Translations under genes and position numbers: made by a program | Notes under the pieces: generated by a model | Seen by the model: the letters and a program-made list of their open reading frames with translations, nothing else | Told to the model about the DNA's origin: nothing | Database searches by the model: none | Virus record (IMG/VR): IMGVR_UViG_3300040974_000011 | Origin: an uncultured virus (IMG/VR IMGVR_UViG_3300040974_000011) | Lineage: Duplodnaviria > Heunggongvirae > Uroviricota > Caudoviricetes | Strand: one strand, 5' to 3' | Length of the DNA: 64,000 nt | Shown here: one piece after another, positions 1 to 64,000 of the stretch | How positions within the stretch are numbered: the stretch's first letter is position 1 | Layout of the letters: each line of letters begins with the position of its first letter

Positions 1-1
1 C

Positions 2-697
2 ATCTGTACGGCTCTGGAGATCGGCGATCAGAAGCAGGCTCTGGACAAGCTGGACGATGACGAAAGGGGGGGGTGTTCAATACCCACCCCCGGCGGCATG
101 CAGAAGGTGAGGGCGATCTCGGAGTCCGGTCTCTATACTCTGATCCTTCGTTCCCGCGGCGCCACCACTCCCGGCACTCCTGCGCACCGCTTCCGCAAGT
201 GGGTCACGGGGATCGTCCTCCCGTCTGTCCGCAAGCACGGTGCCTACGCTGCCGACCCCGCCTTGATGCGGGACATCCAGACCTTGAAGGCCGAGGTTCA
301 GGACCTGCGCGCCGCGGCAGATCTTGCACTTGAGACCGCCGGCCGGCTCGAGATGGGCAAGATCGCCCCGACAGTCGATCTCGCCTCCACGGTCACCTCT
401 GACGATCTGATTAGCCTCGCAGGCATCAAGCCCGGCCAGCGCGTCCGTGGGACTTCGGCTTTCGTCACCGGCCGCGTCCTCACCTTCACCGCCGGCCACG
501 GCTGCTTCAAGACGCCTGCGCACCTCAATCCGTCGATGCCTTGGCGCTTCCCGCGGGAGAAGGCGACAGAGTGGTTGTTCGGCGCGTCTCTCGGCGCTGA
601 GGAGATCCGCAACCAGATCGACCGCCAGCGCCGCAAGAAGGCTCAGCGGGCTCGGCCGGCGCACCAAGGGCATCTGTCGCTGGTGGGGGCTCCCTGA
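2..697 (+). CDS. Bro-N domain antirepressor-like protein (5' truncated by window edge)
   Basis: Frame is open from base 2 (ICTALEIGDQKQALDKLDDDERG...TPGGMQKVRAISESGLYTLILRSR...AHRFRKWVT), the classic Bro-N signature. Confidence 0.85.
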   Translation: MCTALEIGDQKQALDKLDDDERGGCSIPTPGGMQKVRAISESGLYTLILRSRGATTPGTPAHRFRKWVTGIVLPSVRKHGAYAADPALMRDIQTLKAEVQDLRAAADLALETAGRLEMGKIAPTVDLASTVTSDDLISLAGIKPGQRVRGTSAFVTGRVLTFTAGHGCFKTPAHLNPSMPWRFPREKATEWLFGASLGAEEIRNQIDRQRRKKAQRARPAHQGHLSLVGAP

Positions 698-1167
698 TGG
701 TCGCTTCTGCTGCCATTGCCCTTCAGCATCGCCGCGCCGACGCAGCGAAGAAGCGCGCTCGGGTGGATCGGGAAAGCCCGGTTCATGTCGCGATCCTCGA
801 TTACCTGCGCACGACACTGCCGCACGGCTGGCGAGTGAAGCACACGCCGAACAAGCCCCGCAGCATGCAGCAGGGCCGTCGTGAGAAGCGCATGGGCGCC
901 ATCGCTGGCTGGCCTGATCTCGACATCATCGGACCCGCCGACTTCCCGCCAAGCATTTGGTTTCTGGAGGTCAAGCCGCCGATCGTTAAGGGCGTGCGGA
1001 AGGAAGTCCCGTCCGAGGATCAAGAGAAGTGCCACGATGCCCTCCAAGACCTCGGGCATGCGGTCAAAGTCGTCCGCTCGGTAGAGGAAGCCCGTCAGGC
1101 CGTCAGAGATTGGCGCCTCCCGACGAAAGACATGCTGATCCGTGACGCATCGGGGAGGGCGGCATGA
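697..1167 (+). CDS. VRR-NUC domain nuclease
   Basis: ESPVH...GAIAGWPDL...FLEVKP...SEDQEKCHDALQDLGH motif pattern. Confidence 0.8.
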   Translation: MVASAAIALQHRRADAAKKRARVDRESPVHVAILDYLRTTLPHGWRVKHTPNKPRSMQQGRREKRMGAIAGWPDLDIIGPADFPPSIWFLEVKPPIVKGVRKEVPSEDQEKCHDALQDLGHAVKVVRSVEEARQAVRDWRLPTKDMLIRDASGRAA

Positions 1168-1472
1168 GCGATGCCGATCCGACGCAGCCCGGTCCCGCCG
1201 GCCTGTTCTTCCGCACTGATCGCCTGTCCGCCTCCGGCTGGCACCAAGAGCACCAAGCCCGTTCCCGTCTAGAGCGCTGGTGCTCTGAGTGCGGTCAACG
1301 CGCTTGCTACGGCTTCGGTGAGACCCTTCGCTCGGAAGGCGTCCTCTCCTGTTCCGGGCCGGACTGCATGGACGCGGCGGAAGCGACGGCCCGCGAACGC
1401 GACTGCCCGTCTCCTCCCGCCAAGCCCAGCGACGATACCGCTGCACCGGATCTCTTCGGAGCTGCCGCATGA
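1164..1472 (+). CDS. hypothetical protein with Cys motifs
   Basis: ATGA-coupled ORF; CSECG and ACYGFG motifs. Confidence 0.55.
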   Translation: MSDADPTQPGPAGLFFRTDRLSASGWHQEHQARSRLERWCSECGQRACYGFGETLRSEGVLSCSGPDCMDAAEATARERDCPSPPAKPSDDTAAPDLFGAAA

Positions 1473-1732
1473 GGATCCCCGAGATAGCCGACCGTCTCCG
1501 CGAGGTCGCTGCTGAGCAGGGCCTTCCTGAGCTTGCGGGGCTGGCTGACGAGCTTCGGCGCCGGCCGTCGCAGCGTGCGCCTGCTCGATCAACCCCGATG
1601 TCTGACGAGCTTGCCAAGGACATCCGCTGGTACGCCGTCCGGTATCCCGACCTGTCTCAGGCTGAGATCGCCAAGAAGTGCGGCTGCAATCAAGGCCGTG
1701 TGAGCGAAGTTTTGAAGGGGAAGCGCGCATGA
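1469..1732 (+). CDS. small HTH DNA-binding protein
   Basis: LSQAEIAKKCGCNQGRVSEVLKG HTH. Confidence 0.7.
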   Translation: MRIPEIADRLREVAAEQGLPELAGLADELRRRPSQRAPARSTPMSDELAKDIRWYAVRYPDLSQAEIAKKCGCNQGRVSEVLKGKRA

Positions 1733-2517
1733 GTGAGAGGACGCCAGTCCCGAAATCGGTCCGCTTCGAGGTCTTCAAGCGCGACAGCTTCACCTGCCAG
1801 TACTGCGGCCAGAAGGCGCCGGAGGTGATCCTTGAGTGCGATCACATCGAGCCGGTAGCTGGTGGCGGCACCAATGCCGTGATGAACCTCATCACCGCCT
1901 GCGAGGCTTGCAATCGCGGGAAGGGTGCGCGCCGGCTCGACGAGCGGCACATCCTTGAGAAACAGCGCGGCCAGGTTGAGGCGCTCAATGAGCGCCGGGT
2001 ACAGCTTGAGATGCTGTCCGACTGGCATCAGCAGATCGCCAACGAGGGCGATGCCGTCGTTGAGATCTTGGCCAAGCACTGGGAGGCGACGCATGCCTCG
2101 ACGTGGGGTGTCAGCGACTACGGCAAGGACCTGATCCGCAAGTGGCTCCGGAAGTTCACGGCTGAAGAGCTGATAGAGGCGATGGCAGCCTCATGGGCCT
2201 CCTACTGCGAGCGCGGCGAGGATGGCGCACCGACTGAGGAGAGCCTTGAGAAGGCTTTCAGCTACATTCCGCGTGTGGCGGCCGTGCGTCGCTCCGATGA
2301 AGGGAAGCCGCACATGCGGCGGCTCTACTACGTGCGCGGCATTCTGAGGAACCGCTTGCGCTACCTGCGGGAGCAGGACGCCATAGACCTCATGGAAGAG
2401 GCCTATCAGTACGACATCGACTTGGACTGGCTGGAAGGCTTCGCCAAGCGGGTGACGAGCTGGTCTACGTTCCGACGCTCCCTTGAGCAATTCATTGAGG
2501 AGCAGCGCGGCGCATGA
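1729..2517 (+). CDS. HNH endonuclease domain protein
   Basis: RFEVFKRDSFTCQYCG...ECDHIEPVAGGG...NLITACEACNRGK. Confidence 0.85.
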   Translation: MSERTPVPKSVRFEVFKRDSFTCQYCGQKAPEVILECDHIEPVAGGGTNAVMNLITACEACNRGKGARRLDERHILEKQRGQVEALNERRVQLEMLSDWHQQIANEGDAVVEILAKHWEATHASTWGVSDYGKDLIRKWLRKFTAEELIEAMAASWASYCERGEDGAPTEESLEKAFSYIPRVAAVRRSDEGKPHMRRLYYVRGILRNRLRYLREQDAIDLMEEAYQYDIDLDWLEGFAKRVTSWSTFRRSLEQFIEEQRGA

Positions 2518-3359
2518 GCCTTCCCACAAGCATGCTGCGCGTCTTGCTCGCCAAGGGCATCGACGCCGACACCATTCTAGCCGTCGCGGAGGCCGCGGAG
2601 GCTGAGCAAGCTGCTGCCGATGAGGCTCGCCGTGAGAAGCGGCGCGAGAGCAACCGCGCACGTCAGAGGGCTTGGTATAACCGGCATGTTCGCGATAACG
2701 CTACTAACGACGTTATCTCATGCGATAACCAAGATAACGCTGTTATGCAGCGTGAGGATGGTGAGGATCAGGGCAACAAAAAGTCCCCCACACCCCCTAT
2801 AAACTACCCGGATAAGTTAAACCCTACGCTTCCTTCGGAAGCTTCGCCCCCTTTGGCGAGCAAGCCTCGTCGGTTCGATTGGCCGGAAGACGGGTTTGAG
2901 CGGTTCTGGCAGCCCTATCCTCGGAAAACCGATCGGAAGAAGGCCAAGGTTGCTTTCGACCGACTTCGCCGAGCCGACCGGGTCGCGCTGGAGGTCGTCA
3001 TCGCCGGAGTTCACCGCATGGCCGCCTCCGGTCTGACCGGCGACGAGGCCCGGTTTGCACCTCACCCGACGACCTTCCTCAACAATGATCGCTGGGAGGA
3101 CGAATGGCCTCCTAAGGGGGGACGTCGCCAGCGGCCCGCGCCCCGCGGCGCAACGCAGGATTTCTGGGCCCGAGACGCCATCGAAGGCAATGAGCAACTG
3201 AACGGGGGTCGCCATGACACAGTCCCTTTCGACACTGATACCGGGTCGTGGCATCGCCCCGGTGAGCCGAGCGGTCGCGGATCTGACGGGTCGCCTTCAC
3301 AACAAACTGGAACCGATCCCTGGCGACTTCCGGCGCTGCGCGTTGTCGGCGGCCGTTGA
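2514..3359 (+). CDS. phage replication initiator (lambda O position)
   Basis: FERFWQPYPRK...AKVAF...PHPTTFLNNDRWED C-terminal motif; internal GATAAC repeats. Confidence 0.7.
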   Translation: MSLPTSMLRVLLAKGIDADTILAVAEAAEAEQAAADEARREKRRESNRARQRAWYNRHVRDNATNDVISCDNQDNAVMQREDGEDQGNKKSPTPPINYPDKLNPTLPSEASPPLASKPRRFDWPEDGFERFWQPYPRKTDRKKAKVAFDRLRRADRVALEVVIAGVHRMAASGLTGDEARFAPHPTTFLNNDRWEDEWPPKGGRRQRPAPRGATQDFWARDAIEGNEQLNGGRHDTVPFDTDTGSWHRPGEPSGRGSDGSPSQQTGTDPWRLPALRVVGGR

Positions 3360-3918
3360 ACCCTCCGCGGAAGAGCGCCAAGCCTTGGCCGAACGCCGTG
3401 CTCATCTCGATGCGGCGCTTCAGCCCTGCGATCCCGGCACGGTGCGTCGAGCCGTCGGGATGCTGAGGTCGGTGATGGCAGTCCCATCGGTCGATGAGGA
3501 AACACAGAAGCTTCAGCGCGCTGCCTATCTTTCGACGCTGACCAAATACCCGGCGTGGGCGGTTGAGAAGGCGTGCGAGCAATTCCTTGAGGGCGCCGAA
3601 GGGGAGGGGGTTCATGCACCGAAGCCCGGCGAGATCGCCGCCGTCTGCCGCCGCCTCATCGCGGAAGCCCAGTACGAGCGCGCCAAGATCAACGCTGTGC
3701 TGGACGCTGAGATCTACGTGCCGCCGACCGACGCGGAGCGGGCCGAGGTGTCCCGTCGCTTTGCCGAGATCGTCGCCGAGCTTTCGGGCGCCGCTGTCGA
3801 GAACCGCACCCCGGAAGCCGGCACGGCCCACGCCGACCGTCTCCGCGCTCAATCCGATCTCTCAGAAGCCAAAGCCAGAGCCGAGGCTCAATCTCAGACA
3901 CGGGAGGATGTGGCGTGA
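3214..3918 (+). CDS. putative replication protein (lambda P position)
   Basis: Overlaps the initiator 3' end; YPAWAVEKAC...PKPGEI motif common at this position. Confidence 0.5.
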   Translation: MTQSLSTLIPGRGIAPVSRAVADLTGRLHNKLEPIPGDFRRCALSAAVEPSAEERQALAERRAHLDAALQPCDPGTVRRAVGMLRSVMAVPSVDEETQKLQRAAYLSTLTKYPAWAVEKACEQFLEGAEGEGVHAPKPGEIAAVCRRLIAEAQYERAKINAVLDAEIYVPPTDAERAEVSRRFAEIVAELSGAAVENRTPEAGTAHADRLRAQSDLSEAKARAEAQSQTREDVA

Positions 3919-4307
3919 GCTACTATAACTACAGCGACATCGTGCCCTTTGAGACGCTGAAGGGCCTAACGCTCACCGAGATCAAGCGGGACGGTGACGA
4001 GGAGATCTCGTACGTCGCCAGTGACGGCCAGACCTTCAAGATGGTCCACATGCAGGATTGCTGCGAAACCGTTGAGATAGACGACATCGTTGGCGACTTG
4101 GACGACCTTGTCGGCAGCCCAATCGTGCGTGCTGAAGAGCGCAAGGACAACGACTGCGGCGCCAAGGAGGACTACGACGAGTCCTACACTTGGACCTTCT
4201 ACGAACTCGCCACAGTCAAGGGCTGCGTGACCATCAAATGGTACGGCTCGTCCAACGGCTACTATTCCGAGGGCGTTGATCTAATCCGATTGAGGGATGC
4301 CGCGTGA
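3915..4307 (+). CDS. conserved phage hypothetical protein
   Basis: HMQDCCE...ESYTWTFY...WYGSSNGYYSE motif widespread in phages. Confidence 0.7.
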   Translation: MSYYNYSDIVPFETLKGLTLTEIKRDGDEEISYVASDGQTFKMVHMQDCCETVEIDDIVGDLDDLVGSPIVRAEERKDNDCGAKEDYDESYTWTFYELATVKGCVTIKWYGSSNGYYSEGVDLIRLRDAA

Positions 4308-4522
4308 AGAAGCACCCCTCTGGCCGTCCGATCCGTAAGCCCGAGAAGCGCGACTACTCCATGCAGAAGGGCCGCTACATCGGCTTCGTCTGCCCGCGCC
4401 TCAATGAGCCTCCGATACCTCGGATCACTCAAGCCACCGACATCCACGCCGTTGGCTTCATCGACCATCGTGCCGGCTACCTGCCCGGCTGGGAAGACAG
4501 TGCGAAGGGCGGAAAGCGATGA
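4304..4522 (+). CDS. hypothetical protein
   Basis: Coupled start/stop overlaps on both sides. Confidence 0.5.
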   Translation: MKKHPSGRPIRKPEKRDYSMQKGRYIGFVCPRLNEPPIPRITQATDIHAVGFIDHRAGYLPGWEDSAKGGKR

Positions 4523-5109
4523 GCAAGCGACGCGGTAACTCAACGCGCTTCACTACCGACGAAGCGAAGCACATTGACCCGGATCTGACCTGGGTGGTCG
4601 TCCAGTGCAAGCCGATGCGGGACGGCAAAGCTGCCGAGCGGTTGGAGGACCAGGGCGTCGGCGACGTATGGACGCCCGAGTACCGGGTGACCATCACCCG
4701 GCGCGGGAAAAAGACCGAGATCGTGCGCCGGTTCTTCGCCTCGTACCTGTTCGTCGGCCTCGGCAAGGATCGGAACGGCGAGGTCGCCTATGGGCCCATA
4801 TATAACCGAGAGTTTCTGATCGGCGCGCTAGGCAACGAAGGGCCGACGCATTTCCCGGCGAGCCTTCTACAGCACCTCGCAGACCGTTTGTCAGGTCAGG
4901 ACAAGGACGAGACCGATCGCGGGCGGCGTCGTGAGGCGGCATCCAAGATCGAGCTTGGCGCCTTCTACCGCGCGACCAAAGGACCGTTCGCCAGCTTCAT
5001 GGCGGAAGTGACGGCTATCCTTGAATGCGGGACCATTCGAGCCGATGTCGATATCTTCGGCCGGATGACACCTGTAGAATTTGAGCCAGAATGGCTTGGG
5101 ACGGCCTGA
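4519..5109 (+). CDS. NusG-like late antiterminator
   Basis: NGN motifs (WVVVQCKP...FFASYLFV) and KOW-like GPFASF...VDIFGRMTPVE; lambda Q position. Confidence 0.85.
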   Translation: MSKRRGNSTRFTTDEAKHIDPDLTWVVVQCKPMRDGKAAERLEDQGVGDVWTPEYRVTITRRGKKTEIVRRFFASYLFVGLGKDRNGEVAYGPIYNREFLIGALGNEGPTHFPASLLQHLADRLSGQDKDETDRGRRREAASKIELGAFYRATKGPFASFMAEVTAILECGTIRADVDIFGRMTPVEFEPEWLGTA

Positions 5110-5114
5110 GAAAC

Positions 5115-5143
5115 CTTGACTTGCGTTCGTAGCTGTGCATATG
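5115..5143 (+). promoter_or_regulatory. putative late promoter
   Basis: CTTGAC-N17-CATATG immediately after the antiterminator gene; resembles alphaproteobacterial sigma70 consensus. Confidence 0.6.
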
Positions 5144-5247
5144 AACGTGTACGGACGACTGGATGTGAGCTGCGCTCGTGACGGGTGCGCCTGCCGGCCC
5201 GGCCCTCGTATGAGGGCGCATTGGAAAGTCGTCTCCGAAGTTCGGCG

Positions 5248-5318
5248 CTGATTGTAGCTCCCAGGGTAGAGCACCCGGTTGATCCGGGCGGTCGATGGTT
5301 CGAGTCCTTCCGGTCAGC
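5248..5318 (+). tRNA. tRNA-like element (aberrant 5-nt anticodon loop, no encoded CCA)
   Basis: Acceptor CTGATTG/CGGTCAG, TA-GCTC..GGTA..GAGC D arm, CCCGG-TTGAT-CCGGG arm, GATGG-TTCGAGT-CCTTC T arm. Confidence 0.7.
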
Positions 5319-5417
5319 GCCGGAACGCTCAGGTCGCTGATTGCGTGAGCTTCAGCGGGGACAAGCGCAGGCGTAGTGCCCCCTGCACCCTGAGCCCCTT
5401 TCAGCCGGTAGCCTCTC

Positions 5418-6873
5418 ATGCCCGAGACCCTTCCGGCCGACATTACGGCGGCAATCAAGAATTTCCATTCTGCGGCCCGTAGAGAGGGCGCGCTTGGAAT
5501 TGGCACTCAGGCATCAGCCGAGGCCGAAAAAGCCGCCAGCGAGGCCCGTAGTCGATTGGAGCGCACAATCAGCGCGCACCTTCGTGGCTATGCCGGGCTG
5601 AAGGCTGCGATGGACGCCATCACGAGCGGAGCCGCCTGATGGGGCATTGGATCCCCGCCAGTTGCATCCACCTCGACCGGCATCACGGCTGCCGCCACCC
5701 GGCACGCCGTCGATCGCCGTACAACCCGCTCCGCTGGCTGGGCTTAGATCGGCCCATCTGCGTGTTCGTGCCGGCCGAGTACAGCCGCGATGGCCGCGAC
5801 AGCGTGCGGTGTGAGTTTCAGGAGAAGCCTCCGCGCCCTAAGCCGCCGACTGGCGGTCCATCTGAGCGCCGCGCGTGAACGAAGACGATCTTACCGACAT
5901 CCACCTAGACCGTGATCCCGACGATCTCCTCCCCGAGGACTGGGACGAGGTAGCGGACAGTGAGATTGAGCTAGCCGGCTTTCGTCGCCGGTTGATGGAT
6001 GAGGCCTCGGATCCCGCCTGATGGGCGACTGGCTCAACGAGCATCCCGCTCTGTCCGGCTTCGCCATCGGCCTCACGTCGGCTGCGACTGGCCTGATCAC
6101 CATGGCCCTTCTGTGGATCTGATCTTCACCGCCGACTGGGTCTCCGGCTTTGCATCGGGCGTGCTGCTGAGCAGCGTTCTTGCCTGCTACCTAGCTATGA
6201 GGGCCAGTTGCTGATGCCGGATCCGAACGCCGTCCTGACCTGGCTGTTCCTGCCGGCTCATTTCAGCCTCGCATGGATGGCCGCGGGCTTCGACCTGATG
6301 ACGGGAGCCCGCTGATGCATCCCACCGACACGCTCCTCTCCCTCAGCCATGCCCGCATTGCCCGTGCTGCTGCTGTTGGCCCTCGCCGAGGTACGCAGCC
6401 GACACTTGCGAGCGATCAGCAGCATTTGGCCAAGCTTCAGCCGAACCCCGTTCGCATCAGCTACAACCTGACGATCAACGCGCAGTCTAACTGCACGGCG
6501 GAGGCCATCGGCCGGATCATTGACCGTCACCGCACCCTCGCCCGTGCTGACGGCTTCCTCGCCCAGCGCATCGCTGAACTCTAAGCCGACAGGACTCGCT
6601 ATGCCTCACACCAAGCTCGTTGAGCATTCCACCGCCATGGCCGCCGCTGTCGGCGATGCCTACGCTCAGGTGTCCAAGCTCCGTGCCTCCGGCATCCCGA
6701 CCCCGGCTATGGCTGTTCTCGGCACGCTTGAGGGCGCCCTGTCCCGCATCGCCGACAAGAACGCGGCTATGGGCGAGGTGGCCCACGGCCTGACGGACGA
6801 TGCCCCGGTGGATGACAAGTCCGCGAAGGCTTCGACTGGCTCGGCCAGCGATAAGGGCAGCAGGGCTGCCTGA
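5418..6873 (+). other. cluster of small hypothetical ORFs (e.g. 5418-5639, 5639-5878, 6601-6873)
   Basis: Short co-directional ORFs between the late promoter and terS; no recognisable motifs. Confidence 0.4.
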
Positions 6874-6920
6874 CGAATTAGGCGGCGCACTGCGCGCCGT
6901 AGTGGCCTGAAAGTTCGCCC

Positions 6921-7370
6921 ATGTCGGACAACCCGACGCCCGAAAGCACCGAGAAGCGAGGGCGCCCCAGCAAGTACGATCCTGCCTATTGTGAGCAGAT
7001 CGTCGACTTCTGCTCCGAAGGGTATTCGATCACGGCCTTCGCTGGATCCATCCGCGTTGCCCGGGATACGATCAGCGAATGGGCGACGGTGCATCCAGAA
7101 TTTTCCGCAGCCGTAAAAAGCGCGAAGGCCGCAGCGTCGTTATGGTGGGAGCAAAAAGGTCGCCGGGTTGCTGAGACAGGAGGCGGTCCCGGTACTGCGA
7201 CGATGATCATCTTCAACCTAAAGAACACAGCGCCGGACGATTATCGCGAGCGCGTGGCTCACGAGCATTCTGGGCCAAACGGTGCACCGATCAAGACGAT
7301 CACCACGGCCATGACACCGAAGGAAGCGGCGGAAGCCTATGCCGCCACCCTCAACGACAGCGGCGAGTAA
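6921..7370 (+). CDS. terS: terminase small subunit
   Basis: GRPSKY...HPEFSAAV...IFNLKN...EHSGPNGAPI; precedes terL. Confidence 0.85.
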   Translation: MSDNPTPESTEKRGRPSKYDPAYCEQIVDFCSEGYSITAFAGSIRVARDTISEWATVHPEFSAAVKSAKAAASLWWEQKGRRVAETGGGPGTATMIIFNLKNTAPDDYRERVAHEHSGPNGAPIKTITTAMTPKEAAEAYAATLNDSGE

Positions 7371-9000
7371 TTGGCCTCCGAACTACGTTGAGGCCTTTGC
7401 TTGGCGTCAGGGGCAAGTTCAGAAGCTCCGGTCCAAGCCTGAGATGGCCGCTGGCGCTAAGGAGTTCTACCGCACCCGGCCGGTCGAGTTCATCAACCAC
7501 TGGTGTACGACTTACGACCCGCGCGTCTCGGGGACGGACCTGCCAGCGCGGATGCCGTTCATCCTGTTCCCTCGACAGGCCGAGTGCGTCAGGTTTTTGC
7601 GGGGGCTGATAGAGGCCGAAGAGAGCGGTCTAGTTGAGAAGGCCCGCGATGTTGGTCTGACGTGGTTGTGCTGCGCCTTCTCCGTGTGGCTGTGGCTGTT
7701 CTGGCCTGGCGCTGCGATCGGGTGGGGCTCCCGCAAGGAGCAGTTGGTCGATCGGATCGGCGATCCCGACAGCATCTTTGAGAAGATGCGGATCATCGTT
7801 CGGGGGCTGCCTCGGGAGTTCTGGCCGGTCGGCTTCAAGCCCGACGACCACATGACCTACATGAGGCTGGTGAACCCTGAGAACGGGGCCAGCATCACGG
7901 GCGAGGCCGGCGACAACATCGGCCGCGGCGGCCGAAAGCTCATCTACTTCAAGGACGAAAGCGCCCACTACGAGCGGCCCGAGAAGATCGAGGCCGCGCT
8001 CGCGGACAATACCCGCGTTCAGGTGGACATCTCGTCGGTCAACGGACTCGGCAACGTCTTCCATCGGAGGCGTGAGGCCGGCGTCGAGTGGACCGGCGGC
8101 GAAATCGCCAAGGGCGCCACGAACGTCTTCGTGATGGACTGGCGGGACCACCCGGCCAAGTCGCAAGAATGGTACGATGCGCGGCGACGGAAGGCGGAGG
8201 CGGATGGCCTCTTGCACGTCTTCGCCCAAGAGGTGGACCGAAACTACTCGGCGTCGGTTGAAGGCGTCATCATCCCAGCAGATTGGGTGAGAGCAGCTAT
8301 CGACGCGCATACGGCGCTCGGCTTCGACGATGCCGGAGGCTGGGTCGCCGGTTTGGACGTGGCGGACAGTGGTGGCGACCGGAACGCGCTGGCGAAGCGC
8401 AAGGGCGTCATCCTCAAGTCGGTCCAGGAATGGGGCGAGCGCGACACCAGCACCACGGCTCGCCGGGCGATCGACGGATGTAGCTGCGTTGGGCTGATTG
8501 ATCTGCAGTACGATAGCATCGGCGTCGGCTCGGGCGTGAAGGGCGAGACGAACCGGCTTGCGGATGAGAATTTGCTGCCGGCGGGCCTGAAGCTACAGCC
8601 CTGGAATGCCGCAGCGGCGCCGCTGAAGCCCGACGAACCGATTGAGCCTTCTCCACCCGGGCAGCCTAAGGCCCCGCTCAACAAGGACTTCTACGGGAAC
8701 CTCAAGGCTCAAGCATGGTGGCAGCTACGTCGGCGCTTTGAGCGCACGTGGCGTGCCCGCAATGAGCCGGGGTTCACGTGGAATGCCGCGGACCTGATCA
8801 GCTTGCCCTCCGATCTGCCGCTCATCCGGCAAATCGAGAAGGAACTGAGCCAGCCGACAGCCCGGAAAGACGGTCGCATGCGGCTCATCGTCGACAAGAT
8901 GCCGGGGGGCACGCGCTCTCCGAACCTCGCGGATGCGATCGTGATGGCCTACTGGCCCGCGAAGTCGGCCTCGGGCTACGACCTCTCAGCGCTCGCCTGA
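7339..9000 (+). CDS. terL: terminase large subunit
   Basis: EKARDVGLTW Walker A-like, YFKDESAH Walker B, GLDVAD and SPNLADA nuclease motifs. Confidence 0.9.
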   Translation: MPPPSTTAASNWPPNYVEAFAWRQGQVQKLRSKPEMAAGAKEFYRTRPVEFINHWCTTYDPRVSGTDLPARMPFILFPRQAECVRFLRGLIEAEESGLVEKARDVGLTWLCCAFSVWLWLFWPGAAIGWGSRKEQLVDRIGDPDSIFEKMRIIVRGLPREFWPVGFKPDDHMTYMRLVNPENGASITGEAGDNIGRGGRKLIYFKDESAHYERPEKIEAALADNTRVQVDISSVNGLGNVFHRRREAGVEWTGGEIAKGATNVFVMDWRDHPAKSQEWYDARRRKAEADGLLHVFAQEVDRNYSASVEGVIIPADWVRAAIDAHTALGFDDAGGWVAGLDVADSGGDRNALAKRKGVILKSVQEWGERDTSTTARRAIDGCSCVGLIDLQYDSIGVGSGVKGETNRLADENLLPAGLKLQPWNAAAAPLKPDEPIEPSPPGQPKAPLNKDFYGNLKAQAWWQLRRRFERTWRARNEPGFTWNAADLISLPSDLPLIRQIEKELSQPTARKDGRMRLIVDKMPGGTRSPNLADAIVMAYWPAKSASGYDLSALA

Positions 9001-9010
9001 GCATCATCGC

Positions 9011-10453
9011 ATGTGGATGATGGACCGCCTCACCAACCTCATCACGGGGTTGGGAACAGGGAAGGACAAGGGCACCGCCGCCCGGTTCCGCTTCAACCCG
9101 ATCGGGCCGGGTGAACTGACAGCGGCCTACCGCTCATCTTGGCTTCCGCGCAAGGTCATCGACATCCCGGCTGCGGACATGACCCGCGCTTGGCGGTCAT
9201 GGCAGGCTGAGGAAGACCAGATTGAGCTGATCGAGGCCACTGAGAAGCGCCTCAAGCTGCAGTCGAAAGTCAAGCTCGCGAAGCAGTGGGCTCGTCTCTA
9301 TGGCGGCGCCGGCATCTACATCGGCACGAACGACATCGACCTCTCGCAGGAACTGATCCCCGAGCGGGTCGGCCGAGACGGCATCACCTACCTGCACGTT
9401 ATGACCCGTTGGGAATTGGCGGCGCAGGATCTGATCCTTGATCCGCTTTCGCCCTACTTCGGCGAGCCAAGCTTCTACAGCCTCGGCGCAGGCGACCGGG
9501 CCGGCATCACGATCCACCCATCACGCATCATCCGGTTCGTCGGGCGGCCGATCCCGCGGTTCGCGGCCGGCGCCGAGCGCTGGGGCGATAGCGAGCTTCA
9601 GGTGATCGACGATGCGCTGAAACAGGCAGGTGTCTCGCTCGCGCAGGTGGCCACGCTGTTCAACGAGGCCAAGACAGACATCATCTCCGTCCCGGGTCTG
9701 ACGAGCATTCTCGCCACGCAGGAAGGCACGGACAGGCTCACAAGCCGGTTCGCCAACGCCGCCCTGCTCAAGAGCGCGCACAACGTGCTGCTGCTCCAAG
9801 GCGGCGATGAGGCCTCGGCCGAGAAGTGGGAGACCCGGCAGATTGATTTCGCGGGCTTCCCGCCGATCCTGCAACTCTATCTCAAGGTCGCAGCCGGTGC
9901 CGCCGATATCCCGGTCACCCGTCTGCTGAACGACTCGCCCTCCGGCATGCAGTCTACCGGCGACAGCGACACAACCAACTATTACGACCGCCTCGCCGCC
10001 GAGCAGCATACGGACCTGTCGCCTGAGCTTGAGCGCGGCGACGAGATGATCATCCGCTCGGCGCTAGGCCAGCGGCCGCCGGAGGTGCACTACAACTGGA
10101 ACCCGCTCTGGCAGATGAGCGATGCCCAGAAGGCCGATATTCGCCTGAAGCGTGCTCAGACGACCCAGATTTACGCCGGCATGGGCCTCGTCCCCGATGA
10201 GGTGTTGGAGCAGGGTGTTCGAAACGCCTTGATCGAGAGCGGCGAGTTCCCTGGCATCGAAGCGGCCTATGCCGACTATGACGCCAAGGTCGAAGCCGGC
10301 GAGATAGATCCGGACGGTGGCGATGAGCCGACAGAGCCGCCCGCAATGCGTAGTGTGGCGGCGCTTCTGGCCGAAGCGGGGCAGAGGCAGCTAGGCGGGC
10401 CGCAGGGTACTGGCCCTGCGACGCGGGCACCAGCAGATGCGCGGGACGTATAG
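9011..10453 (+). CDS. portal protein (DUF1073-like)
   Basis: Follows terL; ARLYGG, AADIPVTRL...SPSG..STG.SD..NYYD motifs. Confidence 0.85.
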   Translation: MWMMDRLTNLITGLGTGKDKGTAARFRFNPIGPGELTAAYRSSWLPRKVIDIPAADMTRAWRSWQAEEDQIELIEATEKRLKLQSKVKLAKQWARLYGGAGIYIGTNDIDLSQELIPERVGRDGITYLHVMTRWELAAQDLILDPLSPYFGEPSFYSLGAGDRAGITIHPSRIIRFVGRPIPRFAAGAERWGDSELQVIDDALKQAGVSLAQVATLFNEAKTDIISVPGLTSILATQEGTDRLTSRFANAALLKSAHNVLLLQGGDEASAEKWETRQIDFAGFPPILQLYLKVAAGAADIPVTRLLNDSPSGMQSTGDSDTTNYYDRLAAEQHTDLSPELERGDEMIIRSALGQRPPEVHYNWNPLWQMSDAQKADIRLKRAQTTQIYAGMGLVPDEVLEQGVRNALIESGEFPGIEAAYADYDAKVEAGEIDPDGGDEPTEPPAMRSVAALLAEAGQRQLGGPQGTGPATRAPADARDV

Positions 10454-11351
10454 CCTCGCGGCGCTGGCGAAGCGGGGCGGCCACAAGCGCGCCCGCACGG
10501 CGCTCAGCCCGATAGCCTCGCGTAAGTCGGACAGAGAGGCGCTGAGGCGCATCATCGTTTCCGTGGTGGATGGCGGCGCAGATGAGCGCGAACGCCTTCT
10601 TCGCCTCGCTAATGCGGCGCAGGTGGGCATCACGCAGGACGACATCGGCCTCGACGGCGGCATACGGGACTTTCGGGCCTCGCAGCAGTCTCGGTTGGGA
10701 CGGGCGACACTGGCGATCCAAGGCTGGGTCAACAAGGTTGCCTCTCGGTTCGATCTACGTTGGGTTCAGGCGGTCAAGTCGGCTCTCGGCGTGGACATCT
10801 CGCCGCTCGTTCATGCCGGCGATCTGCAGACCGTTCTCGGCCTCGTGACGCAGAAGCTGACGACGCACATCAGCGGTCTCGCCAGCGACGTCGCCAACCG
10901 TATCGAAGCCGGTCTAATTGACCTCATTACAAAGGGCGCTTCCACCAAGGCCAAGGCTGCCGTGATGGTGGAGGCGGTCGCCAAGGCTCGCAGGGCTGCT
11001 GAAGCCACCGCCAAGCGCGAGACCGAGACCTTCAACGCGGTGCTGAACCAGTTCCGGCAGACCCAGGCGGGGATCACGCAGTATGAGTGGTGGACCCGCC
11101 AGGACGAGCGGGTCCGCGGACGCCCTGGTGGGCTCTACCCAAAGGCCCGGCCGTCACATTGGGCTCGGCAAGGCCGCATATTCTCGTGGTCAACGCCGCC
11201 CGAGGACGGGCACCCTGGCGAAGCGCACGGCTGTCGCTGTGTGGCTCGGCCAGTGGTCACGATGGCTCCTGCGAAACCGATGCCCGATCCCAATCGCGCG
11301 CGCCTGGCTGGCCTGCGCGCCGTAGCCGGCGAGTTCGGCCTCAGCCTCTAG
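10437..11351 (+). CDS. head morphogenesis protein (SPP1 gp7/MuF-like)
   Basis: YEWWTRQDERVR...H...HPGEAHGCRCVARP. Confidence 0.85.
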   Translation: MRGTYSLAALAKRGGHKRARTALSPIASRKSDREALRRIIVSVVDGGADERERLLRLANAAQVGITQDDIGLDGGIRDFRASQQSRLGRATLAIQGWVNKVASRFDLRWVQAVKSALGVDISPLVHAGDLQTVLGLVTQKLTTHISGLASDVANRIEAGLIDLITKGASTKAKAAVMVEAVAKARRAAEATAKRETETFNAVLNQFRQTQAGITQYEWWTRQDERVRGRPGGLYPKARPSHWARQGRIFSWSTPPEDGHPGEAHGCRCVARPVVTMAPAKPMPDPNRARLAGLRAVAGEFGLSL

Positions 11352-11361
11352 GCGAAGCGCC

Positions 11362-12573
11362 ATGCAGTTCTTTGACACGATCAACCTCGGCCAAGCGGTC
11401 GAGATCACGGGCACGCGCGAGACCCGCAACGGCTCGCTCGTCGTCAACGCCCGAGCAGCCCGCGGCGGCAACGTGCAGGATTACCTCGGCGTCGAGGTCG
11501 ATCGCCCCGATATGCCGGTCGTGCGCGTCTATCGCGATGCTGACGAGATCTTCCACAAGGACAGCCTCAAGACTTTCGGCCACAAGCCGGTGACCCTGAA
11601 CCATCCGCCCGCGCCGGTCACCAGCCGGACGTGGAAGGATGTGGCCCGGGGCCATACCGGCGAGGAAGTCCTACGAGACGGCGAGTTCGTCCGCATTCCC
11701 ATGATGGTGTCGGACCAAGCGGCGATCGACGCCGTGAAGGGCGGCCATCGCGAGCTGAGCGTCGGCTACCAGTGCGATCTGGACTGGACCCCTGGCGTCT
11801 CGCCGAGCGGGCAGGCCTACGACGCTCGCCAAATCAAAATCATCGTCGACCACGTCGCGATCGTCGATCGCGGGCGAGCCGGCCCTGACTGCCGCATCGG
11901 GGATGAGCACCCCGCCGATGCTGTGAAAACCATGCGGGCGCTCACCACCGCAGACAGGGACCCACCCTCCATGCACAAGCTGACGATTGATGGTGTGACC
12001 ATCGACCTGTCGGACACGGCCCGCGAGGTGGTGTCCAAGCTGCAGGACTCTCACGCCAAGGCCCTCACGGACACCCAGACGGCTCAGGCCGCGCTGGCTG
12101 ACGCTCATACCGCTCATGCCAACGCCATCCAAGCGAAGGATGGCGAGATCGCTGCTCTGAAGGCGCAGCATCAGTCCGCCATTGAGGCCAAGGACGGCGA
12201 GATTGCCGCGACCAAGGCCATGATCCCCGATGCCGCCAAGCTCGACGTGCTGGCCGCTGGTCGCGCCGAGCTGATCGGTAAGGCGAAGGCGATCCTCGGC
12301 GATGCGTTCGTCGCTGCGGGCAAGCCCGATGCCGAGATCCGCAAGGCCGTGGTCTCGCATGCTCTCGGCGACGCCGCCAAGGACATGACCGACGCTGCCA
12401 TTGAGGGCGCGTTCGCCGTCGTCTCGGCAGGCAAGGTCGCCGTGGATCCGGTGCGCCGTGTGCTCAGCGATGCCCGAAACGTGCCGGTCACTGACGCCGC
12501 CTCCGCTCACCGCGAGATGCTGGACCGCATGTCCAGCGCTTGGAAGCACTCCGACGCGAAGGGGAACGCCTGA
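11362..12573 (+). CDS. DUF2213 prohead protease/scaffold
   Basis: KPVTLNHP, ELSVGY, DHVAIVDRGRAG; coiled C-terminus. Confidence 0.85.
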   Translation: MQFFDTINLGQAVEITGTRETRNGSLVVNARAARGGNVQDYLGVEVDRPDMPVVRVYRDADEIFHKDSLKTFGHKPVTLNHPPAPVTSRTWKDVARGHTGEEVLRDGEFVRIPMMVSDQAAIDAVKGGHRELSVGYQCDLDWTPGVSPSGQAYDARQIKIIVDHVAIVDRGRAGPDCRIGDEHPADAVKTMRALTTADRDPPSMHKLTIDGVTIDLSDTAREVVSKLQDSHAKALTDTQTAQAALADAHTAHANAIQAKDGEIAALKAQHQSAIEAKDGEIAATKAMIPDAAKLDVLAAGRAELIGKAKAILGDAFVAAGKPDAEIRKAVVSHALGDAAKDMTDAAIEGAFAVVSAGKVAVDPVRRVLSDARNVPVTDAASAHREMLDRMSSAWKHSDAKGNA

Positions 12574-13049
12574 TGCCCGCGCTCCAGACCTCCTATGGTC
12601 CGTACCTCACGCCGGCCTTCGCCGGCATGGTCGCGGACATGCGCCCCAACACCGTAATCTCTCGCGAGGTTGAGGGCAACGTCTCGCTGCCGTTCGGCGC
12701 CGTCACTCTGCGCGGCGCGACCGATCACGGCTGCGGTCCGTTCGGCCTCGCGAATGCCAAGGGTTTCCTCGGCATCGCCGTGTTTTCGGCTTCGGTTCGC
12801 CCGACGAACCCGACCCTGAACGCCTACGCCCCAGCAGGTGCGTCCAGCGTCACGGGCGCCGACACCGCGGCGATCTGCACCCGCGGCCCGGTGTGGGTCA
12901 ACGTCGCCGTCGCCGTCACGAACGGCGATGACGCCTACTACGACGCCTCCGGCAATATCACCAACGTGTCGACGAGCAACACTGCCATGAACGGCAAGTT
13001 CGAGACGACCACGTCGGGCGCCGGCCTCGCCATTCTCGTCCTCCGCTGA
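12573..13049 (+). CDS. head decoration/cement protein
   Basis: Lies between scaffold and capsid; GPVWV motif. Confidence 0.7.
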   Translation: MPALQTSYGPYLTPAFAGMVADMRPNTVISREVEGNVSLPFGAVTLRGATDHGCGPFGLANAKGFLGIAVFSASVRPTNPTLNAYAPAGASSVTGADTAAICTRGPVWVNVAVAVTNGDDAYYDASGNITNVSTSNTAMNGKFETTTSGAGLAILVLR

Positions 13050-13072
13050 CGCCTGTCCAGGAGATAATTCAC

Positions 13073-14020
13073 ATGTACTTCGCCCAGGATGCGGCGCAGG
13101 CGGCGGAAAGCTTCCTGGTGTCGCAGCTCACCTACATCGAGCCTCAGGTCTATCGGGTTCAGTACCCGAACATCCGCTATCCGGAGATCGTGCCTGTCGA
13201 CACCTCGGCCCCGCCGTGGATCCCGTCCGTCACGTACTTCTCGCTCGACGGTGCGGGCAAGGCCAATTGGTTTAACGGCCGCGCCCAGGACGTGCCGCTC
13301 GCGGAACTGCTCCGTGCCAAGTACGAGACCCCGGTCAAGATGGCCGCTATCGGCTACGAGTACGACCTAGAGGAGCTGAACCAGGCCATCATGCTCGGCC
13401 GCGATCTGACCACCGACAAGGCGTACTATGCGCGCCTCGCCGCTGAGCAGTTCGTGGACAAGGCCGCCATCTTCGGCGACTCCGCGCAGGGGTTCCTCGG
13501 CATCGCCAACAACCCGACCGTTACCACGGGCACGGCGGCGGCCGGCGCCAGCGGCGGCACCACATGGTCGGGCGGCAAGACCCCCGGCGAGATCCTGAAG
13601 GACGTGAACACCGCGCTCACGGGCACCTTCAAGAGCACCAACGCGGTCGAACTGGCCGATACGCTGCTTCTGCCGCTGGATGCGTTCGGCTACGCCGCCT
13701 CGACCCAGCTCAACCAGAACAGCGACAAGACCATCCTCGCGTGGCTGACGACCAACAACGTCTACACGCAGCGCACCGGCCGTCCGCTGACCATCATCCC
13801 GGTCTGGGGCCTCGATACTGCCGGCTCCGGCGGCACCTCGCGCATGGTCACCTACTGGCGCGACCCGACCGTCGTGAAGATGCACATGCCGATGCCGTTC
13901 CAGTTCGTCGGCGGCATCTGGCGCGATGGTCCGATGCTCTGGAAGGTTCCGGGCGCCTTCCGCTTCGGTGGCGTGGACATCAAGCGTCCGGCTGCCTTCC
14001 GCTACGTCGACGGCATCTAA
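13073..14020 (+). CDS. major capsid protein (DUF2184-like)
   Basis: SQLTYIEP...GYEYDLEEL...GGVDIKRPAAFRYVDGI. Confidence 0.9.
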   Translation: MYFAQDAAQAAESFLVSQLTYIEPQVYRVQYPNIRYPEIVPVDTSAPPWIPSVTYFSLDGAGKANWFNGRAQDVPLAELLRAKYETPVKMAAIGYEYDLEELNQAIMLGRDLTTDKAYYARLAAEQFVDKAAIFGDSAQGFLGIANNPTVTTGTAAAGASGGTTWSGGKTPGEILKDVNTALTGTFKSTNAVELADTLLLPLDAFGYAASTQLNQNSDKTILAWLTTNNVYTQRTGRPLTIIPVWGLDTAGSGGTSRMVTYWRDPTVVKMHMPMPFQFVGGIWRDGPMLWKVPGAFRFGGVDIKRPAAFRYVDGI

Positions 14021-14033
14021 GGGGAGATTGGCG

Positions 14034-14396
14034 ATGAAAAAGACGATCACCAATCTCGCCCGCGGCCCGCGCCTGTTCAATGTGGGCGAGAAGGGCAAGG
14101 CCACGGCCAATCAGATCACGATCATGCCCGGCGAGACCGCTGAGATCAACCTGCAGGATCATGAGCACCCGGTCGTCAAGGCCATGCTCGCGGCCGGCGA
14201 GATCGCGTTCGGCAAGGATGGCGAGAAGTCCGCCCAAGACGAGGAGCGGGTTGAGCCGAAGGGCGCCAACCTCGACGCCATGTCGGAGGATGAGCTGAAG
14301 GCCTACCTCAAGGAGTATGGGGCCTCCGTGCAGGGCAACCCAAACCGCGAGACGCTGATGAAGCGCGCTCGTGAGGTGGCGGCGGCTCGCGCCTAA
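14034..14396 (+). CDS. hypothetical head-region protein
   Basis: GGAG RBS; follows the capsid gene. Confidence 0.6.
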   Translation: MKKTITNLARGPRLFNVGEKGKATANQITIMPGETAEINLQDHEHPVVKAMLAAGEIAFGKDGEKSAQDEERVEPKGANLDAMSEDELKAYLKEYGASVQGNPNRETLMKRAREVAAARA

Positions 14397-14399
14397 GCC

Positions 14400-14861
14400 A
14401 TGGCTCTCCAGCCCCCGACCGTAGCGGAGTTCAAAGCCCGCTACCCGAACCTCCAGGGTCGCAGCGACGAGCTTATCGGGCTGCTGCTCCAAGAGGCGAC
14501 GGGGGCGGTGGATGAGACGTGGATCCTGGCCGACCAGAAGCCGGCCATGCTCGCCTACGCCGCGCACCTGTTCGCGGTGGAGTTCACGGGCGCTCAGAAC
14601 CTGACGCTACCGGATGGGTCTACCTATACCACCGGTGGACCGCTCAGTAGCGTCAGCGTGGGACCGGTAAGCGTGTCGTTCGCGTCCGGCGAGTCCTTCG
14701 CCAACGCGCAGCAGTACGCGGCCACGAACGGCCTCTCGGCGACCGACTACGGCCGGCGCTACCTGCAACTGCTCCGGCGCAACAAGCCGCCCGTCGCGGT
14801 GGCGAGTGCGCCTGTGGCGGTCGCGGGCATGATCCCAGGCTGGGACTGGGGCTTCTACTAA
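14400..14861 (+). CDS. head-tail adaptor (DUF4054-like)
   Basis: FKARYP...AAHL...SVSVGPVSVSF...TDYGRRYLQL. Confidence 0.8.
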   Translation: MALQPPTVAEFKARYPNLQGRSDELIGLLLQEATGAVDETWILADQKPAMLAYAAHLFAVEFTGAQNLTLPDGSTYTTGGPLSSVSVGPVSVSFASGESFANAQQYAATNGLSATDYGRRYLQLLRRNKPPVAVASAPVAVAGMIPGWDWGFY

Positions 14862-15368
14862 GTGGCCCTCAAAGTGCTCGGCGCTGGCTTCCCGCTCGTC
14901 GTGCGGGCGGTCCTCGCCATGTCCCGTGAGCGCGTGCTGATCGGCATTCCTGCGGACGGCCCGGCCCGGCGTGAACCCAACGCCCCATCGAATGCCGTGA
15001 TCGGCTACGTGATGGAGACGGGTTCTCCGGCCCACAACATTCCGGCCCGTCAGTTTCTTGTGCCGGGCCTGCGCGATGCCCAGCCCGCGGCGGTAAGTAT
15101 CCTCAAACAAGCAGCGGTCAACGCCCTCAAGGACGTGGCCGCGCTGAAGACCACGGCGTCGAACGGCGGCGCGGTTGCCCAGGGCTTGGAGGCGGTCGGC
15201 GTGGTTGGCCGCGATGCGGTCCGAGCCAAGATCGACAGCGGTCCCTTCAAGGCGTTGGCCCCCCGCACGATCGCCGGACGCCAAGCTCGCGGCAACTCCA
15301 GCACCGACCCGCTGAAGGACACGCTGCAGCTTCAGCAAGCCGTCACATACCGCGTCGAGAAGAAGTAG
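14862..15368 (+). CDS. neck/virion morphogenesis protein
   Basis: NAVIGYVMETG...NIPARQFL...LAPRTI...PLKDT. Confidence 0.75.
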   Translation: MALKVLGAGFPLVVRAVLAMSRERVLIGIPADGPARREPNAPSNAVIGYVMETGSPAHNIPARQFLVPGLRDAQPAAVSILKQAAVNALKDVAALKTTASNGGAVAQGLEAVGVVGRDAVRAKIDSGPFKALAPRTIAGRQARGNSSTDPLKDTLQLQQAVTYRVEKK

Positions 15369-15372
15369 CCCG

Positions 15373-15753
15373 ATGCAGCTCGCCGCGCTCGTGGCCTTCG
15401 TGCCGCAACTCCAGTTCTTTAGGAACGATAGCCTGTTCCTGATCCAGACGGTCGCTCCGGTCGATGAGAGCGGCACCCCACAGCCGTCTCACAACGCGAT
15501 CCCCTTCTCGGGCGCCGTTGACCCATCGCAGAGCGAGACCTTGAACCGAATGCTTGAGGGGCAGAACCTCTCGGGTGCCATCATGGTCGTCACCAGCCAG
15601 CCTCTGTCTGCCGGGTCTGAAAACCGAGCCTCTGACACGATCCAGTGGTGCGGGCGCCTCTACTCGGTGCAGCGGGTCGCTGACTTCTCCGAGGGCGGCA
15701 TCGGCATCCGACAGGCGGCCTGCACGCTGATCGGCGTCAATCCCGCACTGTAG
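15373..15753 (+). CDS. head closure protein
   Basis: Position and DTIQWCGRLYSV motif. Confidence 0.6.
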   Translation: MQLAALVAFVPQLQFFRNDSLFLIQTVAPVDESGTPQPSHNAIPFSGAVDPSQSETLNRMLEGQNLSGAIMVVTSQPLSAGSENRASDTIQWCGRLYSVQRVADFSEGGIGIRQAACTLIGVNPAL

Positions 15754-15765
15754 ACGAGACACAGC

Positions 15766-16392
15766 ATGGCGAACGATAGCGCCAGCGGCGGCTACCTTGT
15801 CCCGACGTCGCCGCCCCCGGCCGCAGATCTCGCCCTCGACAAGCTCCTTCAGCAGATTATGGCGGGCATCACGGGACTGCCGGCCAACATGGTCCGGCCC
15901 CGCACGCAGCCGAATGACCCGATTACGGGCAAGCCCGTCACCACGATCCCGGGCGCCGACAAGGACTGGTGCGCGATCGAGGTGACCGACTTCGACCCCG
16001 ACGCGATGCCGGCCCAGATCCACGTGCCTGATGGTGTCGGCTACACGATCCTGCGCCGCTCGGCGCGCCTGAGCGTCCTCGCCAGCTTCTGCGGCCCCAA
16101 CAGCGACTACTACGCCAATCTCGCCTCTGACGCCCTCTGTGTGCCTCAGAACCGCGAGGCGATGAGAGGGCAGGGGCTCAACTTTCTCTCGTCCGACACG
16201 ATCCGGCGCGTGCCCGACATCGTCAATAGCTCAAACCGCCGCCGAGCCGACCTGCCGATACGCTTCGTACAGGCGATTGAGCGCCGATACGAAATTCGCA
16301 ACGTCGCTGTGCTGTCCGGCAAGCTCACTGGCGTGAACGGCTCGGGCGCTATTACCGACCCGCTGAGCACCGTCCCGCCTCCCGGCGCTTGA
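15766..16392 (+). CDS. tail terminator/completion protein
   Basis: GITGLPANMVRPR...QNRE...RRADL; precedes the sheath gene. Confidence 0.7.
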   Translation: MANDSASGGYLVPTSPPPAADLALDKLLQQIMAGITGLPANMVRPRTQPNDPITGKPVTTIPGADKDWCAIEVTDFDPDAMPAQIHVPDGVGYTILRRSARLSVLASFCGPNSDYYANLASDALCVPQNREAMRGQGLNFLSSDTIRRVPDIVNSSNRRRADLPIRFVQAIERRYEIRNVAVLSGKLTGVNGSGAITDPLSTVPPPGA

Positions 16393-16448
16393 CGCTCTCC
16401 ACCAATCCCGATCCACCTACCAGGGACGCCGGTCGACGGCGCTTTGCT

Positions 16449-17963
16449 ATGGCTGCTGGCCTCAACGTCGCCGACTTCGTCCGCGTCTCCGTCTCACTTC
16501 AGCCCGCCGCTGCGCTCTATCGCGGGTTCGGCAACGGCCTCGTCGTCGGCTCGACCCCCGCCGTGATCGACGTCGCCGAGCGGCTGCGCCTCTACACCTC
16601 GCTGGACGGTGTCGCGCAGGACTTCGGCACGACCGCCCCTGAGACTTTGGCCGCCACCCTGCACTTCAGCCAAGACCCGCAGCCCGCTCAGCTCTACGTC
16701 GGTCGCTGGGCCCAGAGCGCCACGGCCGGCAACCTGCACGGCGCTGTGCTGACGCCGTCGCAGCAGCTTCTGAGCAACTTCACGGCCATCTCCAACGGCT
16801 CGCTGCGGATCTCGGTCGATGGCACACAGCGCGATCTGACCGCCCTGAACTTCTCGGGCGCCCTCAACCTGAACGGCGTCGCGCAGATCCTGCAGACGGC
16901 TCTGGCGGCGGTCGCCAGCGGGTCCACTGTGAAATGGGACTCGGTCCAGAAGCGCTTCACGGTCACGTCAGGCACCACCGGGCCGACTTCTTCGGTCAGC
17001 TACGGGTCGGCGGTTTCGCCCGCCAGCGGCACCGACGTGTCCACGCTGTTCCACTTCACCAGCGCGGACGCCTCGGCGCCCGTCATCGGGCAGACCGCGG
17101 AAAGCCTTGTCTCGGCCGTGGCTGCGCTCGCAGACCGGTCGGGCGATTGGTACTCGCTGCAGGTTGCCACCGCCACGCCTCCGGCCGATGCCGACCATAT
17201 CGCTGCTGCGACTTTCATCGAGGGCCTGAGCACGACCCAGTCGCGCATCTACGGGCTGACGATCCAGAACACGAACGCGCTGGACAGCACTACGTCGGCC
17301 GATCTCGGCAGCCAGCTTCAGACCCTGAACCTCGCCCGGACCTACTACCAGTTCTCGGGCAACAATCCGTATGCGGCACAGTCGATCTTCGGCCGCGCCG
17401 CGACGGTGGACTTCTCCGGCTCCAACACCACGATCACGCTGGCCTATAAGCGCGAGCCGGGTGTCGTCGCCGAGAACATCACCGAGAGCCAGTTCGCGAC
17501 GCTTCAGCGTAAGAACTACAACGTCTTCACGAATGTCAACAACGGCACGGCCATCGTGTTCGCCGGCAAGATGGCGAACGGCGATTACTTCGATGAGCGC
17601 CACGGCGCCGACTGGTTGCAGAACCGCATCCAAACCGACGTCTACAACCTGCTCTACCTCTCGCCGACCAAGATCCCGCAGACCGATGCGGGCATGAACC
17701 AGATCAAGGCGGTCATCACTGCCGCCTGTCAGGTCGCCGTCAACAACGGGTTCGTCGCGGGCGGGCGGGTTTGGACAGGGCCGAGCATCGGCGCGCTCAA
17801 GACCGGCGATACGCTCACCTCCGGCTTCTACATCTTCGCGCCTGCGGTCTCCACGCAGAGCGACGCAGATCGGTATGCCCGCAAGTCGGTCCCCTTCCAG
17901 GTGTGCCTGACGCTCGCCGGCGCCGTGCACCTGATCACCATTTCTGCCCTCCTCAACCGCTGA
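16449..17963 (+). CDS. tail sheath protein (DUF3383-like)
   Basis: LYVGRW, YFDERHGADWLQN, KIPQTDAG, LAGAVH motifs. Confidence 0.9.
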   Translation: MAAGLNVADFVRVSVSLQPAAALYRGFGNGLVVGSTPAVIDVAERLRLYTSLDGVAQDFGTTAPETLAATLHFSQDPQPAQLYVGRWAQSATAGNLHGAVLTPSQQLLSNFTAISNGSLRISVDGTQRDLTALNFSGALNLNGVAQILQTALAAVASGSTVKWDSVQKRFTVTSGTTGPTSSVSYGSAVSPASGTDVSTLFHFTSADASAPVIGQTAESLVSAVAALADRSGDWYSLQVATATPPADADHIAAATFIEGLSTTQSRIYGLTIQNTNALDSTTSADLGSQLQTLNLARTYYQFSGNNPYAAQSIFGRAATVDFSGSNTTITLAYKREPGVVAENITESQFATLQRKNYNVFTNVNNGTAIVFAGKMANGDYFDERHGADWLQNRIQTDVYNLLYLSPTKIPQTDAGMNQIKAVITAACQVAVNNGFVAGGRVWTGPSIGALKTGDTLTSGFYIFAPAVSTQSDADRYARKSVPFQVCLTLAGAVHLITISALLNR

Positions 17964-17979
17964 CCCGGGGCCGCACGCT

Positions 17980-18450
17980 ATGGATCCCATCGCTTATTCG
18001 TTCATCGACGTTCAGGCCGCTATTGAGGGCCCCGGCGGCAACTTCTCGGTCTCTGAAGGCGGCGTCGCCAAGGAGGGCATCACGATCGAGATGATCGATG
18101 ATGACTCCACGATGCTCGGCGGCGCCGACGGCACGGGCATGCACTCGGCCCGCGCTTCCCGTGCCGGCCGGGTTACGATCCGCCTTCTCAAGAACAGCCC
18201 GATCAACCGCAAGCTGATGGACATGCGCAATGCCCAGAAGGCCGGCGGTCTCGTCGGCGGCGCATTCACCGGGCGCAACATCCTGACGCTCACCAACCCC
18301 TACTGGGGCGACGACTATCAGTGCCGGGCCGGCGCGTTCGGCAAGGCTCCGAACGTCACCTATGCCGAGGACGGCAACACCAACGAGTGGGTGATGAATT
18401 TCATCTACATCGACTCGGTGCTCGGCGACGGCTCGCTGGTGCAGGGCTGA
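17980..18450 (+). CDS. tail tube protein (DUF3277-like)
   Basis: YSFIDV...GADG.GMHS...GRVTIRLLKNSP. Confidence 0.85.
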   Translation: MDPIAYSFIDVQAAIEGPGGNFSVSEGGVAKEGITIEMIDDDSTMLGGADGTGMHSARASRAGRVTIRLLKNSPINRKLMDMRNAQKAGGLVGGAFTGRNILTLTNPYWGDDYQCRAGAFGKAPNVTYAEDGNTNEWVMNFIYIDSVLGDGSLVQG

Positions 18451-18455
18451 TCCTC

Positions 18456-18911
18456 ATGGCTGAGTTCTCGGTCAACGGCCGCCAGTACCGCTCCGGCATG
18501 ATGCCTGCCCGCACGCAGTTCCACGTCATGCGCCGCATGGCTCCGATCCTGCCGACCATGCAGTCTGCGATCATGGCCAGCATGAAGGTGAAGATGGCGC
18601 AGGATGCGGGCGAACCGATCACGGGCAATGCGCAGGAAGCCGCCGTCAGCGCCGGCCTCGACTTCATCGCGGCAATCGGTACCCTAACCGACGAGAACGC
18701 CAACTACATCCTTGATAACTGCCTCGCAGTCGTCGACGTGCGACAGGACGAGTTCTCGGGTAAGTGGTCGAAGCTGCGCGGCCCAGGCGGCTCCATGTTC
18801 GACCTCGACATGATGTCCGAATTGGAGATCGTGAAGGAGGTCGTGCAGGACAACTACGGCCCTTTTTTTCAAGGGGTAGCCGCTCGCCTGAGCAACGCGG
18901 TCGCCGCCTAG
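18456..18911 (+). CDS. tail assembly chaperone (G-like)
   Basis: Follows the tube gene; QFHVMRRMAP motif; ends just past a T7 slippery run. Confidence 0.75.
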   Translation: MAEFSVNGRQYRSGMMPARTQFHVMRRMAPILPTMQSAIMASMKVKMAQDAGEPITGNAQEAAVSAGLDFIAAIGTLTDENANYILDNCLAVVDVRQDEFSGKWSKLRGPGGSMFDLDMMSELEIVKEVVQDNYGPFFQGVAARLSNAVAA

Positions 18912-19099
18912 ACATAGATCTCGCTCGCATGGAAGACGGCGAGGAGTTCTATATGGCTCCGATCCCGTTGGGGTATTACCGCTACACTGACCTGCTGGAA
19001 GGCCCTCTGTCGATCGAGCATATCGCGGAAATTAACGAAGCGATGGCTTATTCGACTGAAAACGAGTATAGAGCTAGGGACGCTCAGAAGAGCGGATAG
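18863..19099 (+). CDS. -1 frameshift extension of the tail assembly chaperone (GT-like)
   Basis: T TTT TTT at 18863-18869; the -1 frame is open to 19099 (GEEFYMAP...YTDLLEG.LSIEHIAEINEA). Confidence 0.7.
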   Translation, partial: FFSRGSRSPEQRGRRLDIDLARMEDGEEFYMAPIPLGYYRYTDLLEGPLSIEHIAEINEAMAYSTENEYRARDAQKSG

Positions 19100-19111
19100 C
19101 TCTAGGTCATC

Positions 19112-19840
19112 ATGCCCAAGTTTGTCGTCTACCGCATCGGCAACGGCCTTGACGGCAAGGCGTACATCGGCAGGACCATCAACCCGCATTCTCGCTGGAA
19201 GACACACAAGGCCTACGCTCGTTCAGGCCGTGGGTTCTCGCTCCACCAAGCGATGCGCGAGTGCGGTGTCGATAATTTCAGCTTCGACATCATCGGCGAA
19301 TTCGATGCTTTGGATGATGCAAAGCGTGCCGAATTTGAGGCCATTGCGGCAGGCGTCACGAACGATCCGGAGCGAGGGTACAACCTTACGGCCGGCGGGG
19401 ATGATCAGCCGGAGATTGCGCGCCTCGCTGTAGCGTTCGTCGCCTCTAGGCGCGCGACTGATGAGGAAGCGGAGATTGCCCGCAGCAGCGCGCGAGCAAA
19501 GAAAGCCGCCGTCACTCTGGGTCGCGAAGCCGTGCATGCGAAGCTGGCGCGAGCCAGGGCGGCAATCCCAGCAGAGAAGCGAACTGCGATGGGGTTGGCG
19601 CTGGTCAAACGCTTAGATGAAGCGCAGCGGAGAGCCAAGGCAAAGCGGGCGAACGACACCCTTGGCCCCGAAGGGCGAAGCCTGAGAGCCAAGAGGGCCG
19701 TTGCCACGCTCGGAGCCGAAGGGTTGAGCGCAAGAGCGAAGAAGGTGGTCGCCGCTCAGACCCCCGAGCAACGATCCGAGGCGCGGAGGAAAGCTTGGGA
19801 GACAAGGCGCCTCAGAAGCCGCGCGGCTCAGGTGAAATAA
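19112..19840 (+). CDS. GIY-YIG homing endonuclease-like protein
   Basis: VVYRI...KAYIGRT...RWKTH...E...GYNLTAGG. Confidence 0.85.
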   Translation: MPKFVVYRIGNGLDGKAYIGRTINPHSRWKTHKAYARSGRGFSLHQAMRECGVDNFSFDIIGEFDALDDAKRAEFEAIAAGVTNDPERGYNLTAGGDDQPEIARLAVAFVASRRATDEEAEIARSSARAKKAAVTLGREAVHAKLARARAAIPAEKRTAMGLALVKRLDEAQRRAKAKRANDTLGPEGRSLRAKRAVATLGAEGLSARAKKVVAAQTPEQRSEARRKAWETRRLRSRAAQVK

Positions 19841-20070
19841 ATGCCTTGGAATAACTGGGCAGCGATCTGCTGAGCCTCGTCACGCTGAGTCTCAAAATCT
19901 CCAAATCCGCTGTGCGTCATGCGGGCTATTATATCCTCGGATCGCCTACGCATTTTCTCGACGTTGGCATTTGAGGCGGCTGGGCCATTCGTTTGCGACG
20001 CAACCCAGGTCACTAGCATCGCTAGGACGGCCTTCATGGCGATCGTTTCGCTAGGAGTAGGTGCGGACAT
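19828..20070 (-). CDS. hypothetical moron protein
   Basis: 80-aa ORF with GAGG RBS, opposite to the late operon. Confidence 0.5.
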   Translation of the reverse strand: MSAPTPSETIAMKAVLAMLVTWVASQTNGPAASNANVEKMRRRSEDIIARMTHSGFGDFETQRDEAQQIAAQLFQGIYFT

Positions 20071-20156
20071 GTCTGCCTCGTTGCGGCGGGAGCAAGCTAG
20101 ATACCGCGTCCATCGAGTTCGTCGAACCGGTCTGAGCTTGAGCCTCAAGGATACGC

Positions 20157-20915
20157 ATGGCCCTGCTCGGCGCAATCACTGACGCGCTCTTCCGCCCATC
20201 CTCCCGGGCAATCGACATCATCATCCCGGATGTCGTGTTCGAAGAGATCCACCGCGACGAGTTGATCATCACGCAGCACCCCGTTGAGAAGGGGGCCGCG
20301 ATCACTGACCACGCCTTCAAGCGGCCTGCCGAACTGGAGATGCGGGTCGGTTGGTCGGACTCGACCGCCGGTTATATGGGCTACGCCCGGCAGGTCTACG
20401 ATCGCCTGCGCCGGCTGCAGGATGAGCGGCGCCCGTTCCCGGTTTATACGGGGAAAAGGCGCTACGCGAATATGCTGATGCGCGGCCTCGCGCTCACCAC
20501 CGACGACAAGAGCGAGTATGCCGCGCTTGTGGTCGTGGCTCTGCAGGAGGTCATCCTGACCTCGACGCAGACGACTGGCGGTCAGCAGAACGGCGCTGCT
20601 GCGCCGGGTGCAAATTCGGACCAGGCGAACCCAGCTTCAACCGGCAGCGTCACCAACAGCGGTAGCGTAGCAACTACTGACGTGGGCCCTCAGGCATTCT
20701 CTGGGGCTTTCAGCCCAGGCAGCACGGCGGCTCCCGGCGATCTTGGGCTGGGCGGTGCGGTCGGTGAAGGCTTGAGCGGCCTGAGCGCATCCAACTACTC
20801 GGTCGACGTCGGCGAGATGACCATCCAAGACGGCGAGACCGGCGAGATCCTGAACCAAGGACCCGAACCCGCCCAGCCGCTGAACATCTTCGGCGCCGGC
20901 AACCCGGGGTTCTGA
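20157..20915 (+). CDS. baseplate/distal tail protein (Dit-like)
   Basis: EEIHRDEL.ITQHPVEKGA.ITDHA...YTGKRRYANML. Confidence 0.8.
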   Translation: MALLGAITDALFRPSSRAIDIIIPDVVFEEIHRDELIITQHPVEKGAAITDHAFKRPAELEMRVGWSDSTAGYMGYARQVYDRLRRLQDERRPFPVYTGKRRYANMLMRGLALTTDDKSEYAALVVVALQEVILTSTQTTGGQQNGAAAPGANSDQANPASTGSVTNSGSVATTDVGPQAFSGAFSPGSTAAPGDLGLGGAVGEGLSGLSASNYSVDVGEMTIQDGETGEILNQGPEPAQPLNIFGAGNPGF

Positions 20916-20916
20916 C

Positions 20917-21234
20917 GTGCCGACTGCTGTCGAGATCCCACTGAAGCCGTCGCAAGCGCAGCGTTTCAGCGTCACGCTGAGCGACGTGACCTACAACATG
21001 CGGCTCACCTACAACATCGCGCAGGACGGCTGCTGGGTGCTCGACATCGGCGACGCGAACGGGGCGCTTCTCGTGGCCGGCATTCCGCTGGTGTCAGGCG
21101 TCGATCTCCTTTCGCAGTACCGCTACCTCGGCATCCCCGGCGCGCTGCTCGTGACGACGGATCGCGGCGCGGGCGAGGTGCCGACTTTCGACGGTCTCGG
21201 CGTCACGTCCCACCTGTACTACGTGGCCCCATGA
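20917..21234 (+). CDS. baseplate protein
   Basis: WVLDIGDANG..LVAGIPLVSGVDLLSQYRYLG. Confidence 0.75.
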   Translation: MPTAVEIPLKPSQAQRFSVTLSDVTYNMRLTYNIAQDGCWVLDIGDANGALLVAGIPLVSGVDLLSQYRYLGIPGALLVTTDRGAGEVPTFDGLGVTSHLYYVAP

Positions 21235-22196
21235 CGCTGCAGTATCTGCGAACGCTCACGGCAGCCATCGAAGGAGGGCCGACCTTCCACTATGATGGTG
21301 AGCGAGACGAAGGCTTTCGCATCCGCTTTCTAACGCAGCAGCGTGACGCCAGCACGCCCAACGTGCTTCACCTTCTGGTCAGCAATCTTAGTACGGCAAC
21401 GTCACAGCCGGCTTTTTACGAGAATAGGCGCTGCAAACTGTCGGCCGGCTATGTGGATGGCGGCGAATTCCTGTTGTTCGACGGGGAGATACGGCAGGCA
21501 AGGGACCTGCGTGAGAGCGTGACGGATCGAGTTCTTGATCTGCTGGTGACGGACAAAAGCATGCCGCGCAATTACGCCGTGGCGGTTGGGGCGCTGAATG
21601 CCGGCCACACGATGAAGGACCGCGCTGAACTAGCGTTCAAAGGCTTTCGCGATCTCGGGGTAAAGATTGGCTACATCTGCGACCTGATGCCGGGCATCAA
21701 GTTCCCGCGTGGGTTTACCTATGCCGGGGATGCCAATAAGTTGCTGCGGGAAGTATGCCGAGCCACTCAGACATCGTGGAGCATCCAGAACGGCACTCTG
21801 CAAATCGTCCCTAACACCAAGGCCAAGCCGGGCGGAGCAATCGTTCTGAATAGCCAGACTGGATTGCTAGGATGGCCGATCCAGACGATCCAAGGAATAG
21901 AGGGAACAGCGATCCTTAACGGACAGATTGTCCCGACGTGCCTTGTGAAGATAAATGAGAGTAGCATCCAGCGAGCGGCGATTGATGTGAGCTATGCCGG
22001 CGACGTGACGAACAAGATGCTGCCAAAAATCGCGACAGATGGTCTGTATAAAATTCTGACAGTCAGCCACCGCGGTGATACGCGCGGCAACGATTTCGCC
22101 ACGGACTTTATCGGCATAAGAAACGGCGACAATATCCCGGTTGCGATGGCAAGCCGAGGCATTGACAGTAACTATTCCGCGCAGGGCCAGCGATGA
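21231..22196 (+). CDS. baseplate hub protein
   Basis: LSAGY...LFDGEI...WSIQNG...TGLLGWP...HRGDTRGN. Confidence 0.8.
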   Translation: MTLQYLRTLTAAIEGGPTFHYDGERDEGFRIRFLTQQRDASTPNVLHLLVSNLSTATSQPAFYENRRCKLSAGYVDGGEFLLFDGEIRQARDLRESVTDRVLDLLVTDKSMPRNYAVAVGALNAGHTMKDRAELAFKGFRDLGVKIGYICDLMPGIKFPRGFTYAGDANKLLREVCRATQTSWSIQNGTLQIVPNTKAKPGGAIVLNSQTGLLGWPIQTIQGIEGTAILNGQIVPTCLVKINESSIQRAAIDVSYAGDVTNKMLPKIATDGLYKILTVSHRGDTRGNDFATDFIGIRNGDNIPVAMASRGIDSNYSAQGQR

Positions 22197-22241
22197 GATC
22201 CAGGGCTCTCGTCTCGCCGCAGGCACACTGAGGGCGCCTAT

Positions 22242-24755
22242 ATGGCTGGCTTCAACATTGCCGATTTCTTCGCGCTCGTCTCGTTTAAGACGGACGAAGG
22301 ATCGCAGGCGCGAGCTGTAAATAGTTACGCGAAATTTGAAAAAGCGGTCAAGGACAGCGAAGCCCGGATTGAGAAAGCAAAGGCCGAAGGGGCCAAAGCG
22401 TCGGTCCGCTATGCTCTTGAAATTGAGGCTGCGCAACATCGCGAGGTGCTAGAAGCGGCCAAAACGGCCGCAAAGGTTGCGGAAGCTGAGGCGCTGAAGG
22501 TCCGGGCGCATCAGCAGAGTTCTAGGCAGCAGGCCGAAGCCATTGGCTTCTCTGTAACCAAATACATGGCTCTGTTGGATGTGGTCACGCGAGTAGCGAC
22601 GGCCGTGTCCTCATCCATCGGCGGTATGGTTGGCGGCTTTGATCGCCTGCATTACGTCTCGGGACGAACCGGCGCGTCTGTCGAAAGTCTCAAGAACCTC
22701 GAGCATGCGTTCACGCAGGTTGGTGGCAAGGCTGGCGAAGCTGTCTCCGCCGTTGAGAGCTTTCAGCAGAAGCTGCGCAATAACGAGGGCCTGCGAGGCT
22801 TCGTGAAGGGCCTCGGCGTCGACATGACCAAGGACGGCGCCCAGCAGATGCTGGATACCGTAGCCGCTCTCAACGCCCAGAACGGGCGCGAGGTGGGGGC
22901 GCTTCAGGCCGGCATGCTCGGGATCAGCGAAGAGCAATACGACCTGATGGTCCGCCAATCCGAGGGCGTGAAGAGGTACTACGCCGAGCGCGCCAAGGCC
23001 GTGAAGGCATTCAATCTTGATGAGAAGGCGGCCGGCGACGCCAGCGCGAAGCTGATGCAATCGCTAGGAACGCTGTCGGTCACGGCGGAAGTCGGCTTCA
23101 GCAAATTGCTGACCGCCGTTGTCCCCCGCCTCACGGCGTGGATTGAGCGCATCACGGAATGGTTCAAGTCCAATCAGGAGCAGATCGGGCAGTTTATCAC
23201 GTGGATCGGCGACAAGATCGAACTGGTTGGCAACAAGGCCGATGAGTTCTTTCGGGGTCTTGCCGGCACACTTGAGGACAAGGAGAAACAGAAGGCGTTC
23301 GACGCTTGGAAAGACGGTCTGACTGGGATCGGCGACGCCATCCAGCGGATCACCCGGTTCTCGCAGGATCTGGTCAACTCGCCGCTCTGGCGGCTGCTCA
23401 AGCTTCTGACGATCGACAACCCGCTCGCCACGTGGCCGAGCACGCTCCTGGGCAAGGTCATCGGCGGCGCGGAGGCGAGCGGCTACAACTCGCGTACCGA
23501 TGCCGGGCCGGCGGGAACGGTGCCGCCTGACGACCGCACGCTTTGGCAGCGGATGGCGCCCAAGGCGCTCGGCGGCAAGGATGCACCCGCGGCTGGTAGC
23601 GGCTCGCGCTCGTTCCGCAACAACAACCCAGGGAATATCAAGGCTGGGGCGTTCGCTGATAGCATGGGCGCGACCGGCAAGGACGACGCCGGCTTCGCGA
23701 CCTTCCCTGACTACGCCACGGGACGGAAGGCTCAAGAGTCCCTGTTGTTCAACAGCAAGGGCTACAAGGATCTGACGATTGCGCAGGCTATCGCACGCTG
23801 GGCGCCCGGCAGCGACGGGAACGACCCGGTCGGCTATGCGGCGCAGATGGCGAAAGCCGCGGGCGTGGACGTCAACACGAAGCTGGCGGACCTCACGCCG
23901 GATCAGCGCAGTCGCTTCCTTGACGCGCAGCAGCGGAAGGAAGGTTGGATCCCGGCGGCGGCCCCGGGAACTGTGAGCGGCACCGGTCGGCAGGTTGCGG
24001 GCGATGTGGCTCCGGTTAACGGGGTCGGTGGCGTGCTACAGCGACAGGCTAGCGCGAAGTACCGGCGTCAGAATATCGCCGATACCCTCCGCGATCAGAT
24101 CCGCGCGGCGTCCATAGCCGCGGGTGTCAATGCCGAGATCTACTCGGGCGGCCAGGATGAAAGCGGCCCTGGCCATACTGGCAGCCATCGGCACGACCAC
24201 GGCGGTTCGGCAGACCTGAAGCTGTACGTCTTGGATGAGAACGGAAAGCCTCGTTTCCTGTCGATGAACAACGATGCCGACCGCTCCAAGATGGAGGCCT
24301 TCATCCGCGAGAGCGTGAAGGCTGGTGCGAACGGCGTCGGGTCTGGGCCCGGCTATATGGGTGAGAGCGGCATCCACGTCGGCGGCGGTTCGCCGGCCGC
24401 ATGGGGCGCAGGCGGATCCTCTGCCAACGCGCCTGATTGGGTGCGCAGAGCGCACGCGGCCGGTATGGCGGCGCGCGGCCGAGCGGCTTCCGCTCCGATC
24501 GTCATGCCTCGGTTGCCTCGCCTAGGCGCTACTGGCCCCGGCTCTTTCGACGTGAACGGCGCGCTTGGATCCTCTCCGATGGGCGCGTCGTCGATCACCA
24601 ACAACACGTCCAGCCGCGACCTGACGGTGAGCAACAGCTTCAAGGTGGATATCCACGGGAGCGGCGATCCGAGAACGACAGCCGATATGTTCGAGAAGTC
24701 GGCGGCTCGTGTCAGCATGCAGGCGCTTGAGAATGCGCAGAGCGCGTCGCGATAG
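22242..24755 (+). CDS. tape measure protein with C-terminal muralytic domains
   Basis: Helical N-terminal half; RNNNPGNI lysozyme-like motif; GSHRHDHGGSADL...GIHVG peptidase-like motif. Confidence 0.7.
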   Translation: MAGFNIADFFALVSFKTDEGSQARAVNSYAKFEKAVKDSEARIEKAKAEGAKASVRYALEIEAAQHREVLEAAKTAAKVAEAEALKVRAHQQSSRQQAEAIGFSVTKYMALLDVVTRVATAVSSSIGGMVGGFDRLHYVSGRTGASVESLKNLEHAFTQVGGKAGEAVSAVESFQQKLRNNEGLRGFVKGLGVDMTKDGAQQMLDTVAALNAQNGREVGALQAGMLGISEEQYDLMVRQSEGVKRYYAERAKAVKAFNLDEKAAGDASAKLMQSLGTLSVTAEVGFSKLLTAVVPRLTAWIERITEWFKSNQEQIGQFITWIGDKIELVGNKADEFFRGLAGTLEDKEKQKAFDAWKDGLTGIGDAIQRITRFSQDLVNSPLWRLLKLLTIDNPLATWPSTLLGKVIGGAEASGYNSRTDAGPAGTVPPDDRTLWQRMAPKALGGKDAPAAGSGSRSFRNNNPGNIKAGAFADSMGATGKDDAGFATFPDYATGRKAQESLLFNSKGYKDLTIAQAIARWAPGSDGNDPVGYAAQMAKAAGVDVNTKLADLTPDQRSRFLDAQQRKEGWIPAAAPGTVSGTGRQVAGDVAPVNGVGGVLQRQASAKYRRQNIADTLRDQIRAASIAAGVNAEIYSGGQDESGPGHTGSHRHDHGGSADLKLYVLDENGKPRFLSMNNDADRSKMEAFIRESVKAGANGVGSGPGYMGESGIHVGGGSPAAWGAGGSSANAPDWVRRAHAAGMAARGRAASAPIVMPRLPRLGATGPGSFDVNGALGSSPMGASSITNNTSSRDLTVSNSFKVDIHGSGDPRTTADMFEKSAARVSMQALENAQSASR

Positions 24756-24756
24756 G

Positions 24757-25107
24757 CTACTCGCCGAAATGAAGTAGCCGGCGGATGTATGCCTTTGGCA
24801 CGCACCGCCGGACGCGGCGAAGATCAGACTCGGCCGCAGTGTCGCGGGTGTATGGGCCGACCCCGACGATAGTTAGGCCAGCCTCTAGCCCGCCGAATTG
24901 CTCAGATGGGTAAACCGACACGTCCAGCCCGCAGCGGCGAGCGGCCAGATAGGTGCGGTCGGACAGGTTGCCACCGTGGCCGGTGTTCTGGTCGGTCAGA
25001 ATTTCGGTGACTACCCACGGGCCGCTTATTCCACCCACGCGGGTGTCAAGCGCCGCTGCCGGCTGAGTGACGAAAGCGAGGATCACGGCGGCAAGGGCGT
25101 AGCGCAT
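24757..25107 (-). CDS. secreted moron protein
   Basis: Signal peptide MRYALAAVILAFVTQPAAA; antisense to the late operon. Confidence 0.6.
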   Translation of the reverse strand: MRYALAAVILAFVTQPAAALDTRVGGISGPWVVTEILTDQNTGHGGNLSDRTYLAARRCGLDVSVYPSEQFGGLEAGLTIVGVGPYTRDTAAESDLRRVRRCVPKAYIRRLLHFGE

Positions 25108-25151
25108 TGCATAGAGATAGATGGCTCACACGCTCTCTCCAAGCCCTCGTG

Positions 25152-25493
25152 CTACCGCCGGAAGCGAGGCGTTGGGCCTGAGCTATCTCGGTCGACCCTC
25201 TCCGCCTCTGCTTGTGCTGAAACGAAGTTCGCAAGAGCCTTGTAGAAAGCGTAATAATTTGCTCCGAGATCCTCGGAAAATTTGGAGCAGAGCGTCTGCC
25301 TTTGAGACGACAACGCGGGCCAAATTGACTTAACATAGTCGTAGTTGCTCTGCTCGGACCGGATGCATGCCGCCACAAGGGTGCGGTCAACTAGCGTGGA
25401 GCAGGCCCGCTCAACGTCGTGCTCAGGGATCGGCGCTGCCGAGGCGCTTTCAATCCAAGTGAGCATTAAAACGGCAGTTGCAATGTTGCGCAT
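25152..25493 (-). CDS. secreted Cys-containing moron protein
   Basis: Signal peptide MRNIATAVLMLTWIESASA; three Cys in the mature part. Confidence 0.6.
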   Translation of the reverse strand: MRNIATAVLMLTWIESASAAPIPEHDVERACSTLVDRTLVAACIRSEQSNYDYVKSIWPALSSQRQTLCSKFSEDLGANYYAFYKALANFVSAQAEAERVDRDSSGPTPRFRR

Positions 25494-25540
25494 GGTGACG
25501 TGCATAGCACGCTGCGGGCCCGAGGTGGAAAGGAGCGACC

Positions 25541-26164
25541 ATGGATCCCCGCGTCCGCTTCTTCGACGAGACCGAACTGCTGGAAACCCTAGCCGACGAC
25601 ATCCAGTCACGGATCCGCACGGCCATCCCGGTCGCCCTCTCCGAGGACAGCGAGGACGGCCACAGCGTCAAAGTGCAGGCGCAGACCAAGCTGGTTCGGC
25701 GCGCTGCTGATGGAACGCTCTCGACCTTCTCCATGCCGCAGGTCTCTGACGTCGTCGTCAAACATGCCGGCGGTGGCACGCTTACCAAGACAGTGCCGCT
25801 GAAGAAGGGCGACGAAGGCATCTTCATCGTCGCCGATCGAGCCCTTGACGCTTGGTATCAGCAGAGCGGCGAGCAGGCCGCGGTTGACGCCCGCATGCAC
25901 TCGCTCAGCGATGGCTGGTACGTGCCGGGCGGCCGCTCCCTGCCGCGCAAACTCAAGGGCGTGTCCAAGGACTCCATGCAGTCCCGGACCGACGATAAGA
26001 AGACCGTTCACGACGTCAGCGAGAGCGCCGTGACCGCCGTCCGCGAGCAAAGCGCCCACCAGGTCAACGGCATGGCCGTGCAAAGCGAAAAGGGCAGTTC
26101 TCGGCACATCGTGGACACCCAGGGCATCCAGTCCCAAGGCGGCAAGTTCTTCTGGAATTCCTGA
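25541..26164 (+). CDS. baseplate spike (Gp138-like)
   Basis: RTAIP...PLKKGDEG..IVADRALDAW...RMHSLSDG. Confidence 0.85.
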   Translation: MDPRVRFFDETELLETLADDIQSRIRTAIPVALSEDSEDGHSVKVQAQTKLVRRAADGTLSTFSMPQVSDVVVKHAGGGTLTKTVPLKKGDEGIFIVADRALDAWYQQSGEQAAVDARMHSLSDGWYVPGGRSLPRKLKGVSKDSMQSRTDDKKTVHDVSESAVTAVREQSAHQVNGMAVQSEKGSSRHIVDTQGIQSQGGKFFWNS

Positions 26165-27003
26165 TGGCTGGTGGGATCTCGTTCCCGGCCGCTCTCCAGC
26201 TTCTGGATGGGCAGCCGCACAAGAAGGTCGGGACCGCTTTCTTCGAACGCCTGCCGCTCGCCAAGGTGCTGTCGGGAGGTGATGTCTCTAGCCTTATGCC
26301 GAAGGTGCTCGCGGACGGGAACCTGTCGAGCGTGATGGGGAACCCCATGGCTGGGGCTACGGGGGCGCTACAGGCCCAGATCGGGCAGGCGGCACAGCAG
26401 ATACAGGCCGCGGGCGTGCCGGGCGCCAGCGGGCTAATTTCGAGCCTCACGGGGGCATCCGGTCTTGCGTCGGCCGCGACGCAATTTCAGGCGTCAGGCG
26501 ACAACCTCTCCGGCGCTACCAATGGGCAAGTCGGCTTCTACGCGCTGGCCGGCCACGACAGCCTTCTCTCCATGCTGGGCAACGCCGCCCCGTCTGCGCT
26601 GGCACCCTCTCGTGTCCTCGGGCCCGTCGCTTCGGGCGATCTGCTCGGCAGCATGACCTCAGGCCTGCAGTCCATGGCGTCGGCCGTGATCGGCGGTACG
26701 ATGACGCCTGATGCCGCGACGGTGTGGGTGCAGCAGCAGACGATCGCGCTTCAGGGCATCGTCGCAGCCTCGGCCGACGCTCTCACGCAAGGGCAGGCGA
26801 TCCAGATGCAAGCCTCGACGGTGGCGACAGTTTCGGGGCTTGTCGCTCTGCCTCCAGGCGTTGCCGCCACGCCGATCCAGGCTGCTATCGCTGGCTTCGT
26901 CACCCCGTCAGCTCGCGCCGCAATGGATGCTGCCAACATGGCTCAGCGGCCGGAGCAGACCCATGATCCGGTGGACGTGGCCGCGATGACTTCGCTGGAC
27001 TGA
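26164..27003 (+). CDS. hypothetical virion protein
   Basis: Ala/Gly/Ser-rich ORF coupled to the spike gene. Confidence 0.55.
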   Translation: MAGGISFPAALQLLDGQPHKKVGTAFFERLPLAKVLSGGDVSSLMPKVLADGNLSSVMGNPMAGATGALQAQIGQAAQQIQAAGVPGASGLISSLTGASGLASAATQFQASGDNLSGATNGQVGFYALAGHDSLLSMLGNAAPSALAPSRVLGPVASGDLLGSMTSGLQSMASAVIGGTMTPDAATVWVQQQTIALQGIVAASADALTQGQAIQMQASTVATVSGLVALPPGVAATPIQAAIAGFVTPSARAAMDAANMAQRPEQTHDPVDVAAMTSLD

Positions 27004-27006
27004 CCG

Positions 27007-27402
27007 ATGAGAATTCGCAAAGTCGACGCGAGCGGCGACATGGTGATGGGAGGCGACCAAGCCTCCATCTGGCGCGACGTGCCCGAAGTGGTCGGCGTCC
27101 TCGTCGAAGCCCGGCTGAACCTCTGGGAAGGGCAGTGGTGGCTGGATGCCACGCAAGGGACGCCTTACGAGCAACAGGTGCTCGGCAAGCGCACCGAAGG
27201 GTTGCGCGATCCCGCCCTACAGGCTCGCATCCTCGATACCCCAGGTGTCGTCGAGATCGAGGCTTACAACAGCGTCCTTGATCGCCAGACCCGAGGCCTG
27301 ACCGTCTCGGCCACGATCCAGACCGTCTACTCGCGTTCCTACCTCGCGGGGCAGGGCGCCAACACCGCCAACATCACCGTCAAGGTGGAGAACGGTCGCT
27401 AA
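27007..27402 (+). CDS. baseplate wedge subunit (gp25-like)
   Basis: RLNLWEGQWWLD..GTPY..VLGK...RILDTPGV. Confidence 0.8.
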   Translation: MRIRKVDASGDMVMGGDQASIWRDVPEVVGVLVEARLNLWEGQWWLDATQGTPYEQQVLGKRTEGLRDPALQARILDTPGVVEIEAYNSVLDRQTRGLTVSATIQTVYSRSYLAGQGANTANITVKVENGR

Positions 27403-27404
27403 GC

Positions 27405-28595
27405 ATGGGCGCTACCCCTGTCTGCCAGATCACGGCTGCCGGCTGTATCCGCCCGACCTTTGCGGATTGCCTCGCCTACGTGCAGGCGTCCTACCGGGCG
27501 ATCTATGGCGCGGATATGATCCTGGACGCGGCCAGTCAGGATGGCCAGTTCATGGCTCTGCTGGCGGCCGGCATCCACGATGCGAACGGCGAGACGCTGG
27601 CGGCCTACAACGCTTTCTCGCCCTCCACGGCGCAAGGCGCGGGCCTCTCCTCCAACGTCAAGATCAACGGCATCCGGCGCAAGAGCGCGACCTTCTCGAC
27701 CTGCGATTTTCTTAACGTCGGGCAGGCCGGCATCACTGTGCCCGGCGGCGTCATCACTGACCCTGTCGGCAACCAGTGGTCGCTACCCGATTTCACCATC
27801 CCCGACGCGGGACAGATCACCGTTACCGGCACCTGTGTCACGCTCGGCGCCATCGCTCTCGCGCCCGGGGCCATTGATACCGCTAACGGCAAAGGCTCCA
27901 TCGCCACCATCACCCGCGGCTGGCAGTCGGTCACGAACCTATCCGCCGCCGCGCCAGGGCAGCCCGTAGAGAGCGACAGCGCGCTTCGGCAGCGCCAGTC
28001 CGTTTCGACCGCGATCCCGTCTCAGAGCCTCTTGGAAGGGCTCTACGGCACTCTCTTGGCCGTGACCGGCGCCATCCGCTGCCGGATGTATGAGAACGAC
28101 ACCGATTACACGGATGCGAACGGGCTGCCGGGGCACTCCATCTGCGCTGTGATCGACGGCGGTGACGCTCAGGTGATCGCCGATATCATCCGCCGCAAGA
28201 AGGGCAACGCCGGCACCTACGGCACGACGGTGATGCAGAGCACGGACGCCGCCGGCATCGTGCGCAACATCGCCTTCTCGCGCTCGGTCGAGGTGCCGAT
28301 CTCGTATGCCCTCCAGATCCGCAAATTGGCCTCCTACACGGCTAAGACGGATCTGGACGTGCGGACGGCTCTCTCGGACTGGACTAACGCACTCGGCATC
28401 GGCAACAGCGTCTACCGCGATCAAGCCTATGTGCCCGCAAAGCTCAACGGAACGGTCGAGGGCATGGGCTACGAGATCATCTCGCTCGCCATCGCTCGCA
28501 ATGGCAACGTGCCACTGCAGGCCGATGTGCCCTTGGCCTATGACGAGCGCGCAACCTGCGCGCCCGACAGCGTGACGACGAGCATCGTGCCATGA
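27405..28595 (+). CDS. baseplate J-like protein
   Basis: DGQF...PSTAQGAGLS..VKING...ESDSALRQRQ...YENDT...PGHSI. Confidence 0.9.
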   Translation: MGATPVCQITAAGCIRPTFADCLAYVQASYRAIYGADMILDAASQDGQFMALLAAGIHDANGETLAAYNAFSPSTAQGAGLSSNVKINGIRRKSATFSTCDFLNVGQAGITVPGGVITDPVGNQWSLPDFTIPDAGQITVTGTCVTLGAIALAPGAIDTANGKGSIATITRGWQSVTNLSAAAPGQPVESDSALRQRQSVSTAIPSQSLLEGLYGTLLAVTGAIRCRMYENDTDYTDANGLPGHSICAVIDGGDAQVIADIIRRKKGNAGTYGTTVMQSTDAAGIVRNIAFSRSVEVPISYALQIRKLASYTAKTDLDVRTALSDWTNALGIGNSVYRDQAYVPAKLNGTVEGMGYEIISLAIARNGNVPLQADVPLAYDERATCAPDSVTTSIVP

Positions 28596-28930
28596 ATGTC
28601 AGCTCACGCTATCCTCGTGCAGCTCGCATCTCCGATGATGCCTGCATCCGAGCGGCCGCGCCGAGGTCTGAGGGCGTGATCCTCGCACGCCCTGGGGATG
28701 TCCTGACCTGCCCTGACGGGCATCCTGTCTGGCGGATCGTCGAGAATGTGCTGACTAGCGACAAGGCGTCGCCAACTTGGTTTCGGCGCTTGGATTGCGA
28801 CGAGCCTCCGGCCGTCGGTAAGGCGCCTCCTTGCCCAACTTGCGGATGCGAGATTTGCCCACCGATTGCTGACCAGCCTGGGCGGTACGCCATGTTCGTC
28901 AACGGCCAACTGGCTTGCTCGGCGCCCTGA
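28592..28930 (+). CDS. hypothetical Cys-rich protein
   Basis: Coupled to both neighbours; CPDGH and CPTCG motifs. Confidence 0.55.
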   Translation: MNVSSRYPRAARISDDACIRAAAPRSEGVILARPGDVLTCPDGHPVWRIVENVLTSDKASPTWFRRLDCDEPPAVGKAPPCPTCGCEICPPIADQPGRYAMFVNGQLACSAP

Positions 28931-29805
28931 TGGCCTACTCGTCCGCCCCATCGACCGTCGACACGACGGATGTCACAGCCGACACTACGGTCGTCACGGT
29001 CGACCAGACCAACACGCGGACAGCCGACGACTATGCCGCGCTGATCACCCCGTGGCAGAGCACCAAGGCGCGGTTCGTCGCCACGGTGCGGGTCAACGTC
29101 CAGCCCTATGCCGACGCGCAGGCCGTCATCAGCACCCTGCCGCTGGCGTTCGACCTCGACTATGCCGAAGGTGCGCAGCTCGACGTCGTCGGGCAGTGGG
29201 TCGGCCGGTCTCGCCTCGTCCCGGTGCCGCTGCCCAACACGTTCTTCGCCTTCGGCGACCCCATCCTTGGCTTCGGATCCGGCTACTGGAGGAGTCCACT
29301 TGATCCCGGAGAGGGCATGTCCGTCCTGCCCGACGACCTTTACCGCCGACTACTCTACGCCAAGATCCTCGCCAATTCCTGGGACGGTACGAGCGAGGGC
29401 ATTCTAGCCATTCTGCGGTCCTACTTCACGGACCCGGCAACGCTAATCGTCGTGGACGATGCCGCCCCCGCAGCTTCGCCGATCAACTACTTCTCCTTCG
29501 GGGACGCTGCCCGCGGCTTCGGATCCGGCAAGTGGAAGGGACCAAACGTCCTCGGCGCACCATCGCTCGGGTACAGCTTGAAGGTCGGGTTCGCCGGTAA
29601 GCTTCCGGCGGCTTTGGATCTGTCTATCCTCGCTGCTGGACTCTTCCCCATCAAGGCCATGGGCGCAAGGCTCACAACACTCGTCACGACCGTTGATCAA
29701 GCCCCGCTATTCGGTTTCGGGCCCGAAACCGAGAGTGTTGCCGGATTTGGCGCGGGTGCATGGGGCAACGCTCCGGACGCCGTCGCCGCGCAAATCGCCG
29801 CTTAG
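28930..29805 (+). CDS. baseplate wedge protein (DUF2612-like)
   Basis: AFDLDYAEGAQLDVVGQWVG...LPDDLYRRLLYAKILANSWDGT. Confidence 0.85.
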   Translation: MAYSSAPSTVDTTDVTADTTVVTVDQTNTRTADDYAALITPWQSTKARFVATVRVNVQPYADAQAVISTLPLAFDLDYAEGAQLDVVGQWVGRSRLVPVPLPNTFFAFGDPILGFGSGYWRSPLDPGEGMSVLPDDLYRRLLYAKILANSWDGTSEGILAILRSYFTDPATLIVVDDAAPAASPINYFSFGDAARGFGSGKWKGPNVLGAPSLGYSLKVGFAGKLPAALDLSILAAGLFPIKAMGARLTTLVTTVDQAPLFGFGPETESVAGFGAGAWGNAPDAVAAQIAA

Positions 29806-29871
29806 CAGATCACCCTTCCTTCCCGCTCGCAGAACCGCAGCGCCTTTGCCGGCGCATGAGGGCGCTTTCGC

Positions 29872-31212
29872 ATGCCGACCAACAATCTCCTCCCGTTCGC
29901 AACTGGCGATGGCGCGCTTGTCCTGAGCGACAGCGCCTATGCATCCGATACGGCACGGCAGACGGGGTTTCAGAACGGCATCGCCGATCCCGCGCACGTC
30001 AACAAGGTCTGGCGACAGGCCGCCTTCGGCGCTTCTGTTCTCGGGCAGATGCTCGTCGCATACGGCCTCGTCGACGCGGATGACGACGGCGATGTTCTTG
30101 GCTTTGCGGCCAAACTGCGAACCTCTATCGCGGCGGCGCTCTCGGGCGCGCTGTTCGGCGTGGATACTTCCACGACGGCCAATGCGATTAGCGTCGCCCT
30201 TGACCCCGTCCCGCCTCAGCTCACCAACTACCGGCAGCTTTTCGTCCGGGTCGCCAACACCAACACCGGCCCGGTCACGATCGCCCTGAACACTCTCGGG
30301 TCAAAGACTGCTGTTCGAAAGAACGGCACGCCCTTCCAGATGGGCGACCTTCTCGCTGGGCAGATCGCGCACTTCCTGTACGACTCCCAGGCTGGGCAAT
30401 GGGTTCTCGCTGGCTTCGCAAACGGCGAGGTCCCTCGCATCACCACCACCGCGACGCTCTACGTTCGCACCGACGCGACCAACACATCGCCGGATGGCTC
30501 AGCCAACACCGCTGCTGCGGCCTTCCCGACGATCGCTTCGGCGATCCAGTACGGGGCCAACAGGTTCTATTTGCCCGGCAAGCCGCTGACCATTCAGCTC
30601 GGCAACCCCGGAACCTATGCGCCGCCCGGCAACATCAACGTCGGCGGCCAAGTCATCATTCAGGGCGATCCGGCGAACCAAGCTCTCTACAGCGTCTCGG
30701 GCGTCGGCCCTAGCGGGGGCGGCAGTTCGTTGTTCGGCGCGGTCGGGACGAACCTTTCGCTTAACGGCCTGACTGTTCAAAATACCGGGACGATCAATTC
30801 GCACCTCGGCGCGGTCGGCTCTGGCAGCATCAGTACGGGCAACGTGACGTTCGCGTCGAGCGTATCGACCGGGCAGCCTTACGTCCTCGCGACGCAGGGT
30901 GGCTCGGCCACGCTCTTCTCAGGGTGCATCGGGACCGGGTTCGCCGGCAGCATCTTCAACGCCTCCAGCGGCTTCATCACCTTGGCGAGCAACCTGTCGA
31001 TCCAAGGGACCCCGCTGTTCACAAGCGCGGCGGCCATCGCAAGCGCGAATGGCGTCATCGCGCTTCTTACCGGCGTGTCTATTTCAGGTCCCGCCGTCGG
31101 CACGCGATACCTAGCCACGACCGGCGGGCGCATCCTCGTGAATGGCGCCGGCCCCAACGTTTTCCCCGGCAACGCTGCTGGATCCGCAGACTCGGTGAGC
31201 ACCTATGCCTAG
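29872..31212 (+). CDS. tail fibre protein
   Basis: FATG...GFQNGIA..VNKVWRQ N-terminal motif; beta-rich C-terminus. Confidence 0.8.
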   Translation: MPTNNLLPFATGDGALVLSDSAYASDTARQTGFQNGIADPAHVNKVWRQAAFGASVLGQMLVAYGLVDADDDGDVLGFAAKLRTSIAAALSGALFGVDTSTTANAISVALDPVPPQLTNYRQLFVRVANTNTGPVTIALNTLGSKTAVRKNGTPFQMGDLLAGQIAHFLYDSQAGQWVLAGFANGEVPRITTTATLYVRTDATNTSPDGSANTAAAAFPTIASAIQYGANRFYLPGKPLTIQLGNPGTYAPPGNINVGGQVIIQGDPANQALYSVSGVGPSGGGSSLFGAVGTNLSLNGLTVQNTGTINSHLGAVGSGSISTGNVTFASSVSTGQPYVLATQGGSATLFSGCIGTGFAGSIFNASSGFITLASNLSIQGTPLFTSAAAIASANGVIALLTGVSISGPAVGTRYLATTGGRILVNGAGPNVFPGNAAGSADSVSTYA

Positions 31213-31687
31213 TTATGATCCTCGGAATTGGTATTGGAAGGCCGACGACGACCGCCTGTACGGGTCAAAGGCTCAGAAGATCCTTGACCTGGATGACGCG
31301 GGGTTCGCGGACTGGAGGGCCATCGGCGGTATCCCGACCGTGTGGCCGCGGGACGAGGAAGGCAATCAGACGAACGCCTCGCTTCAAGAAGTGCTGACCC
31401 CGTATGGCCTGTCGGTCGATGGGACCCCGGTTATCTTGCCTATGAACTTTCTCAAATTCATGGGCCTGTTCACCTCAGATGAGCAACTCGCCCTTGCAGC
31501 TTCCAATGAGCCTTCGGTTCGTCTTTTTTGTCTAATGGCGGCCGGGGCCGAAGCGATCGACGTAACTGACCCTCGCACGATTAATGGCACTCAGCAGCTC
31601 GAAACGCTGAAGCTGATCGCGAAGGGCCGTGCGGCGCAGGTACTCGCCGCTAAGGCGCCCCCTGCCGCGCAGACTACTGAGGGATGA
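31205..31687 (+). CDS. tail fibre-associated/chaperone protein
   Basis: YDPRNWYW motif; follows the fibre gene. Confidence 0.55.
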   Translation: MPSYDPRNWYWKADDDRLYGSKAQKILDLDDAGFADWRAIGGIPTVWPRDEEGNQTNASLQEVLTPYGLSVDGTPVILPMNFLKFMGLFTSDEQLALAASNEPSVRLFCLMAAGAEAIDVTDPRTINGTQQLETLKLIAKGRAAQVLAAKAPPAAQTTEG

Positions 31688-33627
31688 TGATGAGCCTGCG
31701 CCTCGCATCGCTGCTGTTGGCCTTGGGGCTGCTCTTCTCGGGCAGCTACCCAGTCGGCGCTGGCCAGGATCCTGTCGTCGTGGGCGTAACGCCGAACAAC
31801 GACAAGGGAGATCCATTCCGCAATGCGATGATTAAGCTCAACAAGAACGATAGTGAGCTTTACGGCACGCTCGGCTCGGTAAATTCGACCCTCGCCACCA
31901 TCCGCGGGACGATGCCGGTTATCGACCCGAATGGTAAGCTGCGGTTCCCCTCGGGCCCCACCCTCGGCACCTACAATTCCCAAAGCGGCCAGTTCACCTC
32001 TCAGCCGTACAACATCCAGATCCAGGGCTCTGGGTCTACCGGCGATGTGTCGGGGACGAGCGTTCCAGCGCCGAGCAACGCCGCGGCCCAGAGCACCTTA
32101 TCGTGGTTCATCGGCTGGCTCGCCGGCACCAACACCGTCGCGGATCTGCGCACCAACCTGCGCGCTACGCTGTTCAAGAGCGTTCAGACGCTCGGCTACG
32201 CGACTGTCGGAGATGGCGGTGGGGGGCGGTATTTCTGGACAAATGACACCACGACGGCGGATGACGGGTGTTCCGTCATCGTTGCGGCCGATGGTGGACG
32301 CTGGAAGCTCGACCTAACTGGGCCGCTCAGTCCGAAGACGTGTGGGGCGAGGTTAGACAACTCCGTCGATGATACCGCTGCGATCAACAAGGCCATCGCG
32401 GCAAAGGCGGCTGCCGGCGGTGGGCGGGTTCAGTTCCCGGCCTTCACGGCGTTCAAGGCCGGCGGCGTCCAGCTCCGCAGCATGGTTGAGGTGGTCGGCC
32501 CCGGCCCGCGTGTCGGTGTCTGGTACTGCTCGGCCGACCCGTGCATCTCCAAGGTCGCTGGCGAACAGCTCTCCGGCGCCAAGTTTACGGACTTCCGTAT
32601 TTTCCCGGGCAGCCTCGCGCTCTACACCGCGACAGTGATGTCCTTCGGGACGATGAACCATTCCGAGGTCGGCAGGCTACTGATCGAAGGGTTCCTGTCG
32701 AGCACCAGCGGCGCGACGATCCTCAGCCTCGGCGGCGAAGTCGCAACCAACATCACGGACAGCAATCTCGGGTCGAACGTGACGTGGAACCGCTTCCACG
32801 ACATCACGGTCTACGGCTGCGGAATTTGCTGGATCATCCAGGGCAAGTATGGCTCCGGCACGGCGAGCGGCGGCAACGCGCCGTACCCGCTGGCCCAGGT
32901 CACGACACACAACACGTTCGACCAGATCAATTTGTTCTACGTGCAGAACAAGTGCATCTCGATCGTCAACGCGGCAGACACGAATGTCTGGCTCGGCGGC
33001 ATGTGCAATCTGCACGGCACCACCGTCATCGGGGTCGCGAATGGAGATGATCCGAACTACACCGGCAACACCTACGTTGGCGCCAACAAGTTCATCGGGT
33101 TCGGACTTTCCGCCGATGGAGGGCCGACCAGCCTGACGCTTTGGTCGTCGCAAAATTACTCGTCAGCCACTGAGTGCATCGGGTGTGAGAGTGACGTGGA
33201 CCCGTCGCGCCCCGGCTATACGATGATTAACATGCCGAATGCTAAAAGCTACAGCATTTGCGGTAAGCGGCTCGACAACATCGGCAACGATTGGCTCGGC
33301 TGCCAACGCAAAGGCATCGCATGGGATCAGGCCCTGGTCGCCGGCAACCCGGGGACTGGCTTCAACCTGACGTGGCCGTCGCCCTACAGCAAATACATCC
33401 TGGCGGGCAGCGGCACGCTGGCTTCTGGCACGGTGGCTCTGCCTTGCAATCCGCCTAACGGGCTTCGTGCCGTTTTTGCAACCTCCGGCCTGACTGTCAC
33501 CAGTCTCAGCGTGGTCTCATGCTCGGGCGCTGGCCAGAGCATCTACGGCTCGCCCGGCACGGTCAGCCAGACCGCCCCCATCGCGTTCCGCTACGATGCC
33601 GGCTCGAATGGCTGGTTCCGCGACTGA
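31684..33627 (+). CDS. tailspike / pectate-lyase-like beta-helix depolymerase
   Basis: GYATVGDGGGG, CGARLDNSVDDTAAINKAI and beta-helix-like repeats. Confidence 0.75.
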   Translation: MMMSLRLASLLLALGLLFSGSYPVGAGQDPVVVGVTPNNDKGDPFRNAMIKLNKNDSELYGTLGSVNSTLATIRGTMPVIDPNGKLRFPSGPTLGTYNSQSGQFTSQPYNIQIQGSGSTGDVSGTSVPAPSNAAAQSTLSWFIGWLAGTNTVADLRTNLRATLFKSVQTLGYATVGDGGGGRYFWTNDTTTADDGCSVIVAADGGRWKLDLTGPLSPKTCGARLDNSVDDTAAINKAIAAKAAAGGGRVQFPAFTAFKAGGVQLRSMVEVVGPGPRVGVWYCSADPCISKVAGEQLSGAKFTDFRIFPGSLALYTATVMSFGTMNHSEVGRLLIEGFLSSTSGATILSLGGEVATNITDSNLGSNVTWNRFHDITVYGCGICWIIQGKYGSGTASGGNAPYPLAQVTTHNTFDQINLFYVQNKCISIVNAADTNVWLGGMCNLHGTTVIGVANGDDPNYTGNTYVGANKFIGFGLSADGGPTSLTLWSSQNYSSATECIGCESDVDPSRPGYTMINMPNAKSYSICGKRLDNIGNDWLGCQRKGIAWDQALVAGNPGTGFNLTWPSPYSKYILAGSGTLASGTVALPCNPPNGLRAVFATSGLTVTSLSVVSCSGAGQSIYGSPGTVSQTAPIAFRYDAGSNGWFRD

Positions 33628-33667
33628 CCTCCCCACCCGGCAGATCCCCGCTGCGAGACCCTAACTC

Positions 33668-34124
33668 ATGGCGATCACCGCTAGCAGCCCCGACGCGTTC
33701 TTCGACGGGGAGGACTTCGCATGGGACTTCACCGTCACCAACGCGGACGGATCTCCGCTGGACAGCCTTCACCGTCACTACCGACGACACGATCACAGTC
33801 GGCACAACGGCCATCGCCTTCGCCAAGTTCGGCGCCGGCATTGCCTACACGGCCGGGACGGGGCTAATCCTCACGGGCACCCAGTTTGCGATCAACACGA
33901 CGGTCGTCGCTCGGAAGTTCTCGACCAACGTCGGCGACGGATCCTCGACCACGATCACGGTCTCGCACAACCTCGGCACGCTCGACGTGGTGGCTCAGCT
34001 CTATCTGGTGAACACGGGGGAGACGGTGGAGACCGACACCGTTCGGCCCAGCACTGGCACGGTCGCCTTTACGTTCGCGACTGCGCCGGCGGCCGGCGCT
34101 CTCCGCGCTGTCATCACGGGCTGA
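33668..34124 (+). pseudogene. out-of-frame fusion of two virion-gene fragments
   Basis: MAIT...GEDFAWDFTVTNADGSPLD turns to non-coding-like sequence at ~33763; another frame gives TAFTVTTDDTITVGTT...HNLGTLDV...RAVITG*. Confidence 0.6.
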
Positions 34125-34127
34125 GCG

Positions 34128-34487
34128 ATGCCCCGCAAGCAGCTTGGCAGGGCTGCGGCTGCCGCCAACGACCTGATGACGCGAGCGGACGTGCTTGCGC
34201 TCGCAGGTCGACACGCCAAGTTCACCGGCACTCTGACGACGGCCCTGACCATCAGCCTCGGTACGACGCAGACCGTGACGCTGGCAGTGTCTCCAGTCGT
34301 TGCAGGCGACAGCCTCGCAGCCGGAGAGGACATCTCCGTTCAGCCGACCGCTGCAATCCCCGGCGGCATCAACCTCGCTTGGTGGTACGTCTCAGGGGCG
34401 AACCAAGTCGCGCTGGGCTTCACGTCGTCTGCGCTGATCAGCCTGCCGTCTCCGTCGATCCCGTTTCGGGTGACAGCGCACCGGTAG
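34128..34487 (+). CDS. hypothetical virion protein
   Basis: Beta-rich ORF at the end of the tail operon. Confidence 0.55.
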   Translation: MPRKQLGRAAAAANDLMTRADVLALAGRHAKFTGTLTTALTISLGTTQTVTLAVSPVVAGDSLAAGEDISVQPTAAIPGGINLAWWYVSGANQVALGFTSSALISLPSPSIPFRVTAHR

Positions 34488-34489
34488 GC

Positions 34490-35106
34490 TCAGAACGCGA
34501 CGTTGATCTTGTAGATCCCCTTGGCGCCTTCCATCGGGATCGGCTCCCGAGCATCAATCTCCTCGTTCTGCATCCGCAGCATCGAAAGCCAGCCCCAAGC
34601 CGTCTTCGGGACCCACTCAATCCGCGCGCTCATCCGCGCAGCCTTCTGGGCTTCTGTGAGTGGATGCGCGACCGTCTCAATGTGTTGCGAGAAGTCGTAC
34701 AGATAGCCCGTGATGCGGTCGCAGTTTTCCTGAGGATCGCGCGTCGGGCAATGCTCCATGATGAAGCGATAGAGATCGTCGGCCATCGACTTCTCAAGCT
34801 CGGCCGGCGTCATGTCGCGAAAGTCGGTCATCCTTCCCTCCTATGCCTTGGCAGGCTCTGCGAGGATGGCACGAGGCATCAGCCGGGCAGCTTCGGGCCA
34901 ATCAGGCGCACGGTCATCTTCCGATCTCGCTTGTCAGCCTCCGATAGCTCAACGACCTCAAGGTGCGGCGGGCTCATCAGGCTCCACAAAGCCTCGTTGA
35001 TGACGGCCTGAGCTTCGCCAACTGTCTTCGCGCCCGAAGCTTTCAAATCAGCTTCCAGCAATGCGGCCAATTCTCGGACTGCGTAATCGCGCTCTGACAT
35101 CCGCAC
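34490..35106 (-). other. two small minus-strand moron ORFs (34490-34831, 34879-35106)
   Basis: Strong AGGGAAGGA RBS before 34831; antisense to the late genes. Confidence 0.55.
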
Positions 35107-35129
35107 AGCTTATCACATCGGAACCCCGC

Positions 35130-35630
35130 ATGCATCGCATCCTCGCGGCGCTGGCACTCGCCTGCGCGCTCTCCACCCCTGCCCATGCCGCCAGCGACGG
35201 CACCGAGCCCGATCCGGTGCTCACGCCGGGGGCGGTGAGGACGACTGACCGGGCTGAGATCGTGGGCGTGAACACCGCGACGGTCCGCAACGTCACGGGC
35301 GCCGAGAAGCTGGCCGTCTATCGCCGCTACGGGATGAAGGGTCCGCACGATGCGATCCCCGGAACGGACCACATGGCGCCGTTCGAGATCGACCACCGGG
35401 TTCCGCTCTGTGCCGGCGGGGCCAACGACGTGACGAACCTCTGGGTCGAGGCCGGCGACGGACCTTGGACGTTCCACGATAAGGACCGCTTGGAGGACCG
35501 CGTCTGTCAAAAGCTCAAGAAGGGTCTCATCACCGTTGAGCAGGCCCAGGCCGTGTTTCTCGGCGACTGGAAGGCTGGCTACGTCGCCGAGTTCGGCGGC
35601 GCCCCGCAGCATGACGGAGCCGGCCGATGA
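35130..35630 (+). CDS. secreted HNH-like protein
   Basis: Signal peptide MHRILAALALACALSTPAHA; FEIDHRVPLCAGGANDVTNLW. Confidence 0.7.
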   Translation: MHRILAALALACALSTPAHAASDGTEPDPVLTPGAVRTTDRAEIVGVNTATVRNVTGAEKLAVYRRYGMKGPHDAIPGTDHMAPFEIDHRVPLCAGGANDVTNLWVEAGDGPWTFHDKDRLEDRVCQKLKKGLITVEQAQAVFLGDWKAGYVAEFGGAPQHDGAGR

Positions 35631-36364
35631 CCGCTTCGCTCGACCGCGCTGTTTTCTTCGACCGCGTCCGCAAGCCCCTGTTCGGCGGCAGCCTGACGGC
35701 TGAGCAGGTCCAGGGCATGGATGCGATCTTCGACGCCTGCCCGGCTGCGCTTCCGACCGATCCGCTGGCCTACGTCCTCGCCACAACGATCCATGAGACG
35801 GCGCGCACGATGCAGCCGATTGAGGAGTACGGGCGCGGCAAGGGGCGGGCTTACGGGAAAACCGGGTTCTGGGGGCGCGGGTTCGTCCAGCTCACATGGG
35901 ACTACAATTATCGCAAAGCCACGACGGAGCTGCGCAAGCTCGGCGTGCTGACGGCGGCCGAAGACCTCGTGAAGACCCCCGCGCTGGCGATGCGGATGGA
36001 CGCGGCCGCCACCATCCTGTTCCACGGGATGATCTCGGGCTGGTTCACGGGCAAGAAGCTGTCAGACTACTTCGGCCACGGCAAGAGCAATCCGAAGGCC
36101 GCCCGCGCCATCATCAACGGCACGGACAAGGCCGCGCTGATCGCCGGGTACTTCAATCAGTTCAGAGCCGCGCTGATCGCCGCGAAGCACGGCGCCGTCA
36201 CTGAGCCAGCCGCAGAAGCCTCGACGCCGCCAGCGGCCTCCGTAGCCCCCGCCAAGCCCAAGCCGGTCGCGGACAAGCACGCCGTGGAGCCGAAGAAGCC
36301 GGTCCCTGTGCGGAAACGAGCGGCACCCGTGCATCACGTCGTTCAGAAGGCGAAGCACCGCTGA
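35627..36364 (+). CDS. endolysin (GH19 chitinase-like)
   Basis: LAYVLATTIHET...PIEEYG...WGRGFVQLTW.YNY...ARAIING. Confidence 0.9.
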   Translation: MTASLDRAVFFDRVRKPLFGGSLTAEQVQGMDAIFDACPAALPTDPLAYVLATTIHETARTMQPIEEYGRGKGRAYGKTGFWGRGFVQLTWDYNYRKATTELRKLGVLTAAEDLVKTPALAMRMDAAATILFHGMISGWFTGKKLSDYFGHGKSNPKAARAIINGTDKAALIAGYFNQFRAALIAAKHGAVTEPAAEASTPPAASVAPAKPKPVADKHAVEPKKPVPVRKRAAPVHHVVQKAKHR

Positions 36365-36842
36365 TGTCCAGTCACCCCGGCTGGCCGACCGCCTTCGCCA
36401 TTCTGTTCGGCTCTGCGGTGGCTCTGGCGATCCTGTTCGGCGTCGCCGCTCAGTTTCCGAGATGATGTCAGTGCGGGCCGGACGCTACTCCGGCTATCCG
36501 GTGCAGGATGCGAACCTGCAACTACGCTGGTCCTTCGAGCCGCCTTTCGGCGGAGTGCCATGCTCGCCCAGCTTTGCCTTACGACTTTCAGCGTCTTCCG
36601 GTAGGCACCTTTTCCGCCAACCGCGCGTGTCTGCTTTCCACGCCGCCGCACTGACCTTCAGAACATAGCACTTCCGCGCGTTCAGGCAAAGCCGCCGCGC
36701 TTTCAGTTAAAAGCCAGCGAACCTGTGCAATTTTTGCATGAGTTGCCCCTAACCCACTGATTTCATTCCGTTACGGGATAACCCGTTTCGGCTTTTGCGT
36801 CCGTACCGGCGGCTCCGGCAATCCCACATCGCGAGAATTCTC

Positions 36843-37331
36843 ATGACCCGCACCCTCGTTCGGGCGCTGGCGCTTGGCTGCGTCGGCGTCGCCGTGTCTG
36901 CCTGCAACCTCACCGCCAGCCAGGGCCAGATCAACGACGCCCTCAACGGTGGCGTTACGACCCCCGCCGGTCTCTCCGGCGTCGGCCTCTCGACTGCCCA
37001 GATCCAGAAGGTCACGGCGATCATCAATCAGGTCCGCACGGCCACCAAGACCGCCTGCGGCTTCCTCCCGACCGTGACCTCGGTTCAGAACATCATCGTC
37101 GCCCTGAACCCCGATATCGCCTCGGTGAGCGTGCCGGTGACGAAGGTGGCGCAGATCGCCTGCACGGCGCTGAGCAACGCGGCCCCGACCTCCTACACGG
37201 CCGGCGAGGCGCCCGAGAAGGCGAAGAAGGCCCCCGCCAAGGCTGCCGAGCCGAAGGTCGGTGAGACCGTCACCAAGACGATCATCGTGAACGGCCAGCC
37301 TGTGGCTGTGACCGGCACGAAGACCAAGTGA
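36843..37331 (+). CDS. lipoprotein of the lysis module
   Basis: Lipobox VAVSAC after a hydrophobic stretch. Confidence 0.65.
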   Translation: MTRTLVRALALGCVGVAVSACNLTASQGQINDALNGGVTTPAGLSGVGLSTAQIQKVTAIINQVRTATKTACGFLPTVTSVQNIIVALNPDIASVSVPVTKVAQIACTALSNAAPTSYTAGEAPEKAKKAPAKAAEPKVGETVTKTIIVNGQPVAVTGTKTK

Positions 37332-37573
37332 GCCGCGCCATGGCTCGCAAATACCCGTTCCCCGTGCCGTACAAAATCACGGCCGGGCAGGGCGCGCTGA
37401 TCAGCATGGCCCTCAACACGAAGCCGGTCCACGACGCGCTCCCGCGCCTACGGCAGGACGTCGTGGCGAAGCTCCAGGCGTGCAGCTTCTTCAATCACCC
37501 GACCTTCACCAAGGACGAGCTGGACAGCATCCCAGCCGACCTCTGGCGGCAGCTTGAACCCCATCTCGGTTGA
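37328..37573 (+). CDS. hypothetical protein
   Basis: Coupled ORF in the lysis cluster. Confidence 0.5.
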   Translation: MSRAMARKYPFPVPYKITAGQGALISMALNTKPVHDALPRLRQDVVAKLQACSFFNHPTFTKDELDSIPADLWRQLEPHLG

Positions 37574-37582
37574 GGACCGCAT

Positions 37583-37963
37583 ATGACCCAACAGAAGCCT
37601 GTCGCGCCCACTGAGGCTGCGACCACCAAGGCTGTCGTCTCTCCGCAGCTGATCGCGATGGTCTGCCTCGTGATCAGCTTCGTGGCCGGCATCCTCGCCA
37701 GCCGCGGGCTCATCACCAAGGAAACGCTGGCCTACCTCGGCACGGCGGAGTTCCAGGCCGTCGTCGGTAGCATCCTGCTCGCGGGCGCCGGACTGTGGGG
37801 CCTCATCAAGAACCGCCCGCACGGCATCATCCAGTCGGCGGCCGATCTCCCGCAGGTCGATGCGGTGGTGACGAAGCCGAAGACGGCCTCCGAAATCCCG
37901 CTTTCGAACGTCGTCCCGTCCGTGGCCGAAGCCGCGAAGCTCCCCGGCATCACGCAGGGCTGA
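37583..37963 (+). CDS. putative holin
   Basis: Two TM segments; GAGG RBS; lysis module. Confidence 0.55.
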   Translation: MTQQKPVAPTEAATTKAVVSPQLIAMVCLVISFVAGILASRGLITKETLAYLGTAEFQAVVGSILLAGAGLWGLIKNRPHGIIQSAADLPQVDAVVTKPKTASEIPLSNVVPSVAEAAKLPGITQG

Positions 37964-38128
37964 TCCAGGCCGCCGTCGCTCGGCCAAAGGCGATGCAGCG
38001 TGGCGCCAGCCGTCTGCCGGGAAGCTTTCCGGCTAGCGCCACTGACCACAGCAGACGCGATGAGGACCGCGCCCACCATGGCTGATTGCACCCTGTGTCA
38101 GAACCAACCCGCACGGCAAGCCTGAACG

Positions 38129-38533
38129 ATGCTGATAACGGAGGCCTTCGCTCAGACGGCCGAAGCGACCAAAGCCGCCGCAGACGCCGCAGACGTCCTG
38201 TTCCAGTACAAGGTGCTCGGCGCCTTTTGCGTCCTGCTCCTCATCGCGGTCGGGATCCTATTCTGGCTGCTGATCCGCTCCTGGGAGCGCACCGGCAAGC
38301 TCACGGAACTGGCGACCGGCGAGGTATCGGCCCAGAAGACCGCCACGCTGGCGCTAACCGCCACGCTGGAACGGATGCAGTCGGCCCAAGCGGCAGCCGC
38401 CGAAGCCCTGCGGGAGCAAGCTCACGAGACCGCGAAAGAAATCAGCGAAACGCGCCACGCGGTCGCGAACCATCACGCGGGGGTCAATGCCGTCGTCAAC
38501 CTTCTCGTTCGTCATGATCGGGGAGCAGCATGA
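38129..38533 (+). CDS. membrane protein with coiled coil
   Basis: One TM segment followed by an Ala-rich helix. Confidence 0.55.
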   Translation: MLITEAFAQTAEATKAAADAADVLFQYKVLGAFCVLLLIAVGILFWLLIRSWERTGKLTELATGEVSAQKTATLALTATLERMQSAQAAAAEALREQAHETAKEISETRHAVANHHAGVNAVVNLLVRHDRGAA

Positions 38534-38820
38534 TCGGGAGACGCCTCATGTCATGGCTGTATCCGACGCGCGTCAAGACGAAGCTGGAGCGCTTTGAGGC
38601 TGCCATCGCCGAGAGCGGGGAAGCCCATGAGCGGGCTCAGAAGGTCGCCAGCGAGGTCGCGGCCTCTACCGTCGAGGACCGGAAGAAGATCGAAGCCACC
38701 CGCCGTGAGATCCGCCGCCGCAGCGATCAACGGCTCGAACGACAGCGGCACCGCGCCGATCAGGAGCCGGGTCTCGCCGCTGCCATTGATGCCCTGAAGC
38801 TTCTGGAGCGCCGACATTGA
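38530..38820 (+). CDS. hypothetical coiled-coil protein
   Basis: Coupled ORF with GGAG RBS. Confidence 0.55.
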   Translation: MIGRRLMSWLYPTRVKTKLERFEAAIAESGEAHERAQKVASEVAASTVEDRKKIEATRREIRRRSDQRLERQRHRADQEPGLAAAIDALKLLERRH

Positions 38821-39422
38821 CCTTTGTTGCCCGCTTCCGCCGGAGCTTGGTGCTTCTGTCGGCGCTCGGACTGGCGGTTGCTTACTGGATCGTCGCCCCG
38901 TTTCTCCCGACGAACGAGCAGACCGAGTGGCTTCGCGTGTTCATGATCGTGATCAGCGGCACCGGGATCCTGATCTGCACGCGGTCGTTCTTGGCGATCA
39001 TCATGAAGCCAGCCCCGGTGTCTGCTCAGCAGAGCGTGATCGGGCTTTTCCTCATCCTTCTGGGCCTCTTCCTCGGGGGCATCTGGCTCCTGCTGTGGCG
39101 GATGACCGGTTTCCCCGAGTGGATGATCAAGAGCGACATGAACGGCTTCCTGCTTTATCTTCTCGGTCTTGGCGCCATGTTCACCGTTCTGGCGGTCAAG
39201 ACAAGCGACGAGGGGAGGGCTCGCACCGATTGGCGCCGGGTCGCCATCATACTCGGCGTGACGCTGGTGCTGGGGATCGCCGTCGTTCACATCCGACCCG
39301 ATGTCCGGCCCGTGGTGGAATGGCTCAAGGACCGGGTCTCCGATCTGCCGGCCACCCACATCCAGAACTCCGGCCTCGGGCAGAGCATCGCCCTGCCGGT
39401 CGGCATCGCGCCGCCTGAGTAG
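38817..39422 (+). CDS. multi-pass membrane protein
   Basis: About five hydrophobic segments. Confidence 0.6.
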   Translation: MTFVARFRRSLVLLSALGLAVAYWIVAPFLPTNEQTEWLRVFMIVISGTGILICTRSFLAIIMKPAPVSAQQSVIGLFLILLGLFLGGIWLLLWRMTGFPEWMIKSDMNGFLLYLLGLGAMFTVLAVKTSDEGRARTDWRRVAIILGVTLVLGIAVVHIRPDVRPVVEWLKDRVSDLPATHIQNSGLGQSIALPVGIAPPE

Positions 39423-39474
39423 GCGGAACCGCGCTTCTCCCCGCGCGTCGTTCCGGTATCCCCGAGAAGACCCG

Positions 39475-39513
39475 AGCCCGGCCAGCGAACGCTGCGTCGG
39501 GCTTTTGCGTTTT
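39475..39513 (+). terminator. Rho-independent terminator ending the late operon
   Basis: AGCCCG..CAGCG-AA-CGCTG..CGGGCT followed by TTTGCGTTTT. Confidence 0.65.
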
Positions 39514-39519
39514 CGGCCC

Positions 39520-40563
39520 TCAGATCCGCACGGACCCGCGGCCACGCGGCGGCTCGTTGTCCGGCACCTTGAACACCCGTTTGAACAGGCGCTTAAACTC
39601 CATCCATGTGTCCGACGCCTGCATCAAGCCCACGACCTTCGACAAGTGCTTTTCAAGATGCGGGTTGCCGATCTCGTCGGTGAGAAATTGGTGATGCTTG
39701 AATTTGCGCTTGCCGTCGATGTCCTTCGGGTTCTGCGTCCGAAGCTGCTCTAGCACGCCGTCCGGTAGTCGCTCATAAACCAGTGCGTTGGTGAGCTTGC
39801 CGACGTACCCCGGCTTGGAGCGGCTGGCCGGGTCTAGGCCGTCCCAGCCATGAAGCCGGTAGATCTCCTCGTAGAACTCCAGCGGAAAGCGCTGAGCCCA
39901 TGGTAGCAGTTCTTTCGAGATGTACGCCTCTAGGATCTTGGCGAGGGCATCGCGCTTGCGAACCTGCTGATAGCCGGTTGCCTCATCGACCAAGGCGACA
40001 ATGCCGACCCGAGCGAGGCCGCGCATGACAAGTTCGCACTGGTAGGCAATCGGCATCTGTTGCGGTTGAAGCGCCCTGGCATCCCGAGCGGACAGGACAG
40101 CTTCGCACAGCATGACCAACGTGTCGGCCTCATACCCGTAGGCCTGATTACCGCTCGGCGTGCGGAAGTGAACGGGGTTCCGGACTCTATCGGCTAACTC
40201 ATTGTCAATAAACGGCTTTATGATCTTTCCGGCCGCAAAAAGCTCCATCCGACTCATGCCAGCGCGCATGCTGCCGCCCTGTGCGATCCCAAGTGCGGCC
40301 TGCATGCCGCTCGCGGACAGGATCCGACGCTCGTCTTCAAGAACGAAGCAGGGCAGTTCCATATCGCCGATGCGGACAGGGCGATCATCTGAGCCGAACT
40401 CGGCCTTGGGCAGGAGCGCTCGGTTCGGATCAGCCTTTGCCCATCGAGCGGCCGCGCCTGCTCGTGCAACTTCGCGGCGCTCCTCTGGGGTCATCTTACT
40501 CATGCGCGCTTTGCCGGCGCGGCGTTGAGGAGAGTTGTCGTTGGGCTGTTGATCGTCTGGCAT
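39520..40563 (-). CDS. P63C domain protein
   Basis: LARVGIVALVDEATGYQ...YISKELLPWAQRFP.EFY...KHHQFLT..IG.PHL. Confidence 0.9.
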   Translation of the reverse strand: MPDDQQPNDNSPQRRAGKARMSKMTPEERREVARAGAAARWAKADPNRALLPKAEFGSDDRPVRIGDMELPCFVLEDERRILSASGMQAALGIAQGGSMRAGMSRMELFAAGKIIKPFIDNELADRVRNPVHFRTPSGNQAYGYEADTLVMLCEAVLSARDARALQPQQMPIAYQCELVMRGLARVGIVALVDEATGYQQVRKRDALAKILEAYISKELLPWAQRFPLEFYEEIYRLHGWDGLDPASRSKPGYVGKLTNALVYERLPDGVLEQLRTQNPKDIDGKRKFKHHQFLTDEIGNPHLEKHLSKVVGLMQASDTWMEFKRLFKRVFKVPDNEPPRGRGSVRI

Positions 40564-40654
40564 GGCCGCTCCTGCTATCGTGCGATAGCACATATATGCC
40601 AGCGCTCGATAGCATCAAGCTGCACGGCGCCTACTCGGCGGCCTTTTTTGTCCG

Positions 40655-43323
40655 CTACAGCCTCGCTTCCAGCGCATCCGTCAGCGCCCGCGCGCAGATC
40701 TGCGCTAAGGCAACCCCTTCCTCTGGCGAATGCCGGTTGGTCTGAAGCCTCCGCTCTCGCTCGGCCGCGACGTAGAAATAGGCCACCGCCTTACCGTTGG
40801 CGTCCACGACCTTCACGGCTTCCTCCAGGCGTTCGATCTTGAGCGGGAGGGTGAGGCCGAGCGTGGTCATTGCAGGCGATCCGAGGGCGGCTCCATCAAC
40901 CCATTCCGGATCGCTAGGGCGAGCAGATCGCTATCCGTCAGGGTCCGACCGTCAACTTGCCAGAAGGCGTGATCATCGCCCCATGGCTCGACGGAATGGC
41001 CCGCTGCGATCAGGGCGTCTGCGGCTTCGGTGATCGCATCGTGGTCGTCAGGCATGGGCTTGCCGTCCCCTATGCAGCGCTAGGATGACGCCGACCCTCG
41101 CGGCAACCTCATCGCTTGCCTTCTCCCAGAACGAGTGATCTACGACGATCGAGCAGGTCAAGCCGCGCAGCCGGTCTTCGTCGCCGGGGCGCGACATGGC
41201 CAGCGCAACCACGTCCCGGCCGCCAGCATCCTCGTGGTTCAGGCGTCGAACGATGTGCAACACATGCTCACGCATCGGTTCGTTCGGCACGATGACGACC
41301 GATCGGCCTTCGCCAAGCTCGCGCAGCATCTTAGTGGTTCTGCCGGTACCTCTGTCGTCCATCTCAGTCCCCTTCTCTCAACCCACTGCCAGACGGTGAT
41401 CCTGGGCGGGGTCGGTCTCTGACCACGTTGCTTTGATCTCGCGCGGGAACAGCCACACCCGGCCAACGCCGATATTCGGCCCTCGGCCCGCCGGGCGGAT
41501 CTCGTCTATCCGTCCTTCGCCGCTGATGACTTTGCCGTTCTGGCAGGCCGACATCGCTCCAACGTGGTAAGCGTAGCGGACCAGTTGACCGACCTTGATG
41601 TCCATCATCCCATCCATCCCTTCTGCCGAGCTGCCGCGCGCAGCACTTCCTTGGCTGGTCGCCATTCCCAATCTGCGACGTTAATGCTTGGGTCCGGCGT
41701 CGCACTCGCGGGGGTGAAAATGTCACGAGGCATCAGACTGATCCACGGCGGGTAGAGCCGCGGCATGCTCAATAGCATGCGCTACCCCAGGCCTCCTGAA
41801 CTTGACGGTAGGACTCTCGCCAATCGTCCTTCCAAGCCTCGTACATGGCCTTTGCTTCATCTCGCCCGGCCTCGGCGGCAGAGAGACGGGACAGGATCGC
41901 GGTGGTGAGGGCTGAACGGTAGGCCTAGACGGCATGACCATCGCTGCTGCTGAACCGACCGCCCTCGTACATGGCCTCGTGGATCAGATCCTCAATCGCC
42001 AGCACGATCTCCTCAGGCAGATCCATCCGTTCCGCTTCTGCGGGGGAGGGGGAGGTCATTGCATTCTCGCTTTCATCGCCGCGACCTGCGCCTTCGCACG
42101 CTCAAAGGCCTGCCGCGCGACATCCGCAAGCCTGTCTGGGTCATCGCCTTGAGCGACCACCTCGGCACGCAGCTCTTCAGGGCTCATCGCCAGTATCCGC
42201 TCAACGTGCATGTCGATCACGTCGGGGTCGTCTTCCGGGAGCCGGTCAGTTGAGCGTGCCAATCTCGCCTCCATAGCTGTCGAGTTCGGTCGCCGCGCCG
42301 TCAGCCGGGTGCAGGTTTATGCTGTCGCAGTGCGGGCAATGAAGGCCGCCGTCGTGCATGCGGATTTTGCCGAAGCGGAAAGTTTGCGAGCACGTTAGGC
42401 AGCACCAAGGCTGCTGCATCACGTCGGGCTCGTCGTCTTCTGCGGGGGAGGGGCTAGGCATCCGATAACTCCCGCAGGACATCCTGCTCGCAGTCGTGGA
42501 CCTCTGCCGAGATGCCCATCTCGCCAATCGGGCCGTAGCCCTCCACGAACTCCTTCGGCAGATATGGGCTGAGTTCGGCGACGCCACGGGCCACGAGCTG
42601 CGCAAGGTGCTCGGCGTGATCGTCCAGACCGTACAGCGGGTAGAAGTCGCGCCGGAAGTCGGCCATGAACTCCGGTGTGAACTTTGCCGGATCCAGCTTA
42701 ACCCGCACGATCTGGCGGACCTCGACCTCAAAGGTCCGGAGCTTAGGCTTAACGGTTGTCTCGGCCATGGTGTGTCGCTCCTGGGATCAATCGTCGAGCT
42801 TTTCGGCCGAGGCTTCCGTGCAGACCCCGTAGGCAACGTTGCCGCGGTTCGTGTACTCGTGGACCTCCCATTCCTCGATGTCTTTGGCGCTGTAGTTGAG
42901 ATCTAGCGCCTTCTCGATAGCCTCTTTCTCAGAGTCAGCCTCGACATCCGCCACCACGTAGCCGGTGATCGGGAGCATTACGCTATAGGTGGCCATCATT
43001 CTCTCCTTGTCTGCGGGGAAGGGTTAGGCGATTTCGACGCCTTCCCAACGGTGCCAATTTTCGGTCCACGCCTCGACGGTTTCCGGCTCACCGGTCTCTT
43101 CGTCGTGGCGGATGCAGGCGGGGTGATGCACGGCTTCGGCAGGCAAGATGACGGACCGCACGCCCTCAATGCTGTAGGCCGTGCCCGGCCCGAAACAGCC
43201 ATTCCGTGGTGACTTGAAAACGACCGGCTGTGCGGGGTCGAAATCCTGCAGGCGTGCGATCAGCTCGCCTACAGTGAGCGTCGGGGTCGGGGCGTCGCTC
43301 TGCGCGTAGAAGGTCCGTGCCAT
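40655..43323 (-). other. array of small leftward hypothetical genes (e.g. 40655-40870, 40867-41055, 41048-41362, 42056-42274, 42454-42768, 42787-42999, 43024-43323)
   Basis: Short co-directional ORFs, several with AGGAG RBS or coupled overlaps. Confidence 0.55.
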
Positions 43324-43360
43324 CGCTTCTCTCCTATCTGTGGGGGAGGGTTAGGCGGGG

Positions 43361-43966
43361 TCAGGGACGCTCGTGCTGAGCCGCAACGCCGGCATCGACC
43401 TTCGCCTGATGGCGCTTGTCAAAGTGGGCCTTTGACAGCCCTTCGATCCGGGTCAGTTCGGCCTGGGCGGCGAGATCCAGCCGCACACCAAGGCGACGGC
43501 CGAGCGCAAGGGCGCACGTCATGACGCCGCCCATCTCCTGCCTCGGGTCGCCGGCCGGCTTGGCGTTGACGTGCTGCACGAGATCGTTGGCGCGGCGGAT
43601 CGCGACCTCGGGATAGCAGCCGGCCGCCGCATAGATCGCCTGCTGCATCTCGATAGCCTCCTCAAGAAGGCGGTCTGCTCGCTCCATCGCATTGTCGAGG
43701 CTGTCGGCGCCGAAGCGGTCCGTGACCCAGGCCGCAATCCGGGCTTCATCTGCCTCAATGCCCTGCCAGCCTGGCGTCGCGGGCTTCGTCAGGGTCGCGT
43801 ATCGGGTCAGAACCGAATGCAGAGCAGCGCTGGCTTGGCTCAGCGGCTCGAACAGCGCTTCGGCCGCAACATCGCCTGCTCCTGCGTCCTCGATCTCGTC
43901 GAGCAGATCTTGGACCAGTCCATCGAGCTTCGCGAGCTTCATGCGATCAATCGTGCCGTCCGACAT
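43361..43966 (-). CDS. MazG-like NTP pyrophosphatase domain protein
   Basis: W...FG...ERADRLLEEAIE...PAGDPRQEMGGV. Confidence 0.6.
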   Translation of the reverse strand: MSDGTIDRMKLAKLDGLVQDLLDEIEDAGAGDVAAEALFEPLSQASAALHSVLTRYATLTKPATPGWQGIEADEARIAAWVTDRFGADSLDNAMERADRLLEEAIEMQQAIYAAAGCYPEVAIRRANDLVQHVNAKPAGDPRQEMGGVMTCALALGRRLGVRLDLAAQAELTRIEGLSKAHFDKRHQAKVDAGVAAQHERP

Positions 43967-44518
43967 TTTGTCCCTCCGAATGCTGGTGTTGGTCCGCGTC
44001 CCGCGCGATCTCACGCTCGGGCACGAGGTTGTCGATGTGCGTGGTGATCGCGATCTCGGGCTGATCGTCCCACCGGACGAACGCGATATCGGTCCAGTCA
44101 GGGGCCACGCCGATCAGAACACCGCGCTTGAATGCGGCCTCGCCAACCACGAAGCCGCCACGCGCATGGCCGGGGAAGTGCGCCATCGGCTGAGAAGCTA
44201 AGTAGCGGGCCGAGTAGGCGACCCGCTCGTGGATGGCGGGGCGGCTCATGCCGCCCTCTGGTATCCGCGCTCCTCGCAGTTCTTCCGGGCGGTGTGCAGG
44301 TTCCAGAGCATCCCGTCTCGGCCCTTGTTGCCGATCATGCGAACGACGATCGGGCTGTAGTGCTCGCCGATGGTGCGCTCGTCGGTGAGGATCGTAACGA
44401 CGCTGTTGTCGGTGCCGGGGATGCGCTCGACCTTGATGACGTTCTTGCTGACGGTGCCGCACTCGTGGCGCTTGGTGAAAGTCTCGGTGTGGAGGTGGAT
44501 GTTGGCGGTGCGGGTCAT
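43947..44518 (-). other. two hypothetical genes (43947-44249, 44246-44518)
   Basis: First genes of the leftward operon; ATGA overlap; GGAG RBS. Confidence 0.55.
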
Positions 44519-44548
44519 CGGTGGGCTCCGTCTCTGTTGATTTGTTTT

Positions 44549-44628
44549 CGCATATGCGTTATCGGTCGTCAATAAGGCATATGCGAAAAAGAGGCGGAGT
44601 TGAGCGAATTTCCCATATGCGATAGCCG
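44549..44628. promoter_or_regulatory. divergent promoters with three CATATG-centred operators
   Basis: CGCATATGCG 44549, GGCATATGCG 44576, CCCATATGCG 44612; TTGAC on minus strand at 44568-44572; TTGAGC-N17-TAGCCG on plus. Confidence 0.65.
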
Positions 44629-44635
44629 CGGACGG

Positions 44636-44824
44636 ATGGGCCGGAAGATGCGCTATCCCGACAAGATCATCGCCCCGCTGCCGGCGGGGTGGATCAAGCG
44701 CATGGAAGCCGTGCTATCCGAGGACGAGGATAAAACGGACTTGCTGCGGGAGGCCGTGATGCGGGAGCTTGAACGCCGAGAGGCCATGCCAGCCCGCGAG
44801 CGCACCAAGCCCAAGCCGGACTAA
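44636..44824 (+). CDS. ribbon-helix-helix-like repressor
   Basis: IIAPLPAGWIKRMEAVL...TDLLREAVMRELERRE. Confidence 0.65.
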   Translation: MGRKMRYPDKIIAPLPAGWIKRMEAVLSEDEDKTDLLREAVMRELERREAMPARERTKPKPD

Positions 44825-44964
44825 CCGCCCGAACCTCCGGTTAGGTAGTGCTCTTCGGTTCGCTGAACCGGTCGGCCCTGAACGGAAATCGAACATCGCC
44901 CGATTTCCCCCTTCGAGACCTAAGGCCTTCACCAATGATTTGAACGGCTTGGGTGGGGGTAAGA

Positions 44965-45012
44965 ACCTTGACATGGTAGGGGTCACAGGTTCGATCCCTG
45001 TCGCGCCCACCA
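44965..45012 (+). other. attP core = 3' half of tRNA-Val(GAC)
   Basis: ACCTTGACATGGTAGGGGTCACAGGTTCGATCCCTGTCGCGCCCACCA (anticodon loop, T arm, CCA) with no 5' half; 63 bp from the int stop. Confidence 0.9.
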
Positions 45013-45075
45013 TTATCTCAATGACTTAGCGGTCATTCGGATAGTGGCCACAGGTTCGGTGAACCTGTTTTCGGT

Positions 45076-46149
45076 TCAGCGGGCCAATTTTTGAGGTTCG
45101 CCGAACCCACCGACTTCGTGCAGTTCGTCGTCCAGTTCCAGCGCCGCTGCGCTCTTGCTCAGAGCCTCTGGCGAGAAGCGGGCGTAAATGTCCCGTGTGA
45201 CTTTCATGTCGCTATGGCCCAAATGGCTGGCGATCTCGTCCATCGGAACGCCGGCCTCGGCCTGCCTGACGGCCGCCGAGTGGCGGAGCAGGTGCGGGTG
45301 GACATGAGGCAGGCCAGCAGCCTTTGCCGCGGTGGTTAGCCCCTTCTTGACCGACCGAACTGGCTTCCCGGCCCACTCGATCACGTAGTCCGACCGCGCG
45401 CCCTGTTTGGCCTCCAGCAAGCGCAAGCGGATCGTGCGTGTCATCTGCACGATGGCGCGTCCCTTATGCGCCGCTTTGATCTCAGGGTCTTCCAAGTCGA
45501 TCTTGTTGCGGTCGAACAGCACCCGGTCCCATGTCAGCCCAAGGATGGCCCCCGCGCGCCCGGCCGTCGCGTAGGCCAAATGCACGAACAGGGCGAGGTG
45601 CGGCGTTTTGCACGCATCGGCCAGCAGCCTGATCTGGCGCGCGGTCAGATGCCGGTCGCGGCGATCACGCACGGTCGCCGGCCGCTCAATGTCTGGTGCG
45701 GACTTGATCAGCCGATGTTTCTTGGCCCAGCGCAGCACTGTGCGGATCCGGCCTAGCTCGGTGATGATCGTGCCGTCCTTCCTGCCGAGAGAGCGACGCG
45801 CCGCGATATAAGCTCGGCAGTCGGCAATCGTGATGTCCTCCGCCGACATCGCGCCAAAATGTGGGGCTAGCGCCTTCCACTGATGCGCCATGATAGCGAC
45901 GGACGGATTGCCGGCCTTATCCCGGCGATAGGCTTCCCAAAGCTCGGCAACGGTCGTGCCCTTCGGCCTCAGAGCCTCGGCGTAGACCGCTGGCGCGCGG
46001 CGGCGAGCCTCAGTCTCGTTATCGGTGCCGAGCCGGAAACGCCGCCGTTTTCCATCCTGCCAGAAGCTGAGGACGCATTCGCCGTGAGGGAAGAGTCCCT
46101 GTCGCTTCTCTGATGCTCGAAGCCGGCCGATTTCATATTCGTCTGCCAT
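45076..46149 (-). CDS. int: tyrosine integrase
   Basis: TAGR, HLLRHSA, LGHSD..T..IY catalytic residues. Confidence 0.95.
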   Translation of the reverse strand: MADEYEIGRLRASEKRQGLFPHGECVLSFWQDGKRRRFRLGTDNETEARRRAPAVYAEALRPKGTTVAELWEAYRRDKAGNPSVAIMAHQWKALAPHFGAMSAEDITIADCRAYIAARRSLGRKDGTIITELGRIRTVLRWAKKHRLIKSAPDIERPATVRDRRDRHLTARQIRLLADACKTPHLALFVHLAYATAGRAGAILGLTWDRVLFDRNKIDLEDPEIKAAHKGRAIVQMTRTIRLRLLEAKQGARSDYVIEWAGKPVRSVKKGLTTAAKAAGLPHVHPHLLRHSAAVRQAEAGVPMDEIASHLGHSDMKVTRDIYARFSPEALSKSAAALELDDELHEVGGFGEPQKLAR

Positions 46150-46316
46150 GCGTTCTCCGTTGCCTCAACGGCGGCACGAGGGATCCTGAGGAGCTTCCCG
46201 CCAACCCGGAAGTGCCCGAGGTCGCCACGATTGACCATGTTGCGGACGTGCTGCTCGGAGCACCCCCATTCATCCGCGACCTCGCGCGGCGTCAGGATGT
46301 CAGGCCTGCGGGCCAT
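45969..46316 (-). CDS. xis: excisionase-like HTH protein
   Basis: LTPREVADEWGCS..HVRNMVNRG.L..FRVG..LLRIP; overlaps the int start. Confidence 0.8.
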   Translation of the reverse strand: MARRPDILTPREVADEWGCSEQHVRNMVNRGDLGHFRVGGKLLRIPRAAVEATENAWQTNMKSAGFEHQRSDRDSSLTANASSASGRMENGGVSGSAPITRLRLAAARQRSTPRL

Positions 46317-46460
46317 TCCGTCCTCCTGTGTCAGATCCTGTCTCGGGGAGAGGAGCGGCCTTGGCGATCGTGCGCCGGGCGAGCCATTGGCCGAACAGCG
46401 CGCAGCCCGAGCAGATGACGGCACCATGCGCGAAGCCCATGATGTAGGCTCCGAGGTTCG

Positions 46461-46976
46461 TCATCGGCTCTCCTCCTGGTTGAGGAGGGCAAGCTTCGCG
46501 GAGAGCCAGTCCCGACTGGTCAGGTAGCTTGTGGTGACCGTGACGTCGCCATTGTCGTTGAAGACGCATGCAGCGAACGGCTTGAGCGCCTTCTGGGCTT
46601 CCTGGAGTTGGCTGCGGAGGGAGGCGTTCTGCTCGTCTTTGTCTCGCAAAGCCTGCTCGACCACAGCCGTGTAGTCGGCGGACTCCTTCCGTGCGGCAGC
46701 GAGATCGGATCGGAGCTGGGCGAGGATCGGGGCAGCCGCCTCATTCGCGATCTGCGCCCCATCGCGCCGGGCGGCACCGAGGGCATCCAGCAACAGGGGC
46801 TCGGCGATCCTGCCGAACTCCTCGAATGGCCCCTTGAAGCCAAGGCCGTCAGCGAGGACCGCTTCCGTCAGGGAGACGGCCAGGTTCACGGCTTCATCAG
46901 CGAGCGCTGTGCGGAGGGCGTCATGCATCTCCCCGAAGCTGGCGTTGTCGGCGGTCCGGCCGGATGCGGGGGTCAT
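46461..46976 (-). CDS. hypothetical coiled-coil protein
   Basis: ATGA-coupled; ALKPFA motif typical of phage early genes. Confidence 0.5.
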   Translation of the reverse strand: MTPASGRTADNASFGEMHDALRTALADEAVNLAVSLTEAVLADGLGFKGPFEEFGRIAEPLLLDALGAARRDGAQIANEAAAPILAQLRSDLAAARKESADYTAVVEQALRDKDEQNASLRSQLQEAQKALKPFAACVFNDNGDVTVTTSYLTSRDWLSAKLALLNQEESR

Positions 46977-47356
46977 GCGAGCCTCCAGAGAACGAGCCCG
47001 TTGGTCAGGAGGTGCAGCGTGTTGTCGGCCACGATCAGCAGCCAGACCGAGAGCCACGCTGGCACGTCGTCGGTATAGCCAGTGGCCGTGACCGGGCCGC
47101 GGGCGCCGTTCTTCGCCCAGACCACGAAGCGGGCGAGCCGGAAGCGGTCGATGAAGAAGTGCGGAATGAGGATCCCAAGCCACGCCCACGCAGCAGCAGG
47201 CCCAAGGCCAGTGATCGGGATGAAGCAGCACGCATAGACGAGCGCGTGGGTCGCCGCGGCGAGGCTGTTGCGCGTCTTCTCGGTGGCCATCCAGTGACTT
47301 TGTAATAGAAAATCCCCAACGAGATGGGCTAAGATTTGATCCGCAGTCACGAACAT
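46973..47356 (-). CDS. DUF3307 membrane protein (recoded 5' end)
   Basis: AHLVGDFLLQS..MA..K...HALVY...HFFIDRF...ADNTLH. Confidence 0.85.
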   Translation of the reverse strand: MFVTADQILAHLVGDFLLQSHWMATEKTRNSLAAATHALVYACCFIPITGLGPAAAWAWLGILIPHFFIDRFRLARFVVWAKNGARGPVTATGYTDDVPAWLSVWLLIVADNTLHLLTNGLVLWRLA

Positions 47357-47369
47357 CTGGTCAGCCCCT

Positions 47370-47918
47370 ATGAACGAATACAACAGCTCCGACATCCTTC
47401 GATTTTGGGCGAAGGTGTCTAAGCAGGCGACTGATTGCTGCTGGCCGTGGACAGGGACTATGTCCGGTGATGGCTACGGGCTTTTTGACCGGCGACGCGA
47501 AGGAAAGAGGTTCGCCCGGCGGGCGCACCGCGTCGCCTACGAGCTGGCTCACGGTCCGCTGCCTGCGGGTTTGATGGTGCGCCACAAGTGCGACAACCCG
47601 CGCTGCTGCAACCCAAGCCACCTTGAGCCGGGCACGGCTGCCGAGAACTCGCGCGACATGGTGGAGCGCGGTAGGCATTGGACGCTTCAGCGCCCAACAG
47701 AAGTCCCTCGCGGCTCCGAGCACTGGACGGCGCGCAATGGCACGGCGCCACTTCTGCGCGGCCAAGATCATCCTAGCGCCAAATTGACGGCCGAGATGGT
47801 TCGGGAGATCAGGGCAGCGCGAGATGTCCCTCAGCGCGAACTGGCGCGACGCTACGGTGTCTCGCAGGGGGCAATCTGGCAGGTGCTTCGCGGCAACCAC
47901 TGGTCCCACGTAAGCTGA
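47370..47918 (+). CDS. HNH homing endonuclease with C-terminal HTH
   Basis: FWAKV...CWPWTG..GYG...AHRVAYE...VRHKCDNPRCCNPSHLEPGT..EN..DM; AKLT and LARRYGVSQ. Confidence 0.9.
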   Translation: MNEYNSSDILRFWAKVSKQATDCCWPWTGTMSGDGYGLFDRRREGKRFARRAHRVAYELAHGPLPAGLMVRHKCDNPRCCNPSHLEPGTAAENSRDMVERGRHWTLQRPTEVPRGSEHWTARNGTAPLLRGQDHPSAKLTAEMVREIRAARDVPQRELARRYGVSQGAIWQVLRGNHWSHVS

Positions 47919-47981
47919 CTGGAGCAGATAGTCCCCGACGAGGTGCGCCACGATCTGGTCGGCGGTGAAGAAGGCGCTCAT
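47916..47981 (-). pseudogene. original 5' end of the DUF3307 gene, cut off by the HNH insertion
   Basis: MSAFFTADQIVAHLVGDYLLQS duplicates the start of 46973-47356. Confidence 0.85.
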
Positions 47982-49111
47982 TCTTCCGCCTCCCCCTGAA
48001 GGGTGCGGAGCGCGGTTTCGATGGCGTCGGCTCGGTCGCGCATGCCGGCTTTGCGAGCCGTGTTGTGAACGTGATCGGCAGTCCCCCGCAGCCACATGAC
48101 GAGCCCTTCCGGGGTCATGGGCCTAGGAACCTCGCGTAGCACCTCCTTCGCCTCCTCGACCGCCATGGATCCGGTCTTGAGGGTGGGCGAAGACTGGGGG
48201 GAGGGTTCGGGCGTTCTGGCTTCGCCCGTCCGGTCGTGCTCGATGGCCTGATCCTCGCCCATCGTCCGCCAGTCAGGCCACGTCCGAGCGAAATTACGAT
48301 CCTGCTTGGCCTGCATCGCCGGCAGCAGGTCTTCCGGCTTGCCGCCATGGCGCCAGAAGCCGTCCATCGCCAGGATGATGACGTCGACCCACTCGGCCAG
48401 ATCGTGCGGCTCGGCCTCGATCTCGCGAAGCTCCTTGGTGATGTGCTGGACGATGCCCTTGGTCCGCAGGGCCGGGCCGAACGTCTCCTTCGACCACGCC
48501 CATTGCCGGTGAAGGTAGGCGACGAGGTCCGCCCCCTTCTCCTTTCCTGATCCAGAGGCGAGAACGAGCTTCCCGGAGCGGTGAACTTCGTCGGATTTGA
48601 TCGCCGATCGCAGATCCATAATGTAGTCCGGCAGCGTGCCGACTGATCCGTCCTTGTCGAACCAGTTTACGACCTCCAGAGCGGCTTCGCGCAACGTCAG
48701 CTCGCCTTCGAAGCGATCGCCGGGGAAGTCTGCTCTCAGCCGTTCCAGTTCGCCACCATCCCCATCCCCGCTTGAGGAGACGGGTGCGGCGGCGACATGC
48801 TCGGCCCATTGGCTCGCATCGGTGATGACGCGGGCCAGCCGCTCGCCGTCGACGTCGCTTCGGACGAAGTTGGACAGCCGCGCTCGATCCGTAGCGGTGG
48901 AGTAGACGGTCAGGCCGTCTCGGACGGACAGGGCCACCGGCATCCGCGCCATGTACTGCCGGATCCAGGCGTCCCGCTTCTCGCAGTACTCCGCGTGGGT
49001 TTGTGCCCAGCCGGAGATGCCGGTTGCGTGCCCTCGCCCGTAGGCGTCGCGCAGGGCCTTCGCGAGATCACCGTCTCGGACGGACGGGGCTGTATTGGTG
49101 GGGGTGTGCAT
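47978..49111 (-). CDS. DUF550-like dATP/dGTP pyrophosphohydrolase domain protein
   Basis: QWAWSKETFGP..RTKG...HITKELREI...EWVDVIILAMDG.WR. Confidence 0.8.
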   Translation of the reverse strand: MHTPTNTAPSVRDGDLAKALRDAYGRGHATGISGWAQTHAEYCEKRDAWIRQYMARMPVALSVRDGLTVYSTATDRARLSNFVRSDVDGERLARVITDASQWAEHVAAAPVSSSGDGDGGELERLRADFPGDRFEGELTLREAALEVVNWFDKDGSVGTLPDYIMDLRSAIKSDEVHRSGKLVLASGSGKEKGADLVAYLHRQWAWSKETFGPALRTKGIVQHITKELREIEAEPHDLAEWVDVIILAMDGFWRHGGKPEDLLPAMQAKQDRNFARTWPDWRTMGEDQAIEHDRTGEARTPEPSPQSSPTLKTGSMAVEEAKEVLREVPRPMTPEGLVMWLRGTADHVHNTARKAGMRDRADAIETALRTLQGEAEE

Positions 49112-49114
49112 GGC

Positions 49115-49606
49115 TCAAGCCTCCACCTTGGCGGGCTCAAGCAGCCGGGTGATCTCGGCAGGAAGAGCCGGCTGCGTCAGTTCGGTCGCCTGCGGGGCGG
49201 CCCAGGGCTGAGCAGGCTCGTCGCTCGGCTCCGGCCCCCAATCGATGACGATCTCGCCCGTCGCCAAGAAACGGTCGCGGAGGCGCTTGAGGGTGGCGAT
49301 GGCCCGAGAGAGGGGGTAGCGGCCATCCTCCGAATAGCCAGGCGGCTCAAACAGAAGGCAGCCTCGGCCGCCGCTCAAGCCGAGCCACTCGGCCGCAAGA
49401 TCGCTGTCGGAAAGCGCCTCAGGATGCAGAACCATGATCCAGCCGGCAATGCAGGCAGCAGTTCCGCACTCGTGGATGATCTCGATGCCTCGGCCTGACC
49501 AAGTGCTATGGGCACCCTCTGAGAAGAACGCCCGCATGTTAAACTTTTCCGGCGGCTGCGCCTCCAGATGCGCGATGAGCTTGTCGAGATTGGCGACGTT
49601 CAGCAT
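49115..49606 (-). CDS. conserved phage hypothetical protein
   Basis: FNM...CGTAACIAGW motif. Confidence 0.6.
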   Translation of the reverse strand: MLNVANLDKLIAHLEAQPPEKFNMRAFFSEGAHSTWSGRGIEIIHECGTAACIAGWIMVLHPEALSDSDLAAEWLGLSGGRGCLLFEPPGYSEDGRYPLSRAIATLKRLRDRFLATGEIVIDWGPEPSDEPAQPWAAPQATELTQPALPAEITRLLEPAKVEA

Positions 49607-49826
49607 GGCTGATCCTTCTTCGCTTCGGCTGGATTGCGGGTCGGGGGTGCGGGAGGGAGGGGTGGCGCATCGCCTTCGGCGACCGGGCCGTTGCCCTGAC
49701 GGGCCGAGCCCAAGGTCTCGGCGCTCCGCGCTGCCGTCCCTTGCGCGGGCGCCAAGAACACGACGCTGAGCGGATGCACGACGACGGGGCTGTCGAGGTC
49801 GTCGAACATCACATGGATGTAATTCC
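49600..49826 (-). pseudogene. 3' fragment of the gene interrupted by the ISL3-like transposon
   Basis: NYIHVMFDDLDSPVVVHPL continues the ...VYPGTSRNY fragment at 52938-53405. Confidence 0.75.
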
Positions 49827-49867
49827 GGGTATGCGACATTCGAGGTTGCTGAGCCCATAGCTGCCCA

Positions 49868-50356
49868 TTAGGTCGATTGTGGCTTTGGAGGTTGATGGGT
49901 CGTCTCTTGCGACGCGGTGGCCATGTCATCGAGCAAGAGCGCCGCGTCTGCATACGCCCGCTCTTGCGCATCGTCTGTCATGCAGGCTTCCTTGCCCTTG
50001 AAGGAAGACACGAACCGAAAAAGAGCATCGTATAGGGCAACCGCACGAGCCTCGGCGGCCTCCGCGCGATTAAGTGCCAACCGATGAGCCAAGCATTCTG
50101 CTTGGTACACGTCTGCGTCTACGAGACCGGCGGATTTTGTGTGTGCTACAGAGCGCGCAGCACCAATGCTTTGTCCGCATTGCTCTCGGTAGAGGCTGAC
50201 CCACAATGGCTTCCTGCCGCAGACACGGTAACCCTTGATCCAGTCCTCCAACGCTCTGTTGGTGCCTTGAGCGATTATAAGCTCTATACGCAGCCGTCTG
50301 TTTTCGGCTCGCAGACGTTTAAGCGTCTCTCGTATAGGGCCAGCAGACTCGCTCAT
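49868..50356 (-). CDS. transposon cargo hypothetical protein
   Basis: ATGA-coupled to the upstream cargo gene. Confidence 0.55.
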   Translation of the reverse strand: MSESAGPIRETLKRLRAENRRLRIELIIAQGTNRALEDWIKGYRVCGRKPLWVSLYREQCGQSIGAARSVAHTKSAGLVDADVYQAECLAHRLALNRAEAAEARAVALYDALFRFVSSFKGKEACMTDDAQERAYADAALLLDDMATASQETTHQPPKPQST

Positions 50357-50571
50357 ACTGGGTCTCTCAAGTTTGCCTGCGGCGCATCGCCCGCTTCCAT
50401 GCAGAGCGTCGGGCACCCTTCGCCCCAGCAAGTCTCAGATGTCAGCGGGAGCGGGCAATCGGAAAAGCAGGACCGACACCACTCGCCAGTTAGTCGGTCG
50501 CACATGAGATACGCGGCCGTAACGTCTTTGTGGCAGTGATCGCAGGTGATCTTCCCGTCAGCATGTCTCAT
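50353..50571 (-). CDS. transposon cargo Cys-rich small protein
   Basis: CDHC, CRSC and further Cys in 72 aa; ATGA-coupled. Confidence 0.55.
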   Translation of the reverse strand: MRHADGKITCDHCHKDVTAAYLMCDRLTGEWCRSCFSDCPLPLTSETCWGEGCPTLCMEAGDAPQANLRDPV

Positions 50572-51314
50572 TGGAGCGACTCCGCTTGGCACGCGATTGT
50601 TCGGACGACCGCAAAAGCCCGCCGATCCGCCTCCTGACGCTCGTCTATCCAAGCTCCCGGAAGGTCGTTCCCTTGTGGGAGCTTGCCGAATAGTGGAATT
50701 CCATAAGCGGCCTGCGGGCTACCGCAATAGTCACCGTAGCAACCTGCGCGCTGCCAATCAGTCGATAGACGTAGGTGTGCTTCAATGATCTGGCCGCCAA
50801 TCGACTCGACGTTGAGCGGTCCGGCGTAGTCACCAAGATGAACCCTACACCATTCATTCACCATCGTGAGTTCTGGCTCAATTGGCGCGTCATGTAGTGC
50901 CCATAGATCAAAGCGTCCGAACCGATCAGATGGGACGCCGGTTGCCTGCGCCGACCACAGGATCTGGCCTCGATCTACCAATGCATCCGTGGAGACGTGC
51001 GAGCCCTCAAGATGGTCCGCCCACATCATGCCCGGCGCATAGTCGAGATTGTCGGGATCGCTAACGAAACGGGCGCCGATCCCCATCCCGTGCAGGTTCG
51101 TGATCGGCTTGACGATCACCGGGAAACGCTTTGGCGTTACTCCGAGCGGTGCGTGAGCGTAGGTCTGAGTTTCGGCAATCAGCAGACGGTCATAGACCCA
51201 TCGGTGTTTTGGGTTGGCTATCCACGCATCCGCATCCTCCATTTCGACGAGCCATTCTGCCGGGTAGGCGGGTCCCAATCGCTTCTCGTTGTGGCGCTGC
51301 CTGAACGTGCTCAT
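50568..51314 (-). CDS. ATP-grasp-like protein (transposon cargo)
   Basis: FPVIVKPITNLHGMGIGA...LEGSHVSTD...PLNVESIGGQIIEAHLR. Confidence 0.65.
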   Translation of the reverse strand: MSTFRQRHNEKRLGPAYPAEWLVEMEDADAWIANPKHRWVYDRLLIAETQTYAHAPLGVTPKRFPVIVKPITNLHGMGIGARFVSDPDNLDYAPGMMWADHLEGSHVSTDALVDRGQILWSAQATGVPSDRFGRFDLWALHDAPIEPELTMVNEWCRVHLGDYAGPLNVESIGGQIIEAHLRLSTDWQRAGCYGDYCGSPQAAYGIPLFGKLPQGNDLPGAWIDERQEADRRAFAVVRTIACQAESLQ

Positions 51315-51349
51315 TCGATCCTCAATCCGATAACGCATTGCAACCTAAT

Positions 51350-51425
51350 CCGACATCGGATACGGGTCAATAAGCGATATCGCATTGGAGGTAGCTTTGA
51401 CTCATAAACCGATATCGGTCACAAC
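51350..51425. promoter_or_regulatory. divergent promoters with three GATATC-type operators
   Basis: CCGACATCGG 51350, GCGATATCGC 51374, CCGATATCGG 51409; TTGAC on minus at 51366-51370; TTGACT-N17-CACAAC on plus. Confidence 0.65.
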
Positions 51426-51432
51426 CGTGGCC

Positions 51433-51618
51433 GTGCCAAAAGACAAGCTCGACGACAAGACGTTGGTCCGCTTCAGAGCGGGCGTGCTCGACCGCATTGA
51501 CGCGGTGGCGGGCAAGTTCCGGCGCGCAGTTTTCATCCGCGAAGCCGTCGAGACCGCACTGACAAAGGCAGAGAAGCGGCGGCCGGGCAAAGGGGCTACC
51601 GAGGGGGAGCGGCCTTGA
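51433..51618 (+). CDS. ribbon-helix-helix-like regulator
   Basis: TLVRFRAGVLDRIDAV...RAVFIREAVETAL. Confidence 0.7.
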   Translation: MPKDKLDDKTLVRFRAGVLDRIDAVAGKFRRAVFIREAVETALTKAEKRRPGKGATEGERP

Positions 51619-52907
51619 GCGATCTGCTTCGCTTGAAGCACCTGGAGCACGTCGCCGACTACGAGGAGGGCGACAAGCTCATCATCAAAGTCCAGAGCCG
51701 GAACCCGGTCCCCGAGCGCCAGTGCTGTCTCTTTGCCACCATGATCAAGAATGGCCGGAAGCTCGGGCAGCGGTATCGCGACGAGCCGATCCGGCGGCAG
51801 ACCGTCCGGATAGAGATCGACCGACAGCGCTACAAGTGCTCAGCCTGCGGGAAGACCGGCATCTACGAGGCGCTGCCGGACATCGATATCCGGCACGACA
51901 TGACGAAGAAGCTGCTCGTGCGCATCCAGAAGGATGCAGTGGAGTGGCCGTTCAGCCATGCCGCCAAGATCAACGGTGTCGAGGCGAAGCAGGTCGAGCG
52001 GATTTTCCAGGACCATGCCGACAAGGTTCTGAAAGGATACCTGCCGAAGCTCCCGCGCGTTCTCAGCATGGACGAGAAGGTGATCCGGAAGAAGGCTCGG
52101 TTCATCATCGGCGACATTGAGAACAGCGCCATGCTCGACATGCAGATGTCGAGAAGGAAGATCGACCTCAACGAGTATTTTTCCCTGTTGCCGGGTCGCG
52201 ACGATGTCGAGGTGATTTGCCAGGACATGTGGTCCACCTACCGCGAACTGAACAAGGGCTTGTTCAAGAACGCGACGGTCGTCATTGACAAATACCACGT
52301 CCAGCGGACGGCCAACAAAGGCGTCGAGGCCGTTCGGCGGCTCTTCCAGCAGGACGTGTCGAAGGCGGAGCGCATCCACCTCAAGAACAAGCAGAGCGTC
52401 TTCCTGGCCCGCTGGGGCACCGCGAAGCCACGAACCATCAACCAGTTGAACGCCTTGTTCACGTACTTCCCCACGCTCAAGCGGGTCTACGAGTGTAAAG
52501 AGAGCTACTACGAGATTTACGACGCCGCCTCGAAGTACGAGGCAAACGAGATGATGAACCAGTGGCTCGTGGATCTACCGAAGGACCTACACCGGCCCTT
52601 CAAACCGGCGCGGGACGCGCTCAACAACTGGCGCCCGTGGATCTTGAACTACTGGGATCATCCCTATACGAACGCCTACGCCGAGAGCCTGAACAACCTG
52701 ATCGGCCGGATGAACATGCAGGGCGTCGGCTACAGCCCGGAAACCCTTCGCGCCAAGGCGCTCCTCAAGCACGGCGTGTTCGGCAAGACGCAGTGGGGCG
52801 AGTGGGTCCACATCGGGCGCGAAGGCAGCGTCCCGATGGTCTGGGACGTGGGCCTCGGGGTGCCGCTATCAACCTTAGAAGCCGACTTGGAGGCGGGCAC
52901 GTTCTGA
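51615..52907 (+). CDS. ISL3-family transposase
   Basis: QRYKCSACG zinc finger, LSMDE, CQDMWSTY, VVIDKYHV, TNAYAESLNNLI. Confidence 0.92.
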   Translation: MSDLLRLKHLEHVADYEEGDKLIIKVQSRNPVPERQCCLFATMIKNGRKLGQRYRDEPIRRQTVRIEIDRQRYKCSACGKTGIYEALPDIDIRHDMTKKLLVRIQKDAVEWPFSHAAKINGVEAKQVERIFQDHADKVLKGYLPKLPRVLSMDEKVIRKKARFIIGDIENSAMLDMQMSRRKIDLNEYFSLLPGRDDVEVICQDMWSTYRELNKGLFKNATVVIDKYHVQRTANKGVEAVRRLFQQDVSKAERIHLKNKQSVFLARWGTAKPRTINQLNALFTYFPTLKRVYECKESYYEIYDAASKYEANEMMNQWLVDLPKDLHRPFKPARDALNNWRPWILNYWDHPYTNAYAESLNNLIGRMNMQGVGYSPETLRAKALLKHGVFGKTQWGEWVHIGREGSVPMVWDVGLGVPLSTLEADLEAGTF

Positions 52908-52937
52908 GCCCAAATCACCCTTCAAAGTCGCATACCC

Positions 52938-53405
52938 GTAATTCCGAGAGGTGCCCGGGTAGACGATCTCGCCCTCGCGGCCTTCCCAGTCCTTGCCCTC
53001 GCCCGTCAGGGTAATGCGCCGGCCAATCTGCGGGTCGATGCCGTAGGATCGGCGGATGTAGCCGTAGCCATCATCAGGCGGGATGCCAGGCGCCAAGCGC
53101 ACGGTCGCGAACCGCTGGTAGTCGCGGAACGGCATGTCGAGGTCCGCATCCAGATAGGCGCGGTAGCGCGCGGCGGCGGGCGACCGGGCGGACACAGGCT
53201 TGGTGTATGCCTGTCCGTAGAGGCGCGCCGTCACCTCATAGAGGCGAACCGGTTTGGTCTTGCCGCCCGCGCGAGGGATCGAAACGGCTTGCCCGCCAGA
53301 ACGCGAAGCGGTCTGGTCCGAAGGATGAGAGCCCGGACCCGAAGGGGCGCGCCCTGTGCTCTCCGCCCCGCGGGAGGCTTGGTCTTGATCGGGGAGGGCC
53401 TTCAT
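52938..53405 (-). pseudogene. 5' fragment of the interrupted gene
   Basis: Reads to EGEIVYPGTSRNY at the target duplication. Confidence 0.7.
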
Positions 53406-53956
53406 GGCTGGGCCGCCTCAGCTTCATCTTCGGCCATATCGGCGCGAAGCTCTGCGGCACGTTCGGGGTCAACAATGTCCCAATCTGCCAGGGTCATGCA
53501 GTCCTCGCAGACGGCTTTGCCGTTGATGTTCCAGCCGCCCATCTCCTTCGCAGTCTCGTAATCGCAGCGTGAGCAGATCGCCTCGCTTCCGCGGTCCAGC
53601 CAATCGCCGCTGCCGATGCTGCTCTCCGGTCGCCCATCCCACTCGGGGACGCGCGTCGCCTCGTAGCCGCTGCGCGCCAGACAGGGCTCACACTCGCAGC
53701 CATCTGGGCCGGCGAAATCCTCGTCGTCCGCGCCTTCGCAGTCGTCACAGCGCATGAGGACCGCGGCCTCGCGCGAAGCGGCCCGGATAATCTCATGATC
53801 CCACTCGCCGGGCGTTCCGACGATCCATGTTGGCAGCGGTGGCTTCACGGCCTTCGCGACGGGCGCAACGGGAACGCTTGCTCCAGCCGGCAGCCCGGCA
53901 ACGGTAGCCGCTGCTCCAGCGGCCGCGAGGAAGGATCTGCGGCTCAGTGCTGTCAC
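53402..53956 (-). CDS. Cys-rich protein with twin-arginine-like N-terminus
   Basis: LSRRSFLAAAGAAA; several CxxC motifs. Confidence 0.6.
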   Translation of the reverse strand: MTALSRRSFLAAAGAAATVAGLPAGASVPVAPVAKAVKPPLPTWIVGTPGEWDHEIIRAASREAAVLMRCDDCEGADDEDFAGPDGCECEPCLARSGYEATRVPEWDGRPESSIGSGDWLDRGSEAICSRCDYETAKEMGGWNINGKAVCEDCMTLADWDIVDPERAAELRADMAEDEAEAAQP

Positions 53957-54708
53957 TTCTGCTCTCCCGTCGAAGGGGCTTCAGCGAGGCTGATCATCCG
54001 ATTGACGAGTGCGAGCGCAGATTGCTGAAGTTCCAGCCGGGTCGGCTCCAGCTTCTCCTTCGCGGCGTCCCCGGCGGCGTCCCAGGCGGCGGCCCCGGCG
54101 GCGGCCCAGGCGGCGTCCCCGGCGGCGGCCCAGGCGGCGTCCCAGGCGGCGGCCCCGGCGGCGGCCCTGGCGGCGGCCCTGGCGGCGGCCCAGGCGGCGG
54201 CCCCGGCGGCGGCCCAGGCGGCGGCCCAGGCGGCGGCCCCGGCGGCGGCCCTGGCGGCGGCCGCATCCTGTCTTGCCGCCTCTAGCGGGCCGCGCAGCGA
54301 TGGCGTATTCGCGAAGTCGGTGATCTCGGGCAGGCCCGACAGCGCATCGGCTTGGGTCGTCAGACCGGCGAGCCGCAGCCATGCCGGCGTATGCACTCGC
54401 ACAAGCCAGTCGGCGGCCATGGTGGCGCGGCGGTTCTCCAGTGCCTCGGATCCGCGCGTCCCGACGAGGCGTGGGATCAGCGGCAAGATCAGCGCATCGC
54501 GGTCTTCTTGCGGGAGGCCGTCGTTCCATGCGCGCATGAAGGCGCCGATGACGGGCGATGCGCAGGTCGGATGGTCGGACCAGGGCTCGCCGGCGATAAA
54601 GGCCACAGCCTCCATAGCGCACATCTCGCCTTCGCTCTCTCGGTGAGCGCCCTCAGAGAGGGTAACGACCTTGGCGAGGCGTGCGTGATCAATCGTGATG
54701 GCGGTCAT
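53953..54708 (-). CDS. phage protein with AA(W/G/R)A tandem repeats
   Basis: CAMEAVAFIAGEPWSDHPTCASP domain plus a repeat tract. Confidence 0.75.
   Translation of the reverse strand: MTAITIDHARLAKVVTLSEGAHRESEGEMCAMEAVAFIAGEPWSDHPTCASPVIGAFMRAWNDGLPQEDRDALILPLIPRLVGTRGSEALENRRATMAADWLVRVHTPAWLRLAGLTTQADALSGLPEITDFANTPSLRGPLEAARQDAAAARAAAGAAAWAAAWAAAGAAAWAAARAAARAAAGAAAWDAAWAAAGDAAWAAAGAAAWDAAGDAAKEKLEPTRLELQQSALALVNRMISLAEAPSTGEQK
54062..54262. repeat. 12-bp tandem repeat tract (GGCGGCGGCCC[C/A/T]-like)
   Basis: Seen directly; encodes AAWA/AAGA/AARA/DAAW units. Confidence 0.9.
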
Positions 54709-55456
54709 CGGGCTTCTCCAAAGATGATTGGGCGGATCGGGTTCTCGAAGGGGCTTCAGCGAGGGGACTGCGGGGGTGATCTTCGGGCGCGTCGATGTTG
54801 GCGCGAATGACCTTGAAGGTGACGGCGACGACCCACGGGTTCGCGTCCCAGGACTCGGGGCCGTTGATCGACCGCCAAAGCTCCGCGAACGCCTTCTCAG
54901 GCGTCGGGCGCGTCAGCTTCTCGCCGGCGCTGGCCGCGAAGTGGCGCCAGCCATCCTTCTCGGGCTCGCGGATCTCATAGATGCCCTCGGCGAGCGCATC
55001 CTTCGCGCTGATCTCCTGCAGCCGTTCGACCCGGACGTCCGTCACGAGAAGCGTGAGTCGCGAGGCCCAGCGCGGCATGTGGATCGACGGCCGCCAGCGA
55101 GGTTTCGATCGATCCCAGCCCGCAGCGTAGATAGCGGCCAAGTCCCGATCGGTCGGGTTGATGGTCTGCTGGACGCCCTCGCTCATCCGGTACGCGGACG
55201 ACGGGACCAGAGCGTGGTTCTCGCGCACATAGAGGCGGTCGCCGATGGCAAAGCGGCTGAAGTCCGCCCCGTGCTCCCGAACCTCCCCCTCGGTCGCGTT
55301 CACGATCCCGCCGTGAGCATTGCTGAGGTGAAAGCGATCAGACACCCCGGGCATCAGCTCGGGCTGTGGCTTCAGGATCCGCCGGGTCTGCGTCTTCCGG
55401 CCAGCGAGGAGCGCCGCGATCATCGGCGCCGAGAAGATGATGGGACGGTCAGCCAT
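54689..55456 (-). CDS. ASCH/PUA-like phage protein
   Basis: PIIFSAPM..ALLAGRKTQTRR...WRPSIHMPRWASR...WDANPWV. Confidence 0.8.
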   Translation of the reverse strand: MADRPIIFSAPMIAALLAGRKTQTRRILKPQPELMPGVSDRFHLSNAHGGIVNATEGEVREHGADFSRFAIGDRLYVRENHALVPSSAYRMSEGVQQTINPTDRDLAAIYAAGWDRSKPRWRPSIHMPRWASRLTLLVTDVRVERLQEISAKDALAEGIYEIREPEKDGWRHFAASAGEKLTRPTPEKAFAELWRSINGPESWDANPWVVAVTFKVIRANIDAPEDHPRSPLAEAPSRTRSAQSSLEKPDDRHHD

Positions 55457-55862
55457 TCCTGATCTCCTTCTCTCCGCTGGAGCGGTCGGCTTCTGAAGGG
55501 GGCTTCGGCACGTACCGGTTAGCCGTCAGCAGCTCGCGGACGGCAGCCGAGTTGCGAACGATGGGGCCGCCGCCATTGTCGAGGCGCCAGCGGCCCTCAG
55601 TGTCGGGCTCGGAGGCAAGGCGTTCCATGACCTCGCAGGGCACGCCGAAGCGCTCCCACGGGCCACAACGCTTGCCGCGGCTCGGCACATAGCGGCGGTT
55701 CGTCGTGTAGCCGACGTTGGCGTCGAGCTGCTGAGCGGTGTAGCGGCCGGCGTTCGAGAGCGACCAGTTGTAGCCGCTGTGATTTGGTCCCCAGAGCGTG
55801 ATGTACGGCTGCCGGGTCCACTTCGTGCGGAAATCGACGACGAAAAAGCGTTGCTCGCTCAT
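55449..55862 (-). CDS. hypothetical protein
   Basis: ITLWGPNHSGY...AGRY motif. Confidence 0.55.
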   Translation of the reverse strand: MSEQRFFVVDFRTKWTRQPYITLWGPNHSGYNWSLSNAGRYTAQQLDANVGYTTNRRYVPSRGKRCGPWERFGVPCEVMERLASEPDTEGRWRLDNGGGPIVRNSAAVRELLTANRYVPKPPSEADRSSGEKEIRNG

Positions 55863-56071
55863 CGTGTCCTCGCCTTCGTTGGCTTGCGGGTTTCTGCGAC
55901 GCGCCGCGCTTCCTCCACGGCCTCATCGGACCAGAAGCACTCGTTGCCGCGGCCTTGGCCCGAGACGCCGCCTGGCGCTTTCGACAGGAAGCCGCGGGCT
56001 TTCCACTTGCGGAGAAGATCAGGCGCGATGCCGAGCAGGCGGGCCACATCGCTAGTTCGACGCTCGCTCAT
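55859..56071 (-). CDS. MerR-like HTH protein
   Basis: TSDVARLLGIAPDLLRKWKARG. Confidence 0.65.
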   Translation of the reverse strand: MSERRTSDVARLLGIAPDLLRKWKARGFLSKAPGGVSGQGRGNECFWSDEAVEEARRVAETRKPTKARTR

Positions 56072-56553
56072 GCGATCTCTCCCGAGCGGTCGGCTTCTGA
56101 AACACGACGGCGGGCAGTGACGAGGACCGTCAGAGGCACGGCTTCGACGCCGGCCTCGCTGAACATCGTCGCGGCGGCCTCGAACTCGTCGGCAGGCATG
56201 GACGTCTGGCCGGGGCCGTAGACGACGGCACGGATGCCCGCCTGGATCAGCGTGCGGGCACAGGCAGCGCACGGGTGGTGGGTCACGTAGACTGAACAGC
56301 CGTCCGTCCGAATGCCGTGCTGAGCGGCGAAGGCCGAAAGGTTCGCTTCCGCATGGCTGGCAAAGAGGTACTTCGCTGGCCGCTCGCGGCGCTCGGGCAG
56401 GTCGTCCACGCCAGCCGGAGGGCCGTTGTAGGCCGTCAGCAGCACCGTCCGACCATTCGGGGCGACGAGGACCGCGCCGACCTGCGTGCTGTCCTTCGAC
56501 TTCGTGGCGGCGTGCTGAGCGAAGCCCATGAGGTAGGAGGGCCAGTCGGTCAT
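56068..56553 (-). CDS. dCMP deaminase
   Basis: SKD..QVGA...YNG...HAEAN...YVTHHPCAACA. Confidence 0.9.
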   Translation of the reverse strand: MTDWPSYLMGFAQHAATKSKDSTQVGAVLVAPNGRTVLLTAYNGPPAGVDDLPERRERPAKYLFASHAEANLSAFAAQHGIRTDGCSVYVTHHPCAACARTLIQAGIRAVVYGPGQTSMPADEFEAAATMFSEAGVEAVPLTVLVTARRRVSEADRSGEIA

Positions 56554-56969
56554 GCCGCCCTCCGCATGAACCGGCCGCGCTCATCGCGCCTCTGCGGTGG
56601 CTTGGGTCGGCCAGCGAGAGTGACGACGCGAGCCGCCTTGTATCCAGCGAGCGTCAGGTCGTAGACGAAGCGCCGAAACTCACCCATGTTGTACTTGGGC
56701 GTCCCGCGGTATGCCGCGAGGAAGAACATGAACGGCTCAAGCGGGTAGTGCCCCTTGATGCTGTTGCACTCAAAGCAAGCGATGACGAGGTTTTCGTTTC
56801 GGTCGCGAGCCGTGCCGAGTAGCTGCGGCTCAATATGATCCCGCGTCGCCTGGCAGGCTTTGTTCGCCCGAGCCTCCGGTGAGTGGGCCGGGAAGACGCG
56901 GCGGTCGCAGTAGGCGCACACGCCGCTGTGTAGCCTACGCTTCTTGCCTGGGATGACGTGCATATTCAT
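56550..56969 (-). CDS. HNH endonuclease
   Basis: CAYC...TRDHIEP...NLVIACFECNSIKG. Confidence 0.8.
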   Translation of the reverse strand: MNMHVIPGKKRRLHSGVCAYCDRRVFPAHSPEARANKACQATRDHIEPQLLGTARDRNENLVIACFECNSIKGHYPLEPFMFFLAAYRGTPKYNMGEFRRFVYDLTLAGYKAARVVTLAGRPKPPQRRDERGRFMRRAA

Positions 56970-57400
56970 GCTGCCACCTTCCGAGTGCTGGCAGCATCGG
57001 CCTGGATCAGCGTGGGATCGCTCCAAACCACACCCTTCTCCGCCCCGAAGACGAAGAGGCTTTCGATCAGGTCCGACATCTCGGACTTGGTCAGCTTGCG
57101 GGTGCTGATGCCGAGCGGCACGAGGCCGTTGCCGTGAAGGGCAGGGGCCATCCGCACTTCCTTGCCGAGGGCGGCGAGCGCGATCAGCTTCCAAGCCTCC
57201 GGCTCGTAGTGGAGGCCAAAGTGCTCAACCTGCTTGGAGATGTCGCCCAGCATGGCCCAGAGCCGACGATTTTGAATGTCGGTGCGCCGAGGCGCGGAAA
57301 ACTCCACGAGCCAGCCGATCGGCGCCTTGCTGATCCAGTGAAGAGCCTTGCGGCGGATCTCTTCGTTGGCGATGCGGAGGGTGTGACGGTCGCCGCTCAT
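56966..57400 (-). CDS. ninB: NinB/Orf recombination protein
   Basis: RTDIQNRRLWAMLGDISKQV...WK...STRKLTKSEMSDLIE..FVFGAEKGV.W. Confidence 0.85.
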   Translation of the reverse strand: MSGDRHTLRIANEEIRRKALHWISKAPIGWLVEFSAPRRTDIQNRRLWAMLGDISKQVEHFGLHYEPEAWKLIALAALGKEVRMAPALHGNGLVPLGISTRKLTKSEMSDLIESLFVFGAEKGVVWSDPTLIQADAASTRKVAA

Positions 57401-58056
57401 TGAGCAGCCCTCCGTTCGCGGATCAGGCCGCCCAGCCGCTCAGCGTCCTCGGCCTCAAGAGCCTTGAACCGCTGCCGGAATTCAGGGTCGTCGGTGATGA
57501 CCTTCACGGCCGCCTCGCCCGAGACCTTCCAGAGCTTGGCGCTCAGTTCGCGTGCGATGCGCTGTGAGGCTGTCGGCTCAGAAGCCTCACGATCTACTGC
57601 AGGCCGCGGCGTAGCGGCTGTGTGGCCGCTTGTGCGCGGTGCAGGGCGTTCGATGTCGCGGCTGGGCATAGCTGCCTCGCCGTCGTCATCAGTCGGCGGC
57701 ACGCAGAGGGCTGCCATCAAGGCGTAGCGCAGGCCGTAGGTGACCGCGGAGCCCAGCCCCTGCGGGTCCCGCTTGGCGAGCGGCACATGCAGCGTGGAGC
57801 GCATCCATTCGCCCGAGACGTGGGCGAGCATGGTGGTGATCTCCACACAGCCATCGACCATCCGGCCGGGCGCCTGCGAGACGATGAGGCCGTTTGCCTG
57901 GAGAGCAGGGCGTGCCGTGTCGAGAACCGCCTCCAGGGTGGCGTAGCGGTTCTTGAAGTGCGGGTTCTTGGCATCCTTCACGACGCCGGTAAGCACGCCC
58001 TGGGCGCCGTGCAGCGCCTTGCAAAGCTCGCCAATGGTGGGGCTGCTCTCAATCAC
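57397..58056 (-). CDS. erf: ERF-family ssDNA annealing protein
   Basis: KDAKNPHFKNRYATL...PQGLGSAVTYGLRYAL...DDDG. Confidence 0.9.
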   Translation of the reverse strand: MIESSPTIGELCKALHGAQGVLTGVVKDAKNPHFKNRYATLEAVLDTARPALQANGLIVSQAPGRMVDGCVEITTMLAHVSGEWMRSTLHVPLAKRDPQGLGSAVTYGLRYALMAALCVPPTDDDGEAAMPSRDIERPAPRTSGHTAATPRPAVDREASEPTASQRIARELSAKLWKVSGEAAVKVITDDPEFRQRFKALEAEDAERLGGLIRERRAAQ

Positions 58057-59235
58057 GATGCGGCGTCCTCTGCTGTGACGCGGCGCGGCTCGAACTCCTG
58101 GCACTTGCCGTCGAAGTTCACGCGCTCGCAGAGCTGGTACGGAGGATCCGGCGAGTACTTGGGATGCACGAAGGCGTAGCCGGCTCGGGTCGGCGCCTTC
58201 ATGCAGCGGTATCGCCAGGGCTTGGTTTCGACGCGCGAGGCGGGGTGAACCCATTCGCAGCTATCGCAGAACACGGGGGTCACGCGGCCTCCGCACGCTG
58301 TTCGATGCCGAGGTACGCGAGAGCCAACTCAAGCGTGTCGAAGCGCTGTTCCCGGCCCGTCAGTGGCGCAGGAGCCCGGTCGTAGAGGATCGGCACAAGA
58401 TCGACCGCCGTGCCCTCTGCCGGGCAAATGCAGGCTACGGCACGGGGCAGGTAGTCGACATGGAAGACGCGGATGGTGCGGGAGCCGTAGACGGTCTCGG
58501 TGCGCCAGGGGTTCACGACCGCCCCTCCGCTTTCGCAAGAGCCTGACGGGCGCGCTCAACGTTCCGGTCAAAGTCGAGCATGACGGTATGCGTGCCGTCG
58601 ATGTCGTCAATGAACCATTTGAGAGCCACCAACAGGTCGGGCGCGGCCGCCATCAGATGAGTGTTCGCGACCGCCTGCTTTCGCGGCAGGTCGTTGGCAT
58701 AGACGACTGCCAGACAATGCTTCCCCGCAAACACGGCGGGATCGTCGGTGGACCGACCATCAGTGTCGAAGGTCGTCCAAGGGGCGGCAGTGTGCTGGGC
58801 CATCAGAACGCCTCCGCGCTCTGGACGAGCGGCAGGCGGCTGCTGTGACCCGGAAGGCGCGGCCAAGACCGCGGATCTTTCGCAGAGACCTTCTGCCGGC
58901 ATTCTGACTTGATCGCGTCGAGATCCGAGGCGAGGGCCGTGCTGGCGCTGGCGGCCGCATTGACAGTGCGTTCGATCACAGCGGCGGTGTACGTCGGGCA
59001 ACCGCGGCCAACGGCCTCCATCAAGCTCTCGACCTGCTTGAGGTGTTCGCCCAGGTTCCAGTATGCGGCCTGGAGTTCGGACCTGCTGAGCATGTTAGCC
59101 TCCAACTGCGATACGAATTGCGATGCCGACCACACCAAGAGAGCCGGCGATGATGAGGACGAGGCAGGCGATGATCGCGGCATCGTCTAAGTCGAAGCCC
59201 GGTTCGTCTTCCGGGTACGTGTCGAGATCGACCAT
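58053..59235 (-). other. small early genes (58053-58283, 58280-58516, 58513-58803, 58803-59093, 59095-59235)
   Basis: Coupled short ORFs; 58513-58803 has the HTAAPW...ANTHLMAAAPDLL motif. Confidence 0.6.
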
Positions 59236-59245
59236 GGGTCACCCG

Positions 59246-59659
59246 TCAACGAGAGGGGAAAGCTGGCCCAAACCACTTTTCGATTGGCTTTGATGCTCGG
59301 CGCTGGGGCTCAGCTTTTGCAAAGCCACGGCTTTGGATTTTCGGCTTGGTCGCTGCGGCAGTGATGCCGAGCTGCGCCCGCTTGCGTCGCTTGGCTTGAG
59401 CGGCTGCCGAGTGGTCGGCTGCGTCCTTCACCCGCTTGCAGGTCTCGTAGTGGGCCGGGCCGCGATTGCCGGCCGTGTCGGATCCGCCATTCTCAAGCGC
59501 GATTTCATGTTCCACGAACCAGCGCTGACGGACGCCATCAATCCGCTCGCCGCAGGTCACACAGATGCCCTTGGTCCGCTCCCACGCGGCAAGAACGTCG
59601 CGAGGGCTCAGGCGCTTACGGGCAGTGGTGCCGACATCTTCGCAGACGACGAAAGGCAT
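59246..59659 (-). CDS. HNH endonuclease-like protein
   Basis: CVTCG...VEHEIALENGGSD...N..PAH..C..K. Confidence 0.75.
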   Translation of the reverse strand: MPFVVCEDVGTTARKRLSPRDVLAAWERTKGICVTCGERIDGVRQRWFVEHEIALENGGSDTAGNRGPAHYETCKRVKDAADHSAAAQAKRRKRAQLGITAAATKPKIQSRGFAKAEPQRRASKPIEKWFGPAFPSR

Positions 59660-60117
59660 TAAGCAGCCCTCCGAATGCTCTGACGCAGCTTCGCCATCCG
59701 GTCGTAGAGGATGACGTTCACAGTGGCTGCGAGGTTTAGGCAGAAGGCGCTTGGGATCATCACCCTGCGCGGGCAGCGATCGAGTAATTCGCCACCAAGC
59801 GTCCCATCCTCTGGGCCGAAGATGTAGAAGGCACGCTGCGGATGCGTGAAGCTGGGCAACTCAGTTGCGCCCGGAACCAGATCAACAGCGACAGGCACAG
59901 TATCGAAGGGGATCAACGACCACAGGTCATCGCCGCGCAAAACTGGGATGTGCCGGTAAGCTTTCGTCACATCCTGACAGCTCGTGACCGGCGTGCGGTC
60001 ACCTTGGATAGCAACCAGCGATGCGCCGAAGACGTGGGCAGCGCGCATAACGCCGCCGACGTTCGCAGAGACCTTTGGCCGGACGAGGCCGATGGAGGCG
60101 AAGCCGCGGGCGCTCAT
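59659..60117 (-). CDS. SpoU/TrmH-family (SPOUT) RNA methyltransferase
   Basis: PK..ANVGGVMRAA..FG, YIFGPEDG, IPS..CLNLAAT...LYDR. Confidence 0.85.
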   Translation of the reverse strand: MSARGFASIGLVRPKVSANVGGVMRAAHVFGASLVAIQGDRTPVTSCQDVTKAYRHIPVLRGDDLWSLIPFDTVPVAVDLVPGATELPSFTHPQRAFYIFGPEDGTLGGELLDRCPRRVMIPSAFCLNLAATVNVILYDRMAKLRQSIRRAA

Positions 60118-60386
60118 GCGGCCTCCCCGATCTCAGCGAGGATCGCGGCGGCATCGGCCCGAAGCTCAGCCTCTACGCGGCGGGCCTCTTCAGCCTCGAT
60201 CTCAGCCTGCTCAGCAGCATCAGCCTCGGCAGCTTCCTCATCCTCATCGAGGAAAGCATGAGCATGCCCGTAGGCGTCGCCCTCGCAGTCGAAGGCATCC
60301 GTGAGACGGAATACGCCCTTGAAGACCGCATAGCCGTCATCGTGCTCAGCGACGGCGTAGGGGGCGATGTCGAAGAAGGCGCGCAT
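60114..60386 (-). CDS. acidic hypothetical protein
   Basis: Early ORF coupled to the methyltransferase gene. Confidence 0.55.
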   Translation of the reverse strand: MRAFFDIAPYAVAEHDDGYAVFKGVFRLTDAFDCEGDAYGHAHAFLDEDEEAAEADAAEQAEIEAEEARRVEAELRADAAAILAEIGEAA

Positions 60387-60540
60387 GGCTCAAGCCTCGT
60401 CGGCGAGAGCCCGGCGCACGGCCGGAACGGTCTGCAGGGTGTAGAACAGAGCGCCGGTCAGGAAGGCGGCGGCGCCGAAGATGGGAACGAGGATCTGGGA
60501 CATCGCTGCGGCGCTCCATGGCGGCGGCTGATGTCAAATG

Positions 60541-60590
60541 TCTACGATTTGTAGCCACACCGGGTCAAGCCCGTTTCTACGATGTGTAGC
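60541..60590 (-). promoter_or_regulatory. PL-like promoter with two operators
   Basis: TCTACGATTTGTAGC (60541) and TCTACGATGTGTAGC (60576) flank minus-strand TTGACC (60563-60568). Confidence 0.75.
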
Positions 60591-60624
60591 AAGAAAATTT
60601 GCGTTCTGAGAACGGAGATGGTAC

Positions 60625-60663
60625 AAAAGAAAATGCCCCGGGAACCATGGGTTCGACCGGGGC
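60625..60663 (-). terminator. Rho-independent terminator downstream of cI
   Basis: GCCCCGG-GAACC/GGTTC-CCGGGGC hairpin followed on the minus strand by ATTTTCTTTT. Confidence 0.7.
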
Positions 60664-60742
60664 GACAAACGGGCCATGCTTGGCGGCTACCCGTCTGTGA
60701 AACGTGTAATAGCGCAACACGCGCGCGCGTTCCAGATCAATC

Positions 60743-61117
60743 GTCGCCACTCATAGCCAAGCGTAGGGTCCGCAGACGGCAAGTGCTGCGGGCTCAATCG
60801 CCGGGCGGTTAGTGACGCTGGCGGCGGACGGGCGCGAAAGCGTGCCGGGAGTAAGCGGCGACCAGGAGCGGGGTTCGCAGCCGCAGGGCACCTGAATGGG
60901 GGACGCCCGAACCCGAAGGCCACCGGCCTTTAAGAACCCTCTAGGGTTGCATCCCGGTGGTGGTGCGATCCGACGGTAAGCGGCGGTTGGCTCCGGCCTT
61001 CAGTCCCCCGTCCCAGGTCGCATCCGCCTAGGTGAACTGAGGGGTCACGGCCCTTTACTCAGTCCCTACGCGGGGCGACCTGTGGACGGGTCACAACGGT
61101 TCCACCAACCTTCAGGT
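60743..61117 (+). ncRNA. candidate large structured ncRNA
   Basis: Multiple nested and long-range helices, G-U wobbles and a GAAA tetraloop on the plus strand; no credible ORF. Confidence 0.6.
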
Positions 61118-61119
61118 AC

Positions 61120-61749
61120 TCAGTTAGATATCCGCTTCCACTGCTTCGCGGGGACGATGGACATGACTTCGGCGACCCGCTTCACGTCGACCTCGTCCTG
61201 ATCCGGGGCGTTGTGGCTGCCGATAGTGAAGGACCCGTCACGGGCGTGTTTCTTGAGGGTTTTTAGGAGATAGGTGCCGTCTCCGTCTTCTAGAACAACC
61301 TCTTGCCCAATCAGGGCTTCCGGCTCGCCATCGTACCATTTGGCGATGACGACTTCGCCGTCCTTGATCCGCGGGAACTGCGACTGCCCACGAGCCTCAA
61401 GGGCGAAGCAGCCTTCGGGAAGCGCGTAGGGAAGTTCGATTTCACCGAGCGCCAATTCGCCCTCCTCGACCCACCGGATGGCCTCACCCAAGCCAACCGT
61501 TCCGACCACGTCAACAACCGTAGATCGGTTCGCGGTTCCTTCCCCAGTTAAAAGCCAGCTCGCCGACACGCGGAATTTTCGGGCGTATTTGAACGCCTCC
61601 TCCTCGCTGTAATCGCGAGCGCCCGGCTCCCCAGCGCGTTCGTGGGCGTTGTAGGTCGATACTGCCACGTCCAGCGCGAATGCTGCGGCGCGGCCGGAAC
61701 GGTATCGGCGCTCTCGCGCCCACCGCAATCTCTCACCCTTCGTCTTCAT
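61120..61749 (-). CDS. cI: CI-like repressor (HTH + S24 peptidase)
   Basis: GERLRWARE HTH, VSASWLLTGEG, FALEARGQS.FP, YLLKTL. Confidence 0.9.
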   Translation of the reverse strand: MKTKGERLRWARERRYRSGRAAAFALDVAVSTYNAHERAGEPGARDYSEEEAFKYARKFRVSASWLLTGEGTANRSTVVDVVGTVGLGEAIRWVEEGELALGEIELPYALPEGCFALEARGQSQFPRIKDGEVVIAKWYDGEPEALIGQEVVLEDGDGTYLLKTLKKHARDGSFTIGSHNAPDQDEVDVKRVAEVMSIVPAKQWKRISN

Positions 61750-61786
61750 AACGCGAAAAGTAGCAACTTGGCTGCTACGAAGGGGG

Positions 61787-61815
61787 TTGATCGGAGTTGC
61801 TACATATCGTAGACA
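61787..61815 (+). promoter_or_regulatory. PR-like promoter overlapped by an operator
   Basis: TTGATC-N17-TAGACA; GCTACATATCGTAGA (61799-61813) is the reverse complement of the PL operator consensus. Confidence 0.75.
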
Positions 61816-61822
61816 CTCTGTC

Positions 61823-62113
61823 ATGAGCGCGGTTCAAGCCATCATCGCGAAGTTTGAGACGCCAGCGAAGTTCGGGCGGGCGATCAATTTGAAGGTCGTC
61901 AACCACGCGCACCAGATGTGGGACCGGATGTCGATCCCCGCGCTGCGGTGGCCAGACGTCGTCGAGGCCGCTTCTGAGCTAGGCATCAAAGGCGTCACAA
62001 TCGAAGCTCTCATGGCCGCCCACGTGGCCGACGAGCCCCTTCGCCGAGCAAAACTTCAGCAGACCCGCGCCCGTCAGAAGTCTTCAAGTCAGCCGGAGGC
62101 TCGTGCGTCATGA
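61823..62113 (+). CDS. cro: Cro-like protein
   Basis: Divergent from cI; II..F..PAKFGRAI...RMSIP..RW. Confidence 0.7.
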   Translation: MSAVQAIIAKFETPAKFGRAINLKVVNHAHQMWDRMSIPALRWPDVVEAASELGIKGVTIEALMAAHVADEPLRRAKLQQTRARQKSSSQPEARAS

Positions 62114-62252
62114 TTATGCTCGTTCTGAAGGCCTGGCTGGCAATGATGGTCATTATGACCGTCTGGTGTTTCTGCCGTTGGCGTCACATCGACAGCCCTG
62201 TCATTCCTGGCTTTGCCATCCTGATCCTCTGCGGTGCCGTGAGGTACGCGCT

Positions 62253-62549
62253 GTGAGTGGGATTGATAGCCCTACCGCTGGGCACCGGCTCGCCAGTTTC
62301 GTTGATCGCATCCTCGCGATTGGCCGAGAGCAGGACGAACTGAACGGCGTCAAGAAAGAGATCTACGCCGAAGCTGCCGGCGAGGGCTTCGACAAGACGG
62401 CTATGGGCGCGCTCGTTCGCGAGCTGCGCAAGGCCGAGAAGGACAGCGGCAAGGCGGCTGAGCAGGCCGAACTGCTGGATCTGTATCGCGACTCCTACCA
62501 TCGCGCCGTCTCGCACGTAGGCGCGCACATACGCGAGGCGGCGGAATGA
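62253..62549 (+). CDS. GapR/DUF2312-family DNA-binding protein
   Basis: LASFVDRI...KEIYAEAAGEGFD...ELRK...LLDLY. Confidence 0.85.
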   Translation: MSGIDSPTAGHRLASFVDRILAIGREQDELNGVKKEIYAEAAGEGFDKTAMGALVRELRKAEKDSGKAAEQAELLDLYRDSYHRAVSHVGAHIREAAE

Positions 62550-63320
62550 ATACCGTGGACCTCATCTTCACCGCCGTCGCCTCGGCTACCGTCATTGGCG
62601 CCTGCGGGTTCATGATCTGGGCTACGCTGGATTACCGGCGGGACATGCGTGCGAACGCTGCGACCTACGAGCAGCGGCAGGCGCTTCTGGCGCATGCTTT
62701 CCGCGCTGGGATGAGCAGTACGGAGTATCAAGCGTTCTGCGCGGTCAGCTACGACGAGCATTTCGAGAGCCTGCGCAAGGGCCTTGATCCTCTGCCGCTG
62801 TACGGCGTGATTGCGATTAAGGCCACGGGCGAGGTGGTCGCCTGATGGCCGTTCTCGTCCACCAGATCCGGCCCTCCGTGGCCGGTAGCAGCGCCGAGGT
62901 GTTCTGGACCGGGGCTATCCCGATCGAGCCTCTGAGGCTGCGCAATGCCGAGGCGGGTGCTGTTGGGGAGACCTGCGCATCCGTCTCGGCGACTAATAGC
63001 CCGGTATGGCATGGTGCTGCTGAAGGGGCTCCTAGGCCCGGAGGCGAATGCGGTTCGATACCGCGCCGGGCGCCAGCTCATTCGGACCACCGGCCATGAC
63101 TGCCGCCGTCCGTCTCCCAAAGGCTGATCTGGTGATCCAGTCCGAGGTCGATCCTCGGGATGTCATCACGGCCTCTGTCACCGCCTACGGCCGGCACATG
63201 CGGATCAGCTTGTTCCGCGACATGCGCCTGGGCCTCGGCAGCACCTTCAAGCGCTCGCAGGTCGCGGCCCTGATCGACGGCCTTTCCGATCTGCACGCGA
63301 ACATGTCCCCGGAGGCGTAA
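62546..63320 (+). other. small hypothetical early genes (62546-62845, 62845-63099, 63096-63320)
   Basis: Coupled short ORFs. Confidence 0.5.
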
Positions 63321-63830
63321 ATGTCTGGCTTCCGTACCTTTGAGACCAGCCGCGTGAGCTTCGGCGACAATCGCCCAAAGGCGCCGCTCGTGGATGCCGC
63401 TCTGGTGCGTCCGCCGATCAAGCGAGCGCCTGCGAAGCAATGGTCTGAGCCGAAGATATGTCAGAAGGGCTTCATCCCTCCGAAGCCCGTAACTCCTGAG
63501 GATTTTCAGCAGCCGTGTGCGTTCCCGTTGCGGCGGCTGATGGATCTGGTGTGCTACATCACACAGTTCCCGGCCGTGCATATTCGCGGACAGCGGCGTC
63601 TGGGCAATCTCGTCCGCGCTCGTCAGATCCTGTTCTGGCTCGCTAAGAACAATACCGAGGCGAGCTTTGTGCAGATCGGCCGCCTCGTCGGCGGCCGCGA
63701 TCACACCACGGTGATGCACGGAGTACGCCGCGTTCAGGCGGTCATTGATCGCCTGAATATTGAGGTCTCTGACTGCCCGGTCACGATGGCCGAGCGCCTT
63801 TGGCGTGCCGAATGGTCGAGGGGGAAATGA
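63321..63830 (+). CDS. DnaA C-terminal HTH domain protein
   Basis: RARQILFWL...SFVQIGRLVGGRDHTTVMHG. Confidence 0.85.
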   Translation: MSGFRTFETSRVSFGDNRPKAPLVDAALVRPPIKRAPAKQWSEPKICQKGFIPPKPVTPEDFQQPCAFPLRRLMDLVCYITQFPAVHIRGQRRLGNLVRARQILFWLAKNNTEASFVQIGRLVGGRDHTTVMHGVRRVQAVIDRLNIEVSDCPVTMAERLWRAEWSRGK

Positions 63831-64000
63831 TCTCCTCGCCATCACTTTACATCCTTTTCGTCTGCGCGCGGCTTGCCGGCCGCTCGCTCGCGATCTTCCA
63901 GGGCTTTGCTCAGGCTTGCCGGCCTGTAGCGGCGCCCCTCCGCACTCAGCGCGTCGATGTAGTCCTGCCAGGACGGCGCGCTGTCATCTCGGTCTTTGGA

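What the first reader, a model, noticed from the sequence alone, without database searches (positions are those of the whole stretch)
46973..47981. HNH element that repairs the gene it interrupts with a recoded duplicate 5' end
Seen: the original start MSAFFTADQIVAHLVGDYLLQS (47981-47916, GC-rich codons acc gcc gac cag atc gtg gcg cac ctc gtc ggg gac tat ctg ctc cag) is cut off by an antisense HNH gene whose stop codon lies on the junction. Beyond it a new start MFVTADQILAHLVGDFLLQS (from 47356; act gcg gat caa atc tta gcc cat ctc gtt ggg gat ttt cta tta caa) rebuilds the gene, with most wobble positions changed and its own AGGGG RBS. The old start reads through the whole insert and stops at 47363-47361, 4 nt before the new ATG, which would keep translational coupling. 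Open in-register antisense frames are common at this GC, but the stop placement is striking. Inference: a splicing-free homing element that stays neutral and cleavage-immune by supplying a recoded gene start.
Basis: partly seen in the sequence, partly recalled or inferred. Interest (0 to 1): 0.8.

Follow-up and report, generated by a model that had tools for sequence, protein, structure and literature searches.

The report
Homing nuclease cassette replacing a gene start
A selfish DNA-cutting-enzyme gene sits inside a small prophage gene without destroying it, because it brought its own differently spelled copy of the gene's first 20 codons; this layout is documented in yeast and fungal mitochondria for gene ends, and here it affects a gene start in a prophage.

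Summary
On the minus strand, a native DUF3307 start (47981-47916, wobble GC 0.89-0.91) is cut off by an antisense HNH_3 endonuclease gene (47370-47918). Thirteen bases beyond it, a second start (47356) rebuilds a full 127-aa DUF3307. Its first 20 codons have wobble GC 0.40, against 0.87 for the rest.

The two copies are 63% identical in DNA and 15 of 18 identical in protein. The remnant resembles HNH-free relatives (up to 85%) more than the new copy does (at most 74%).

New here: two metagenome contigs with HNH relatives (56% and 53% identity) have that HNH directly upstream of DUF3307. Both show the same AT-rich first ~20 codons, with the switch at the same codon. None of 83 distinct HNH-free alleles shows such a drop. 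So HNH plus a resistant-looking gene start behaves as one unit, gained at least twice.

This mirrors yeast WHO elements and fungal mitochondrial mORF gene hybrids, which replace 3' ends. Cleavage, immunity and homing were not tested.

The read-through coupling idea is not above chance: an open in-register antisense frame occurs in about 15-18% of comparable genes.

Verdict: a new variant of a known kind. The same layout was noted before by this scan on other phage DNA.

The parts
47978..49111 (-). Upstream gene of the early-left operon (377 aa, dATP/dGTP pyrophosphohydrolase domain). Its stop overlaps the old DUF3307 ATG (ATGA).
   Evidence: ORF; PF04447, 5.4e-23, 81.5 bits; phrog_4826.
47916..47981 (-). 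OLD native 5' end of DUF3307 (22 codons, MSAFFTADQIVAHLVGDYLLQS), now an orphan remnant. GGAGG lies 7 nt upstream. Homology to DUF3307 ends at the Ser codon.
   Evidence: wobble GC 0.89 and 78-85% nt identity to most close high-GC relatives (L003, L006-L008, L027, L049); identity to the free-allele consensus is lost right after the Ser codon.
47361..47981 (-). Read-through frame from the old ATG, 206 codons, in register antisense to the HNH gene. It stops at TGA 47363-47361.
   Evidence: no Pfam family; an open frame is expected in 15-18% of such genes.
47370..47918 (+). HNH_3 endonuclease gene (182 aa): an I-HmuI-like His-Me finger domain plus a C-terminal helix-turn-helix, antisense to the operon.
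   Evidence: PF13392, 1.6e-16; the N-terminal FWAKV..CW.WTG block is conserved in full-length homologues, so the start is 47370. (phrog_59, 2.1e-35); model pLDDT 84, top fold match I-HmuI 1u3e.
47357..47369 (-). 13-nt spacer between the divergent starts. It holds AGGGG (47369-47365) and TGA (47363-47361).
47297..47356 (-). NEW cassette-borne 5' end of DUF3307 (20 codons, MFVTADQILAHLVGDFLLQS), with wobble GC 0.40. It uses TTA twice and CTA once.
46973..47356 (-). Functional chimeric DUF3307 gene (127 aa): the cassette 5' end plus the resident body.
   Evidence: PF11750. (phrog_6676, 2.2e-32); it differs at 3 of 65 conserved columns, within the 0-7 range of 16 relatives.
47297..47918 (.). Inferred inserted cassette (about 620 nt): HNH ORF, spacer and recoded 5' end. 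Each junction is ambiguous by a few bases.
   Evidence: where homology to free alleles stops and resumes; GC dip to 0.43-0.52 at 47260-47440.
46461..46976 (-). Downstream gene (171 aa, no family). Its start overlaps the DUF3307 stop.

Best explanation
A free-standing HNH homing-endonuclease cassette has inserted into the 5' end of a prophage DUF3307 gene. Its mobile unit is the HNH ORF plus a divergent, AT-rich copy of the first 20 codons of the target gene, with its own ATG and Shine-Dalgarno sequence.

Inferred mechanism:
1. The HNH recognises the conserved DUF3307 5' coding sequence in cassette-free phages. This sequence is roughly GTC GGC GAC TAC CTS CTG CAR TCS CAC TGG ATG GC.
2. It nicks or cuts near the Gln-Ser/His-Trp codons.
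3. The break is repaired from a cassette-bearing copy. The gene body serves as the right homology arm.
4. In this window's layout, the retained native 5' remnant serves as the left arm. It is 60-66 nt long and ends exactly at the junction.
5. The new 5' copy differs from the target at 20-24 of 54 positions, so the rebuilt gene should no longer be recognised.

Why the copy is AT-rich (inference): in a GC-rich target, the only synonymous alternative to a two-fold codon ending in C or G ends in T or A. Escape by synonymous change therefore makes the segment AT-rich.

Shown: the anatomy, the composition, the recurrence of the HNH-plus-5'-end unit, and an intact, conserved DUF3307.
Inferred: nuclease activity, the cut site, immunity, the role of the remnant as a homology arm, and homing.
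For: 1. Anatomy and families.

2. The remnant is native-like and the new copy is foreign.
- OLD is 78-85% identical in DNA to most close high-GC relatives (L003, L006-L008, L027, L049) and has wobble GC 0.89.
- NEW is 37-74% identical to all 33 alleles compared and has wobble GC 0.33.
- Homology of OLD to DUF3307 ends at the codon where NEW switches from AT-rich to GC-rich codons.

3. Recurrence.
- L054 (HNH 56% identical) and L058 (53% over the 88 residues present) have the HNH immediately upstream of DUF3307, overlapping its start.
- Their 5' wobble GC is 0.28-0.35, against 0.81-0.98 for the body.
- The switch lies at codon 20-25 in all three.

4. Controls.
- None of 83 distinct HNH-free alleles has a 5' drop of 0.5 or more. 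The largest is 0.35 and the median 0.04.
- Among the 46 alleles with body wobble GC of at least 0.8, the lowest 5' value is 0.61.

5. Sporadic distribution.
- No HNH lies next to DUF3307 in 20 viral, 12 genome and 4 genus loci, nor in 76 further loci.
- Of 99 loci with more distant HNH homologues, only L058 has DUF3307 nearby.

6. At least two gains. The window's DUF3307 body nests among 16 free alleles (support 95/88), while L054 and L058 sit elsewhere.

7. The HNH is I-HmuI-like.
- Model pLDDT is 84, and the top Foldseek hit is 1u3e (E 1.6e-3, probability 1.00), followed by I-PpoI.
- His, Asn and Asp columns are invariant in 9 homologues.

8. The new 5' end is more AT-rich than the HNH it travels with: 8 of 20 against 133 of 183 GC-ending codons, Fisher p = 0.004. 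That argues for constraint at the nucleotide level rather than donor ancestry alone.

9. Precedent.
- WHO elements replace the FBA1 3' end with a resistance-conferring copy and keep the displaced fragment as a recombination site (PMC7282813, abstract and section 10 read).
- Glomus mORF hybrids show 63.5% nt and 91% aa identity between the duplicated ends (PMC3630166, passages read).
Against: - No cleavage, immunity or homing data exist.
- No identical cassette was found in a second genomic context. The three 100% matches (L051-L053) are the same locus.
- Only three HNH-linked alleles are known. L054 and L058 pair in the body tree (91/88), so they may count as one event.
- L054 has no native remnant upstream of its HNH. 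A remnant is therefore not a constant part of the unit.
- The HNH orientation differs: antisense here, same strand in L054 and L058.
- Free alleles show no 5'/body discordance that would mark past homing. In 8 close pairs, 5' identity is 0.78-0.87 and body identity 0.63-0.87.
- AT-rich 5' codons also weaken mRNA structure at the start. The MFE is -16.5 for NEW against -24.5 for OLD. Expression rather than immunity could explain them.
- L022 matches the nuclease half at 54% identity, lacks the C-terminal domain, and has no DUF3307 within 3 kb.
Confidence: 0.72

Rival explanations
1. An ordinary free-standing HEG plus a scar. The HNH and its neighbouring DUF3307 start came in by one illegitimate recombination. 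On this reading the remnant is a functionless leftover. The AT-rich codons exist for expression: unstructured mRNA for de novo initiation and, in this orientation, the HNH promoter. They do not exist for cleavage immunity.
For: - The MFE around the start is weaker for all three HNH-linked alleles (-16.5, -15.2, -8.7) than for OLD (-24.5) and for high-GC free alleles (-25.6 to -31.7).
- The AT-rich segment lies directly upstream of the HNH ATG in the window.
- Free alleles also show a small general 5' drop, median 0.04 and up to 0.35.
- L054 has no remnant.
- One contig (L051) lacks part of the remnant.
Against: - The promoter scan finds no sigma-70-like site in 46900-48200.
- In L054 and L058 the AT-rich segment is downstream of the HNH, so it cannot be its promoter.
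- The drop is 0.53-0.64 in 3 of 3 linked alleles and never reaches 0.5 in 83 free alleles. Those free alleles also need translation initiation.
- The composition switch sits at the same codon in three lineages.
Confidence: 0.2
2. A local tandem duplication of the gene start followed by divergence in place. The HNH would be an unrelated or decaying passenger.
For: The two copies are direct repeats flanking the HNH.
Against: - 12 of 15 same-residue codons differ, and they differ directionally towards A/T. The next codons are host-like, with wobble GC 1.00 for codons 21-40.
- The same AT-rich 5' end recurs beside related HNHs in unrelated contigs.
- The HNH is intact, with invariant catalytic columns.
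Confidence: 0.03
3. A sub-hypothesis of the first reader: the old start is kept so that ribosomes coupled to the upstream gene read through the antisense HNH and terminate 4 nt before the new ATG. That would preserve translational coupling of DUF3307.
For: - The frame is open for 206 codons and ends at TGA 47363-47361. That TGA is the only stop before the frame would run on through DUF3307 into the downstream gene's frame.
- OLD keeps a GGAGG and the ATGA overlap.
- In L054 and L058 the DUF3307 start overlaps the end of the HNH ORF, so coupling to an upstream ORF is the rule there too.
Against: - An open in-register antisense frame is expected in 15% of such genes from codon frequencies. It is seen in 7 of 39 HNH homologues with wobble GC of at least 0.65.
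- Contig L051 lacks the old ATG. There the upstream gene's frame ends inside the HNH antisense, 42 codons past the deletion joint.
- The new start has its own AGGGG.
Confidence: 0.2

Closest known systems
WHO elements at the yeast aldolase gene FBA1 (Coughlan et al. 2020, PMC7282813; abstract and section 10 read)
   Same: - A splicing-free homing unit made of an endonuclease gene plus a resistance-conferring, divergent copy of one end of the target gene.
- The displaced native end stays on the far side of the endonuclease gene. It is proposed to act as the recombination site.
- The target gene becomes a chimera.
   Different: - WHO replaces the 3' end; here the 5' end is replaced, so the unit must also bring a start codon and ribosome-binding site.
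- The WHO nuclease is intein/LAGLIDADG-like; here it is HNH_3 with an HTH.
- WHO acts in the yeast nuclear genome at meiosis; here the host is a prophage.
- WHO cleavage was shown experimentally; here nothing has been tested.
Mobile endonuclease ORFs (mORFs) forming gene hybrids in fungal mitochondria: Allomyces macrogynus atp6; Glomus atp6, atp9, cox2 and nad3 (Beaudet et al. 2013, PMC3630166, passages read; the Allomyces case as cited there)
   Same: - The endonuclease ORF is flanked by an inserted foreign gene end and the native end.
- The native end is closer to relatives.
- The duplicates are about 63% identical in DNA but about 90% in protein.
   Different: - C-terminal ends there, not 5' ends.
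- LAGLIDADG or GIY-YIG enzymes there.
- Organelle genomes there.
- In several hybrids the mORF is in phase with the gene, whereas this HNH is antisense.
[quoted passage not shown]
   Same: - A free-standing phage HEG beside its target gene.
- Spread by break repair, with co-conversion of flanking sequence.
- L054 and L058 look like this ordinary layout.
   Different: - Per the review, those enzymes cut hundreds to thousands of bases from their own gene. The passages I read describe no duplicated, respelled gene end that rebuilds an interrupted ORF.
- In this window the HEG sits inside the ORF.
I-HmuI (PDB 1u3e), the HNH homing endonuclease of Bacillus phage SPO1
   Same: - Best fold match of the nuclease domain.
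- A His-Me finger plus a C-terminal helix-turn-helix architecture. That I-HmuI has an HTH is recalled, not tested here.
   Different: - I-HmuI is intron-encoded.
- Only 75 columns align, at 24% identity.
- The sequence search of the PDB found no hit to an HNH nuclease: phmmer found no chain at E up to 0.01, and the profile search gave only weak hits, none below E 0.018 (mostly HTH proteins; I-PpoI at E 0.25).

Membership tests
HNH (His-Me finger) homing endonuclease, HNH_3 / I-HmuI-like | HNH_3 domain above Pfam's gathering score | tested here: met
   PF13392, 60.1 bits against a cut-off of 24.8, covering profile positions 1-46 of 46; phrog_59 'HNH endonuclease', 2.1e-35.
HNH (His-Me finger) homing endonuclease, HNH_3 / I-HmuI-like | His-Me finger fold with conserved catalytic His/Asn | tested here: met
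   model pLDDT 84. Top hits are I-HmuI 1u3e (E 1.6e-3, probability 1.00, rmsd 2.0 over 75 columns), then I-PpoI. H53, H72, D75, H84, N93 and D96 are invariant in 9 homologues. Which of these is the general base is recalled, not tested.
HNH (His-Me finger) homing endonuclease, HNH_3 / I-HmuI-like | Separate DNA-binding module | tested here: inconclusive
   HTH_31, HTH_3 and HTH_24 hits are all below their cut-offs; profile hits to HTH proteins at E 0.018-0.4; three helices at residues 141-173 with pLDDT 94-96.
HNH (His-Me finger) homing endonuclease, HNH_3 / I-HmuI-like | Sporadic presence among otherwise related loci | tested here: met
   no adjacent HNH in any of the DUF3307 loci examined (36 loci, then 76 more); all 131 phage records with DUF3307 cover at least 80% of it in one piece.
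HNH (His-Me finger) homing endonuclease, HNH_3 / I-HmuI-like | Site-specific cleavage of the element-free allele and super-Mendelian inheritance | not testable with these tools
   Needs enzyme assays and crosses.
Gene-end-replacing homing elements (WHO / mitochondrial mORF hybrids) | Endonuclease ORF next to a divergent copy of the target gene's end that is in frame with the gene core | tested here: met
   NEW 5' end 47297-47356 is continuous with the DUF3307 body. It is 63% identical in DNA to OLD, and 15 of 18 residues are identical.
Gene-end-replacing homing elements (WHO / mitochondrial mORF hybrids) | Displaced native end retained beyond the endonuclease, and closer to relatives than the inserted copy | tested here: met
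   OLD is 78-85% identical to most close relatives (L003, L006-L008, L027, L049). NEW is at most 74% identical to any allele.
Gene-end-replacing homing elements (WHO / mitochondrial mORF hybrids) | The same unit (nuclease plus gene end) recurs on different genomic backgrounds | tested here: met
   L054 and L058, with at least two gains on the DUF3307 body tree. Caveat: only three cases, and no remnant in L054.
Gene-end-replacing homing elements (WHO / mitochondrial mORF hybrids) | It is the 3' end of the gene that is replaced | tested here: not met
   Here the 5' end is replaced, with a new ATG and Shine-Dalgarno sequence. So this works like these elements but is a mirror-image variant, not a member by descent. 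The nuclease families also differ.
Gene-end-replacing homing elements (WHO / mitochondrial mORF hybrids) | Allele-specific cleavage: native end sensitive, inserted end resistant | not testable with these tools
   There is only a sequence contrast. All three linked alleles share GAT, TWT and TTR where free alleles have GAC, TAC and CTS.
Group I/II intron or intein carrying a HEG | Self-splicing RNA or an in-frame protein-splicing domain around the HEG | tested here: not met
   no intron family among 4227 Rfam models at E up to 1, only two chance hits at 16 bits. The HNH is on the opposite strand, so it cannot be an intein.

The most novel reading that the evidence does not exclude
The three-part arrangement is a complete, portable homing unit for mosaic phages. 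The parts are a native-like 60-nt 5' remnant, the HNH, and a respelled 5' end with its own start.

DUF3307's upstream neighbours are unrelated in every close pair compared. The only left-hand homology shared by all targets is therefore the gene's own first 60 nt. The element carries that stretch as a remnant ending exactly at the cut. The respelled copy gives both immunity and a fresh translation start.

On this reading a DUF3307-specialised HNH clade uses a 5'-end mirror image of the yeast WHO mechanism. That lets it live inside ORFs, in either orientation, without introns or inteins.
Probability: 0.35. Interest if true: 0.65.

Novelty: new variant of a known kind. Interest (0 to 1): 0.5.

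Why it matters
Homing endonucleases are usually thought to need an intron, an intein or an intergenic site to be harmless. This locus suggests another route in phages: carry a respelled copy of the target gene's end.

That route is established for 3' ends in yeast and fungal mitochondria. Here it is used at a 5' end, which also requires bringing translation signals.

My searches found no published phage account of this layout. Earlier notes of this scan report several phage cases, so it may be a common, overlooked source of three things in phage genomes: chimeric gene ends, orphan gene fragments, and mis-called starts. On the last point, this HNH was called 30 residues short in the protein collection.

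It also gives a concrete, testable target prediction for an uncharacterised HNH clade.

Tried and rejected
- **Own genome.** No whole genome is held for the window, so a cassette-free copy in the same genome could not be sought.
- **More cassette copies.** 401 genomes of the family gave a best HNH match of 48-49%. 401 genomes of the order gave none at E up to 1e-35. In 146 genomes of the genus, 4 have DUF3307 and none has an adjacent HNH. Phage records reach at most 43% HNH identity. Viral contigs reach at most 45% for full-length matches.
- **Promoter and terminator scan.** Nothing was found in 46900-48200. By eye there is only a weak TAGAAA-18-TAAGAT upstream of the HNH.
- **Sequencing runs.** Contigs of 4 runs are identical to the window where they cover it. 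No contig joins across the insert. The only RNA-library contig covers 47018-47218 and does not show transcription. Contigs of X14 stop at 47934 and resume at 48060, which neither confirms nor refutes the L051 deletion.
- **Footprints of past homing in free alleles.** No 5'/body discordance in 8 close pairs.
- **DNA repeat search.** It does not see the duplication, which is only 63% identical.
- **AGTCA at both junctions.** Precise excision between the two copies would not restore the frame, so it is microhomology or chance.
- **PDB sequence searches.** No HNH nuclease was hit. The fold search was needed.
- **Second integrase.** ORF 39520-40593 is not similar to the integrase-sized ORF at 45076-46149.
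Full report
**1. What is there**

The region lies in the leftward early operon of a prophage-like stretch. That operon runs on the minus strand down to an excisionase-like ORF (45969-46427) and a 357-aa ORF at 45076-46149 that I read as a tyrosine integrase by eye; no family search was run on the latter.

Reading the minus strand:
- A 377-aa gene with a dATP/dGTP pyrophosphohydrolase domain (47978-49111) ends in ATGA.
- The ATG of that overlap (47981) opens MSAFFTADQIVAHLVGDYLLQS, the normal N-terminus of a DUF3307 protein.
- After the Ser codon (47918-47916), similarity to DUF3307 stops.
- That TCA codon is the reverse complement of the TGA stop of a plus-strand gene, 47370-47918.
- The plus-strand gene is a 182-aa HNH_3 endonuclease (Pfam 60.1 bits against a cut-off of 24.8; phrog_59).
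- Thirteen bases beyond the HNH start codon, ATG 47356 opens MFVTADQILAHLVGDFLLQSHWMATEK... This runs as an intact 127-aa DUF3307 (PF11750; phrog_6676, 2.2e-32) to 46973.
- There it overlaps the start of the next gene.

Full-length HNH homologues conserve the N-terminal FWAKV..CW.WTG block. The HNH therefore starts at 47370, not at Met31 as in the 152-aa form held by the protein collection.

**2. Is the 'recoding' real?**

Yes.
- Over the 18 duplicated codons the two copies are 63% identical in DNA, and 15 residues are the same. Twelve of those 15 codons are spelled differently.
- Wobble GC is 0.89 in the old copy and 0.33 in the new one. It returns to 1.00 in codons 21-40 of the gene.
- The new copy uses TTA twice and CTA once. 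TTA occurs 4 times in about 8000 codons of 20 window genes.
- Only 0.85% of 7750 twenty-codon windows in 21 window genes reach a wobble GC of 0.40 or less.
- The old copy is 78-85% identical to most of the close high-GC relatives. The new copy is at most 74% identical to any of 33 alleles.

**3. Relatives without the insert**

I collected DUF3307 loci from four sources:
- viral contigs (20 loci; 76 more);
- species-representative genomes (12 loci; the closest are two Methylobacterium genomes at 70-71% protein identity);
- 146 genomes of that genus (4 with the gene);
- phage records (131, all covering at least 80% of the protein in one piece).

None has an HNH next to the gene. L006 and L009 have distant HNH genes about 3 kb away.

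After removing duplicates, 83 HNH-free alleles could be anchored on the H-x-x-G-D-Y/F motif. Eight of the last 76 loci could not be anchored and were left out.

For each allele I compared the wobble GC of the 18 codons up to the Ser with that of the next 80 codons:
- The median drop is 0.04 and the largest is 0.35.
- Among the 46 alleles with body wobble GC of at least 0.8, the lowest 5' value is 0.61.

**4. The HNH travels with the AT-rich start**

The HNH has no close relative.
- The best non-self proteins are 57-60% identical, among 456 hits.
- A metagenome scan with an alignment of this subclade returned 9 loci.
- Three of them (L051-L053) are 100% identical copies of the window's locus.
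- L054 carries an HNH 56% identical. L058, cut inside the HNH, is 53% identical over 88 residues.

In both L054 and L058 the HNH lies directly upstream of a DUF3307 gene on the same strand, and its end overlaps the DUF3307 start. In both, the first ~20 DUF3307 codons are again AT-rich. The switch falls at codon 20-25, as in the window.

| Locus | Wobble GC, 5' end | Wobble GC, rest of gene |
|---|---|---|
| Window | 0.40 | 0.87 |
| L054 | 0.35 | 0.81 |
| L058 | 0.30-0.35 | 0.97-0.98 |

Further points:
- L054 even begins MFVTADQ, like the window's new start.
- The three linked alleles have the three largest drops (0.53-0.64) of the 86 alleles.
- All three share GAT, TWT and TTR where free alleles have GAC, TAC and CTS just before the junction.
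- Of 99 loci with more distant HNH homologues (at most about 48% identity, plus the nuclease-only L022), only L058 has DUF3307 within the flanks.
- On a tree of DUF3307 bodies the window's allele nests among 16 free alleles (support 95/88). L054 and L058 pair elsewhere (91/88). The link therefore arose at least twice.

In L054 and L058 the HNH is itself AT-richer than its surroundings (wobble GC 0.52 and 0.43, against 0.71-0.98), so the whole cassette is a compositional island there. In the window the HNH has wobble GC 0.73, yet the 5' segment stays at 0.40 (Fisher p = 0.004). This points to constraint on those bases themselves.

**5. What the HNH is**

- An AlphaFold model built on 9 homologues has pLDDT 84.
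- Foldseek ranks the HNH homing endonuclease I-HmuI first (1u3e; E 1.6e-3, probability 1.00, 75 columns, rmsd 2.0), then I-PpoI.
- The C-terminal 40 residues form three confident helices. They give sub-threshold HTH matches.
- No intron model matches the region.
- The gene is antisense to its host gene, which excludes an intein.

**6. How it most likely works (inference)**

The layout is the mirror image of two documented systems.

*Yeast WHO elements.* They home into FBA1 and replace its 3' end with a resistance-conferring copy. The displaced fragment beyond the nuclease gene serves as the recombination site (PMC7282813; abstract and section 10 read).

*Fungal mitochondrial mORFs.* They create gene hybrids with an inserted foreign C-terminus and a native remnant. 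For Glomus atp6 the two ends are 63.5% identical in DNA and 91% in protein (PMC3630166, passages read).

By analogy, I propose these steps:
1. The HNH recognises the conserved GC-rich 5' coding sequence of naive DUF3307 genes.
2. It breaks the DNA near the Gln-Ser/His-Trp codons.
3. Repair copies the cassette from a bearer.
4. The respelled start makes the rebuilt gene resistant.

Respelling a GC-rich target synonymously must make it AT-rich. The only synonymous alternative to a two-fold codon ending in C or G ends in T or A.

The native remnant ends exactly at the junction. The sequences upstream of DUF3307 are unrelated (18-42% identity) in all 8 close allele pairs compared. The 60-nt remnant may therefore be the only left-hand homology available for homing into diverse phages.

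The rebuilt gene looks functional. It differs from 16 relatives at 3 of 65 conserved columns, within their own range of 0-7.

**7. What is not supported**

*The read-through frame.* The 206-codon frame from the old ATG is in register with the HNH codons. It is open whenever the HNH lacks TTA, CTA and TCA. The expectation is 0.15, and 7 of 39 GC-rich HNH homologues show it.

In its favour, the TGA 4 nt before the new ATG is the only stop that prevents this frame from running through DUF3307 into the next gene's frame. That keeps the coupling idea alive.

*The L051 deletion.* Contig L051 lacks 124 bp, including the old ATG. Contigs of one run break at both edges of that gap, so this may be an artefact.

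*Expression as an alternative.* The AT-rich start also lowers predicted mRNA structure, -16.5 against -24.5 kcal/mol. Expression is therefore a live alternative, or an additional reason, for the respelling.

*Missing evidence.* No promoter-like site was found. No second genomic context of the identical cassette was found, and no empty site of this same prophage.

**8. Novelty**

The mechanism is known in kind from WHO elements and mORFs. Free-standing phage HEGs with co-conversion are also known (PMC2988022, passages read).

The following appear to be undescribed:
- replacement of a 5' end, which needs a new start and ribosome-binding site;
- an antisense HNH_3;
- a prophage host;
- an HNH subclade tied to DUF3307.

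My literature searches found no phage description of a duplicated, respelled gene end around a HEG. The only paper that mentions DUF3307 concerns a jumbo phage (listing only).

Earlier notes of this scan record the same layout on other phage DNA. Most involve 3' ends. One involves a 5' end, in a VRR-NUC gene. I did not check those notes, apart from reading the WHO paper that one of them named.

Noticed in passing
L051 against window 47940-48063: One of three otherwise identical metagenome contigs lacks 124 bp. The missing stretch holds the old ATG, 14 remnant codons and the last 27 codons of the upstream gene. Logan contigs of run X14 stop at 47934 and resume at 48060. Whether this is a real variant or an assembly gap is unresolved.
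   Followed up: partly
window 47355-47365 and 47953-47963: The spacer plus the new ATG (minus strand GCTGACCAGAT) matches 10 of 11 bases of the old copy's Ala-Asp-Gln-Ile codons, in frame. This gives '...GADQ-M-FVTADQI'. It may be a tiny relic of a further gene start, or chance; the repeat finder lists ten such short families in 1.2 kb.
   Followed up: no
window 47920-47916 and 47299-47295: AGTCA occurs at both junctions of the insert, one base out of register with the codons. Excision between the two copies would not restore the frame. It could be microhomology of an illegitimate join, or chance.
   Followed up: partly
window about 47235-47160 (DUF3307 codons ~41-66): A locally divergent stretch, YACCFIPITGLGPAAAWAWLGILIP, with a 4-residue insertion relative to 16 relatives. 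The rest of the protein is highly conserved, and the terminal branch in the tree is long (0.53).
   Followed up: partly
DUF3307 loci L001-L049, 120 nt upstream of the gene: In all 8 close allele pairs compared, the gene is 63-87% identical in DNA while the sequence just upstream is unrelated (18-42%). The DUF3307 start is therefore a mosaic boundary in these phages.
   Followed up: partly
window 46900-48100: The stretch is held nearly identically (at least half of the sampled words) by 14 public runs from several studies with different organism labels and metagenomes. The host bacterium or its prophage therefore turns up widely.
   Followed up: no
L020 4001-4120; L050 1501-1755: Two relatives match only the first part of DUF3307 (residues 6-45 and 1-86). 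The L020 frame ends after 55 codons. These may be truncated or rearranged alleles.
   Followed up: no
window 47424 (run X13): One low-depth contig follows the window to 47424, inside the HNH 5' region, and then continues with 28 unrelated letters. A single contig; not interpreted.
   Followed up: no
window 46964-47305 (+): The in-register antisense frame of DUF3307 is open for 113 codons. It is closed by the TAA that is the reverse of one of the recoded TTA codons. TAA, TAG and a further TAA lie on the plus strand upstream of the HNH start.
   Followed up: no

Follow-up and report, generated by a model that had tools for sequence, protein, structure and literature searches.

An ISL3-family insertion sequence with passenger genes, probably recently inserted, in an early-region gene of a temperate phage

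The DNA analysed, a stretch of 64,000 nucleotides from an uncultured virus of the Caudoviricetes (IMG/VR record IMGVR_UViG_3300040974_000011; hereafter the window), very probably contains a passenger-bearing insertion sequence (IS) of the ISL3 family that is intact, was inserted recently and is apparently active. The phage, which is temperate and contractile-tailed, has it within a small gene of the early region. ISs are uncommon in phage genomes.

Results

Ends of the element and the interrupted gene

The ends of the element and the two parts of the interrupted gene are as follows:

49600..49818, minus strand: interrupted phage gene, C-terminal part (72 codons plus stop)
49819..49826: target-site duplication, left copy (GTAATTCC, 8 bp, same letters as 52938-52945)
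49827..49896: left end, ~70 bp, 92-97% conserved across relatives
49827-49850: left terminal inverted repeat (GGGTATGCGACATTCGAGGTTGCT)
49881-49896: subterminal repeat of the left end, within the conserved ~70 bp
52868-52883: subterminal repeat of the right end, from a repeat search
52914..52937: right terminal inverted repeat (reverse complement, GGGTATGCGACTTTGAAGGGTGAT)
52938..52945: target-site duplication, right copy (GTAATTCC, read directly)
52938..53405, minus strand: interrupted phage gene, N-terminal part (156 codons)

Read from the sequence, the element is 3111 bp long (window 49827-52937, copies of the duplication excluded). At its left junction ...GGATGTAATTCC is followed by GGGTATGCGACATTCGAGGTTGCT..., and at its right junction ...AGTCGCATACCC is followed by GTAATTCCGAGAGG... 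The first-pass annotation had placed a transposon at 49819..52945; the element was found there, but that interval counts in both copies of the duplication. The inverted repeats of ~22 bp and the 8-bp duplication that it described were confirmed: GTAATTCC stands on both sides, and the repeats, which are imperfect, are identical in the outermost 11 of 11 bases and agree in 18 of 22 (our own count). In a repeat search the terminal pair was the longest among the 119 inverted pairs of the region (28 nt, 82%). The GC content is 0.64-0.69 in the flanks and drops to 0.57-0.60 in the cargo half. Neither a sigma-70-type promoter nor a convincing terminator was found within the element.

On the minus strand, the phage reading frame encodes ...VYPGTSRNY through the right duplication and RNYIHVMFDD through the left. 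The two halves join up in one reading frame, as had been proposed from the letters alone, and they match uninterrupted homologues end to end. The C-terminal fragment aligned in 18 of the 69 homologues of the N-terminal half (E<0.01), and in the homologues read as examples its match comes directly after that of the N-terminal half; in homologue P0055 the N fragment extends up to residue 105 and the C fragment starts from 106. An empty-site allele of this phage was looked for, and none was found.

Transposase, regulator and control region

The genes within the element, with the region between the divergent units, are:

49868..50356, minus strand: passenger gene 3 (162 aa, no family match)
50353..50571, minus strand: passenger gene 2 (72 aa, 8 invariant Cys)
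50568..51314, minus strand: passenger gene 1 (248 aa, ATP-grasp fold)
51315..51396: divergent control region, with palindromes CCGACATCGG (51351) and GCGATATCGC (51374)
51385/51397-51618, plus strand: CopG/RHH-like regulator gene (ORF from 51385, TTG at 51397 after GGAGG)
51409: third palindrome, CCGATATCGG, read from the sequence
51615..52907, plus strand: ISL3-family DDE transposase (430 aa, TTG start)

This gene order is the one read initially, with a ribbon-helix-helix (RHH) gene and a transposase gene divergent from a coupled three-gene operon. The initial assignment of the transposase to the ISL3 family held, with PF01610 (1.7e-44, 152.9 bits; cut-off 23) and NCBIfam NF033550 (ISL3; 216.5 bits; cut-off 180) both above their cut-offs; it also matched phrog_5749 (3e-86). 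The Zn_ribbon_ISL3 and HTH_Tnp_ISL3 domains scored below cut-off (19.3 bits against 25.5, and 14.4 bits against 27.4, respectively) and lie in the expected order and position. An ISL3-like transposase match was obtained in 50 of 50,697 phage records. The best identity was 36.7% in phage records and ~35% at most among plasmid-borne ISL3 (PLSDB). No isoform-level match to a named IS was found in phage or plasmid records, and the matches of a DNA search covered just 3-6%.

The regulator gene likely starts at the TTG at 51397. Its stop codon overlaps the TTG start of the transposase gene, an arrangement of translational coupling, and the codons for its conserved basic/acidic tail (KRxPGKGAxEGE) overlap the start of the transposase gene. 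The protein had no match in Pfam. When a profile built from seven element-borne proteins was compared with the PDB, the three best matches, all with weak E values, were CopG-family chains (6iya, 0.0092; 7by2, 0.011; 7etr, 0.027) and covered the strand-helix-helix core, and two weaker matches were antidotes of the CopG/Arc/MetJ family. At E of about 0.01 the regulator is likely a CopG-like RHH protein. The likeness to CopG/Arc/MetJ regulators extends from this core (E 0.009-0.027) to the operator-like palindrome arrays nearby. The control region is nearly invariant in four elements, one of which has a different adjacent passenger.

The passenger genes

The three minus-strand passenger genes are joined by ATGA overlaps at 50568-50571 and 50353-50356, which bears out the earlier description of a 72-aa Cys-rich and a 162-aa protein coupled to an ATP-grasp gene. 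The last 10 codons of passenger gene 3 (..HQPPKPQST) fall in the conserved left end. Comparisons with the window gave dN/dS values of 0.07-0.17 for the ATP-grasp and Cys-rich genes, which points to purifying selection on the passengers; the range was 0.07-0.12 for the former, and 0.11-0.17 for the latter against L004 and L007, which bear the ATP-grasp gene, and L009. PADLOC returned 0 families for all five element proteins at E<=0.1.

Passenger 1 gave no match in Pfam or NCBIfam. The modelled structure (AF2, pLDDT 81.4) indicates that it adopts the ATP-grasp fold, as the first reading had suggested: in Foldseek the model matched PylC at 8e-9, with 384 matches at E<=0.001 of which the best 50 were all ATP-grasp enzymes, and in VIA all 50 of the 50 entries listed were ATP-grasp (Z 11.6-13.5, ~215 residues). 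A profile match to PylC was obtained at 0.0065. K69 (VKP) is nearly invariant, and E170, E178, H180 and R182 are invariant, in 16 homologues; in the alignment with PylC the conserved residues, among them acidic ones near the C-terminus, pair with its FVKP and vIE..R segments. The fold is common to passenger 1 and PylC, RizA, YwfE/BacD, PurK and biotin carboxylase. Unlike larger ATP-grasp ligases, passenger 1 has just 248 aa and an E-x-H motif, with H in place of the N of the usual metal motif, E-x-N. Full-size ATP-grasp enzymes carry an N-terminal domain before the nucleotide-binding strands; in the model, residues 1-50 form only short helices ahead of the nucleotide-binding strand with VKP. 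Because H replaces N and only short helices precede these strands, the predicted ATP-grasp activity is not assured. Homologues occur at more than 555 loci in alphaproteobacterial genomes and in 47 cyanophage records, and passenger 1 flags an uncharacterised, Pfam-less ATP-grasp family.

The 72-aa protein is presumed to be a two-zinc protein. Its gene and the ATP-grasp gene were inherited together in four elements. Since L009 has the Cys-rich gene without the ATP-grasp gene, the two are not an obligate pair.

Copies at other sites

Public runs contain identical or near-identical copies of the element with other flanks, known from assembled contigs, and three of them have 8-bp duplications of their own. 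In run X4, from an unrelated study, a single gap-free contig covers 49826-52937 with 0 differences and has AAAAAAAC on both sides. Both element ends were present in runs X13 (flanks GCGAAATG/GCGAAATG) and X14 (GCTATAAT/GCTATAAT), and in run X7 the left flank differs from that of the window. Related contigs likewise have their own 8-bp duplications (L006, GACAAAAG; L007, GAAAATCA; L005, GACCGGAC; L016, GGGAAATT; L009, GAAAAACC; L010, AACTTCGC), and L006 carries the passengers of the window at yet another site. At the relatives L101 and L098 matching duplications were not found. By our own count A and T account for 53 of the 88 duplication bases; the DNA has ~65% GC. Homologous transposases are bounded by the same kind of ends: contigs show seven independent 8-bp duplications, and Caulobacter phage DMCA has another. 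The variation in cargo that the first-pass annotation proposed to catalogue was also observed: DMCA and the viral-contig relatives have a common layout with different passengers. The passengers lie inside the mobile unit, since copies that share both ends and passengers are found elsewhere with duplications of their own, and to judge from these alignments the whole 3.1-kb element, passengers included, moves as a unit.

The passengers had been said to point along the phage early operon. This is so in the window, where they are co-oriented with the flanking leftward phage genes; across the insertions compared it is so in part, with co-orientation in ~6 of 9 by a crude ORF heuristic. The L007 insertion has the opposite orientation, and those of L005 and L006 are at convergent or divergent boundaries. 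The description of the element as phage-adapted was too firm, since the element is also present in runs X13 and X14, in which the phage flank is not covered, and the viral-contig relatives came from the search of a viral collection; adaptation to phages is plausible.

Modular histories of the passenger block and the transposase

The new part is the modularity of the element. The window element and that of L006, a provirus, are identical over 1717 bp (49881-51597), which include the passengers and the RHH gene, whereas their transposase genes share 58-88% per 50 nt, about 70% overall. In L009 the RHH identity is 78-83% but that of the transposase 50-54%, and between L005 and L006 the values are 40% for RHH and 96% for the transposase. 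Identity switches at the same junctions in other element pairs. As far as identity along the sequence can tell, these comparisons show that the passenger/RHH block and the transposase have discordant histories, and that the window element is a mosaic with its sister element. The 1.7-kb identical block, set between elements whose transposase genes differ by ~30%, implies that the exchange was recent.

Two readings would undo the unit or its mosaic structure. If only the transposase part were an IS, the minus-strand genes would be ordinary phage genes between its real end and a chance repeat, which would suit passengers that are phage-like (passenger 1 matches phrog_3577, and its nearest Atlas clusters are viral) and run in the direction of the phage early genes. 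We regard this as extremely improbable: a 3.1-kb unit with both ends occurs at other sites with its own 8-bp duplications (the runs; L006), in intact homologues of the split gene the junction falls exactly at the unit's outer ends, and the GC drop spans the whole unit. That the passenger block shared with a sister element of ~70% transposase identity is an assembly chimera is also very improbable. The window is indeed metagenome-assembled, misassembly commonly occurs at repeats, and contigs L004 and L099 break at the element ends. The window form, however, was assembled identically in the sister assemblies L102, L103 and L099 and as the single gap-free contig of X4, the sister form comes from a separate record, and other pairs have the same switch points. 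A mobile, mosaic 3.1-kb IS is the preferred reading.

Discussion

Comparison with known elements

Passenger-bearing ISs are mostly considered in the context of plasmid-borne metal or drug resistance, and ISPpu12 carries lspA and a MerR-like gene besides czcD. The first-pass annotation held that ISL3 elements typically make 8-bp duplications and usually carry only the transposase; the former agrees with what is described, but passenger-bearing ISL3 elements are already known, ISPst2 and ISPpu12 being described as such (PMC6305408, PMC3735179). ISPst2 is 2,985 bp long and has inverted repeats that open with GGGTATCCGGAATT...; its duplications are 8 bp long and A/T-rich (TTTTTAAA, CAAAAAAG) (PMC6305408). 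Like the window element, it is ~3 kb long and has a small transcriptional regulator and passenger gene(s) beside the transposase; its passengers, an ArsR regulator and a permease, differ (PMC6305408). In the window the regulator is of RHH type, with its gene in translational coupling with that of the transposase, and phage-like orphan genes make up the passengers. The accessible text on ISPpu12 describes 24-bp imperfect inverted repeats, 8-bp duplications, a czcD passenger and independent multi-copy transposition, and within it no cargo-swapping is reported (PMC3735179). Imperfect inverted repeats, 8-bp duplications and passenger genes are common to ISPpu12 and the window element; unlike the latter, ISPpu12, as described there, is plasmid- and chromosome-borne in Pseudomonas and relatives and has metal-related passengers.

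The element of Caulobacter phage DMCA (PQ480021.1, 22871-25477) resembles that of the window in having three small genes divergent from an RHH-like gene and an ISL3 transposase, palindromes with GATATC at their centre in between, an 8-bp duplication (GAGAAACC) and a location in a temperate phage, near the integrase in DMCA. Its transposase is 36.7% identical, and its passengers and its end (GGCTAACC...) differ. The GenBank record of DMCA annotates a 'transposase' and hypothetical proteins only; the element is unannotated.

Proposed mechanism and role of the passengers

In the account that we hold with good confidence, the transposase would bind the terminal and subterminal repeats and insert the unit at A/T-rich octamers. 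The CopG-like RHH protein may bind the GATATC-centred palindromes between the divergent genes, and so set the level of the passenger operon and of its own transcript, from which the transposase would be translated by coupling from its weak TTG start. In the orientation seen in the window, leftward phage early transcription would first cross the transposase gene in antisense and go on into the passengers in sense, which would damp transposition and limit polarity. Diverged elements may swap passenger sets through homologous recombination within two conserved anchors, presumably the 70-bp left end and the junction of the RHH tail with the transposase start. The ATP-grasp protein is predicted to be an ATP-dependent carboxylate-amine ligase that would benefit the carrier phage or the host.

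For the passengers themselves two other roles were weighed, both close to the peptide-modifying or (anti)defence module that the first-pass annotation had suggested for the ATP-grasp/Cys-rich pair. The trio could be a peptide- or protein-tagging system, in which the ligase adds an amino acid or peptide to a small zinc protein (LysX/LysW) or matures a ribosomal peptide (graspetides). Amino-acid ligases (PylC, RizA and YwfE/BacD) are among the nearest folds, and the translational coupling and co-inheritance of the ATP-grasp and Cys-rich genes would fit such a system. LysW-type carriers, however, need a fixed acidic C-terminus, the ligation site, whereas the C-termini of the six Cys-rich proteins compared vary in length and sequence, with no conserved acidic tail; moreover, L009 lacks the ligase, and no Cys-rich neighbour was found at the 80 chromosomal loci of ATP-grasp homologues examined. 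We consider tagging unlikely. Less so, but still on the doubtful side, is that the passengers are a counter-defence or host-takeover module for the carrier phage. The element and its relatives lie in early or accessory regions of temperate phages, and the passengers, which are under purifying selection, form variable sets of orphan genes, as is typical for accessory genes of phages. Against it, the proteins match no PADLOC model and no known anti-defence family, the element is also present where no phage flank was seen, and ligase homologues are common in chromosomes of Alphaproteobacteria.

We favour the passenger-bearing IS described above, and add a broader possibility tentatively. The element may belong to a 'cassette-carrier' transposon family in temperate phages of marine and freshwater Alphaproteobacteria, in which a transposase module and an operator-RHH-passenger module would recombine freely at two anchors. 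A single transposition machine would thereby carry ever-changing sets of phage accessory genes among phages and the chromosomes of their hosts. One of these cassettes would consist of the ATP-grasp ligase and its ZZ-like zinc-finger partner, with a protein of the host or the phage as target in the course of infection. The passenger-bearing ISL3 lineage recurs among contigs of phages and proviruses, and a single cultured Caulobacter phage carries it as well; if this is general, phage accessory genes would spread by this route independently of phage recombination.

The element and the phage gene that it splits

By its gene content, the window is a temperate phage. Plus-strand genes match PHROG families of terminase, portal, major head protein, tail sheath, tape measure and baseplate, and the element is located in the leftward block, where the Erf-like gene and the integrase lie on either side of it. 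The relevant features, in window coordinates, are:

45076-46149, minus strand, integrase (PHROG)
49881-49896 and 52868-52883, subterminal inverted pair of the element (repeat search)
51615-52907, plus strand, ISL3 transposase
from 49818, minus strand, split gene, C-terminal part (frame kept: IHVMFDD..., 72 further residues)
53405..52938, minus strand, split gene, N-terminal part (156 residues, ending ...VYPGTSRNY)
57397-58254, minus strand, Erf-like annealing protein (PHROG)
61120-61824, minus strand, CI-like repressor (PHROG)

Two HNH-endonuclease-like genes were also recognized by PHROG matches (1678-2517, plus strand; 56550-57194, minus strand). The 251-aa ORF at 53953-54708 (minus strand) carries Ala/Trp/Gly-rich repeats (AAAWAAA...) in its C-terminal half, with a local GC content of up to 0.795, and matches two PHROG families without known function, phrog_3416 and phrog_18326.

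Read directly from the sequence, the left tip of the element is GGGTATGCGAC..., from position 49827, and its reverse complement ends at 52937. The octamer GTAATTCC abuts both ends (49819-49826 and 52938-52945), and the element is therefore 3111 bp long. The first-pass annotation, which had described a cargo transposon at 49819..52945, was right about what the element is and where it lies, but its span took in both copies of the duplication. The terminal inverted repeat is the longest among the 119 inverted pairs of the region (28 nt, 82%), and the GC content, 0.64-0.69 in the flanks, is only 0.57-0.60 across the passenger half.

When the N-terminal half of the split gene was compared with 1.84 billion representative proteins, 70 relatives came up at E≤0.001, mostly of 120-185 aa. 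The C-terminal fragment aligned at E<0.01 in 18 of the 69 that remained once the window's own truncated form was set aside. In the examples inspected, its match begins directly past the end of the N match: in the homologue P0055 the two matches meet at residues 105 (end of N) and 106 (start of C), and in P0051 at 115 and 116. Since the fragments adjoin in homologues and the frame is continuous, both halves are one gene cut by the insertion, as the first pass had read it. As to an empty site, a protein search of viral contigs gave no relative of the N-terminal half. In the four public sequencing runs compared in detail with the window (X4, X7, X13 and X14) no contig joined across the element, so that they showed no empty site of this phage.

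Transposase and control region

The family assignment made at first sight was borne out by profile matches of the transposase to ISL3 models (PF01610, 1.7e-44; NF033550, 216.5 bits against a cut-off of 180). Its N-terminus is conserved (MSDLLRLKHLEH), and its TTG start overlaps the stop of a small upstream gene. This upstream gene is ribbon-helix-helix (RHH)-like and has no Pfam match; with a profile of seven such proteins, the three best PDB matches were to CopG-family regulators, over a strand-helix-helix core (E 0.009-0.027). Three palindromes, CCGACATCGG, GCGATATCGC and CCGATATCGG, are situated between this gene and the divergent operon; they hardly vary among four elements, of which one has a different adjacent passenger. 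Folded as single-stranded DNA, the control region gave a z of -1.96. Scanning the element revealed no sigma-70-like promoter site, and terminator-like sites at chance level.

Passenger genes

The three minus-strand passenger genes are linked by ATGA stop/start overlaps. Passenger 1 (248 aa) matches phrog_3577 (6.5e-11) and has no Pfam or NCBIfam match. Its model (pLDDT 81) has an ATP-grasp fold: Foldseek gave 384 matches at E≤0.001, with PylC at 8e-9 and the matches listed being ATP-grasp enzymes, and in VIA all 50 of the matches listed were ATP-grasp enzymes (Z 11.6-13.5 over ~215 residues). A sequence profile also reaches PylC (E 0.0065). The structure search of the model thus recovers the fold of the ATP-grasp-like enzyme that had been proposed. 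Passenger 2 (72 aa) has eight invariant cysteines. Its model reaches a pLDDT of only 60.6, and Foldseek found no match to it at E≤0.001; ZZ-type and B-box zinc fingers predominate among the weak matches (E 0.2-2), a possible likeness that serves as a lead only. The predicted complex of the ATP-grasp and Cys-rich proteins scored 0.05 against a mark of 0.32, which weighs neither way. Passenger 3 (162 aa) has no functionally characterized relative, and no Pfam, NCBIfam, PHROG or PADLOC match was found; its feature scores in the Atlas do not exceed 0.89, and the pLDDT of its own model there is 0.55. In pairs with the window, dN/dS was 0.07-0.12 for the ATP-grasp gene and 0.11-0.17 for the Cys-rich gene, and these two are therefore real genes under purifying selection. 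Any function of the passengers is unproven.

The ATP-grasp family is not rare. Relatives of passenger 1 are encoded in at least 555 genomic stretches, and the best 80 of these are 35-51% identical and come mostly from alphaproteobacterial assemblies (such as Reyranella, Hyphomicrobiales and Aestuariivirga). Metagenomic homologues that resemble the chromosomal ones (36-47% identical) have ~300 aa, including a C-terminal extension that is absent from the element's copy. A crude neighbourhood analysis of the 80 chromosomal homologues found no conserved partner gene, and no relative of the Cys-rich, 162-aa, RHH or transposase proteins near any of them. The widest real-looking neighbour clusters covered at most 21 of the 80 loci, in a clustering that is noisy because ORFs were called naively. 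Relatives with ~32% identity are present, under hypothetical annotations, in 47 records of Synechococcus myoviruses. The family as a whole (chromosomal loci L018-L097 and phage records H55-H74 among them), with at least 555 alphaproteobacterial loci plus T4-like cyanophages, has no Pfam model, and all members are annotated as hypothetical.

Related elements

Relatives were sought in viral and metagenome contigs with the element proteins and the 24-nt left end. Nine further elements with both ends mapped were found, together with L014 (a left end, without transposase) and the element of Caulobacter phage DMCA; lengths range from 1392 to 3111 bp.

Duplications and passengers of the element and its relatives
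Window: ATP-grasp, Cys-rich and 162-aa genes
L006: 8-bp duplication GACAAAAG; passengers as in the window
L007: 8-bp duplication GAAAATCA; ATP-grasp and Cys-rich genes as in the window, third shorter or partly different
L004: passengers as described for L007
L009: 8-bp duplication GAAAAACC; Cys-rich gene and a 117-aa CxxCxGxG-like protein, no ATP-grasp gene
L010: 8-bp duplication AACTTCGC; phage-type domain protein, RHH fused to a MUG113/T5orf172 domain
L005: 8-bp duplication GACCGGAC; small unrelated orphan genes
L016 (1884-3275): 1392-bp derivative with both ends; 8-bp duplication GGGAAATT; small unrelated orphan genes
L101 and L098: no 8-bp duplication; small unrelated orphan genes
L014: small unrelated orphan genes

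An 8-bp duplication, as reported at first sight for the ends of the window element, is likewise present in L005, L006, L007, L009, L010 and L016, each with its own sequence. At the DNA level the element matched no cultured phage, and in plasmids it had short ISL3 matches only. The left-end pattern (≤2 mismatches) was absent from 401 sampled genomes of one class, which says little.

In the GGGTAT-type left ends (window 49827-49896; L004-L007, L014, L016, L098 and L101) the last passenger ORF enters the conserved end and always ends at one shared TAA, which lies 13 codons from the tip. These last passengers share the tail ..(H/D)QPPKPQST, even where the protein is otherwise unrelated; at the window left end both other frames run through the tip without a stop. 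In L009 and L010 the last passenger ORF stops within the terminal repeat itself (..STSNDE). The fused MUG113/T5orf172 (GIY-YIG-like) domain of L010 (4465-5004) is N-terminal on the RHH-like regulator (Pfam 1e-09). The L016 derivative has kept three small passengers and an HTH-like gene, with only a stub of the transposase, and adjoins another, different ISL3 element, whose transposase has 532 aa and which has an RHH-like gene of its own.

Orientation was scored by a GC3-based ORF heuristic. By this measure the passengers share the direction of the flanking genes in the window, as had been noted, and also in L101, L098 and L010; in L004 and L016 they run with the one scorable flank. L006 lies between divergent and L005 between convergent genes, and the passengers of L007 oppose the left flank. 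Co-orientation across the relatives is suggestive only.

Mobility and module exchange

Parts of the window stretch were found in 20 runs; these belong to 11 studies and comprise marine, plankton and invertebrate metagenomes as well as several coded organisms. Two of the runs are possibly the source of the window. In X4 a single contig spans 49826-52937 with no differences, between the flanks ...GTCAAAAAAAC and AAAAAAACCTGAGG..., with the duplication AAAAAAAC. The duplication is GCGAAATG in X13, where the phage flanks were not seen to be covered, and GCTATAAT in X14; in X7 the left flank is other than that of the window. The window's own right junction is also present in X4 and X7. Judged from these sequences, the element moves as a unit, and there is evidence that it is currently active. 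Contigs of X13 and X4 match the element perfectly to window positions 51400 and 51804, and then continue into unlike sequence, a hint that the samples contain other copies, mosaic or truncated.

Between the window element and L006 there is no difference across 1717 bp (49881-51597); this block takes in the three passengers together with the control region and almost the whole RHH gene. In the left end, 5 of the first 54 positions differ, and the two transposase genes are 58-88% identical per 50 nt (71% in protein). Such a mosaic could be an artefact of assembly, but this is unlikely, because the window form recurs, assembled identically, in independent data. Across the family, RHH and transposase identities are discordant: L009 and the window group share 78-83% in RHH and 50-54% in transposase, whereas L005 and L006 have transposases 96% identical and RHH proteins 40% identical. 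Identity switches at the junction of RHH tail and transposase start for L006 versus L005, and at the boundary of passengers and control region for L004 versus L009. In every variant the tail of the RHH protein (KRxPGKGAxEGE) and the beginning of the transposase are conserved. We infer that modules may be exchanged by homologous recombination at conserved anchors.

Comparison with known ISL3 elements

Passenger-bearing ISL3 elements are already established. ISPst2 (2,985 bp) has repeats that begin GGGTATCCGGAATT, 8-bp A/T-rich duplications, and an ArsR regulator and a permease as passengers (PMC6305408), and ISPpu12 has 24-bp repeats, 8-bp duplications and czcD (PMC3735179). The window element shares this passenger-bearing design, but it is far from known ISL3 elements in sequence, with transposase identities of at most ~35-37% to plasmid and phage records. 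The same layout is found in a cultured phage: the DMCA element (L107 2188-4794; PQ480021.1 22871-25477) lies beside the integrase, with the 8-bp duplication GAGAAACC, an L005-type RHH-like gene and GATATC palindromes. Its record annotates only a transposase and hypothetical proteins, and our searches found no literature describing it or joining ISL3 with a ribbon-helix-helix gene. Publications listed for ISL3, phage genome and cargo concerned other topics, as far as titles and the opening of abstracts go.

An adaptation of the element to phages is unproven. Its interest lies in its residence in phages, the evidence of current activity, the sharp exchange of modules and an uncharacterised ATP-grasp family.

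What the first reader, a model, noticed from the sequence alone, without database searches (positions are those of the whole stretch)
60743..61117. Candidate large multi-domain structured ncRNA in the immunity region
Seen in an ORF-poor gap. Domain 1: GTCGCC-ACTC (60743-60752) pairs with GAGT..GGCGAC (60849-60862), enclosing three hairpins (60766-60795, 60799-60826, and a GAAA-capped 60829-60847). Domain 2: a long-range helix ACCTGAA (60890-60896)/TTCAGGT (61111-61117) encloses GGGGGAC/GTCCCCC (60898/61003), GAAGGCC/GGCCTTC (60915/60995), ACCGG/CCGGT around an AACCC-TCTA-GGGTT hairpin, and a long arm GTCC-CAGGTCGC...ACTGAG..CTCAGT...GCGACCTG-T-GGAC (61010-61087). G-U pairs and the GNRA loop favour the plus strand, convergent with cI and ending 2 nt from its stop. 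I recognise no RNase P, tmRNA, SRP, 6S or intron signature. Inference: an undescribed phage ncRNA (ribozyme-like, decoy or regulator of lysogeny). High GC inflates chance pairing, so covariation is the decisive test.
Basis: partly seen in the sequence, partly recalled or inferred. Interest (0 to 1): 0.85.

Follow-up and report, generated by a model that had tools for sequence, protein, structure and literature searches.

The report
Large structured RNA beside phage repressor
A 350-400 base RNA with an intricate, evolutionarily conserved fold lies next to the repressor gene of a few temperate phages of Methylobacterium-like bacteria and matches no known RNA family, so it may be an unrecognised part of the switch between dormancy and lytic growth.

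Summary
The gap between the cI-like repressor (61120-61749, minus) and the leftward early control region has no conserved ORF and no Rfam match. I found three independent homologs: a Methylorubrum suomiense prophage and two IMG/VR proviruses. All four have the layout cro / cI / RNA convergent with cI / terminators for the cI strand / early-left promoter.

In a four-sequence alignment, 104 base pairs are 98% canonical (400 of 408 cells). Of these, 35 covary on both sides. There are 39 G-U cells against 1 A-C cell, so the RNA is on the plus strand. Partner-slid controls give 37-45% canonical.

The fold has about 16 helices, a pseudoknot (P4 crossing P5) and a loop-loop helix in which 5 of 5 pairs covary.

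The RNA block (67-76% identical) is the only thing all four mosaic prophages share, and their repressors differ.

Function is unknown. My best guess is a switch-gated RNA that needs no phage protein partner. Expression, RNA ends and promoter are unverified.

The parts
60767..61092 (+). Core of the structured RNA (helices P1 to P15 with two crossing interactions)
   Evidence: Four-sequence curated alignment: 104 pairs, 400 of 408 cells canonical, 35 pairs covary on both sides, 13 on one side, 39 G-U against 1 A-C. Pairwise identity 67-76%.
60767..60794 (+). P1 hairpin (60767-77 / 60783-94, one bulged G)
   Evidence: 11 pairs, 3 covary, 2 change on one side, 42 of 44 cells canonical.
60799..60826 (+). 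P2 hairpin (60799-807 / 60816-26) with an 8-base loop that is nearly invariant
   Evidence: 9 pairs, 2 covary, 36 of 36 cells canonical.
60829..60847 (+). P3 hairpin with a GAAA loop in 3 of 4 sequences; the outer stem is longer in the homologs
   Evidence: 10 pairs, 5 covary, 35 of 36 cells canonical.
60855..60884 (+). P4 (60855-59 / 60880-84), which crosses P5 and so forms a pseudoknot
   Evidence: 6 pairs, 3 covary, 23 of 24 cells canonical.
60871..60914 (+). P5 (60871-76 / 60909-14), enclosing P6 (60886-89 / 60905-08)
   Evidence: P5: 6 pairs, 4 covary, 22 of 23 cells. P6: 4 pairs, 1 covaries, 16 of 16 cells.
60898..60941 (+). Loop-loop helix: P6 loop 60898-60902 with 60937-60941 inside P7
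   Evidence: Found by a blind scan of all column pairs. 5 of 5 pairs covary, and all four sequences are canonical with four different strand pairs.
60920..60960 (+). P7 (60920-26 / 60954-60)
   Evidence: 7 pairs, 2 covary, 1 changes on one side, 28 of 28 cells. Two adjacent pairs take four different compensated combinations.
60967..61092 (+). P8 (60967-72 / 61087-92), which closes the 3' domain. Inside it lie P9 (60973-76 / 61008-11) and P10 (60980-91 / 60996-61006, UCCG loop, invariant).
   Evidence: P8: 6 pairs, 1 covaries. P9: 4 pairs, 2 covary. P10: 7 pairs, none vary.
61012..61085 (+). Long irregular arm P11-P15 (61012-21/61075-85, 61024-27/61070-73, 61029-32/61065-68, 61036-41/61058-63, 61042-44/61051-53). 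Its 3' strand 61072-61087 is invariant.
   Evidence: 29 pairs, 7 covary, 7 change on one side, 111 of 114 cells canonical. Invariant runs are listed.
61093..61117 (+). C-rich, G-poor 3' tail ending 2 bases before the cI stop codon. The true 3' end is unknown.
   Evidence: Conserved in the alignment. One homolog (L242) has a short hairpin and a run of six T here, another has TTCTT, and the window has none.
60730..60766 (+). Leader of uncertain status. 60730-33 can pair with 60865-68 (P0, tentative). 60736-60766 varies in sequence and length.
   Evidence: P0: 4 pairs, 1 covaries, 16 of 16 cells. The same conserved block fits a minus-strand -35 element instead.
60635..60663 (-). Intrinsic terminator T1 for the cI strand (stem 60635-41 / 60657-63, U run 60633-60625 on the minus strand)
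   Evidence: The stem is kept with divergent loops and one compensated pair in all four. The T run follows only on the minus strand.
60602..60614 (-). Second terminator-like hairpin T2 with a T run (window and L081 only)
   Evidence: Terminator scan. The hairpin is kept with a different sequence in L081 and is not evident in L242.
60666..60697 (-). Conserved hairpin H just upstream of T1 on the minus strand
   Evidence: 8 pairs. One pair is G-U on the minus strand (A-C on plus) in all four, and one pair is compensated in L244.
60707..60735 (-). Promoter-like pair of hexamers on the minus strand (-35 60735-30, -10 60712-07), firing into H and T1
   Evidence: The 17-base spacing and the 9 bases from the -10 to H are kept in 4 of 4 while the spacer sequence diverges. 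This is a motif reading only.
60599..60627 (+). Promoter-like pair of hexamers on the plus strand (-35 60599-604, -10 60622-27), candidate promoter of the RNA
   Evidence: 17-base spacing in 4 of 4. The hexamers are good in 3 of 4 and the -10 is poor in L244. The consensus scan did not flag it.
60542..60589 (.). Two operator-like palindromes CTAC-N5-GTAG (60542-54 and 60577-89) flanking the leftward early promoter. A third lies at 61800-61812 next to cro.
   Evidence: Read from the sequence. The same half-sites with a different centre occur in L081.
61120..61749 (-). cI-like repressor with an S24 peptidase domain, convergent with the RNA
   Evidence: Pfam PF00717. Homologs start at the second Met of the ORF.
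61823..62113 (+). cro-like first gene of the rightward operon
   Evidence: Position and divergent orientation. 40-42% identical ORFs at the same place in L081 and L244. No Pfam match for the window protein; the L244 counterpart (L244 1280-1546) gives a sub-threshold YdaS match (24.1 bits against a cut-off of 30).

Best explanation
Shown: this is a gene for a non-coding RNA of about 350 bases (core 60767-61092 plus tail to about 61117). It may reach about 480 bases if it starts at the candidate promoter near 60630. It is read from the plus strand and folds into three groups of helices tied by a pseudoknot (P4 crossing P5) and a loop-loop helix. It is a conserved cassette of the immunity region of a small group of temperate alphaproteobacterial phages. 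It always lies tail-to-tail with a cI-type repressor gene.

Inferred: expression of the RNA is gated by the lysogeny switch.
- Repressor transcripts have no terminator of their own after the stop codon. They run antisense across the whole RNA gene and stop at the tandem terminators beyond it.
- In a lysogen, therefore, repressor transcription should suppress the RNA by collision and by duplex formation.
- When repressor transcription is low (infection, induction) the RNA should accumulate.
- Where the RNA is not terminated, its transcription would run antisense into cI.

The folded RNA then acts without any phage-specific protein. It would act on a conserved host component or by chemistry of its own. 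This would explain why it is kept at 67-76% identity while repressors and nearly all other genes are exchanged.
For: Structure and strand:
- 400 of 408 cells are canonical, 35 of 104 pairs covary, and there are 39 G-U against 1 A-C. Slid controls give 37-45% canonical and 3-5 covarying pairs. 0 of 2000 permutations reach 35.
- The consensus fold has z -11.2 on plus and -6.4 on minus.
- Independent test: helices derived from window plus L081 alone were 84 of 103 (L242) and 80 of 103 (L244) canonical in an untouched MAFFT alignment.

Not coding: six of the seven indels are single bases and one is 5 bases, and there is no 3-base period.

Context:
- All four loci have the same order and orientation.
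- No terminator-like site lies between the cI stop and the RNA in the window. The terminators for that strand lie at 60602-60663.

No protein partner:
- No window ORF of 60 aa or more has a blastp hit (E < 1e-6) in all three other prophages; none hits more than 2 of the 3.
- The repressors are 55% identical (L081; 56% in the ORF-level blastp), 26% identical (L244), and not alignable (L238/L242, E 2.9).

Weak hint of constraint: in run X15 the contig over 60790-61081 (depth 7.7) has 1 other letter in 292. The contig over 60450-60741 (depth 6.0) has 8 in 292.
Against: - No strand-specific expression data, so neither the transcript nor its ends have been seen.
- The plus-strand promoter is only a motif reading, poor in 1 of 4, and the consensus scan missed it.
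- An elaborate fold is not needed for antisense or collision effects, so the gating part does not explain the structure.
- One homolog (L242) has a hairpin plus a run of six T at the RNA's 3' end. That would stop read-through into cI.
- The same facts fit an RNA made in lysogens.
- There are only four sequences, and the alignment needed seven row edits in five places to fit the helices.
- No complementary target of 13 bases or more exists elsewhere in the window. There are 5 matches of 12 bases against about 3 by my own estimate of the chance expectation.
Confidence: 0.35

Rival explanations
1. A moron-like cassette expressed in the lysogen. The RNA is made from its own promoter during lysogeny and acts in trans for the benefit of the host or prophage, for example as a decoy, sponge or scaffold in defence against other phages, or as a regulator of host genes.
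For: - It sits in the slot between the repressor gene and the early-left promoter. In four more distant cI relatives (L003, L152, L083, L154) that slot holds a roughly 210-aa ORF with a hydrophobic N-terminal stretch (my reading of the translations), co-oriented with cI.
- It moves among otherwise unrelated prophages as a unit.
- It needs no phage protein.
Against: - It is oriented against the repressor transcript with no terminator between them, which would hamper expression in a lysogen.
- No trans target of 13 bases or more exists in the phage. Host targets could not be searched because no genome is held for the window.
Confidence: 0.25
2. A sensor or catalytic RNA. The fold binds a small molecule or host factor, or cleaves or ligates itself. 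This decides whether plus-strand transcription ends at the tail or goes on antisense into cI and towards cro.
For: - Crossing helices, invariant unpaired runs (60887-96, 60976-84) and 77 invariant unpaired columns suggest a compact tertiary core.
- The tail carries a terminator-like hairpin plus T run in one homolog and is C-rich and G-poor in all.
- An alternative local hairpin overlaps the 5' strand of P7 in all four. This is my own reading of the rows printed; no call tested it.
Against: - At about 330 bases the core is much larger than known aptamers (recalled).
- No ribozyme or riboswitch family matches.
- No conserved expression platform is seen in 2 of 4.
Confidence: 0.15
3. A primer-type RNA of a replication origin under antisense control, built like ColE1 RNA II and RNA I. 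A long structured plus-strand RNA has its 5' part overlapped by a roughly 75-base minus-strand RNA (hairpin H plus T1) made from the promoter-like site at 60735-60707.
For: - Face-to-face promoter-like motifs about 100 bases apart, each with conserved 17-base spacing.
- A small hairpin-plus-terminator unit antisense to the 5' part of a long non-coding RNA.
- No phage protein is needed.
Against: - Both promoters are motif readings only.
- The DNA beyond the RNA's 3' end is repressor coding sequence that differs among the phages, so there is no conserved origin DNA.
- The window phage carries its own replication module with a DnaA-C-like protein.
- Hairpin H and T1 are explained just as well as the repressor's terminator.
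Confidence: 0.05
4. The structure belongs to the minus strand. It would be a long folded 3' untranslated region of the repressor mRNA that stabilises or regulates it.
For: - Repressor transcripts should cover the region, and the terminators for that strand lie beyond it.
- Hairpin H has a G-U pair only on the minus strand.
- The minus strand also folds better than shuffles (z -6.4).
Against: - Within the 104 pairs there are 39 G-U cells against 1 A-C cell on the plus strand. With P0 and the small P7i pairs still counted (105 pairs), mirroring the helices to the minus strand drops them from 98.1% to 87.4% canonical and leaves 1 pair, instead of 15, with a compatible one-sided change.
- Plus beats minus in every fold comparison.
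Confidence: 0.03
5. No functional RNA: a decayed protein gene, a DNA-level site, or chance pairing in GC-rich DNA.
For: High GC inflates chance pairing. The single-sequence z is only -2.7.
Against: - Covariation, and conservation above that of all neighbouring genes.
- No similarity to the protein that fills the slot in relatives: best tblastn E 0.02 over short stretches.
- No 3-base periodicity.
Confidence: 0.02

Closest known systems
GOLLD and ROOL (large ornate RNAs often carried by prophages; Rfam families)
   Same: A large, intricately folded non-coding RNA with pseudoknots, carried by temperate phages, with no coding capacity, no obligatory protein partner and no known function. (The properties of GOLLD and ROOL are recalled; only the search listing and abstract of bioRxiv 10.1101/2024.12.08.627333 were seen.)
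   Different: No sequence or structure match to either model. It is smaller, at about 350 bases. It is found in Alphaproteobacteria-type GC-rich prophages. It has a fixed position and orientation next to the repressor gene, which is not a recalled feature of GOLLD or ROOL.
Cis-antisense RNAs of phage switches (lambda OOP against cII, P22 sar against ant)
   Same: It is encoded in the immunity region, convergent with a regulator of lysogeny, so that the two transcription units overlap or collide.
   Different: Those RNAs are about 70 bases, simple hairpins that act by pairing with the coding end of their target (recalled). This one is about five times longer, with a conserved tertiary-type fold. 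It overlaps only the untranslated trailer of the repressor transcript unless it reads through.
ColE1 RNA II / RNA I
   Same: It would be a long structured non-coding sense RNA whose 5' part is overlapped by a short hairpin-rich antisense RNA from a facing promoter, if both promoter-like motifs are real.
   Different: There is no conserved origin DNA at the 3' end. It is a phage rather than a plasmid, and the host group is unrelated. Neither transcript has been shown. It was not compared by model because RNA II is not an Rfam family as far as I recall.
Immunity RNAs of P4 (CI RNA) and P1/P7/N15 (c4 family, Rfam C4)
   Same: RNA, not protein, as a component of phage immunity control.
   Different: Those are short processed antisense RNAs with matching target sites in the phage (recalled). 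Here there is no Rfam C4 match and no complementary target of 13 bases or more in the window. A protein repressor is present.
HK022 put RNA (cis-acting antiterminator RNA)
   Same: A folded phage RNA that could act on host RNA polymerase without a phage protein. Plus-strand transcription through this RNA points towards the cro operon.
   Different: put is about 70 bases, two stem-loops, and lies directly downstream of the early promoters (recalled). Here the RNA is separated from the rightward operon by the whole antisense repressor gene.

Membership tests
Any Rfam 15 family (4227 models, including RNase P, tmRNA, 6S, SRP, group I and II introns, GOLLD, ROOL, HEARO, OLE, raiA, C4, riboswitches, small ribozymes) | Match to the family covariance model at or above its gathering score | tested here: not met
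   0 matches at gathering over the whole window. At E up to 10 over 60450-61250 there are 4 weak hits (E 2 to 8.2), all on the minus strand and all far below gathering. Nothing lies within the RNA in L081, L242 or L244.
tmRNA / tRNA-like | tRNA-like acceptor domain and tag reading frame detectable by ARAGORN | tested here: not met
   ARAGORN finds only tRNA-Ser at 5247-5321 in the window.
Group I intron | Insertion in a host gene with flanking exons; core P3-P7 pseudoknot with a P4-P6 domain between its strands | tested here: not met
   It is intergenic with no interrupted ORF. There is no Intron_gpI match even at E 10. A pseudoknot of the order 5'-5'-3'-hairpin-3' exists (P4, P5, P6), but only about 11 bases lie where P4-P6 would be.
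Type I toxin-antitoxin (hok/sok-like) | A conserved small hydrophobic ORF in the long structured RNA, and an antisense RNA to its leader | tested here: not met
   No ORF is conserved in frame and length among the four (and the indels). The only shared start (61082) gives 39, 59 and, by my own reading of the L244 row (it is too short to be listed), about 16 residues of non-hydrophobic sequence. The antisense RNA is only a motif prediction.
Cis-antisense switch RNA (OOP/sar type) | Transcript overlapping the coding sequence of the convergent regulator | tested here: inconclusive
   The conserved RNA ends 2 to about 70 bases short of the repressor stop codon. Overlap would need read-through, which cannot be read from sequence.
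ColE1-type primer RNA with antisense control | Conserved origin DNA at the RNA 3' end; sense and antisense promoters facing each other | tested here: inconclusive
   Facing promoter-like motifs with conserved spacing are seen. No conserved DNA lies beyond the tail. Priming is not testable with these tools.
Protein-coding gene or its remnant | Conserved reading frame, 3-base periodicity of substitutions, similarity to proteins in the same slot | tested here: not met
   Mismatches by phase are 31/37/37 and six of the seven indels are single bases. tblastn with the slot proteins of six relatives gives a best E of 0.02.

The most novel reading that the evidence does not exclude
This is a new class of large catalytic or ligand-sensing RNA that serves as a third, RNA-only component of a temperate-phage genetic switch. 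It would be silenced by repressor transcription in the lysogen and released when that transcription falls. It would then act on a conserved host machine (RNA polymerase, ribosome, RNase or the SOS apparatus) to commit the phage to lytic growth. A small antisense RNA from the facing promoter would act as a second lock.
Probability: 0.2. Interest if true: 0.9.

Novelty: categorically new. Interest (0 to 1): 0.75.

Why it matters
Bacterial and phage RNAs that are both large and intricately folded are few. By recollection, most that have been understood turned out to be ribozymes or parts of major cellular machines. This one has strong covariation in only four sequences, crossing helices, and a fixed place in the best-studied kind of genetic switch.

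It is more conserved than the repressor it sits beside, and it is the only thing these mosaic prophages share. That points to a function that does not depend on the phage's own proteins.

If it takes part in the lysis-lysogeny decision, it would add an RNA component to the repressor/Cro paradigm. If not, it is a new phage accessory RNA class with an isolated, named bacterial host (Methylorubrum suomiense DSM 14458) in which to test it.

Tried and rejected
Searches that found no homolog:
- blastn of the gap against the phage collection, of 7.5 kb around it (one unrelated 130-base hit) and against plasmids.
- The repressor as a single protein in viral and genome contigs.
- Three DNA patterns in viral contigs found no further record (no match; the pattern matched only the record of L238/L242, already found).
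- Whole-genome DNA searches around the M. suomiense genome. Family: 401 genomes, only G001 with a long match, the other 41 hits being 21-75 bases in GC-rich stretches. Genus: 1 of 146. Order: G001 plus two short hits of 28 and 53 bases in 401. Class: G001 plus one 33-base hit in 401. These are samples, so the result is "not found in those searched".
- Covariance model R1 of the 3' domain over 212 sources and an nhmmer profile over all 264 loci. Neither found a further homolog.

Earlier scan notes held nothing. No whole genome is held for the window.

Sequencing runs: no listed holder is on record as RNA. The four runs guessed to be RNA gave only short contigs. Their uncovered parts and contig ends (for example a 228-base contig at 60866-61093 in X19, and contigs starting at 60609 and 60621) cannot be read as transcript ends or levels.

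Other leads that failed:
- The SpoU methylase of the early-left operon as a partner: not found in the other three.
- A sigma-70-type plus-strand promoter between 60665 and 60766: no consistent candidate.
- Trans targets in the phage: none of 13 bases or more.
- My own small hairpin P7i, replaced by the loop-loop helix.
- Pairing of the variable leader with 60849-52: complementary 4-base stretches exist but at shifting positions. This is by eye on the rows and I left it out.

Literature: three full-text searches and passages of one preprint gave no description of such an RNA.

Full report
**Setting.** The window looks like one GC-rich (about 64%) temperate phage genome. The finding lies in a lambda-like immunity region.
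- A cI-like repressor with an S24 peptidase domain lies at 61120-61749 on the minus strand.
- A divergent cro-like gene starts at 61823. It is followed by GapR-like and DnaA-C-like genes on the plus strand.
- To the left is a long minus-strand early operon: a small ORF at 60390-60503 that looks hydrophobic (my reading of the translation), a SpoU methylase, HNH, NinB and ERF.
- Palindromes of the form CTAC-N5-GTAG lie at 60542-54 and 60577-89 beside the leftward promoter, and at 61800-12 beside cro. I read them as operators.
- The 560 bases between the left operators and the repressor stop codon hold only ORFs of 33-78 aa.

**Is it known?** No.
- Rfam 15 gives nothing at gathering score in the whole window.
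- Over 60450-61250 there are only four chance-level hits (E 2 to 8.2), all on the minus strand.
- ARAGORN finds no tmRNA.
- The three homologous loci give no Rfam hit inside the RNA.
- Three literature searches and one preprint check found no description.

**Homologs.**
- The phage and plasmid collections hold nothing similar.
- A profile of repressor relatives brought in 205 loci.
- Among these, only the window's own contig, a 99% identical fragment, and one prophage of Methylorubrum suomiense (L081) carry the region. L081 is 68% identical over 566 bases, at the same place downstream of a 55% identical repressor.
- Blocks conserved between these two were used as exact patterns in IMG/VR. They found two proviruses, L238/L242 (72% over 508 bases) and L244 (68% over 506 bases).
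- Sampling 1,349 species genomes around M. suomiense (family, genus, order, class) found it only in that genome.
- Near-identical copies occur in 20 listed sequencing runs from 11 studies.

**Structure.**
- Single-sequence folding is only modestly better than shuffles.
- With two sequences the consensus fold is far better than column shuffles on the plus strand (z -7.2) and much less so on the minus strand (z -2.9). The consensus energies are -156.7 and -121.3 kcal/mol.
- As an independent test I took the helices derived from window plus L081 alone. I looked them up in the two IMG/VR sequences in a plain MAFFT alignment. 84 of 103 and 80 of 103 pairs were canonical, with new compensated changes. 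The failures clustered where MAFFT had misplaced indels.
- I then re-placed gaps (seven row edits in five places, no letters changed) and counted.
  - Without the tentative P0 there are 104 pairs, and 400 of 408 cells are canonical.
  - 35 pairs changed on both sides, 13 changed on one side, and 51 are invariant.
  - There are 39 G-U cells against 1 A-C cell.
  - Sliding the 3' partners by 1-3 columns gives 37-45% canonical and 3-5 covarying pairs.
  - Permuting partners among sequences gives a mean of 13.7 and a maximum of 23 covarying pairs, and 0 of 2000 reach 35.
- An earlier count still held P0 and a small hairpin P7i that I later dropped (105 pairs). In that count, the same helices mirrored to the minus strand fall from 98.1% to 87.4% canonical.
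- The four-sequence consensus fold has z -11.2 on plus and -6.4 on minus.
- Caveats: there are four sequences, the alignment was tuned to the helices, and the permutation ignores relatedness.

**The fold (window coordinates).**
- Three hairpins: P1, P2 and P3.
- P4 (60855-59/60880-84) crosses P5 (60871-76/60909-14), making a pseudoknot. Both have strong covariation (3 of 6 and 4 of 6 pairs).
- P6 lies inside P5.
- P7 is 60920-26/60954-60.
- A blind scan of all column pairs turned up a loop-loop helix between the P6 loop (60898-902) and 60937-41 inside P7. All five of its pairs covary.
- The 3' domain is closed by P8 (60967-72/61087-92). It holds P9, an invariant P10 with a UCCG loop, and the long arm P11-P15.
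- 190 of 362 core columns are invariant, 77 of them unpaired, including a 16-base run at 61072-87.
- A C-rich tail runs to 61117, 2 bases from the repressor stop codon.

Four of its long-range helices and the small TCTA hairpin are not conserved.

**Surroundings of the RNA gene.**
- On the minus strand, beyond the 5' side of the RNA, lie a conserved hairpin (60666-97, with a G-U pair only on the minus strand and a compensated pair in L244) and an intrinsic terminator (60635-63 plus a U run). In the window and L081 there is a second terminator (60602-14).
- No terminator-like site follows the repressor stop codon. Repressor transcripts should therefore cross the RNA gene antisense and end at these terminators.
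- Two promoter-like hexamer pairs keep a 17-base spacing while their spacers diverge.
  - One is on the plus strand at 60599-627, just left of the terminator hairpin. It is good in 3 of 4.
  - One is on the minus strand at 60735-707, always 9 bases from the conserved hairpin, in 4 of 4.
- If both are real, a long plus-strand RNA of about 480 bases and a roughly 75-base minus-strand RNA face each other. Neither is proven. No consistent plus-strand promoter lies between 60665 and 60766.

**What travels with it.** Nothing.
- The repressors beside it are 55% identical, 26% identical, and not alignable to the window's. All are HTH proteins; an S24 domain is scored in the window's, L081's and L244's, though below Pfam's cut-off in the last two, and not in L238's.
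- I compared all window ORFs of 60 aa or more with the two whole provirus records (49 and 61 kb, estimated 78-79% complete) and 80 kb around the M. suomiense copy. None has a hit in all three.
- The RNA block, at 67-76% identity, is thus the best conserved and only common element.
- In more distant repressor relatives the same slot holds a roughly 210-aa ORF with a hydrophobic N-terminal stretch (my reading), co-oriented with the repressor and unrelated to this region.

**Explanation.**
- Shown: a conserved, non-coding, plus-strand RNA fold with crossing helices, in a fixed position convergent with a repressor gene.
- Inferred: it is an independently acting RNA whose expression is gated by the switch, because repressor transcription runs through it. 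It works on host machinery or by its own chemistry, because no phage protein is conserved with it. I give this 0.35.
- Rivals: a lysogen-expressed moron RNA (0.25), a sensor or ribozyme that controls read-through into the repressor gene (0.15), a primer-type RNA under antisense control (0.05), a minus-strand 3' untranslated region (0.03), and no function (0.02).
- The sequencing runs gave no usable evidence on expression. The one exception is a weak hint of constraint: 1 difference in 292 bases inside the RNA, against 8 in 292 just to its left, in one run.

**Verdict.** It is a new RNA class by every test available here. It is rare and narrowly distributed, with unknown function, and it sits in a place where function can be tested directly.

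Noticed in passing
window 60625-60735, minus strand: A promoter-like motif (60735-30 / 60712-07, 17-base spacer) is followed after 9 bases by a conserved hairpin (60697-60666) and an intrinsic terminator (60663-60635 plus U run). All are kept in four phages. It could be a roughly 75-base small RNA antisense to the 5' part of a long plus-strand transcript, or simply the repressor's terminator module. The weak Rfam hits sX13, ncS54 and ncS037 (E 2 to 8) fall here.
   Followed up: partly
window 60599-60627, plus strand: A candidate promoter for the large RNA (hexamers 17 bases apart) lies back to back with the leftward early promoter, with the operator-like palindrome 60577-89 between them. In L244 and L242 its -35 lies inside repeated operator-like motifs.
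   Followed up: partly
L003 3666-4301, L152 3663-4295, L083 3606-4268, L154 3691-4302: In more distant relatives of the repressor, the slot taken here by the RNA holds a conserved ORF of about 210 aa with one hydrophobic N-terminal stretch (my reading of the translations), co-oriented with the repressor. It is a possible lysogen-expressed exclusion protein. Pfam was not run on it.
   Followed up: no
L244 4050-4150, plus strand: A sub-threshold match to the Twister-sister ribozyme model (28.1 bits against gathering 34, E 0.016) lies inside an ORF of the early operon of that provirus.
   Followed up: no
window 59659-60117, minus strand: A SpoU-family RNA methyltransferase sits in the early-left operon close to the RNA. 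It was not found in the other three prophages, so it is not a conserved partner.
   Followed up: yes
window 60600-61130: Near-identical copies of this stretch are held by 20 listed sequencing runs from 11 studies. Their labels are very different (marine, factory, groundwater and plant metagenomes and three coded organisms). This suggests a widespread host, or one that often turns up as a guest in other samples.
   Followed up: no
window 5247-5321, plus strand: A single tRNA-Ser (anticodon TGA) lies near the left end of the window. It could be a phage tRNA or an attachment-site tRNA.
   Followed up: no
window 62256-62549 and 63321-63830, plus strand: The rightward operon encodes a GapR-like DNA-binding protein and a protein with the C-terminal DNA-binding domain of DnaA. 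The latter is probably the replication initiator.
   Followed up: no
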